From positions 1-36,572 of the forward strand of contig JAFGGO010000065.1 of the NCBI GenBank assembly GCA_016930515.1: a DNA stretch of 36,572 nucleotides, written 5' to 3'. A model generated the notes under the pieces. The model did no database searches. It saw nothing but the letters and a program-made list of their open reading frames with translations, and had not been told where the DNA came from. Below are positions 1-36,572 of the stretch, one piece after another (the first letter of the stretch is position 1; every line of letters begins with the position of its first letter). The stretch comes from Promethearchaeota archaeon (lineage in GTDB: Archaea > Asgardarchaeota > Lokiarchaeia > Sigyniarchaeales > SOKP01). The translations under genes and the position numbers were made by a program.

Positions 1-166
1 TATAAATTAGCGTGAAATAGGGATTTCACGAATAATTATGCATCTATAAGTAATAATTATGTGATATGGTTGTATTATATCCATCTATAAAAATCTGATT
101 AAGCATTATTTTAAGGAACATTTGTATTTCTTTTTTTCTACTTGAACTTATAAAACTGATTAAAAT

Positions 167-745
167 TTAAGGAATCCAAGAAAGTTTGTATTGTGTTATA
201 TCATCTCCTTCCCATGATTTTTTCAGGAATTCGTAATTTACTTTTTTATTTAAACACATCTCTAATGATTTTTGCATCCATCCTACAGATGTGTAAAACC
301 AAACTTCACCATTGACATTAAAATTAAGATAGCTAACCAACACTTCGTTATTTGAAACTCTCTCCATTTTTAACGTGCCAAAATTTAAAACCAACTTGTG
401 GAAACGTTGATATTTTTCCAAGAGATAATCAATATCTTTTTCAAGTAGTAGGTTTTTATAAGCCGAATTCATTATTGATTCGCCAAATTCGTTACCCCAT
501 TGAATTACGATCTTATAATTCTTTTTTATCAAAAAGTTATATATTGCAGTATAGCATTCGTTATAAGCATCAAAAGAATACCAAATCGAATCAAGAATGC
601 GCATGTTTACTAATTCCTTTGCCTCGTCTGAAAGCACATTGTCGTAGGTTGCTTTGTTAACTTGATCTGCTCTTATGCCTTTTACGATCATTTTTACTAA
701 TGTGCCTTTTACTTTTCGTTCCATATAATTATTTCCAATTATCAT
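167..745 (-). CDS. Hypothetical protein, possibly DUF2378/TIGR02265-like (V4R/H-NOX-like small-ligand fold); start may be ATG at 724
   Basis: 192-aa ORF; N-terminal KVKGTL, ILDSIWYSFD and C-terminal YKLSW resemble that family (recalled by eye). Confidence 0.45.
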   Translation of the reverse strand: MIIGNNYMERKVKGTLVKMIVKGIRADQVNKATYDNVLSDEAKELVNMRILDSIWYSFDAYNECYTAIYNFLIKKNYKIVIQWGNEFGESIMNSAYKNLLLEKDIDYLLEKYQRFHKLVLNFGTLKMERVSNNEVLVSYLNFNVNGEVWFYTSVGWMQKSLEMCLNKKVNYEFLKKSWEGDDITQYKLSWIP

Positions 746-907
746 GTCTATAGATAATTACAGTAATAATGAGAGTTTGATAATAAAAATATATTGATTC
801 CAAAGCCATTCTCTTTGGAATAATATTACTATTAAATATTTTGTTAACATATATTAATAATTTGAAACTGATCTCAATCATCTATCTAACATGAAACAAG
901 ATTAAAT

Positions 908-1336
908 ATGAATATAAGTGAACTGAAAGCATTTGAAGGTAAGTATTTGTCATCTGCCATTATTATGAATCCAGTAACAATATGGCTTAAACCAAAATTG
1001 ATTTTCGTAGATGAAAAAATTATGGAATGCGAATTTAAGGTTCGACCAGAAATGGCCGATCCCCTTGGCATTCTTCACGGTAGTATTCGAGCAGCAATGT
1101 TATGTGATGTTCTTGGAATATTTGCTAATCATCCGGGAGATAAAGTCTCAGCCATTACAACAAGCATGAATATAGATTTTATTGGAAAGGCATATGTTGG
1201 TGAAAAGGTAAATGTTATTGCCAAAATAGTAAATAAAGGAAAAAGGTTAATTTATACTTCTGGAAAAATAATTAACAAAAAAAAACAAATCATTGCAAAA
1301 GGATCTTCCACTCTTTTTGTTTTGAACAAAGAATAA
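908..1336 (+). CDS. PaaI-family hotdog thioesterase
   Basis: DPLGILHGSIRAAMLCD motif (NxxGxxHGG-like); TTSMNIDFIGKA; 142 aa. Confidence 0.85.
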   Translation: MNISELKAFEGKYLSSAIIMNPVTIWLKPKLIFVDEKIMECEFKVRPEMADPLGILHGSIRAAMLCDVLGIFANHPGDKVSAITTSMNIDFIGKAYVGEKVNVIAKIVNKGKRLIYTSGKIINKKKQIIAKGSSTLFVLNKE

Positions 1337-1682
1337 TAGTGTATAGGGGCAAAAAAGAAATAAAAACACTCTAACTCCAAATATGGAAAAAATTAGTTGT
1401 TTTGTGAATTGAAATAGTTCGATATTTAAAAAAAATAATTACTCTATGAGAAATTAATGGATGTAGGTTAAGGAGATATATAAATCTTTTACATCGTTGT
1501 CAGCATTCGTAAATCTTTTATTTTTTTATTAATTGTGAAAATCTTTATTGATAATGTTCGAATCAACCATGTGAGTTTTGTATTCCAATGAATTTATATA
1601 TAAAGATGTTATTTTATTTTTTAACAGAATTTTTGCTAATAACACATAACATTTTGAATATATATTTGAGAAGGTAAGACTC

Positions 1683-2699
1683 ATGAAAATTAGATACGGA
1701 GCCATGATCTTTTGGGGCGTTTTAAAGGCCATATTTTATCTCGTCCTGCCTTTAGTGCTCATAGGCGTATTAGAATCCTATAATATAATGCAAGTTAGCA
1801 TCGAATTCAAGGTTGTTTTAATCGTACTTGGAATTATCGGTACGGTCTTAGCAGTAATCACTCATATGTTCGAAAAAAACACGCCAGCACACGGATACAC
1901 CAAGATAATCGATTCTGCCTATTCTGCAATATTTCTTGTTTTTGTTTTTGGGGGATTTACTCCAGGACTCCCGTTCGGAACATTTGTAGTTACTTACGAA
2001 GGAATAGTGGCGAGCGTGAGAATACAGATTTTTGCTTACCTGTTCCTTATTGGTGCTTTGTTAAGTCTTGCAAGACATATTGTTAGAACAATTGAGCTTA
2101 GTAAGGACAAGAAATATCATATAACTATCAAGCGTAAATTTCAAGCCAGTAGGGTGTTTCAGGTCGCAGGAATAGTCACTAGTATCATCATCCTTGCTTA
2201 TTTTATTAGCATACCAGCAAGCGCTGTCAATGTGCGCATAGGATTGCTTGACGAACTTGAATTTGAGTTTGCGTATGACGATGGAGGTACGAACGACACG
2301 GTTGCAGACGATTCTCTTAGGATGTACATTCCTTTTTATGTGAGCAACTATGGTGTGTATTCCATCCTAAATGTGAGAATTAACATCGGAATTATCGTAT
2401 ACAATTGTACACATGTCGATCTCAATGGTACGGATACACACATAGCAGATGGCACTAGAATTGGTGGCACTCCGCTAGACATATGGGAGTTTCGTCAAAA
2501 CACCTATACCACGCAAAACTTCACGCTTTCTATTGAAAGTACTCACTTGGTCGATCTCGTTTTAAACAACGCTTCTTTAGTAGTTGATGTATCCTTTGGG
2601 GCAAAATACGCAGGAATTGAAGCCTCTGTTGATCTCGGAAACAAACTTATTCCCCCCATTGAATGGCAAAATCAAACTTGGATACCCAGTCTCCCCTAA
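1683..2699 (+). CDS. Hypothetical membrane protein (about 5 TM helices plus a C-terminal extracellular beta domain, LEA_2-like)
   Basis: Hydrophobic N-terminal half; IPFYVSNYGVYSILNVRI strand pattern; NxT/S sequons. Confidence 0.55.
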   Translation: MKIRYGAMIFWGVLKAIFYLVLPLVLIGVLESYNIMQVSIEFKVVLIVLGIIGTVLAVITHMFEKNTPAHGYTKIIDSAYSAIFLVFVFGGFTPGLPFGTFVVTYEGIVASVRIQIFAYLFLIGALLSLARHIVRTIELSKDKKYHITIKRKFQASRVFQVAGIVTSIIILAYFISIPASAVNVRIGLLDELEFEFAYDDGGTNDTVADDSLRMYIPFYVSNYGVYSILNVRINIGIIVYNCTHVDLNGTDTHIADGTRIGGTPLDIWEFRQNTYTTQNFTLSIESTHLVDLVLNNASLVVDVSFGAKYAGIEASVDLGNKLIPPIEWQNQTWIPSLP

Positions 2700-2730
2700 A
2701 TATGTCTTTTTTATTTTAAGAGACTTTATA

Positions 2731-3789
2731 TCACGGTTTAACAATAATTTTTACGCATTTTTTTTCTTTCATTATTTGAAATCCTTCGAGGAGCAAGTTT
2801 TCAAGTTTGATTTCTTTAGTAATGAGTTTGGAGGTATCGAGCCTTCCGCTCCCTATCAAATCGATCGCATCGAGAATGTCCTTTGAGTTGTAGATGTAGG
2901 AACCAAGAATTTTTCTTTGGTACCGCACGATCTCGTTGGGTCTGAGAAGAGTTTCAGCGCGCGTGTCTTGTCCGAAACACACGACTCTCGCACCGTATGA
3001 CCAAATCTTTGTCGCCATTTCAAGCGTTTCGGAGGCGCCCACGGCGTCAATTATCACATCTGCTCCATTCCCTCCAGTTAAATTGAAGATCTCCTCACCA
3101 ACATCTTGCGTTAGGGGATTTATTGCGTGGTCAGCACCAAGCTCTAGTGCTTTTTCACGACGCCAATCGTCGGTTTCGATAGATATTAATTTCTTGATGG
3201 GATGTGTTTTGATGACCGATTCGATAATGAGCCCCATTGGACCTGCTCCTATTATCGCAACAATGTCCGACTCCTTCACATCCGCCAGATTATGACAATG
3301 CATTGCACAAGATAAAGGTTCAACGAGTGCTGCCTTGGTCATATTAAATTCTCTTGGTAATTTGAAAAGCGCGTTACGAGGTAAAACGCAATGTTTTGCA
3401 AATCCACCGTGCTGAAAAATTCCGAAAGTGGTTCCGGTTGCCATGTATTCGCATAAATTCGTGTATCCGCTCCTACAATAAGTACAATACCCACAATATT
3501 CATTCGGATCGACCGCAACCTTGTCTCCAATTTGTAGGTCCCGAATATCTTGGCCAACTTCTTCAATGATCCCAGCAAATTCGTGTCCTAAGATAATATT
3601 ATCGTTGGCAGGATGCGCTCCAGAGGCAATCTTCAAATCGGTTCCACAAATTCCGCACGCCATCACGCGAATTTTTACTTGATCCTTCTTGGTAATGATG
3701 GGCTCGTCTATTTCTTCTAATTTAATATCTCCCCCTCCCGAAGAGCTCTTATGAAAAACGGCAGCAATCATTTTTCCTGCGATTTCCAT
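2731..3789 (-). CDS. Zinc-dependent alcohol dehydrogenase (MDR family; threonine/sorbitol dehydrogenase-like)
   Basis: CGICGTD, GHEFAG, structural zinc CGYCTYC...C, GAGPMG Rossmann motif. Confidence 0.92.
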   Translation of the reverse strand: MEIAGKMIAAVFHKSSSGGGDIKLEEIDEPIITKKDQVKIRVMACGICGTDLKIASGAHPANDNIILGHEFAGIIEEVGQDIRDLQIGDKVAVDPNEYCGYCTYCRSGYTNLCEYMATGTTFGIFQHGGFAKHCVLPRNALFKLPREFNMTKAALVEPLSCAMHCHNLADVKESDIVAIIGAGPMGLIIESVIKTHPIKKLISIETDDWRREKALELGADHAINPLTQDVGEEIFNLTGGNGADVIIDAVGASETLEMATKIWSYGARVVCFGQDTRAETLLRPNEIVRYQRKILGSYIYNSKDILDAIDLIGSGRLDTSKLITKEIKLENLLLEGFQIMKEKKCVKIIVKP

Positions 3790-3876
3790 TCACCTAAAAG
3801 AATATCTATTTAAACAATAAACAATCAATATTGATCGTTATAAAATTTTTATAAATTAAAAAAGTAATGCGTAAAC

Positions 3877-5088
3877 ATGAATAGTACTGAAATAATTTCA
3901 TACAAAGATCGATGGTTAATTTTGCTGCTATTCATGGCAGTAAATATCATCGTACAAATGCTTTGGGTTAGTTTCACTACGGTAACTTCGCTTTCGGCAG
4001 TCTATTATGGTGTTGGTGAATTTGAGATAATCCTATTAGCAATGACTTTTATGATTGCGTACATTCCCGTCACATTCTTATCTGCGTGGGTTTTAGATAA
4101 ATATGATTTTAAAATTGGTGCCGGGTTAGGAGCTACCTTGATAGGAATTTTTGGATTATTGCGATTTTTTGCTTTTAATACTTATATACTCGTATTAATC
4201 TTTCAATTAGGGATTGCTGTTGGTCAACCTTTCATCTTAAACGCCTATACGAAACTTTCTGCTAATTGGTTCCCTGAAAGCGAAAGGCAAACTGCCACGG
4301 GATTGTCAATGCTTTCTCAATTTTTAGGAATTGCGCTTGGAATGTTTGTAACGCCTTATATCGTTATTAATCTTGGAGAATTAGGATTTCCAGTGATGAA
4401 TTTGCTTTACGGATCGATTGCATTGATCTTTATGTTGCTATTCCTTGTCTTTGCTAAAAGTAGACCCCCAACACCTCCCTCAAAAGAGTTAATCTCTGAA
4501 AAAGTCATGATGACTGAAGGTTTAAAACAATTATTTACCAATAAAAAGTTCTTGATATTATTCGTTTCCTTCTTTTTCGGTGTTGGAGTATTAAATTGGT
4601 TGATAACTTTTAGCGAAGGAATATCTTTAGGAAAGGGATACGATCAGCTTTTTGCGGGTAATTTTGGAGGGTTTTTAGTTTTTGGTGGCATCGTAGGATC
4701 TTTAGTAGTTTCATTTCTTGCCGAAAAAATTAAATCCCGCAAAATTCTTTTGATGTCATCCTTTATAATTGCTACAATATCACTGTTTATCATTTCTTTC
4801 TCTACTGAGCAGATATTGATATTAATCTTTTCTTTCCTCTTGGGATTTGGCATTCTCTCTGCTGCTCCCGTAGCGTTAGAATATGCGGTTGATATTACTA
4901 AGCCAGTACCCGAGGCTAGTTCAAACGGAATGCTCATGATGTTCGGTCAAGTTGGGGGAATAATTCTAATGCTTGGATTAGAAGGTGTAACTCTCCCTAA
5001 TGGCGATTATTTTCCTTCCTTGATATTACAAGCGATTTTTCTTGCAATTATCGTGATTCTAACTTTGTTTTTAAAGGAACCTGAATAA
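3877..5088 (+). CDS. MFS transporter (FLVCR/SLC49-like subfamily)
   Basis: About 12 TM helices; YKDRWLIL N-terminus; KLSANWFPESERQTATG; EYAVDITKPVPEASSNG. Confidence 0.85.
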   Translation: MNSTEIISYKDRWLILLLFMAVNIIVQMLWVSFTTVTSLSAVYYGVGEFEIILLAMTFMIAYIPVTFLSAWVLDKYDFKIGAGLGATLIGIFGLLRFFAFNTYILVLIFQLGIAVGQPFILNAYTKLSANWFPESERQTATGLSMLSQFLGIALGMFVTPYIVINLGELGFPVMNLLYGSIALIFMLLFLVFAKSRPPTPPSKELISEKVMMTEGLKQLFTNKKFLILFVSFFFGVGVLNWLITFSEGISLGKGYDQLFAGNFGGFLVFGGIVGSLVVSFLAEKIKSRKILLMSSFIIATISLFIISFSTEQILILIFSFLLGFGILSAAPVALEYAVDITKPVPEASSNGMLMMFGQVGGIILMLGLEGVTLPNGDYFPSLILQAIFLAIIVILTLFLKEPE

Positions 5089-5095
5089 TTTTTTT

Positions 5096-5641
5096 TTATT
5101 TATATTCTAATATTTTTTGTGTGGCTTCCAAGAAATTATGGGCAGTTACAGTTGGAACGATTCTTAGTTCCTTGAGTTGTTCGTGATGCTTTTCCCCGTG
5201 CCCCGTGAGGAGGTATGCCGTTTTACATCCCGCGTTTATCCCAAATTGAATATCGCTCGGATGGTCTCCTATCGTCCAGGATCGATTTAGATCGATGTTA
5301 AAATGCTTTTGTGCTTCTTTTAGGTGTTTTATGCGGGGCTTTCTGCACGAACACATCGAATCGGGTGCGTGAGGGCAGTAATATGTTCTTTCTATTCGAA
5401 TGTCGTGATTTGCGAGTTCTCCAAGTATGTGCGCATTGAACTCCTTGAAATCTTCTAAACTTGTTAATCCAAGCCCAATTCCCGATTGATTTGTCACGAT
5501 AAATAACTTGAAATCCTCTTTTAAAACTTTTAGACCTTCTATCACTCCTGGTAGGATCTTACATCGTTCAATCGAGAAGTTGTATCCAATATCCTCGTTT
5601 ATCGTGCCGTCCCTATCTATAAAAAGTGCTTTTTTTTTCAC
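5096..5641 (-). CDS. gmhB: HAD-IIIA phosphatase, GmhB/histidinol-phosphatase family
   Basis: FIDRDGTIN, VTNQSGIG, CPH...CSCRKP zinc motif, IGD...DI; GTG start. Confidence 0.8.
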   Translation of the reverse strand: MKKKALFIDRDGTINEDIGYNFSIERCKILPGVIEGLKVLKEDFKLFIVTNQSGIGLGLTSLEDFKEFNAHILGELANHDIRIERTYYCPHAPDSMCSCRKPRIKHLKEAQKHFNIDLNRSWTIGDHPSDIQFGINAGCKTAYLLTGHGEKHHEQLKELRIVPTVTAHNFLEATQKILEYK

Positions 5642-5831
5642 TATTCATCACGGTCTAAGTATGATCTTGAGAACTATTAGAGAAAAACCTGTTATTGCTA
5701 CAAAAATTTTTAACAGAACGCTATTTTAGTTACATGAAGCATGGTTTTTTATCTTATGGAGAATAGAATATTTTATCTTTCCTTTACATCCATTTTTATC
5801 GAATAGCGATGAATGCAAAACGGAGTTTATA

Positions 5832-6473
5832 ATGTCGGAGATTGATAAGGAAGAAAAAGATAGTAAAAACGCTGAGCAATTTAAAGAAATTATCATTATC
5901 TGTCCAAAGTGTCAGAACAAGAAAAAACTCAGTACGCCAACGAAAATTATTAATCAAAGCAAGCAACTAACTACCGTATCAATTCCTCAAGGTTTATGCT
6001 GTGAGCATGGTTTTCAGGCTTTCGTGGATAAGAATTTCAAGGTACGCGGATATCAACAGGTAGATTTTGCGTTTTCATCCTTGGAGTTTCTCGATGAAGG
6101 AGAAGAAAAACAAGCAGAAATTCCCTACTTTGAAAATATAGTTAATATTCTAAGAGAAGCTACGGAGGATATTGAAATCCTTGGAGGTGCCATATTAACT
6201 ATGGATGGAAAAGTCTTGTATTCCTCAATTCCCTCCACGACTTTTTCCAGTACTATCAAGGAATTCGAGGTTAGAGCTAAAAAAAACTTGATTAAAGTTA
6301 ACAAGATGTTCTTGGAATTAAAAAACGAAGAAAAAATTTGCTCGTACAATATGGAAACCAACGGAGTAAAGTTCAACCTAATATTAATCTTTTCCAACAA
6401 CACGAAGCTAGGGATGGCTAACTTGCTCTTAAAAGAAGTAACAAAGAAAGTTAAAGGTTTATTTCCCAAATAA
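5832..6473 (+). CDS. Zinc-ribbon (CPKC...CCEH) plus Roadblock/LC7-like domain protein, paralog 1
   Basis: CPKC-x-CCEHGFQAFVDKNFKVRGYQ; C-terminal ILGGAILTMDGKVLYSSIP typical of Roadblock/MglB folds. Confidence 0.65.
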   Translation: MSEIDKEEKDSKNAEQFKEIIIICPKCQNKKKLSTPTKIINQSKQLTTVSIPQGLCCEHGFQAFVDKNFKVRGYQQVDFAFSSLEFLDEGEEKQAEIPYFENIVNILREATEDIEILGGAILTMDGKVLYSSIPSTTFSSTIKEFEVRAKKNLIKVNKMFLELKNEEKICSYNMETNGVKFNLILIFSNNTKLGMANLLLKEVTKKVKGLFPK

Positions 6474-6497
6474 AAATTTCAAGAGTTTTAATGCGTT

Positions 6498-7166
6498 TTA
6501 TTCAACATTTATAGCTTTAAATAGACGTTTAAGAGTGTTGATCGCTGGTAAAAATACAATCATACCGTTGATGTCTAATTCCTCTATATCCATTTTAGTG
6601 TTTACCATTAAGACTAAATCCGAAGATTCCGCAGTTCTAGCTACAATATATTGCATTATCGATCCAAGCGCATCAAACGCAACATCGGGAACTCCCGGAA
6701 TTAACTTTATATTCATTAAATCGGCGAGTGCATTGGCATAATGACCTGCCAAGATGTTTCCCACCTCATTTATTGTACTTAAAATGAAATCGTTAATGTC
6801 GGAAAGTGAAGAAACCTCCTTAGATATTAGTGTGTGCTCTGGAGAAATGCTATTCACTACATTTATGATCGAATCCTTCTCATAAATCTGTAAAATCGAA
6901 AGTTCTTGGTCTTCCTTTACAAAAGATAATATCCCAAACACTTCCGTTTCCCTACCCCCAAATTTCTCAGGCAACTTCCAAAATGGAATTAAGTCGACCG
7001 AAGTAAGAGACATGTGAATACCCCTATTTAAAAGTTGAGAAAGTGCGGTTATCGCATGACCTGATCCGATGTTTCCCAATTCCATCAAGGAATCTAATTG
7101 CATTGGAGTTAATTTGAACTCTTCCGAACCATTTATAATTGATTCAATTTTCTTTTTCTTTACCAT
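6498..7166 (-). CDS. cheC: Chemotaxis phosphatase CheC
   Basis: Two ExxN sites (ELGNIGSGHAITALS, EVGNILAGHYANALAD); overlaps the 3' end of cheD. Confidence 0.9.
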   Translation of the reverse strand: MVKKKKIESIINGSEEFKLTPMQLDSLMELGNIGSGHAITALSQLLNRGIHMSLTSVDLIPFWKLPEKFGGRETEVFGILSFVKEDQELSILQIYEKDSIINVVNSISPEHTLISKEVSSLSDINDFILSTINEVGNILAGHYANALADLMNIKLIPGVPDVAFDALGSIMQYIVARTAESSDLVLMVNTKMDIEELDINGMIVFLPAINTLKRLFKAINVE

Positions 7167-7728
7167 TTATATCACTTTTTCCATATAGACGAATAAATTC
7201 GCCTTGACCTGTTGTTTTTACAAAAACTATTACTTTTTTAACATCAAATATTACATTTCTGCCCTTTGAGCCCCCTATGTCTTCTTTTAATATCCTTATA
7301 CCTAATTTGTTTAATTCTTTCCTAATAACATTAGCGTTTTGTTCACCAATGTTGTTTTGGTGATATCTAAATATTTTTGATCCCCCTATCACTATGGCTT
7401 TTAGATTGTTAACACGAGCGCCCTCTTCTAACAATTTCTCTACTAAATCTTTCACGGCGATATTAGCATATTTTTGCGGGAAATGAATCTCCTTAGATGC
7501 GCTCATTTCGGAAGAGGGAAGTAAAACGTGCGTCATTGCGTAGATCTTGGCTAAGTTATCTAACAAAATCAAGGATATGCACGACCCTAATCCGTGAATT
7601 TTAATTAGGGGGATGTTTTTTACTATTTTTTTATTGATTATGACATAATGACCGATAGGAATATAAATTGCCCCCTCTACATCAAGTTCTGTTATTCGAT
7701 CACCACGTATTTGAACCATCATTCTCAA
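7144..7728 (-). CDS. cheD: Chemoreceptor glutamine deamidase CheD
   Basis: GLGSCI, HVLLP, KAIVIGGSKIF, NIGEQNA, EDIGGSKGR. Confidence 0.92.
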   Translation of the reverse strand: MRMMVQIRGDRITELDVEGAIYIPIGHYVIINKKIVKNIPLIKIHGLGSCISLILLDNLAKIYAMTHVLLPSSEMSASKEIHFPQKYANIAVKDLVEKLLEEGARVNNLKAIVIGGSKIFRYHQNNIGEQNANVIRKELNKLGIRILKEDIGGSKGRNVIFDVKKVIVFVKTTGQGEFIRLYGKSDINGKEKEN

Positions 7729-7866
7729 AGAGTATTGATTAATATGAATTTTTTAGAACCATAATGAAAATTTTCAATTATAAGTTTATCCAAAATTGGT
7801 TGTTTTTAATAAAAAAGAATCTCCATTTTTTGGAAATAAATAAAATTATCGTTAACTGCCACTCGC

Positions 7867-8424
7867 TCATAATTTTTTGATTATTCTTTCGATTTCTTCA
7901 ATTCTTTTTTCAACATGTTGAATTGAATACTTTACATGAGAGTGAATCTCTTTAATCTCTCCAAGAAGCGTTTTTAATTTTGACTTGTCTATATTTGATA
8001 CTCCTTTTGATATGACATCCGGAACTATTTGATGTGGTGTTAAGGGAGATTCTATATCGAGACTGGCAACAACCTGCGAATCTCCTTCTGGCATTCCTCT
8101 CGATTCTCCAGGGTAATTGTAGTTTCCCCTATTATTAATTTCGTCCATTATGTATCGAAATGATTTGGGTTCTCGATCTTGTTTTATAACTTCGTACTTG
8201 TATTGAGTGTATTCTTTTTTTCCCTTTAACTTACCCGCCCAATTTGCAGCGATATATCTGTGAAAAAGCCGCGATTTTGAACCCGCCCAAATCCAAATTA
8301 TTTGCAAGGGTTTGTCTATAATGAGATACACATGTGGTGTTTGAAAAATTTCGGAAGGATTAGGTCTGAGCTCCTCTCCCACGATTTGATACACATAATT
8401 GAAATAATTCTCCTGTTTCTGCAT
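7867..8424 (-). CDS. Single gelsolin/villin-like domain plus C-terminal coiled coil
   Basis: VYLIID...IWIWAGSKS...VIKQDREPKSFR matches the gelsolin-repeat consensus (xxILD...I(Y/W)xWxG...QGxEPxxF); heptad C-terminus. Confidence 0.7.
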   Translation of the reverse strand: MQKQENYFNYVYQIVGEELRPNPSEIFQTPHVYLIIDKPLQIIWIWAGSKSRLFHRYIAANWAGKLKGKKEYTQYKYEVIKQDREPKSFRYIMDEINNRGNYNYPGESRGMPEGDSQVVASLDIESPLTPHQIVPDVISKGVSNIDKSKLKTLLGEIKEIHSHVKYSIQHVEKRIEEIERIIKKL

Positions 8425-8508
8425 GATGGACGCTATCGTATATAATAATTTAAAATTTTTGTGAAAAAAATATAAGAGTTTATCTTTGTTACATATCTTA
8501 ATTTACTC

Positions 8509-10473
8509 TTATAAAAATTGGGTCAATGCTTCCAACAAATGTTCTAATGTTTCCAATTCGGGAATGAAGAGAAAAGTACCCGTGACCTTGATGTCTTTAA
8601 TTATAACGGCGGTAGTAATGACAAGGGATAATTTTTTTAGGATACCAATTTCTTCTTTTAATATATTAAATAATTGTCTCCCCAAGTCAATGCTCATATC
8701 GGGAGGTTCGGTCATTAACCTTATACCTAATAGATCCCCAAGTGCTGTGGTGTAATGACTCGCAAGGATGTGACCTAGCTCTCCAATGGCACTTCTCTCA
8801 AGCTCGGGAAAATCAGTTATCGAATTAATATCTGATACTTTTAGTTTATGTGCATCTCCCCCTTCAACCATGATCCCCGCTAATCTTAAAATGTCAGAAA
8901 CCTTAAAGATTGAGAGTACCGTTGAACGAGTCTTCCCAGTAACATTGCTCCAAGCGACAAACAATTTTAAGTTCTTTTTACTGATATTATCTGCGTAGGT
9001 GTCCAATTCTACCATTTCAACTGCTGGAATGTTTATATCCACTCTTTTATTAATCATTTTTGCTAAAGCGTTTGCTGCGTTTCCTGCACCGATGTTGCCT
9101 ACTTCTTGAAGAGCATCTTTTTGTTGTTCTGTTAATATGATTGATTGTTCAGGTAACGGTTTTGCGGCGATTACTAGTTCATCCTCAATTCCAAGTGATT
9201 TGAAAAGATTATCTAACGAATCGATATCTGGTATGAAGAAGAAGTAACCTCTCAGCTGCAAGTCAACAACTCTCATTTCTGTTTTTATTAATACGACATA
9301 CTCCGAGAGTGCGCTAACCTCTTGTGCAAGGAAATCGCTTAGCTCGCCCGCCTTGCTCATGGTAAACTCGGGCACTTCGATTGATATTCTTTGTTCCATG
9401 AGGTCTGCCAAGGAGGAGGCATAATGACCTGCGAGAATGTTACCAACCTCAACTACGGTCGAAATAGCAAATTCGTCCAAGTCTTTCTTTTGCTTTACTT
9501 TATTTGGATCGATTTTTGATTCTTTTCCTGCCAAATCTTTAACGAGTTTCATCAAAGGTGTTGAGTCGAATACTTGAAGGATGGTCGATTGGGATGGTTG
9601 TTTTATGTGACTGAAGATACCACACACAACCTCGTTTTTTCCACCGAATTGTTTATGAAGGTCTTGAAATGATATTATACCAACATCGGTGAGGTCAACA
9701 TCGATTCGTTTGTTGATCAATCTTGACAATGCCGTAATTGCATTTCCCGATCCAATGTTGCCAATTTCCTTTAGAGCGTCTTGTTGAATTTTTGTGAGTT
9801 TGATATAACCCTCCTCTGAAGGAATCTCTACTTTTGCAGGTTTTATCGAGCTAGTACTGGCTGCTTTTACTTGAGTTGGTGTCTTCTTGCTCGTAGTTTT
9901 AGTTAAGTCGATATCTGCCACGATTTGAGGGCCTTGGGGCTCGATCTTTGGAAGTGGGGTTGGAACGAATCGCTCTTTCATGGCTCGCGGCGCTTCCATT
10001 TCTTCGTGAATTTCGCCTAATTTTGTAAAAATTGCTTCAAGATCAAGGACGATACATGTTTGATTTTCTTCCATTCCAATGTATTTTATGAATTTCCAGT
10101 CTATTTCGGTTTTAATTATCGAAGATTGAGATTCAAATATCGTATTCGGTAATTTTTTTATAGATTCCACAGAATCAACCAAAAATCCAAGGTTTAAGGC
10201 CTTATACTCCAATAATACGATACGAGAATCCTCGGAGATTTTAAATTGATCTGTATAATCGGGATGCAATATATGGGTTAAAGAGACGATAGTGTAGATA
10301 TCTCCACGAACATCGATTATTCCAACAATATGCCTTTCTGCTAATGGAATTGGTATTATAGCCATTTCAGGAACTTGGATCTCTTTAACTTCTCCCATTT
10401 CTAAATAAAATATCTCGTCGTTAATCTTAATTTCAACGAGAGTCAAATATTTCATGAGCTCTGATTCTGTCAT
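8509..10473 (-). CDS. CheW-CheC-CheC fusion protein
   Basis: N-terminal CheW (GIIDVRGDIYTIVSL, GFLVDSV); P/K/T/S-rich linker; two CheC units (EIGN/EVGN and EVGN/ELGH). Confidence 0.88.
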   Translation of the reverse strand: MTESELMKYLTLVEIKINDEIFYLEMGEVKEIQVPEMAIIPIPLAERHIVGIIDVRGDIYTIVSLTHILHPDYTDQFKISEDSRIVLLEYKALNLGFLVDSVESIKKLPNTIFESQSSIIKTEIDWKFIKYIGMEENQTCIVLDLEAIFTKLGEIHEEMEAPRAMKERFVPTPLPKIEPQGPQIVADIDLTKTTSKKTPTQVKAASTSSIKPAKVEIPSEEGYIKLTKIQQDALKEIGNIGSGNAITALSRLINKRIDVDLTDVGIISFQDLHKQFGGKNEVVCGIFSHIKQPSQSTILQVFDSTPLMKLVKDLAGKESKIDPNKVKQKKDLDEFAISTVVEVGNILAGHYASSLADLMEQRISIEVPEFTMSKAGELSDFLAQEVSALSEYVVLIKTEMRVVDLQLRGYFFFIPDIDSLDNLFKSLGIEDELVIAAKPLPEQSIILTEQQKDALQEVGNIGAGNAANALAKMINKRVDINIPAVEMVELDTYADNISKKNLKLFVAWSNVTGKTRSTVLSIFKVSDILRLAGIMVEGGDAHKLKVSDINSITDFPELERSAIGELGHILASHYTTALGDLLGIRLMTEPPDMSIDLGRQLFNILKEEIGILKKLSLVITTAVIIKDIKVTGTFLFIPELETLEHLLEALTQFL

Positions 10474-10498
10474 TTTTTTTACCTCTTTAGAACGATTA

Positions 10499-11353
10499 CT
10501 ATATATTTTTTTTTAGCATTATACCTTTCCACATGATTTCGCTTTCTGATTCGTCATGGGCGTATTCTGAGAAAAACCCCGGCTTTTTAACAACGGTTAC
10601 TTGGCCTCCTTCGATATTTAGATAAATATAATCTAATAAATCATCCAAATTGGTGAAATTAAAGCCAGCAATGTTTAAATCGGTGTTATCTACCATTAAT
10701 AAATCTACTCCAGCAAATGGCCTTCTATCGTCAACTAACTCGATCCATAATTCAGGAGAAAGGTCTTTTTTCTCGATTTTGATTGTTATATCTATAGGTA
10801 TATTTCTATATGTTTTATTCGGAGCAATTATAATGCGATCGGGAAATATTTTCTTTTGTTTTGAAAATTCTACGATTCCTGCTATCAGAGCATCGTAATC
10901 CTTTTTTTCAAGGACTTCAAAACAAGATATGAAGATAGTATTTTTATCTTGAGTCTCAACTATCAAGTCAACGCTCTTATCCTTGCTTGCTTTATTGATC
11001 TGAATTGATTTAACGCTAAAATCCCTTATATATTTTAAATATTGATAAAATCTCCATTTTACAGCAATTTTATTATTTAATTCCTTGCTTATGAACACTT
11101 TATAGAGAAGTTGCAGTTTGTCTTCTTTTAATTTAGATATATTTGCCTCGTCTTTCTTTTGCTTGTCGAAACTCAGGAACTCTTCCTTACCTTTCCCATT
11201 AAAATCTTCTAAAAGGGTATCCAGCTCGAATTGTGTAAGTTTGGGTGCGATATAATCTATTAAGTAGGCCAATCGTTTTTGCGATTTATCTTGTAAGGTA
11301 TTATAATACTGAATGCTCATTTTTTTCACTTTTCCTCTATATTTTTTAACCAT
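10499..11353 (-). CDS. Hypothetical protein in che cluster (possible degenerate PD-(D/E)xK-like fold); start may be ATG at 11320
   Basis: 284-aa ORF abutting neighbours; VDLIVETQDKNTIFISC resembles a D...ExK core without the ExK; AGAGG upstream of 11320. Confidence 0.6.
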   Translation of the reverse strand: MVKKYRGKVKKMSIQYYNTLQDKSQKRLAYLIDYIAPKLTQFELDTLLEDFNGKGKEEFLSFDKQKKDEANISKLKEDKLQLLYKVFISKELNNKIAVKWRFYQYLKYIRDFSVKSIQINKASKDKSVDLIVETQDKNTIFISCFEVLEKKDYDALIAGIVEFSKQKKIFPDRIIIAPNKTYRNIPIDITIKIEKKDLSPELWIELVDDRRPFAGVDLLMVDNTDLNIAGFNFTNLDDLLDYIYLNIEGGQVTVVKKPGFFSEYAHDESESEIMWKGIMLKKNI

Positions 11354-13376
11354 AGAAATACGATTCTAATTCTGATGCTTTTATTTCTTTTCCAGATATG
11401 TTCTTCAAATAATACATGATTTCTTGTTCTTGAAAAGGAAGAATATTTTTTATCGTGTAAGTGATCGTGTTGATACCATCGCTTTTGTTGCTGACGATTT
11501 TATGTTCCATGCTTGAAGTTATTAATTCGAAAGACTCTGGATAAGTATCAACAATTTCTAAATTCTCCAATTCAACATTTGACTTGTTTTTTATCGTAAT
11601 GACGATTGCAAATTCGTCGTGTGTTCTTCCCGGATAAATTTCCTTTCCTATAGATGCTTTACGACGTTTATGTGCAACTTTTAGAGAAGGTACTTCCTTT
11701 TCCTTTGAAACGGTTTCTTCTTTTACATAGAAAACTTTCAAGGCTGCTTGACCTTCGAATTTGTAATCTTTTAAATCTCCTTGATCCTTGAATTTGTGAT
11801 AAATGGATTTTATTTCAAGTGGAAATTTATAATCTTTTTTATTATCTGGGGATACAGCCTTAAATGAATATTTTAATTCAATAAAATCATTTGTTCCTAT
11901 TGCGTTTATAAGGCTACTTTTATTGCTTATCTCGATTGAATGTGAAGTATTGGGGTCTTCGTTAGGTGGTTCAATTTTTAAGTCAAAATCTTCCGAATTT
12001 AAAGCCCCTGTATGGTTTGAAAATACATATTCAGAAACATTCTTTGGTGGAAGAAAATCCTCTGGTATGCTTTCTTTTATCACAATTCCTTTTACAGGGA
12101 TGGTGCCCATATTTTCCATTTTTACTACAGCGTGAACGATAGATTCTTCGAACGATTTTATTTCCTTTTCTGAAATCTCTTTTGTAATCCGCAAACCAAT
12201 TATATTGAAAATTTCATCTTCAATGCGAGCTACTACTTCCGTATTTTCGTCTTTTTTATACACAATGGAATATCCGAGTTTTCTTGAAAACCTTGGCTCC
12301 TCTTCGCTTTCAACTCGCCAAGATTTAGAGATATATTCCTCTCCTGGTTGAATCAACTCTTTGAGTGAAGATGAATCGAGTTCCAAGTAAGTATTCGTTT
12401 TTGTCTTGTCAGTAACTTTAATGGAACTAAGTTGAATGGGAAAACTACTCTTGTTTGTGAATCTAAAAGAACAATTCCACTTATTTGGCGCTTCGTCAAT
12501 TTCTATTTTTTCTATAAGATGAAGTGCGTGCGAGTAAGCTGAAAAAGTGTTAATCTTTGTTCCCGAAATTATGTGGTTGCTAATGACATAAGATAAATCA
12601 ATCTTTCCCGTCCTGATGTTCTCCTTAGTTTTAGGGTTGACTTTACAGTTGATTGTTAAATTCTTGGTTTCTCCCGGTTTCATTTCGTTAATGAACCAGT
12701 CGATCGTGTTTCCGCTGACTTTTACACTCTTGTCTTGGGTATTGTGTTCAAATTTCAGCCCATAAAAACTTTTAGATAAACTTTTTCTCACATTGAGGTT
12801 CTTCAGGGATAAGCGTGAATTATTTTTAGCCGTAAGGTGAAAAATTACTGAATTTTCTTTTCCGTACATTAAATAAAAATTAAGCTTTTCTAAATTGCTT
12901 TCGTCCGCAAAAACTCGACCTTGCTCGTCTAGTATTTCGATTTTTTCTTTAAAACCCAAGACTTGCTTGAGTTGTTCTCCGTTTATGATGTTATATTTGA
13001 TATTCCTGCTTGTTTTTGGTTCAAAAATACCGAGGTTCATCTCGTTTTCAGACTCCAGACTAGTGAATTCTGAACCAGAAAAAGTTATCTGAGCGTCCCA
13101 GATCCTATCCTTACTTGAGTTATTGGTGATGAGAATATTTCCATACCCTTCAAGGGATTTTATCGAACCATCGTGAGTCAAATGATATTCCAAAAGTTCT
13201 TCGTTTTCAATAATGACTTCTGAAATGGAAGTGCTAAGTTCGGAGCTAACGCGTGCTTTTTTTTCTTCTAGTGCTTCTTCCTTGACAACCTGTCCTAAAA
13301 TATTTATTGGTATTCCAATAAAACTTGGTCCTTGCTTTATTTTTAGTTCCGTTATGGTAATATTTTTAAATCCCAT
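11346..13376 (-). CDS. Cytoplasmic multi-beta-sandwich protein (mu-homology/delta-COP-like N-terminal part, DUF11-like Ig repeats)
   Basis: EELLEYHLTHDGSIKSLEGYGNILITN; NTIDWFINEMKPGETKNL; repeated xxNxx...IxxxD/ExxPxxF units; no signal peptide or TM helix. ORF is solid, family is tentative. Confidence 0.55.
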   Translation of the reverse strand: MGFKNITITELKIKQGPSFIGIPINILGQVVKEEALEEKKARVSSELSTSISEVIIENEELLEYHLTHDGSIKSLEGYGNILITNNSSKDRIWDAQITFSGSEFTSLESENEMNLGIFEPKTSRNIKYNIINGEQLKQVLGFKEKIEILDEQGRVFADESNLEKLNFYLMYGKENSVIFHLTAKNNSRLSLKNLNVRKSLSKSFYGLKFEHNTQDKSVKVSGNTIDWFINEMKPGETKNLTINCKVNPKTKENIRTGKIDLSYVISNHIISGTKINTFSAYSHALHLIEKIEIDEAPNKWNCSFRFTNKSSFPIQLSSIKVTDKTKTNTYLELDSSSLKELIQPGEEYISKSWRVESEEEPRFSRKLGYSIVYKKDENTEVVARIEDEIFNIIGLRITKEISEKEIKSFEESIVHAVVKMENMGTIPVKGIVIKESIPEDFLPPKNVSEYVFSNHTGALNSEDFDLKIEPPNEDPNTSHSIEISNKSSLINAIGTNDFIELKYSFKAVSPDNKKDYKFPLEIKSIYHKFKDQGDLKDYKFEGQAALKVFYVKEETVSKEKEVPSLKVAHKRRKASIGKEIYPGRTHDEFAIVITIKNKSNVELENLEIVDTYPESFELITSSMEHKIVSNKSDGINTITYTIKNILPFQEQEIMYYLKNISGKEIKASELESYFYG

Positions 13377-13401
13377 TTTTTTTTCCTCTTTAATTGAATT
13401 T

Positions 13402-15495
13402 TTATTGAATGCTGGTTAATTTAGTAAATTTATCGGGAGTTATGTTCGTATCAATTATGCTTAAAACATCTAATACTAAACATATGGATCCATCAGACAT
13501 TATTGTTGAACCCAAGATGTCGTAAAAATCGGAAAAATTAAACTTGAAAGGTTTTACAACTAAATTCATTTGTTGGAGAATTTCGTCTATTACAAAAACA
13601 GCAGAGACTTGTTCATCCTTCTTAATCCATACAGCAGTTTTTGAACTGCCGTTGTATTCTTGATTTTGATTGGAAATGCCTAAATATTCATTTAAATAGA
13701 TAATTGGTATTAAATCGTTTTCAATTTTAAAGTAATCTTCATCCCCCACGCTTTCAACGAGTCCACGATCGTATAGATAAATTTGATTGATGTTCTCAGT
13801 GGGTATGGCGAATAAATCACCTGCAACCTTAATAAGTTGAGCGTTAAGAATGGCTCTTGTAAAAGGTACTATTAAAGTGAATGTTGATCCTTTATCTTTT
13901 TCTGAATGGATCGTGAACGATCCTCCCAATTGCTTCATTTTATCGGCAACTATTGCTAAACCCATACCTCGCCCTGATATTTGATTTGCATCTGAAAGAA
14001 TAGAAAATCCTGGTAAGAGTATCATCATGTTTAATTCTTCAACAGAAAGTTTTTCAGCGTCTTCTTTAGAGTAGATCTTTTTTTCAACGATCTTTTCTCT
14101 GATTTTATCGTAATTAATTCCGCCTCCGTCATCAATAACTTGGATGTAAATGAGTCCAGCTCTTCTAGATGTTGCTAACATGAGGGAACCCGACTCATCC
14201 TTTCCTTTCTTCTTTCTCTCGGCGGGATTTTCAAGACCGTGATATATTGCGTTTCGGAGTAAATGTATGAGCGGACTATTAATTTCTTCTAATATTTTTC
14301 TATCAATCTCAACATTTGTACCTTCAAGGATGAAATCAACTTTCTTTTTCTGTTCTCTTGCTACATCTCTTACCAACCTGCGATATTTTCTGAAAGTCGA
14401 TTCAACTCTCACTAATTTAAGCTTGAATATGATTTCTTGAACTTCCATAAAAGGCTTGTCGAGTTCGTCAAATAGATGGTTTAAATCTACAAGACCTCTT
14501 TCTTTTAACATTTGGTTGATTTGATTTTTTAATATGACGATCTCTCCAAAATAATTCATCAGGTTTTCTAAAATGTTGATGTCGACCTTAACACTTGCAA
14601 TCTTTTCCGTTTCTTCTTGAAATGATTCAACAATCGTTGATCTTGATTCGAAATCCGACCTAGTTTTTTCTTTCGGAACACCTGAGGAAGATAAAGTGAC
14701 TGCCTGCTTCTTTCTAGCTTCTTTCCAGCTTGGAATGTCCTTATTAAAAATTACTTCAACATCTTTATTTTGAAGTTCAGACACGACCTTGTTCTCTATC
14801 TCTAAAATTTCGTCTAAGACTTTTAAAATATCTGAATCGATTTTTTGGGATAAGAAAAAGAATTCAAAATCGATGTTAAAATCTCCAGATTCTAAAACTT
14901 CGGGGTGGGGTTTGCTAAAAAAAATTTTACCCATGTCGTTTAATGCTCTTGAAATGATGAATAATCTCACTTTCTTAAATACGCATGTCGGTTGAAGTCT
15001 AATGTAAATCCTGTAAAACTTATTTTTCTTATCAGAAAGCAATTTTTTTACATCTGAAGGTGGAATAATACTAACGATTGATACTTCCAATTCGCTTCCT
15101 CCACTTTCGAATTCGTCAAAACTTTCCTTGATAGAATTGAGAAATTTCTCGTCAATATCGCTTAAATCTCCTTTTTTTACTCGTTTCAAAATTGATCTTA
15201 AAAGATCGAGACTATCAAAGAGGAGTCCGATGAAGGTGTCTTGTTGATTCCCAGCAATCTCCTCTTCTTTTGATTTGTCCAAGAACGACTCAAAAATATG
15301 GCAAAACTTTGAAGCTCTGTCCAAACCCGCCATTGCGGTGAGTCCTTTTAATGTGTGAAACGCAAAATAGAGCTCTTGCTTTGGCTTCGTTTCGTTTGGA
15401 TTCTTTTCCAATTTGAATATTTCGTCCTCTATTTTCTGGATGAGATCTTCAGCTTCGCTTATGAACAGATTGAGGTCGTCTTTAGATATTGACAA
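13402..15495 (-). CDS. cheA: Chemotaxis histidine kinase CheA
   Basis: HPt FHTLKG; P2 domain; KVDINILENLMNYFGE dimerisation; HLLRNAIYHG, DDGGGI, PGFS, SGRGMGL; C-terminal CheW domain; TTG start after GGTGA. Confidence 0.95.
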   Translation of the reverse strand: MSISKDDLNLFISEAEDLIQKIEDEIFKLEKNPNETKPKQELYFAFHTLKGLTAMAGLDRASKFCHIFESFLDKSKEEEIAGNQQDTFIGLLFDSLDLLRSILKRVKKGDLSDIDEKFLNSIKESFDEFESGGSELEVSIVSIIPPSDVKKLLSDKKNKFYRIYIRLQPTCVFKKVRLFIISRALNDMGKIFFSKPHPEVLESGDFNIDFEFFFLSQKIDSDILKVLDEILEIENKVVSELQNKDVEVIFNKDIPSWKEARKKQAVTLSSSGVPKEKTRSDFESRSTIVESFQEETEKIASVKVDINILENLMNYFGEIVILKNQINQMLKERGLVDLNHLFDELDKPFMEVQEIIFKLKLVRVESTFRKYRRLVRDVAREQKKKVDFILEGTNVEIDRKILEEINSPLIHLLRNAIYHGLENPAERKKKGKDESGSLMLATSRRAGLIYIQVIDDGGGINYDKIREKIVEKKIYSKEDAEKLSVEELNMMILLPGFSILSDANQISGRGMGLAIVADKMKQLGGSFTIHSEKDKGSTFTLIVPFTRAILNAQLIKVAGDLFAIPTENINQIYLYDRGLVESVGDEDYFKIENDLIPIIYLNEYLGISNQNQEYNGSSKTAVWIKKDEQVSAVFVIDEILQQMNLVVKPFKFNFSDFYDILGSTIMSDGSICLVLDVLSIIDTNITPDKFTKLTSIQ

Positions 15496-15517
15496 GGTAT
15501 CACCATCTCTATTCTAA

Positions 15518-15904
15518 TTATTGGGCTTTTTTACCTAGAATTCTTTCAAGTACTTCTAGGATTTGTTCTGTCTTAAACGGCTTTTGGATGAAGTCCTTGG
15601 CACCTTTTTTCGCAGCCTCTAGAACTAGAGCTTCTTGTCCTAAGGCTGATACGACGACGATCAAAGCCTTTGGATCAACCTTGAGAATCTCCTCGATGGT
15701 TTCAATACCTCCTTTTTCAGGCATTACCAAGTCCATGGTAACCATGTCGGGTTTTAGTTTTTTATATAATTCTACGCCTTCCTTGCCATTAGAGCCTTCT
15801 CCAACAATTTCAACGAAACCCGTCTTGTTCATGATATTTTTCAAAATATTTCGCGTGAACTGGGCATCGTCTACTATCAACACTCTTTTTTTTTCGTTTG
15901 CCAT
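15518..15904 (-). CDS. cheY: Chemotaxis response regulator CheY
   Basis: VDDA, phosphoacceptor TMDLVMP, SALGQ, KPF; single receiver domain; GAGG upstream of ATG 15904 (ORF track starts at 15919). Confidence 0.93.
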   Translation of the reverse strand: MANEKKRVLIVDDAQFTRNILKNIMNKTGFVEIVGEGSNGKEGVELYKKLKPDMVTMDLVMPEKGGIETIEEILKVDPKALIVVVSALGQEALVLEAAKKGAKDFIQKPFKTEQILEVLERILGKKAQ

Positions 15905-15922
15905 GATTCTTTTCCTCATATA

Positions 15923-16453
15923 TTATTTTGATAATTCTTTTTGAATTTTAACTTGCTCGGCTTCAGTAAGTATTTTTTCAACATCGAGAAGAATTCTTGG
16001 ACGATCTTTGGATTTAATAATTCCCTTTATGTATTCCATGCTTATGCTAGTTTCAAAGATAGGGCTCAGACCAACGACATCCTTTCCTTTCAAGTGGGAT
16101 ATGTTAATAATTCGGTCTACCAAGAAACCCGTGTTTACATCGTTAACGCTGGCGATTATGATATACTCGTTCGATTTTGATTCTTCTTGTTCTTTCTCTT
16201 CCCCGGCCTTCTTGGCCCTTAAGTGTTTATACTTGTAAAGCTTTAACTTTTTACTCAAGTTAATGACGTAAATGATTTCTCCTCTATAGTTATAAATGCC
16301 CTCAACATATTCGAAAGTTTGAGGCAACCTTCTAATTTGCCCTTTTGGAACTATTTCCCTTGCGTTTAGTAGATCAATCGCGAATTGTTCTCCTTCAACT
16401 TCAAAAAATATTACCGAAGTCGCTTTTTTTTCGGTTTCTGTCTTTTCCATCAT
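15923..16453 (-). CDS. cheW: Chemotaxis coupling protein CheW
   Basis: FAIDL..REIV, LPQTFEYVEGIYNYRGEIIYVINL, GFLVDRI, ILLDVEKIL. Confidence 0.92.
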   Translation of the reverse strand: MMEKTETEKKATSVIFFEVEGEQFAIDLLNAREIVPKGQIRRLPQTFEYVEGIYNYRGEIIYVINLSKKLKLYKYKHLRAKKAGEEKEQEESKSNEYIIIASVNDVNTGFLVDRIINISHLKGKDVVGLSPIFETSISMEYIKGIIKSKDRPRILLDVEKILTEAEQVKIQKELSK

Positions 16454-16470
16454 TCTTCCTACCTCTTTTT

Positions 16471-17289
16471 TTAAATTATAAGATATTCGTAAACTATATC
16501 TTCAAATCCATTAAATTGAGCAATATCACCATCGAATCGTTCTAAAGATTTTTTATACCTACCAACAAATTCTTCGGCGATTATATACATGTATCGCTTG
16601 AGCAATGGACTCATTCTTTCGATCAAATATGCGATAATAACTTTTTTTTCTGTGATCGTGTAAAATGATTGATTCCCAAAGTTAATTTCTCTTAACTTAC
16701 CGCCGCTTTCCTTACCAATTACGAATTGTGAGAAGGAAAATAAGGCAGAAATAAAACCACCAATTTGTACTTCTCCTTCCCGAATATCTTCTCTTATTCC
16801 CATTACTCTCGTGTATAATGGACAACCCGCGTAATCAACAATAAATAAACCGATCACGCCTCCAATTCGGGGAATATCAACGGTTTGTTTACATATATCA
16901 ATTAAAAAATTAATATCTTTATTTGAATTAAATTGATTTATTATTTTTTTTGAGTGTAAGTATAACTTTGGGTATACATGAGCGCTTTCTTTCTCGTCGA
17001 TGTATATTATGATTATGATTTCGTCAGAACTCGTTTGAAAATAATTTAGAAAAACCATAAATTCCTCAAGTGGAAAAAAAGATTTTCCATTTTTTTTGTT
17101 TAACATCTCAGTCTTGTATAATTCGATAATGTTTTGAATCAGCGATACTCCTATTCCCTTTTGCAATAATACTTCAAAGGTATCTTTTGTCTCTATTAAT
17201 GAAAGAGAAACTAACCCAACACCTAGTATTTCCAAGTGTTTTATTTGTTGCGTGTTATCAATATCCGTACTATTCGTCATGACCATCAT
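16471..17289 (-). CDS. Longin-domain protein (C-terminal longin/sybindin-like domain; N-terminal half possibly a second degenerate longin)
   Basis: GLFIVDYAGCPLYTR...GGFISALFSFSQ...LREINFGNQSF...EEFVGRY...FDGDIAQFNGF, a typical Asgard longin pattern. Confidence 0.72.
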   Translation of the reverse strand: MMVMTNSTDIDNTQQIKHLEILGVGLVSLSLIETKDTFEVLLQKGIGVSLIQNIIELYKTEMLNKKNGKSFFPLEEFMVFLNYFQTSSDEIIIIIYIDEKESAHVYPKLYLHSKKIINQFNSNKDINFLIDICKQTVDIPRIGGVIGLFIVDYAGCPLYTRVMGIREDIREGEVQIGGFISALFSFSQFVIGKESGGKLREINFGNQSFYTITEKKVIIAYLIERMSPLLKRYMYIIAEEFVGRYKKSLERFDGDIAQFNGFEDIVYEYLII

Positions 17290-17405
17290 CGAGGTTGACC
17301 TTTGAGTTTAATTAGATTAATAATTGAGCGTTCAAGGCTTATTTGCTCCATTCTGAACGAGATGATTTTTAAAATTTCTTTCAAACGCTTCAATGTTAGA
17401 TCCAC
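17286..17405 (-). CDS. Putative 39-aa small protein leading the che operon (MDLTLKRLKEILKIISFRMEQISLERSIINLIKLKGQPR)
   Basis: GTG start after AGGGAG; its TGA overlaps the longin ATG (ATGA); below the ORF-track cutoff. Confidence 0.4.
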   Translation of the reverse strand: MDLTLKRLKEILKIISFRMEQISLERSIINLIKLKGQPR

Positions 17406-17755
17406 TCCCCGAATTCTCCCTACATTCTATATTTTTTATGTAAATTAATAATCGTGCTATATTTCGAAACTTTTTTTATTATATTAACTCTTGTAGTGAA
17501 AAATGCATGCTTGAAATTTTTTCTGAATACATAATAAAAGTTTTTATTAAAAAGCTTTTAGCTTTCAATAATTTTTTAAGGTGTCAAACCATATTTTTCA
17601 TGATAGTTTTACTCAAAACAATAATCCGAGTTGTTTTAAGTACAACTTGAAAGCTAATCCAACTATAAAAAAAGTAAAAATATCGCTACTTTTTTTCAAA
17701 AGAATTGAAGTTTAAATCAAATTAAACGAAACTTAAATCGGAGAATAATAGAGTC

Positions 17756-18367
17756 ATGGACCAAGAAACGGGGATAGTTAAGGATGTTTTGATCATTTGC
17801 CCAAAATGCCAAAAAAGAAAAAAGCTACAAATTCCCGTCAAAATCATCAATAAAAGCAAACAATTAACCACCGTATCGATCCCTGCGGAAATTTGCTGTG
17901 AACACGGATTTCAGGCGTTTATTGATAAAAACTTTAAGGTTCGCGGGTATCAACAAGTAGATTTCGATTTTTCTAAGTTAGAATACTTGGAAAAAGAAGG
18001 ACAACCAGACGAAGAGATCTCCGAACTAGAAGAAATCATTAAAGTACTAAGGAATTGCGTGGACGATAATGATGTTCTCGGAAGCGCGTTGTTTAACATA
18101 GAAGGCAAGGTACTATATTCCTCTCTATCAACTGACACCTTGTTTAATACTATCCGGGAATTTGAAACCCGAAAAGAAGAACAATTAGCTAAGATTAATC
18201 GCATCTACCTCGTGCTGGAAAACAGGCAAATGGTTTGTTCTAAGTTTTTCGACATTCAAGATAAAGAATTTATTTTAACCGTGATTCTTTCCGAAAAAGT
18301 TAAAATCGGGATGGGAAACCTTATCCTGAGAAACCTCGAAAAAGAACTCCTAAATTTGATACATTAA
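17756..18367 (+). CDS. Zinc-ribbon plus Roadblock/LC7-like domain protein, paralog 2
   Basis: CPKC...CCEHGFQAFIDKNFKVRGYQQVDF, nearly identical to 5832..6473; VLGSALFNIEGKVLYSSL; GGAG upstream. Confidence 0.65.
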   Translation: MDQETGIVKDVLIICPKCQKRKKLQIPVKIINKSKQLTTVSIPAEICCEHGFQAFIDKNFKVRGYQQVDFDFSKLEYLEKEGQPDEEISELEEIIKVLRNCVDDNDVLGSALFNIEGKVLYSSLSTDTLFNTIREFETRKEEQLAKINRIYLVLENRQMVCSKFFDIQDKEFILTVILSEKVKIGMGNLILRNLEKELLNLIH

Positions 18368-18494
18368 CAAATTCATTTAATTTTCAAAGGGAATAACATG
18401 ACAAATTTTTGTATATCAGTTATTTACCAGACTGATTTAAATACCTTGTTTTAATTTATTACTCATATTAACTGTAAACGACTAAAATATCAAG

Positions 18495-19115
18495 ATGAAT
18501 GAATCAAATATTAATTGCTATTACCATCCTAAAAGGAGCGCAATAACTAAATGTGAAGCCTGCCAAAAAACTATATGTGTTGAATGTAAAATGGTCTATC
18601 AACAAAGACACATGTATTCTTCTTATGCTGGTGGACGCCACCACCACCATTCTTATTACACCCGACACGAGCTTTGTCCTCCGTGTTATTACGATAGACG
18701 CATTAGGACTATTAAATCGCCTATGAAATACTGCTTTGTACTTTTTGGCTTGATATTTACGATCGTTGCCATATCCATGGTTTCCCATTCGCTTGAATTT
18801 GTTTCCGCATGGAATGGGCCCTCTTCAATGCCAGGTCCGGATATCTTTCCCGTCTTTGCGAGTATTTTCGTTATTGTTGGTGTTGGATTGATGATATTTG
18901 GAATTATAAACATAATTACCGGGCCCAAAAGGGTAGATAATTTAGAAATAAAAAAACAAGCTTTCCTTGCAAACCTATCATCAGTAGAACCAAAACAACC
19001 AATGATCCAAGTAACAAAAAGAGCTTCTCTAAAAAATTATTACCCTTACTGTGGAGATGAGATTAGTCTTGAAGAGAAGATATGCGATAAATGCGGTATA
19101 GATCTCGAAAAATAA
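18495..19115 (+). CDS. B-box-type zinc finger, 2-TM, zinc-ribbon membrane protein
   Basis: CYYHP...CEAC...CVEC; two hydrophobic helices; C-terminal YPYCG...CDKCG. Confidence 0.7.
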   Translation: MNESNINCYYHPKRSAITKCEACQKTICVECKMVYQQRHMYSSYAGGRHHHHSYYTRHELCPPCYYDRRIRTIKSPMKYCFVLFGLIFTIVAISMVSHSLEFVSAWNGPSSMPGPDIFPVFASIFVIVGVGLMIFGIINIITGPKRVDNLEIKKQAFLANLSSVEPKQPMIQVTKRASLKNYYPYCGDEISLEEKICDKCGIDLEK

Positions 19116-19162
19116 CAATTAATAGTGTATGTGTATGATAAAAAAAAAATTAATTTAAAGCA

Positions 19163-19750
19163 TTACGTGGACACATTGAAAAAGCCATTCATCAGTTTGA
19201 TAAGAACACCTATTAATTCATCATCAGTACCGTAATAATTCTCCAATATGATATGAATATAAATGGTGTTTATGAGGAGCTTTGAAAGAATTGATAATAT
19301 TCTCTCTTGACCAATAAAATTAGGTAAGTAATCTTTAATTAATTGAGTGATTAGATGGCTATTTCTCGCTTCTCTCATCGCTAATTCTTTTTTTGCGCTT
19401 TCTAAAAACTTCGTATTCGTGAGTAATTCAACCTCAAAACCCTTGATAAGTGGTGAAATCTCTCGAATTGCTTTGAATGCCTCCGTTAAATACTCTTTAC
19501 TTCTTTTGGGATCACCTACTAATTGTTGAATGTCAGTAAAGTCGATTAATTTCATGTACTTTGCACCAAAAGAAGCCATAATATCGTATAAGATCGATAA
19601 TTTACCGTCTGGAAAGTGATAATATAATGTCCCTATGCTGATCTCTGCTTCTCGGGCAATCCTTCTTGCACTAATAGAATTATACCCGTGCTTCATAATG
19701 AGGTCGATTGCAATCTTGAGAATCTTTTCCTTCCCTTCGAGTTGGCTCAT
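19163..19750 (-). CDS. TetR/AcrR family transcriptional regulator
   Basis: KILKIAIDLIMKHGYNSISARRIAREAEISIGTLYYHF helix-turn-helix. Confidence 0.92.
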   Translation of the reverse strand: MSQLEGKEKILKIAIDLIMKHGYNSISARRIAREAEISIGTLYYHFPDGKLSILYDIMASFGAKYMKLIDFTDIQQLVGDPKRSKEYLTEAFKAIREISPLIKGFEVELLTNTKFLESAKKELAMREARNSHLITQLIKDYLPNFIGQERILSILSKLLINTIYIHIILENYYGTDDELIGVLIKLMNGFFNVST

Positions 19751-19809
19751 GTATCTTTTTCAGATATCCTTTTATCAGTTTTAAATCAAATAAATAAAAA
19801 AAAAATAAA

Positions 19810-20559
19810 TTAAGATTTTGTTATTACCGTCTCGATTATCCTACCGTCTCGCATTTTTAAGATGCGATCGGCTAAAGCGCCCACAGCGGGGTCGTGCGTT
19901 ACCATCAAGATTGTTTGATTAAGTTCGGCGTTAAGACTTCGCAAGAGCTTGATAATCTCCATTCCCATTTTCGTATCCAGTTCACCCGTAGGTTCGTCGG
20001 CAATCAAGATCGATGGCTCATTACACAACGCACGCGCTATGGCAACTCGTTGTTGCTCACCTCCAGAAAGCTCCGAAGGAAGATGATCCTTCATTTCGGA
20101 GAGACCAACAATTTTAAGGAATTTATTCACGCTTGCTTCTCTTTGAGCCTTTGGTTTACCGGCGAATACCATGGGAAGTTCGGCGTTTTCGAAAGCCGTG
20201 AGAACGGGCACGAGGTTATAAAATTGAAAAATGAATCCGATCTCTTTTAACCTCAAATTCGTGCGCTCCTTATCGTTCATCTTAGCGATGTTAGTTCCGT
20301 TAATGTAAACACTCCCGCTCGACGGATTATCGAGCGCCCCAATCATATTTAATAAAGTGGTTTTCCCAGAACCCGAAGGACCCATAACCGACACGAATTC
20401 TCCTTTCTGAACCGACATGCTCACGCCACTTAAGGCTCGAACCTCGATACCTTCTGTGATGTTATAGATTTTGTTGAGGTCTATTGTTTGTATGATGGCC
20501 CCCTTCTTTATTTCGGGGCTATCAATCTGTCCGTCTTTTTGAATGCTATCTTTTATCAT
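19810..20559 (-). CDS. ABC ATP-binding protein (LolD/MacB-like)
   Basis: [30 protein letters not shown]. Confidence 0.95.
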
Positions 20560-20575
20560 TTGCTAAGCCTCCTTT

Positions 20576-21376
20576 TTAGGTTTTGTAGATCCCTTCTAGC
20601 GGTTTTCCACCTTTCCGTTCATCCGTGATTTGTCCGTCAACGAGGGTTAAAATCTTGTCCGCTACTTCCGCAATCCTAGTGTTGTGCGTGACCATCAAGA
20701 TGGACTGCCCCGCTTCTTTTAATTCCAGAAAGATCTTCATAATGTTCGTCGTCGTGTCCGTGTCAAGCTCTCCCGTGGGTTCATCGGCTAAAATGATGAG
20801 TGGCTCGTTCACTAAAGATCTTGCGATCGTGAGTCTCTGCTGTTCTCCCCCCGACATTTGAGTTGGACGGTGTTCCATGCGTTTATCGAGACCAACTCTT
20901 TTAAGTAAGGATTGAACTTTTTCCTTTCGCTCTTTTTGGTCTTTTTTGGCAAGTAGCATGGGAAGTTCCACATTTTCGTAGGCGGTAAGAATGGGGAAGA
21001 GATTATAGAATTGAAATATCAAGCCGATCTTTTTCAAACGCATTTTCTTGTGTTGCTTATTTGTCATTTGCGTGATATCAAGCCCCATACCCTTTCCATC
21101 TACATTATAGATGATCTTCCCTGCGTCTGGGAAATCCAAGGCACCAAGACAATTAATCGTCGTTGTTTTTCCCGATCCCGATGGACCAACAATGGCGATG
21201 AATTCGCCCTTCTTAACGGTGAGATTGATATTGTTTAAAGCCGTTACTTTTGAACTACCCATCGTATACACCTTGGTAAGCCCGCTAACCTCTAAAATGG
21301 TATCGGGGTCCATCCTGACCGCTTGAGCCGTGGATCTCTGTTCCTTGTTCAGCTTCTTCTTTTCACTTGTCGACAT
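20576..21376 (-). CDS. ABC ATP-binding protein (LolD/MacB-like), second copy
   Basis: [23 protein letters not shown]; true start MSTSE at 21376 after SD GAGGTGAT. Confidence 0.93.
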   Translation of the reverse strand: MSTSEKKKLNKEQRSTAQAVRMDPDTILEVSGLTKVYTMGSSKVTALNNINLTVKKGEFIAIVGPSGSGKTTTINCLGALDFPDAGKIIYNVDGKGMGLDITQMTNKQHKKMRLKKIGLIFQFYNLFPILTAYENVELPMLLAKKDQKERKEKVQSLLKRVGLDKRMEHRPTQMSGGEQQRLTIARSLVNEPLIILADEPTGELDTDTTTNIMKIFLELKEAGQSILMVTHNTRIAEVADKILTLVDGQITDERKGGKPLEGIYKT

Positions 21377-21381
21377 TTTAA

Positions 21382-24300
21382 TCACCTCGTCCTCACGGCG
21401 TCTATGATGTTTAGTCTCGCCGCCCACCTCGCTGGAAATTGTGAACTCGCAATAACAGTCGCAACCACGATGAGAATTAGCCAGAAAATAGTAATGAACG
21501 GTATCGTGAAGGTGACAGCGAGAAATCCTCCTCCTGGCATAACATCCACCATCAACCATCCTTGAAGAATGCCTGCCAAGATACCCACGGCAAGGCCTAA
21601 TACGGCTAAAACATAGGTCTCTCCCGATATAGAACGAGTCACACCGCTCCTACTCAATCCAATGGACCTGAGCATGCCAATCTCTCTCCTGCGTGCCATA
21701 GTGGTAAGTAAGCTATGTAATGCTAGACCTATCATTGCGATCATAATGCAGAAAAGAAGCAAGCTGTTCGTTATGAAGACGATCAAATTAACCATCGTGT
21801 TGAATGTAGATTCCATAAAAGATCTGGTAAACGAGAATATCACCAAGAAACCGTTATCCTCTAAGTAAGAAAGAATGTCGTCTAATACTGTCTCGTCGCT
21901 TGCACCTGGCTCGATCCACACATACCATTCAAATACAAAGTTCCTAAGCTCTACTAAGGTTCGAAAGTCTCTCAACGCATATTCTTCCCCGAAGCTATTA
22001 AGTTGAGACCCGAGCAAAAATTCTACCATCCAAATAGTATCGGGATTAGTACAATGAATTAACACCGAAGTGACTTCATCGTAGGAAGCGTTAGACCCGC
22101 TATAATCCGCAAAGACGATATTTCTCGCGTTCTCGTAACTAATGTATATGCTATTTCGACCGATATCGTTTCCCAGAGGGTATTTGAAAGGGAAAGAGTA
22201 TCTTTCGAAATTGCTTAGTGTAGGTGCTTCTATAATTCCAACGATTTTAAAAGGTTCCCATAAAGTCGACGCATTAAATGGATCATAGATATGGGTCGAA
22301 TTTTTGAATCCAAAGCTTAAAGAATCGATTGATAATTTGAAATATTCGTTGAATGTGGAATTGTATCCTAAGATTCTTAGTGTGAGATTATTACTATTGG
22401 GATTGAAGTATAAGTGGTTTAAGTTGAAATTGAAAGTATTATTTGTTTCTGTGAGGTTATTGATTGATCCTAATGTTTCGAAAGTTTGCGTATAGTAATT
22501 AAGCGCTTGTAACTCGATATTATCGACAGTAGTATTAACCTGTGTTTCAATGCTTACATTTATTGCTTTAATGTATCGATGGTTAAAATTCTGAGTTATT
22601 TCAAAAGCAAGCCAATTTTGGTTGCTTGTAGCGTTCAAGAATGCATTATCTGAATTCGTTAAATCTCCTACGACTCCTATAATGGTACCGTTATCTGTAT
22701 ATGGAATTATTGATGTAAAATTAGTTGATGTCCCTGCATTAATCCCTGCTTCAGTAAATTCGAATGGAAAAATATATATCAAATCACCTAACTTGTAATT
22801 GGAATTATTAATGAAAGATGCATCAACAACGCATATTTTTTCTGTTGTATTTAATACTTCTTCCATTGTTAATCCCTCGTATCCTGGCAGTCGTGCGATA
22901 ATTGAATTGTTCCCAAAGAAAATATCAGATCTTAAGTTTCCAGTAGAATTCACGTGAACTCCCGTAATTACAGAATTTTTGATGCTTTCTAATGTGTTAT
23001 TAGAATAAATCGCTGAATATTCCATTCTCGTAGTGTAATAGTCAATGTCGCTAATGTTATTAAGAAATCCTTCAATATCGGAAAAGTTAAACCAGCCAGA
23101 TTGTATTGAATCTATATCTTGATTGCCCGTATCGCTTTTCTTTCTCAACAGGATATCCGTTCCACCTCCTGGTATATCTTCCGTGGCTTTTTCCGTGTAT
23201 GTAGACCAGGAAATGAAGGCGTTGTACTGCTTGCCTTGTCCTGCCAGTCCTAGAAGATTCGTGGTGGCAAAGCCTTGCATTTCGGAAATGATGGCACTCA
23301 CCATTAATGTCGTTGTAAACGCCATATCGCTTGCGTTATAGGCGTTTAATTCAAGTCCCGCTGCAATTGCTGAATAACCAAATCCATACGATAATCGTGC
23401 GTTAATAACATCTCCAACTTTGAGTTCATAATCCCTGGCAAGATTTTCATCAATGATAACATTATATCCCGACTCGATCTCGTCCATGATACTGTCGATC
23501 GTTGCGGTAGATGGCAAAATTATAGTGGTGTCTCTCAGATGCTCTTTAATTTTTGCAGGATCGACTACTCTAACCGTTATTGTTTCATTATAATCCGTTT
23601 CTGATGAGTCGTGACCAATCCATGTGTTGTCAATGAGAAATTGACCGTTAACTGAATTCACACCCATTACATCTTCAACTCCAGATATACTTTGAAGTCC
23701 TGTTTCAAAAATTCTAGGTGTTGGACTTATTACTCGTATATCAGAGCCCATGAAGTCACCTATGCTCGTGTCTATTCCCGATCGAATGGATTCAAGCATC
23801 ACGCTCATTCCGATAAGGAAACTCGTGGTAAGGGCGATCATGGTGAATGTCAAGGCCGTCCTTTTTCGATGTCTCAGGATGTTCTTTTCCGTCAACAACC
23901 TGGTCTTTCGAAGATAGGGCCTGAAAAGCGTGACAACGAACTTGTTAAGTGGTTTCAAGCAGAGTGCCGTGAACCAAATTATGCCAAATAGGACTAATAC
24001 TGGTGCGAACATGCTAGTGACCACTCCACTCGAGGCCCCGCTTCTCGAAATGACTTGATGCGTCTCGGATGGTGCGTTAAGAAGATATATACCGTAAGCG
24101 ATCAATCCTATTGATAGGAGTATGAAGATTATTCTTCTCAACACGTGTTTCTTGACTCTTTCTGACTTCTCCTCAATTGGGCTCAGACATTCGATGATTG
24201 GCTTTCGACTCGCCTTCCAGCTCGGGTAAATCGAAGCAAGTATGCAAGCGATCAAGCCCACGACGAAAGTTGATATAAGTGTTACCGGATAGAGCACGAT

Positions 24301-25563
24301 TCTATAGCTTGTAATAGTGAGACCACCCGCAGACGACGCTATGCTCTTTAATGCGTCAATTACGGCAGTAAAGATCAAAGTTGATATGCCGTACGATGCG
24401 ATTGTCCCGATTATTGAACCGACGACTCCCATAATTACTCCTTGCAGTAAGAACATCTTGAAAGTCTCGGATTTCGACGCTCCAATCGCTTGGAACATGC
24501 CCGTCTCGTATTCTTGCTCTTTTCTGATGATGTTGAAGATGTTCATCATCAAAATGACAGCAAGAATGAGCGCAATTATGCCAAAGATCATGAATACGGT
24601 AGCGAGGATGCTCATCGTGGTATCAATCATATCAAGACTGTCGGTCTTCAGGTCTTGGGTCTTCCACTCCAATCCGTCGTCAAGATCGTCCAATATATTT
24701 TGAATGTGTTTTGTCACGGAGGAAACTTGATAAATATTGTCTGTTCCAACAACTCCCAGATTATATTCGCCTGCGTGACTTCCAGAGCCGTCAACGAGAG
24801 AATAAGCGTTTGAAATGTTTAAAAATACTCCTGGACCCATGATAGAACCTAAAAAGCTCGATTCTAATCCTTCAGATTCTGTTGTATTTGATGCGTCAAA
24901 ATCTCGAGCCTCTGAGGTATCTCGTATGACTGCAGTAACTGTGTATGCGTCCCATGTTCCCGTGTTATCTTCTTCGTATCCCACTCGGGTTCCGTAATCA
25001 AAGGGCAAGATCCAAACGGTATCTCCCGCTTCAATGTCGTTTCCCAACTCGATTTTGAGAGATTGCGATATGACGACTACCCTGCTGCCCGTTTCGTTAT
25101 CCGTATAATCTAATAATTCTTCTATGGTGGTTCCCCCATTTAACGAATCCAATATGTAGGGCTGTCCTCCCAATTCTCGCTCGTCTGGATTGTCGATGTT
25201 GATGCCGTTAATTTCGGTTTGCGTGCTGTTGTAATATTCCGTGCCGCTATCGGTAGGACTGACTTTAACGTTAAAACCAGTGATACGATATGCCACGGAA
25301 TCGACATGGCTTATACCCTCAATCTGGTCAGTAATATCGATAGGATCAAACCAATTATCGGTTATATTCGCTGGCTTGAATAATACATCCGCAGATCCTA
25401 ACTGCTTGTCAATTGTTTCGACCATCATGACTTCAAAGGAGTCTGAAACAATAGAAACGCCTCCGAACAAGGCAACACTAATGATAAGTGCGATTGCGGT
25501 TAGAAAATAACGAAGCTTGCGTCTTTTCATGTTACGCCATGTAATTTTTAATATTATACCCAT
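21382..25563 (-). CDS. Large FtsX/MacB-family ABC permease (1393 aa)
   Basis: WRNMKRRKLRYFLT; two FtsX domains (EYETGMFQAIGAS, RREIGMLRSIGLS); large extracellular domains. Confidence 0.92.
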   Translation of the reverse strand: MGIILKITWRNMKRRKLRYFLTAIALIISVALFGGVSIVSDSFEVMMVETIDKQLGSADVLFKPANITDNWFDPIDITDQIEGISHVDSVAYRITGFNVKVSPTDSGTEYYNSTQTEINGINIDNPDERELGGQPYILDSLNGGTTIEELLDYTDNETGSRVVVISQSLKIELGNDIEAGDTVWILPFDYGTRVGYEEDNTGTWDAYTVTAVIRDTSEARDFDASNTTESEGLESSFLGSIMGPGVFLNISNAYSLVDGSGSHAGEYNLGVVGTDNIYQVSSVTKHIQNILDDLDDGLEWKTQDLKTDSLDMIDTTMSILATVFMIFGIIALILAVILMMNIFNIIRKEQEYETGMFQAIGASKSETFKMFLLQGVIMGVVGSIIGTIASYGISTLIFTAVIDALKSIASSAGGLTITSYRIVLYPVTLISTFVVGLIACILASIYPSWKASRKPIIECLSPIEEKSERVKKHVLRRIIFILLSIGLIAYGIYLLNAPSETHQVISRSGASSGVVTSMFAPVLVLFGIIWFTALCLKPLNKFVVTLFRPYLRKTRLLTEKNILRHRKRTALTFTMIALTTSFLIGMSVMLESIRSGIDTSIGDFMGSDIRVISPTPRIFETGLQSISGVEDVMGVNSVNGQFLIDNTWIGHDSSETDYNETITVRVVDPAKIKEHLRDTTIILPSTATIDSIMDEIESGYNVIIDENLARDYELKVGDVINARLSYGFGYSAIAAGLELNAYNASDMAFTTTLMVSAIISEMQGFATTNLLGLAGQGKQYNAFISWSTYTEKATEDIPGGGTDILLRKKSDTGNQDIDSIQSGWFNFSDIEGFLNNISDIDYYTTRMEYSAIYSNNTLESIKNSVITGVHVNSTGNLRSDIFFGNNSIIARLPGYEGLTMEEVLNTTEKICVVDASFINNSNYKLGDLIYIFPFEFTEAGINAGTSTNFTSIIPYTDNGTIIGVVGDLTNSDNAFLNATSNQNWLAFEITQNFNHRYIKAINVSIETQVNTTVDNIELQALNYYTQTFETLGSINNLTETNNTFNFNLNHLYFNPNSNNLTLRILGYNSTFNEYFKLSIDSLSFGFKNSTHIYDPFNASTLWEPFKIVGIIEAPTLSNFERYSFPFKYPLGNDIGRNSIYISYENARNIVFADYSGSNASYDEVTSVLIHCTNPDTIWMVEFLLGSQLNSFGEEYALRDFRTLVELRNFVFEWYVWIEPGASDETVLDDILSYLEDNGFLVIFSFTRSFMESTFNTMVNLIVFITNSLLLFCIMIAMIGLALHSLLTTMARRREIGMLRSIGLSRSGVTRSISGETYVLAVLGLAVGILAGILQGWLMVDVMPGGGFLAVTFTIPFITIFWLILIVVATVIASSQFPARWAARLNIIDAVRTR

Positions 25564-25648
25564 GTTTTCTTTAACTCTATTTTTTGTTATATTTTTTTGT
25601 ATAAAACATCCAACTGTAAAAATTTGGATTTCAGTTTCAGTTCGTAAA

Positions 25649-25673
25649 TTTTATCGAACACTGCACGATAAAA
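25649..25673. promoter_or_regulatory. Palindromic operator 1 (TTTTATCG-N9-CGATAAAA), putative TetR site
   Basis: 8-bp inverted arms; 21-bp core repeated exactly at 25694. Confidence 0.7.
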
Positions 25674-25684
25674 ATATGTACGCA

Positions 25685-25692
25685 TTTATAAA
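25685..25692. promoter_or_regulatory. Putative archaeal TATA box TTTATAAA
   Basis: Consensus TATA between the two operators, upstream of the ABC operon and the divergent hydrolase. Confidence 0.5.
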
Positions 25693-25716
25693 CTTATCGA
25701 ACACTGCACGATAAGT
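25692..25716. promoter_or_regulatory. Palindromic operator 2 (ACTTATCG-N9-CGATAAGT), putative TetR site
   Basis: 8-bp inverted arms; core TTATCGAACACTGCACGATAA identical to operator 1. Confidence 0.7.
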
Positions 25717-25820
25717 CTGATATTTTTATTATCTTTAAAAGTCTTGAGGGGTCCAATTATTGAGTGCAAAAAAAGTATCATTCTACCAATCTTTAAAATT
25801 TATAGTTCATTAAAAATTCT

Positions 25821-26675
25821 ATGGAACTATTACAGAAACTTGAAGAACATTTTATTGAAGTAAATGGCGTAAAGCTTCACACAATAATTGTTGGCTCAGG
25901 AAAGCCTATAGTATTACTGCATGGATTCCCCGAATTTTGGTACACATGGAGGACTGTGATAGATGGCCTGAAAGACTCATATAAGCTAATCGTTCCAGAT
26001 CTAAGGGGATATAACCTTTCTGATAAGCCTCAAGGAGTTGAAAATTATACATACGATGTGATTGTTGAGGACATAAAACAATTAAGCGAAAAGTTAAACC
26101 TTGGGAAGTTCACTCTCGTTGGACACGACTGGGGTGGATTTATAAGTTGGGCGTTTGCCGAGCTTCATCCCGAACTTCTAGATCGGGTAATCATTCTTAA
26201 CGCTGCTAATCCTGCTATATTCCTCAAGCATCTTTTAAATAATCCCGCTCAACAAAAAGCCAGTGCGTATACTTACGAGATGGCATCTCCCGAAGGTGCA
26301 AGCAATCTTTTAAAAGACGATTGCGAAATGTTAAAAAAAACGGTATTTTATCTTGCGGCAAATAAGGAGGGCTATACAGAATTCGATAAAGAGCAATATG
26401 TGAAGGCTTGGACTCAACCAGGAGCAATGAGAGCTTCTTCTCTATATTATAGGGCAAACCAGAAAAATTTTAATAAATTAACAGGAATTATTAATATTCC
26501 AACAATGGTTATATGGGCAATGAAGGACATATTCATGCTTCCTGAATTACTCGACGAGTTGCCAGATTATGTAAAAGATTTGAAGGTCATTAGAGTCGAA
26601 AATTCGACCCACTGGATCATGAACGACAACCCTGAAGTTGTGGTTTCAAGCATCCGAAATTATTTGTTAAAATAA
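25821..26675 (+). CDS. Alpha/beta hydrolase, epoxide hydrolase-like
   Basis: LLHGFPEFWY, DLRGYNLSDKP, GHDWGG (Asp nucleophile), YYRA, catalytic HW. Confidence 0.9.
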   Translation: MELLQKLEEHFIEVNGVKLHTIIVGSGKPIVLLHGFPEFWYTWRTVIDGLKDSYKLIVPDLRGYNLSDKPQGVENYTYDVIVEDIKQLSEKLNLGKFTLVGHDWGGFISWAFAELHPELLDRVIILNAANPAIFLKHLLNNPAQQKASAYTYEMASPEGASNLLKDDCEMLKKTVFYLAANKEGYTEFDKEQYVKAWTQPGAMRASSLYYRANQKNFNKLTGIINIPTMVIWAMKDIFMLPELLDELPDYVKDLKVIRVENSTHWIMNDNPEVVVSSIRNYLLK

Positions 26676-26712
26676 GAGAGAAATTGTAAAAGATCGTAAT
26701 TTTTTAGTACGA

Positions 26713-27148
26713 CTACTTTTTCTCGTTGCTTCCAGTTTCGTAACTTTTTTCAAGCTCAAAATTCCATTCTGTACCATTTTTCTCTTCCCACACATCTCTT
26801 GCAATATATAAAAGAGGCTCATACCATTGATCGATATTCTTTGGCATTTTTATTGGATCGTTTAATACTTCTTGGTAATAAGATTTACCCTTTGCGACTA
26901 TATAACACCTACAATAGAGAAATCCATCAGCAGAGGTCCTGGAATCCCCAGAGTTTCTCATGTATTCTTCTCCATCGAGTTCAAAAAGCACATCGGTCAA
27001 ATATGCTTCAAAATTCTTGATATCCTCTTCATTTAGCATAATAAGTGCCTGATAAAGGTTTCACTGCGAGATCTTCGTATCCTTCTCCTTTATCCAAGGT
27101 TTCAGTATCAACCACATCTATTAAATCCCAAAATTTATCGAGATCCAT
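26713..27148 (-). pseudogene. DUF4240-like protein split by a frameshift near 27050
   Basis: ATG 27148 gives MDLDKFWDLID...AVKPL, then shifts frame into QALIMLNEEDIKNF...SADGFLYCRCYIVAKG...SYETGSN. Confidence 0.7.
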
Positions 27149-27208
27149 AATTATTTGAAGACTTGATCGTTATTAAGTATAAATACCATATAGAGTAGTT
27201 CTGTACGA

Positions 27209-27580
27209 ATGACAATCGAAAATAAAGTTTCTCATGTCGAACTGCGTTCTATCAAAAAAATGTACGATAAACGTCCTGTTCTCGATAATATCTCTTTTCA
27301 AATAGATAGGGGAACTGTTTTTGGATATATTGGGCCAAATGGGGCGGGAAAAACGACAACTATGAAAATTATCGTTGGATTGATCCAAAATTATGATGGT
27401 AGCGTGCTGATTAATGGCCTGGACACCAAAAAAGACAACAAGGAGTTCCACAAATCCTTGGGATATCTCCCACAAGAATCGGGATTCCAACAATGGAGAA
27501 CGGTAGATCACGCTCTTAAGACATTTGGAAACCTTTCGGGTCTCAATTCCGATAGTTTGGAAGCTCGTATTCAAAAGTAA
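27209..27580 (+). pseudogene. Truncated ABC-2-type ATP-binding protein (N-terminal part only)
   Basis: GPNGAGKTT and GYLPQ present; ends before the signature motif and Walker B. Confidence 0.8.
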
Positions 27581-28201
27581 TGATTATTTTATGGATAGGA
27601 TTGCCTATATTTACTTTATTAATTCGATTTCTCATGAATCCTGATCCTGAGATGGTGCAAGTTATTTCTTCGACTTTTATAACAATCACCGTGCTAACAA
27701 CCCTTCCTGGTGCCCTTGCCTCTATCATGTTAAGTACTACGATTGTAAACGAACGCACCAAGGGAGTGTACGACCTCTTTCTGATAAGAACTGTAAAAAA
27801 ATACGAGTTGGTTCTTGCAAAATATTTTTCTGTTATAATATGCTTGGTAATTACTATCTTGACGATCCTAATTGTAGGGATGGCGTTTGATACGATCCTT
27901 GGAACTACTCTAGATCCATTGCAAGTACTTTACGATAATATAGAATCGCTCGTTATTTCTGCGGCTAGCTTGTCAATATCTTGTTCTATAGGAATCCTTT
28001 TCGGCATGTTGCTTGAATCTGTAGCCGCAGCAGCGATCCTTTCGTATTATATTGGGGGGTCAGCTTTCCGTGATCATAACTCTTCCTCAAGTTTTAGTGC
28101 CAGAATTAAATATGATGGTAATAGCCCCATTAATCGGGATTTTAACTACGGTGATAATGTTATACTTATCAATTTTCCAATTTAAGAAGAAACTAAGTTA
28201 A
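27580..28201 (+). pseudogene. ABC-2-type permease, 5'-truncated and frameshifted at a G6 run (28054-28059)
   Basis: IVNERTKGVYDLFLIR...LAKY; removing one G restores hydrophobic GGQLSVIITLP...IMLYLSIFQFKKKLS* ending at 28201. Confidence 0.75.
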
Positions 28202-28350
28202 ATGCTTTTAATTTCCTATATTTCAAAAAATAGGAAAATCACCAATTAAAAAATCCGAAAAAGTATTTTTTTTTTTACTTTAATGCTCAAAAATATAAAC
28301 TTGTAAAAATATTATTAGTTTAATTACTATAGAATAATTATCCATAAAAA

Positions 28351-29232
28351 ATGGACAAAAGAGCAATCATCATGGGAAATAACAACTTGAAACTAAAAGT
28401 CGATGTTCACTGCCCAATATGCTCCAAGATGGGTCAAATTCATGTAGAAAACGATTTTGTGAACCAAGTCGAAAGAGGTGTAACTGCCGCAAATATCGCA
28501 CAAGGTCTCGTGTGCGAACATTCGTTCGTGGTATATATAGATCGGAATTTTATCGTCAGGGACAGTTATATATGCGATTTTAAGATCGAAATCCCAGAAA
28601 TCAACATGAAAATTAGCGAAATCGACAATGATTCGCTAGATTTTGACATAGACATTATAAAACTCAATTTACCTCCTTCTGCTCTAGTAAATATCATCCG
28701 TGGAACATTTTATGGAAAAGTAATGGTCATTTTGACAGAATTAGAGCATCTTAAGAGTCATGTTCAGAATTTCTTCAAATACATCACTCAAGACACCTTT
28801 ATTGCTCAGATTTCCTTGATTACGAGACAAGAATACAAGGAAAACAAAAAAGCGTATAAGCATTCTTATGTACTTGACGGGGCTAAGGTATTCAACGATA
28901 GAGATAGGTTTTTCTACTATAAAAACCTTAAAGTGGAACAACAAATAGTAAGGAAGTTTTTCCAAGAATACGACGGCATTTCGAGCTTGATTCTGCTTAA
29001 AAACGAGATTTTAAAAACTTACCAACTATCAGAAGCAATCGTGGAATATAACGATGGACTTGAAGAAAAGGAGGAATTCGTTTCTAAAAAGGTGATAGAA
29101 TACCTTAATTCGCGTTTTAATACGGTGATCCCGCTCCCATATCTCGAATTCTTAGTTGGCATCGTTGAGGGATATTTTGGGCTCGATATCAGAAAACCAA
29201 CTAAAGTAGCGGACTTTCTAGAATTTTTATAA
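28351..29232 (+). CDS. Zinc-ribbon (CPIC...CEH) protein with a different C-terminal domain; start may be ATG at 28372
   Basis: HCPIC...VCEHSFVVYIDRNFIVRD homologous to the N-domain of 5832 and 17756. Confidence 0.65.
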   Translation: MDKRAIIMGNNNLKLKVDVHCPICSKMGQIHVENDFVNQVERGVTAANIAQGLVCEHSFVVYIDRNFIVRDSYICDFKIEIPEINMKISEIDNDSLDFDIDIIKLNLPPSALVNIIRGTFYGKVMVILTELEHLKSHVQNFFKYITQDTFIAQISLITRQEYKENKKAYKHSYVLDGAKVFNDRDRFFYYKNLKVEQQIVRKFFQEYDGISSLILLKNEILKTYQLSEAIVEYNDGLEEKEEFVSKKVIEYLNSRFNTVIPLPYLEFLVGIVEGYFGLDIRKPTKVADFLEFL

Positions 29233-29353
29233 TATGATTTGATTATTCTAATTGTATTTTTCTAGCTTTATAGGTACTAGTTAATATAGTGAAAGATTAA
29301 TTAATGATTTTATCTAGTTAAGCTTATCTTTAAAAATATCCAAATTGGTACTA

Positions 29354-30100
29354 ATGGCCGAAATTTTAACGCTTGAATTGATGATTGGAGGAATACTTAG
29401 CTTACTTTATGTTATCGTGACGACTATAACGGGGAGCCTAATAATCTCAAAATATTTTAAATACAAGGAAAAAGCTTTCCTCTATATAGGGATTGCCACT
29501 GTAGGAATTTCGAGCCCCTGGTGGCCTTCTACTCTATCATTTTTCTCAATCTTGTTTACCCAAGAAAGACTCGCCCAAGAAGTGTATTTCATCGTTGGAG
29601 TCTCATTCATACCTGTTTTTGCCTTTTTTTGGATTTTAGGGTTAAATATACTGGTTTTTAATGGAAAAAATAAGATTTTAATTGGAGTAGTTTTTATTCT
29701 TTTTTGCATCGTTGAAATCGCTTTTTTTACCATCCTTATCATAGATCCGTCCCAAATAGGGAGCTTGGCAGGTCCTGTTGATGTTTTATATAACCCTTTT
29801 ATAATGAGTATCTTGGGAATTCTCATTTTTATCGTACTCGCAACCGGTCTTGTTTTTTCCACTCGCTCTCTAAAATCAAGTAATCCCGAAATTCAGGCAA
29901 AAGGTAAAGTACTGACAATAGCCTTCTTGATATGGGGCGCATGTGCACATGTTGACGCTATTTTTGCCCTCCCTATTCCATTATTGTTGGTGTTGAGAGG
30001 TCTTTTAATTCTTACTGCTATGCAATTTTATATTGGGTGGATTTTGCCAGAATTTTCGAAAAAGGTTTTGAAAAAAATAGGATTGTTGAACGCACCTTAA
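29354..30100 (+). CDS. Seven-TM membrane protein of unknown function
   Basis: Seven hydrophobic segments, no soluble domain; ATG 29354 preferred over TTG 29345. Confidence 0.7.
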   Translation: MAEILTLELMIGGILSLLYVIVTTITGSLIISKYFKYKEKAFLYIGIATVGISSPWWPSTLSFFSILFTQERLAQEVYFIVGVSFIPVFAFFWILGLNILVFNGKNKILIGVVFILFCIVEIAFFTILIIDPSQIGSLAGPVDVLYNPFIMSILGILIFIVLATGLVFSTRSLKSSNPEIQAKGKVLTIAFLIWGACAHVDAIFALPIPLLLVLRGLLILTAMQFYIGWILPEFSKKVLKKIGLLNAP

Positions 30101-30155
30101 AACAATAAGTTAAATATTTAGTGAATTAAAAAAAAAAGGTTAAGTTGAATTACCT

Positions 30156-33041
30156 TCACTTGATTTGAGATTTTGCATACATCAGCATTGAATTCAGCTG
30201 AAGACCTTGAGGTGAGTTTTCTACGCCTTGTTGTTTATAAATTTCCAATGCGCTCTCCAAATAGCTCACGCTTTGTTCGAATTTATGCTGCGACACTAAC
30301 ACCTGACCAATGCTCACGAGACACATTGATTTAGATCTCAAGTTTCCAGACTTTTCGTAATATTCAAGAGCTTTTCGATAAAAATTCATGCCCTCATCGT
30401 GGTTTCCTTGAGCCATATAAATATTTCCAATACCCATTGCGTTGTCTGCAATTCCCGTTGGATTCTCCAATTTTTCTTCGATTTGCAGCGCCTCCTGATA
30501 ATATTTAAGCGCTTCGACGAAATTATATTGAAAATAATAGATGCTACCTATACAAACATAAGCGCGAGCCTTACCCTTTAAGCTTCCTAATTCTTCATAT
30601 ATTTTTAAAGACTCCACTTGGTTTTTGAGCGCTTCTGGAAAATTTTTTAAATTTTGGTAGATACCTCCAATATTCGTATGGCACATTGCAGCAGTAGCGA
30701 TATCTCCAATTTTTTTACTCGTTTCTAAGGCTTCTTGGTATTTGATCAAGGCGTCTTGATAATTTCCTTGCAAGTTAAGTACTCCCGCAATTCCTGATTG
30801 ATTTTGGGCTATTAAAGACAGATTCCCGAGGTCTTGTGTTATTTCAAGTGCTTTTTGATAGTTCTTAAGCGCTTCTTGCAAGTTTCCTGTGTTAAGATAT
30901 GTTGTAGCCATGTTTGTCAAATTCTTCGCTTGTCCTGGCACATTTCCAATTTCTAAGTTTATTTCTAAAGAATGGTCGAATAAATCTAACGCTTCTTGAG
31001 TTTTTCCTTGTAATTGACATATATTTCCTATATTCATCAAATTTAGCGATTCTGAAACTAAATCATTCAATTTTTTGTTGATTTCCAAGGATTCTTTAAA
31101 CTTTGTAGTTGCTTCGTCGTATTTCCCTTGATTCGTCATTAACGTTCCTATATTCGTTAAAATGCGAGACTTACTATTCTCGTCTTGAATTGTTTCGCTA
31201 ATCTCCAACGCTCCTTGGTAGATCTCTAACGCTCCCTCATATTTTCCCTGGTTGAGTAGTAGCGTTCCCTTGCTTATTAATGTGTTTATAGTTTTAGATA
31301 AATTTCCCAAAACTTTAGAAATCTCAAGTGAATCTTCGAAAAAGGGGAGCGCTTTTTCATATTCTCCTCGAAGCATGTGCATGATCCCCACGTTATTTAA
31401 CTTGGCAGCCTTTCCGTCTAAATCGCCCAATTTATCGTCAATCTCTAACGCTTCCTTATAATTATTCGTGGCCAGATCGTACTTACCCTGATCCCTATAA
31501 GCGTCCGCTTTATTAGCCAAAAGGACGGATTTTATGGTCAAATCTCCTATTTGGTCGTTTATTTCGAGTGCTTCTTGAAAACGCGAAAGGGCATCGTTGT
31601 ATTTGCCTTGTCTTATTAGAATTGCTCCAATGTTATTGAGCGTTTTGACTTTACCCTTTAAATTCCCTTTCTGATTTTGAATATCGTAGGCAGAATTAAA
31701 ATAGGATAGGGCATTAGGATAATCGTGCTTGTCTGCAGTGGCCGTTCCGATGTAATGCAGACTTTCTGCTGCACCTTCTGTATCTCCCAATTCTTGTCTA
31801 ATTTTTAGCGATTTTTCGAAATAGCTCAAGGCCTCGTCGTACTGGCTCTTCATCAAATCGGCACTACCAATCTTTATGTGAAAATCAGCTTGCGAGGACA
31901 AATCTCCTCTCGATATCGAGATTTGGAGACCTTTTTCAGAAGTACTTTTAGCATCGTCAGGTCTTGCTAATCTATAATAGATTTCGTGAGCGAATGCGTG
32001 TTTCTTGAAGTTGTTGTTAAAATCAACATTTCTTGAAACAAAAGATTTAAAATTTTCTGGCTGAAATGTTTTTTGACTAATATTCTCGGGTAGATCGCTC
32101 TTGATGAGAATGTTCCATAATCGTTTTGTAAAAAAATGAGATGTGTGGGTGTTAATCTTATAAATTTCGATTGGATTGTCCTGAAGCGTTGCGCTGTTGG
32201 CAATCTCTTTTAAGAGCGCTATTTCCTTACTCGACGATTCCTCTGATGAGGTATAATCAAATTTTAATAATTCGAGATTGATGTCGTTCGAATGGTTTAA
32301 CCAAACGAGCTTAGAGACACCATGAAGTTCCTTTAAGGTTGGACCAATATCAAAGTCATCGCTCCCAGAATACCCTGCTACTATCAATGTAGCGTTTTGA
32401 AGGGCGTTGAACAGTGTTGCTCTTTTATATGGTTCCAAGGCAAAGGTTTCTCCTTCTCCTCTTTCCTTGCCCAATGAAGACAATGTGGTAACCAATGTTT
32501 CTTTGGTGATAGTGCCAGTTACGATGTTTTTATTTGTACCGTGCAATTTAATCAAAGGATATTTTTCCTCCTGAAATAAGTTTCCAGGATTTCTATGTTT
32601 CAAGAAATCCTCTTTGGTTATGATGGGAACAATATTTTCCTTATTATCCAAAATCCTCATCAAGGCGTATTCGATGAGGTAATCAAAATTTGTTGTTGCG
32701 ACGAGATAATTCCTTTTTATAGCATTTGCTAAAAAATAATGGATCAGGTTTGGTTCTGTAAAGATGTCAAAATAGCCCATGGCTTTCAGATCAGGATCAA
32801 AATTATGCTGGAGGATCTCGACGATTAATTCGTATCTCAACCCTTCGAGGTTCTTAATGTTATTAACCTCTTCTTCGGGAGCGCCGAGCTCTATCAAGGC
32901 ATCGCTAAATCCAATTGCGGAAGGCACGGAGGAAGGTTTATCCATGGATATTCCCGCACCTACTAGAAAAAATAGCTTGTTCTCGCCTGAAAAAATTTCT
33001 TCTAATCGCTTTTCAGGAGAGTCCTCAACTTTGAAAGACAT
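30156..33041 (-). CDS. SIR2-like domain plus TPR-repeat protein
   Basis: FLVGAGIS, TTNFDYLIE, LIKLHG, VAGYSGSDDFDI; then roughly 14-15 repeats of about 40 aa (NNIG...QGKY..AL....AL.I...G). Confidence 0.88.
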   Translation of the reverse strand: MSFKVEDSPEKRLEEIFSGENKLFFLVGAGISMDKPSSVPSAIGFSDALIELGAPEEEVNNIKNLEGLRYELIVEILQHNFDPDLKAMGYFDIFTEPNLIHYFLANAIKRNYLVATTNFDYLIEYALMRILDNKENIVPIITKEDFLKHRNPGNLFQEEKYPLIKLHGTNKNIVTGTITKETLVTTLSSLGKERGEGETFALEPYKRATLFNALQNATLIVAGYSGSDDFDIGPTLKELHGVSKLVWLNHSNDINLELLKFDYTSSEESSSKEIALLKEIANSATLQDNPIEIYKINTHTSHFFTKRLWNILIKSDLPENISQKTFQPENFKSFVSRNVDFNNNFKKHAFAHEIYYRLARPDDAKSTSEKGLQISISRGDLSSQADFHIKIGSADLMKSQYDEALSYFEKSLKIRQELGDTEGAAESLHYIGTATADKHDYPNALSYFNSAYDIQNQKGNLKGKVKTLNNIGAILIRQGKYNDALSRFQEALEINDQIGDLTIKSVLLANKADAYRDQGKYDLATNNYKEALEIDDKLGDLDGKAAKLNNVGIMHMLRGEYEKALPFFEDSLEISKVLGNLSKTINTLISKGTLLLNQGKYEGALEIYQGALEISETIQDENSKSRILTNIGTLMTNQGKYDEATTKFKESLEINKKLNDLVSESLNLMNIGNICQLQGKTQEALDLFDHSLEINLEIGNVPGQAKNLTNMATTYLNTGNLQEALKNYQKALEITQDLGNLSLIAQNQSGIAGVLNLQGNYQDALIKYQEALETSKKIGDIATAAMCHTNIGGIYQNLKNFPEALKNQVESLKIYEELGSLKGKARAYVCIGSIYYFQYNFVEALKYYQEALQIEEKLENPTGIADNAMGIGNIYMAQGNHDEGMNFYRKALEYYEKSGNLRSKSMCLVSIGQVLVSQHKFEQSVSYLESALEIYKQQGVENSPQGLQLNSMLMYAKSQIK

Positions 33042-33180
33042 GTATTTCCTAGTAGAAATGGTTGTTTTTATTAATTTCTACGAATTATATTCGATTGGAG
33101 AAACGCATTTAAATAAAGTTAAGTTAAATTATATTACATATTTAATTTGTATTCAATGAAATAAACAAAGAGGAGAAAAA

Positions 33181-33534
33181 ATGAGAAAAACATATAAAAA
33201 CGAGGGAATTATGAAGGCACTGACAATTATAGGTGCTATCGTTAGTTTAATCTTCGTAATTCTCGGCTTGCTGCATTTCTTCAATGTTTACTCCGTAACA
33301 TATCCATACTGGAACCCATTCGGGGGCGAAATTGTGATGGTTCTCGTTGGATCTATTATTGGGTTAGTCATTGCAGCATTAACTCTAATGTGCGCCGTAA
33401 AACCAGGCGATCCGATTCCATTTAACTGGATTATATTGCTTATTTTTGCAATATTGTTGATCATCTTTGCACATGTCTTAGGTGGAGTGCTCGTACTCAT
33501 CGCGTTCTTAATAGGATTGATCGAGGACCTTTAA
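33181..33534 (+). CDS. Small hypothetical membrane protein
   Basis: 3-4 TM helices; SD GAGGAG; T-rich tract downstream. Confidence 0.7.
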   Translation: MRKTYKNEGIMKALTIIGAIVSLIFVILGLLHFFNVYSVTYPYWNPFGGEIVMVLVGSIIGLVIAALTLMCAVKPGDPIPFNWIILLIFAILLIIFAHVLGGVLVLIAFLIGLIEDL

Positions 33535-33543
33535 AAGAAAAAA

Positions 33544-33582
33544 TTTGTTTTTTTTCTTGTTTTTTTTTTAAATTTTTATTCT
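33544..33582 (+). terminator. Oligo-T archaeal-type terminator between convergent genes
   Basis: Long T tracts just after the 33534 stop. Confidence 0.45.
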
Positions 33583-33592
33583 TAAAATCAAA

Positions 33593-34453
33593 TTAACATT
33601 CTAAAAAATATGAAATTATTTCTTCAACCAAATTTACATCTGTAACTCTCTGTAGGCCTTTAAATCCAGGGATTGAATTCACTTCTATGACTTGATAGCC
33701 CTTGTCGCTTTCGATAATGTCTACGCCAGCTATCTCTGTTTTAGTAACTTGAGCTGCTTTTATGGCCATATTCCTTAATTCATTTGTTAGTTCTATTGGT
33801 TCTGACCGAGCTCCTGCGTGAATATTTGTCTTCCAATTGTCGCTCTTTCGATACATCCCCGCAATAGCTTTATTACCAAGCACGAGAATTCGAATGTCTC
33901 GATTGTAATGATCCACGAATTCTTGAACGTAAAACACATCATTGAGCTTTTCCAAGGTGTAAAAGACATTTTCAGCAAAGGATTTATCGTTAATTCTAGT
34001 TATTCCCACCCCTTTTGAACCAAATAATGGTTTTAAAACAATATCTCCTCCTAATTCGTCAAATGCTTCTAAAGCATCCTCGGCGTTCTCACAAATTATG
34101 GTTTTTGGGGTTGATATTCCGTTTCGCTCTAAATAAACGGATGTTAAAAATTTATCGCTTGCGATTTCCAAGGAGGTCCTAGAATTAATCAATCTGGTGC
34201 CGTGTAATTCAATCGCGGTGAGTAAATCAAGACGAAAAAAGATTTTTTGCGTTACATCAGCTCCGAATCCCCTGACTAAAGCTTTATTATTTTCAATGTC
34301 TTCAAATTCAGCGTGAAAATCGTGGATGTTTATCTTAACTTGTGTGGAAGCTGGAACGAAATATCGGACTTTAAAACCTCTTTTGTTCAATTCTGAAGAT
34401 AACCTTTCTACTTCAGGATCTGATGGCTTGGGGGTTATAATCATTGAATACAT
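33593..34453 (-). CDS. RimK/LysX/MptN-family ATP-grasp alpha-L-glutamate ligase
   Basis: SDKFLT, VLKPLFGSKGVG, YVQEFV, RDIRILV, WKTNIHAG, AGVDII, EVNSIPG. Confidence 0.9.
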   Translation of the reverse strand: MYSMIITPKPSDPEVERLSSELNKRGFKVRYFVPASTQVKINIHDFHAEFEDIENNKALVRGFGADVTQKIFFRLDLLTAIELHGTRLINSRTSLEIASDKFLTSVYLERNGISTPKTIICENAEDALEAFDELGGDIVLKPLFGSKGVGITRINDKSFAENVFYTLEKLNDVFYVQEFVDHYNRDIRILVLGNKAIAGMYRKSDNWKTNIHAGARSEPIELTNELRNMAIKAAQVTKTEIAGVDIIESDKGYQVIEVNSIPGFKGLQRVTDVNLVEEIISYFLEC

Positions 34454-34704
34454 GTTGTTATCTAATAATATTGTAAAATTAGACTTTTAAATGATTTACT
34501 TCAATTAAAAATTCCTTATGGGACTAGATGAATGTTTAACTATTTTAGTGGTATAATTAACCTTTCTTACGATTTTATTTCACGAATTTATCGCAGTCTT
34601 ATTGTTTAAAATAAGGAGAATTTTAATTTTTGCAAGGCTTATCTATTATAAATAACATGGTACTTATATCTACTAGATCAAATTTTAATTCGGTGTAATA
34701 CTCA

Positions 34705-35313
34705 ATGGATACAAGCGACGAAACTGAAAAAACCGGGAACGATATTGAGAAATTGGTGAGAATTACTAGTGATATTCAAGATCTTTACTTGAAAAAACTA
34801 CAACAACTGGACGATCTTAAAAACGAGGTTTCTGATTTGAAAGACGTGCTCAATTCACTCAAATCTATGGTTTCCATCCACTCTTTTAAGGGTGCAGACG
34901 AAATATATTCAAAATCAATATCAAGATGCGAAGATGGCAGCGATAATTACTTTCAGGAAACAGTACATCCCGATAAAATTGGAGGAGGTAAGCTTAAAAG
35001 AAAAATTTTCGCTCCTGACAGTAAAAAGGGGGAAAAACTGATTGCTATTTTAACTTTTGTTGGAATGAAAGAAATTACGGTTAAATTTCTCTACCCTGAA
35101 GAATCTTCGATCCGAGAGACGTCCGAGAGTTTTATTAGGGTTTTTATTAAAGAAGCTTTGGTAAAAGTAAAGGAAAAAAATCCTGATCTGAATGTAACCT
35201 ACGAATATCTTAAAAAATCTGATTTGATAAGTTTGATCAAGATCTTGAATGTGAGCACAATAGATGATTTTGATCTCATCACTTCAAAAATACAAGATCT
35301 ACTGATCAAGTAA
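34705..35313 (+). CDS. Hypothetical protein with N-terminal coiled coil
   Basis: 202-aa ORF; heptads LKKLQQLDDLKNEVSDLKDVLNSL. Confidence 0.65.
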   Translation: MDTSDETEKTGNDIEKLVRITSDIQDLYLKKLQQLDDLKNEVSDLKDVLNSLKSMVSIHSFKGADEIYSKSISRCEDGSDNYFQETVHPDKIGGGKLKRKIFAPDSKKGEKLIAILTFVGMKEITVKFLYPEESSIRETSESFIRVFIKEALVKVKEKNPDLNVTYEYLKKSDLISLIKILNVSTIDDFDLITSKIQDLLIK

Positions 35314-35438
35314 ACCGTTTTCGCACTACTGGAGTAAAATAAAATTATTTTAGTATCGTGAATTACAATCTTTTTAAATCTTAAAAAGTTATAATAAATG
35401 CTTTTACGATAATTAATAAAAAAATAAGTTGATAAAAA

Positions 35439-35864
35439 ATGGTTGACCAAGGTTTATTAGACAAGATAAAAGGCCCGATGGACGATCCTTCATCTGCGAC
35501 CCTTGAGGATATAGGTAATATCTTAGAATTTATTAAAGAAATTTCCAAAGAAAACGACGATATCAAGGAAGAATTAGAAGACATGGATATAGTCGTTCAA
35601 ATTGTAATAACCGACAAGGAAGCAAAGTATTGGCTAAAAGCGCAAGAAGGAAAAGTAGATGCGGGCGAAGGCGATGTGGATGACCCTTCTTTCACGTTTA
35701 CGGCCAGATTTGAAATTGGTGTAGGATTATTAACTGGTGAAATTGATTCTACTTCTGCATACATGGCAGGAGATATTACCGTTGAGGGAAATTTACAGGA
35801 CGCCATGGCCTTCCAAGAGTTAATTGAATTAGCGACTGAAGCCTACGAGGACCTCACGGAATAA
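35439..35864 (+). CDS. SCP2 sterol/lipid-binding domain protein, copy 1
   Basis: LLTGEIDSTSAYMAGDITVEGNLQDAMAF, the SCP2 signature. Confidence 0.88.
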   Translation: MVDQGLLDKIKGPMDDPSSATLEDIGNILEFIKEISKENDDIKEELEDMDIVVQIVITDKEAKYWLKAQEGKVDAGEGDVDDPSFTFTARFEIGVGLLTGEIDSTSAYMAGDITVEGNLQDAMAFQELIELATEAYEDLTE

Positions 35865-35882
35865 GCGTCGATCGTAAGAGGA

Positions 35883-35921
35883 TTTTTTTTTTCTTTGTAT
35901 TTTCAATTCTTTTTCAGTTTT
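35883..35921 (+). terminator. Oligo-T terminator after SCP2 copy 1
   Basis: T10 plus further T tracts shortly after the stop. Confidence 0.45.
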
Positions 35922-36054
35922 ATACCTATTTTATTGTTATTTATAGATTAATGATCAATTCATACCAAGAAAGGAAATCTTGAAATAACCTAAAGTTATA
36001 TATGATGCGATCATTACATACTATAACTAATTAGCTAAGAAATTGGTTAGTAAA

Positions 36055-36480
36055 ATGGTTGATCAAGCGTTATTAGACAAGATGAAAAGCATCGTGGACG
36101 ATCCTTCGGCGGCGACTCTCGACGATATAAAGCACCTTTTAGAATTTTCCAAACAAATATCTAAAGAAAACGACGATATTAAAGAAGAACTCGAGGACAT
36201 GGATATCGTCGTCCAGATGATCATTACCGATAAAGACGCTAAGTTTTGGTTAAAAGCACAGGAAGGAGAAGTTGATGTGGGAGAGGGCGATGTAGAAGAT
36301 CCCTCATTCACATTTTCGGCAAGCTTTGACACCGCTATAGGGATGTTAACAGGCGAAATTGATTCTACTTCTGCATATATGGCAGGCGAAATTACCGTTG
36401 AAGGCAATTTACAGGACGCCATGGCGTTTCAAGAGCTAAATGAGTTAGTTATGGAAGCTTATGAGGATCTTACAGAGTAA
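36055..36480 (+). CDS. SCP2 sterol/lipid-binding domain protein, copy 2 (tandem duplicate)
   Basis: Same 141-aa length and highly similar to copy 1; ATG 36055. Confidence 0.88.
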   Translation: MVDQALLDKMKSIVDDPSAATLDDIKHLLEFSKQISKENDDIKEELEDMDIVVQMIITDKDAKFWLKAQEGEVDVGEGDVEDPSFTFSASFDTAIGMLTGEIDSTSAYMAGEITVEGNLQDAMAFQELNELVMEAYEDLTE

Positions 36481-36572
36481 GACCTTACAAGGTTTGACTA
36501 TCTTTTCTTATTTTTTTTATTTTTATGATAAATATATAAATGATATATAACTGAATAAAAATACATTTTAAA

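Follow-up and report, generated by a model that had tools for sequence, protein, structure and literature searches.

Introduction

CheF of Halobacterium and Haloferax is a lineage-specific non-Che protein encoded with archaeal che genes. It binds CheY-P and the archaellum switch and joins the chemosensory pathway to a cellular target. In Vibrio (ParC/ParP) and Rhodobacter (PpfA), accessory genes of che clusters tie receptor arrays to a cellular scaffold. The che-like Frz pathway of Myxococcus xanthus steers a non-flagellar surface movement via the Ras-like GTPase MglA and the Roadblock protein MglB. Archaeal che systems of the F1 class co-occur strongly with the archaellum and have a limited representation in Promethearchaeota, according to a survey from 2026 (PMC13747009).

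Asgard archaea crawl by means of Lokiactin-dependent protrusions (PMC13716822). Chemotaxis is mentioned neither there nor in a preprint (10.1101/2025.11.30.690169) that reported five gelsolin-homology proteins enriched in a Lokiactin co-immunoprecipitation (co-IP) from L. ossiferum; the protein B35_GelX was enriched with a log2FC of 2.28 (p 0.0036). The structures of ProGel (PDB 7C2F, Akil et al. 2020, PMC7444086) and of 2DGel proteins place the gelsolin domain between subdomains 1 and 3 of actin. ProGel of Thorarchaeota binds G-actin very weakly, with a Kd of 337 uM, and bundles filaments (PMC7444086). Thor 1DGelX (KXH72031.1) severs and nucleates without calcium and has a Kd of 7.7 uM for rabbit actin (PMC7444086). 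Its domain X is a predicted coiled coil (Akil et al. 2020, PMC7444086).

The window analysed here is a stretch of 36,572 nucleotides from a Promethearchaeota archaeon (GenBank assembly GCA_016930515.1, contig JAFGGO010000065.1, positions 1 to 36,572). It carries a che cluster with a gelsolin-like gene, here called che-Gel, which an original prediction from the letters of the sequence had named as a candidate for an actin-regulating output of the pathway. No published description of the che-Gel family in che operons was found in a literature search.

The che-Gel gene and its cluster

The che-Gel gene is one of ten same-strand genes that run on the minus strand from position 17289 to 6498 (Table 1), in a window of 35.8% GC. 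Its translation includes the strings VYLIID, IWIWAGSKS and QDREPKSF. The peptides quoted in the original prediction, and the site it gave between the CheW-CheC-CheC fusion and CheD on the same strand, were borne out by the ORF map and by Pfam. In a word-based search, 137 full-length homologs were retrieved, all from Asgard archaea and with E-values down to 1e-104, so che-Gel is no chance ORF. The earlier observation was confirmed, and the gene is genuine and conserved. Neither NCBIfam, the protein atlas nor Pfam gave a family name for che-Gel.

Table 1. Features of che-Gel and of its gene cluster in the window
Feature	Coordinates	Strand	Basis or remark
272-aa first gene of the cluster	16471..17289	minus	no Pfam family; longin-like by an earlier reading of the sequence
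CheW	15923..16453	minus	
CheY	15518..15919	minus	
CheA	13402..15495	minus	
676-aa beta-sandwich protein	11346..13376	minus	Pfam: DUF11, sub-threshold adaptin mu-homology match
Orphan 284-aa protein	10499..11353	minus	no Pfam/NCBIfam family; weak PD-(D/E)XK-like fold similarity
CheW-CheC-CheC fusion	8509..10473	minus	Pfam: CheW 1.6e-18, CheC 4.1e-41; constant upstream neighbour of che-Gel
84-bp gap before che-Gel	8425..8508	minus	T7 run 8464-8470, A/T tracts; possible internal promoter or terminator
che-Gel gene	7867..8424	minus	185 aa, 21.7 kDa, pI 9.0; stop codon 7867-7869
Predicted gelsolin-fold domain, residues 7-110	8095..8406	minus	AF2, Foldseek, VIA, profile
Long helix region, residues 51-68 (SRLFHRYIAANWAGKLKG)	8221..8274	minus	near-invariant in the family
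Linker, residues 111-143	7996..8094	minus	acidic, disordered, poorly conserved; AF2, alignment
C-terminal amphipathic helix, residues 144-185	7870..7995	minus	about five heptads; AF2, alignment
138-bp gap after che-Gel	7729..7866	minus	
CheD	7144..7728	minus	Pfam 3.2e-26
CheC	6498..7166	minus	last cluster gene in this genome

In Pfam the beta-sandwich protein matched DUF11 (2.2e-11); two further matches, to the adaptor-complex medium-subunit domain (1.1e-5) and to the alpha-adaptin C2 domain (5e-3), were below threshold. Its length varies between genera from 673 to 1220 aa. The 284-aa orphan is present in every cluster locus, including a locus without Gel (G128, see below). A CheY-binding or actin-related fold was looked for in it and not found: its confident model (pLDDT 83, pTM 0.84) had no clear match in the PDB, and the structure search instead gave weak similarity to nucleases of PD-(D/E)XK type, with Can2, Card1, EcoO109I, NucS/EndoMS and Hjc as the best rows at E-values of 3e-3 or weaker. 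The che cluster is bracketed by two paralogous plus-strand genes (5832-6473 and 17756-18367), which are 51% identical and without Pfam or NCBIfam family. In a genus-mate genome the same bracketing gene lies upstream of the 272-aa first gene. Elsewhere in the window, and unrelated to the che cluster, a 961-aa protein encoded on the minus strand (30156-33041) carries a long TPR array after a SIR2_2 domain (6.2e-8).

Fold and domain architecture

The AF2 model of che-Gel, computed with an alignment as input, had a mean pLDDT of 80 and values above 89 over residues 11-110. In this part the strands and helices follow each other as in gelsolin: strands are at residues 11-15, 18-21, 32-37, 42-47 and 76-81, and the central beta-sheet is packed between a long helix (53-67) and a short one (87-98). 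In gelsolin G1 and ProGel, the equivalent of the long helix is the main helix for actin binding (PMC7444086). A Foldseek search with the model gave ProGel (7c2f_B) as the top match, with an E-value of 4.8e-6, a TM-score of 0.76 by target and a probability of 1.00, and all 50 matches listed belong to the gelsolin superfamily, as was proposed in the original prediction. Superposition with VIA on 7c2f_B resulted in a Z-score of 12.4 and an rmsd of 1.9 A over 85 of the 88 ProGel residues, at 25% identity; domains of eukaryotic gelsolin, CapG, villin and adseverin gave Z-scores of 9.6-11.2. Against the PDB, the single che-Gel sequence found 7c2f_B at an E-value of 3.7e-4. A profile of 40 che-Gel homologs improved this to 1.2e-6 and also found Heimdall 2DGel (7whf_G, 2.4e-4), Thor 2DGel3 (7c2h_G, 1.1e-3) and villin (2.7e-3). 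By model and profile together, residues 7-110 belong to the gelsolin/cofilin-fold superfamily as a predicted gelsolin-homology domain. The Pfam Gelsolin model PF00626 gave no match in che-Gel at E-values up to 0.1. Since B35_GelX, which was enriched with Lokiactin, likewise gets no match, this is a limit of the Pfam model and not of the fold.

The model contains one gelsolin repeat only, in agreement with the single domain that had been predicted, and the remainder of the protein consists of a linker and one helix. The flexible linker and the C-terminal coiled coil of the original prediction were recovered as well. pLDDT was below 50 at residues 114-141, and the mean top-residue frequency in the linker was 0.24. 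The tail is modelled as one heptad-regular helix (144-184), and in the best register hydrophobic residues occupy 10 of its 12 a/d positions. Residues E156, E159, H163, K165, Y166, S167, H170 and R174 of the tail are conserved and exposed. Together with the heptads, these polar residues suggest that the tail may provide a docking surface in addition to oligomerisation.

ProGel is the best structural and sequence match of che-Gel and is, like it, a single domain without calcium sites. The two proteins also have the LF...A.KL pattern of the long helix in common. ProGel differs from che-Gel in being a bare domain of about 90 aa, with neither linker nor coiled-coil tail, and has not been reported in che clusters. 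The architecture of che-Gel, by AF2 and heptad analysis one gelsolin domain followed by a coiled-coil region, is that of the Asgard 1DGelX proteins, in which the single gelsolin domain is followed by a long stretch that is non-globular and by a predicted coiled coil. GelX genes, unlike che-Gel, are located outside che clusters. B35_GelX (UYP44381.1) was the best match to the che-Gel profile in L. ossiferum, with an hhalign probability of 95.7%. The alignment covers residues 3-99 only, at 28% identity, and leaves the tails of the two proteins (346 and 185 aa) unaligned. On these alignments, che-Gel is to be regarded as a non-ortholog of Thor 1DGelX and B35_GelX.

A direct tie of che-Gel to the Lokiactin co-IP failed, as the genome of L. 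ossiferum contains no che-Gel ortholog and the distant B35_GelX was the sole match. The co-IP of B35_GelX would thus back an actin-related reading of che-Gel through kinship only. Both the crawling and the co-IP were studied in L. ossiferum, whose che type differs and is without che-Gel. Its CheA proteins are 26-30% identical to that of the window, and its che clusters contain no Gel, beta-sandwich or orphan genes.

The calcium ligands were compared in an alignment of che-Gel with the 2DGel of its own genome and with B35_2DGel1 of L. ossiferum. The ligand columns were assigned from the established sites of gelsolin G1. The TGD, SVDEK and KLD columns of 2DGel correspond in che-Gel to TPH (variable), RLFHR (with an invariant H55) and KLK (with an invariant K67). 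The type-2 Asp and Glu ligands and the type-1 Asp ligand (D, E, D) are thereby replaced by H/G/S, H55 and K67. Because of this replacement che-Gel should be calcium-independent, as ProGel and 1DGelX are.

Distribution and co-inheritance with che genes

In a scan of 400 Asgard genomes the scores were bimodal: che-Gel orthologs scored above 130 bits and everything else below 71. Orthologs were found in 41 genomes, 39 of them in the GTDB family of the window and one each in two other families. All 41 have a window-type CheA (at least 47% identical), and none of the 400 genomes has a che-Gel ortholog without one. The two genes are 5-7 kb apart in the approximately 31 genomes in which both are located on one contig; most of the others are interrupted at the end of a contig. 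A window-type CheA without an ortholog was seen in five genomes of the family. In four of these, CheA is truncated or at a contig edge (verified for G154), and the fifth, G152, is 74% complete. Lokiactin is 95-100% identical across the family; of 30 other members that were sampled, 28 have it, and che-less genera are among them. Since these genera keep Lokiactin, che-Gel is no housekeeping actin factor, and in combination with the strict pairing of Gel and CheA it follows that che-Gel is inherited and lost with che and not with actin.

The neighbourhood of the orthologs was also examined, and che genes adjoin Gel in every locus that could be checked; neither this result nor the gelsolin-like fold refuted the original prediction. 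The order 272-aa protein, CheW, CheY, CheA, beta-sandwich protein, orphan, CheW-CheC-CheC and Gel was the same at the 13 loci compared, which represent 9 genera and 3 GTDB families. The genes after Gel vary and are cheR, cheB, cheD, cheC or a gene for a Ras-like GTPase with a weak Roadblock match. In a closed genome of 3.3 Mb the cluster is split into two parts 1.08 Mb apart, and Gel is located in the half that encodes CheW-CheC-CheC, CheR, CheB, CheD, CheC and the GTPase. A relative from another GTDB family (G128; L021, G128:C5:932000-951000) has CheW, CheY, CheA, the beta-sandwich protein and the orphan and contains no gelsolin gene in its cluster. In this locus a separate CheW (184 aa) and CheC (213 aa) replace the fusion, and cheR follows after 56 bp. 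From its conserved position across lineages and its co-loss, che-Gel is an accessory member of the chemosensory gene cluster.

An exhaustive profile search of 1.84 billion representatives resulted in 93 clusters at E-values up to 1e-3, and the 18 matches at E-values up to 1e-30 were all stand-alone proteins of 100-205 aa. No fused (Rosetta-stone) forms of che-Gel, including fusions with a Che domain, were found among these 18 or in a word search for longer proteins. In the genus of the window, the cluster is without the cheR, cheB and Ras-like GTPase genes that come after Gel in most other genera.

Intergenic gaps

The two gaps that flank che-Gel have the sizes that were first read from the sequence. 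In other genera a cheR or Ras-like GTPase gene follows Gel at -4 to 59 bp (143 bp in one locus). Of the 13 complete loci, 12 have their largest conserved-core gap (50-195 bp) directly before Gel, with a near-tie in G169, and a T-run and A/T tracts are usual at this site in the relatives. In the window, the che-Gel ATG is preceded at a distance of 15-28 nt by the A/T tract aaattattatata (about 8439-8452). The caveat in the original prediction that che-Gel may have its own promoter was reasonable in view of the size of the preceding gap. The T-run and TATA-like tracts, in contrast, are ordinary for a genome of 35% GC and were rejected as specific evidence of a terminator or promoter. This genome has 672 gaps of 50-200 nt between same-strand genes, of which 71% contain a run of at least five T and 25% a run of at least seven, and the T-runs before Gel carry no weight for this reason. 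Rfam gave nothing credible in either flanking gap (one match, E 0.42), and small ORFs in the downstream gap look spurious. An internal promoter before che-Gel is plausible, judged from the sequence.

Sensory, motor and gelsolin genes of the host genome

In the genome of the window, which has 4.0 Mb and is 94% complete, Lokiactin (381 aa, contig C111) is accompanied by three further proteins of the actin family. Pfam recognises at least six gelsolin-domain genes there, and 8 MCPs are encoded. The CheR and CheB orthologs of this genome are located on other contigs (C48, C163 and C124). Archaellin, CheF (PF04283) and the pilus platform protein T2SSF were searched for in this genome and not found, and T2SSE gave one marginal match of 27 bits. 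As F1 che systems normally pair with the archaellum and neither archaellum nor type IV pilus genes were found, the complete che system appears here without its usual output. che-Gel resembles CheF as a lineage-specific non-Che protein encoded with archaeal che genes. The two proteins have no relation in sequence or fold, PF04283 is not in che-Gel, and no archaellum genes accompany it.

Two other gelsolin-domain genes of this genome were followed. Gel184 (184 aa; contig C85, L011:116-3415, minus strand) is a paralog with a gelsolin domain (Pfam, 30.5 bits), a linker and a C-terminal helix. It is part of a four-gene module that consists of a Roadblock protein (139 aa), a 319-aa protein without Pfam family (Roadblock-like), Gel184 and a 439-aa protein with a FIST sensor domain. 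Of 10 loci fetched from 8 genera, including che-less ones, 9 kept the order of this module. Proteins with a gelsolin domain and a tail are thus found in two kinds of sensory-type operon, this module and the che cluster. Gel245 (245 aa; contig C136, L019:3-1843) begins 35 bp after cheB on the same strand. This adjacency to cheB was seen in the genus of the window only, and the Gel245 family is present in 120 of 135 genomes of the GTDB family. Many Gel245-family matches in genera g11 and g12 have one in-frame stop (TGA, TAA or TAG) in the N-terminal part.

Possible functions of che-Gel

The reading put forward here is that che-Gel joins the chemosensory pathway to Lokiactin in some way, to which a rough probability of 45% is given. 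The role of che-Gel as a candidate actin-regulating output of the pathway, as named in the original prediction, is an interpretation partly supported by sequence comparison and structure models. The reading is backed by the fold and by the homology to actin-bound Asgard gelsolins, by what is known of the relatives B35_GelX and Thor 1DGelX, by the strict co-inheritance with the che cluster, by the lack of motor matches in the genome and by the Lokiactin-dependent crawling of Asgard archaea. In addition, the gelsolin domain of che-Gel is basic (pI 9.4) and Lokiactin is acidic (pI 5.2). Against it speak the very weak binding of G-actin by ProGel, the closest structure, the Asn61 and the helix conservation described below, the lack of a match to the Pfam Gelsolin model, the different che type of L. 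ossiferum and the related cluster of G128, which works without a Gel gene. In the proposed mechanism, a Lokiarchaeia-type chemosensory system without known motor would have che-Gel as its own accessory subunit. It would be a calcium-independent single-domain gelsolin of the ProGel/1DGelX kind, connected by an acidic linker to a tail that forms a coiled coil of about five heptads. The gelsolin domain would bind Lokiactin via the long helix, in the manner in which ProGel and gelsolin G1 contact actin. The tail would form oligomers, dock on a cluster partner, or both, and the obvious candidate for such a partner would be CheW-CheC-CheC, encoded just upstream. che-Gel could in this way act as a signal-controlled filament regulator, possibly under the control of CheY-P, or hold receptor arrays on filaments as a tether. 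A tether would be a functional analogy to ParC/ParP and PpfA, which are ParA-type ATPases and CheW-like partners and use the nucleoid or the cell pole instead of actin. In the most specific version, the state of the pathway, as CheY-P or as the CheW-CheC-CheC phosphatase scaffold, would switch che-Gel between a held and an actin-active form, and Lokiactin would be severed, capped or bundled locally so that crawling is steered along gradients. This version is distinctly improbable at present. If it were true, a bacterial-type two-component chemotaxis system would be wired directly to a eukaryote-like actin cytoskeleton.

An explanation that is rather doubtful, though more probable than the specific switch, is that the gelsolin fold was re-used for a non-actin partner. 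che-Gel would then belong, as a structural or adaptor subunit, either to the receptor array or to the adaptation module of CheC/CheD; the invariant long helix would bind a Che protein and the tail would build the oligomer. Conservation of the long helix fits this explanation. The mean top-residue frequency of residues 51-68 was 0.96, compared with 0.75 in the rest of the domain, whereas at similar divergence the corresponding values were 0.80 and 0.72 for the Gel184 paralogs and 0.57 and 0.69 for the Gel245 family. As these families of the same genomes do not have a hyperconserved helix, the constraint is special to che-Gel, and the partner could therefore be a protein other than actin, or the helix could serve two partners in turn. 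Hyperconservation as a sign of actin binding was weakened by the same comparison. H55, N61 and W62 are invariant in the long helix and peculiar to che-Gel in comparison to ProGel, and the invariant Asn61 presumably occupies, as we read the alignment, the column of Ile103, the main hydrophobic actin contact of gelsolin G1. Re-use would also agree with the constant position of Gel after CheW-CheC-CheC and the split of this fusion in the Gel-less G128, and with the strict co-inheritance and co-loss with che genes. To our knowledge, however, no known che system has a gelsolin-type subunit, and no Che-domain fusion was found among the matches at E-values up to 1e-30 from the 1.84 billion representatives. 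The close structural and sequence relatives of che-Gel, moreover, are all actin binders. A precedent for re-use exists in the gelsolin-like domains of Sec23/24, which are not known as actin binders (Sec23a is so cited in PMC7444086), but Sec23/24 chains were absent from the 50 Foldseek matches listed for che-Gel.

It is very unlikely that che-Gel, together with the roadblock-Ras-like GTPase of the cluster and the putative longin-like protein, serves a polarity switch comparable to the action of Frz on MglA/MglB, as an effector or regulator of the GTPase and not of CheY. In most genera the cluster encodes a protein of 318-322 aa that combines Ras/Arf domains with a weak match to Roadblock, which is the likeness of these relatives to Frz, and in one genus its gene directly follows Gel, at 8-59 bp. 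The module of the paralog Gel184, with its Roadblock and Roadblock-like proteins, points in the same direction. On the other hand, che-Gel is present in the genome of the window while the cluster GTPase has no ortholog there (33% identity for the best match), and neither the genus-mate locus G153 nor the loci of genera g4 and g6 show a GTPase after Gel. Frz, for its part, contains no gelsolin. Least credible is a passenger, i.e. an ordinary actin regulator with its own promoter and no signalling role inside the che cluster, for which the large gap before Gel and its A/T-rich promoter-like and T-run sequences would speak, but the T-runs are weightless, the gene never occurs without the cluster, che-less relatives that keep Lokiactin and other gelsolins are devoid of it, and it has held its position in three GTDB families and even where the cluster is split.

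Significance

Among the single-domain Asgard gelsolins, che-Gel is a new, che-dedicated form, and it is fixed in a chemosensory cluster with no known motor. If it binds Lokiactin, chemosensing in prokaryotes and a eukaryote-type cytoskeleton would for the first time be joined by a testable molecular link, and such a link would bear on the origin of directed cell movement before eukaryotes. If it does not bind Lokiactin, the gelsolin fold would have been taken over by a signalling complex, which would also be new.
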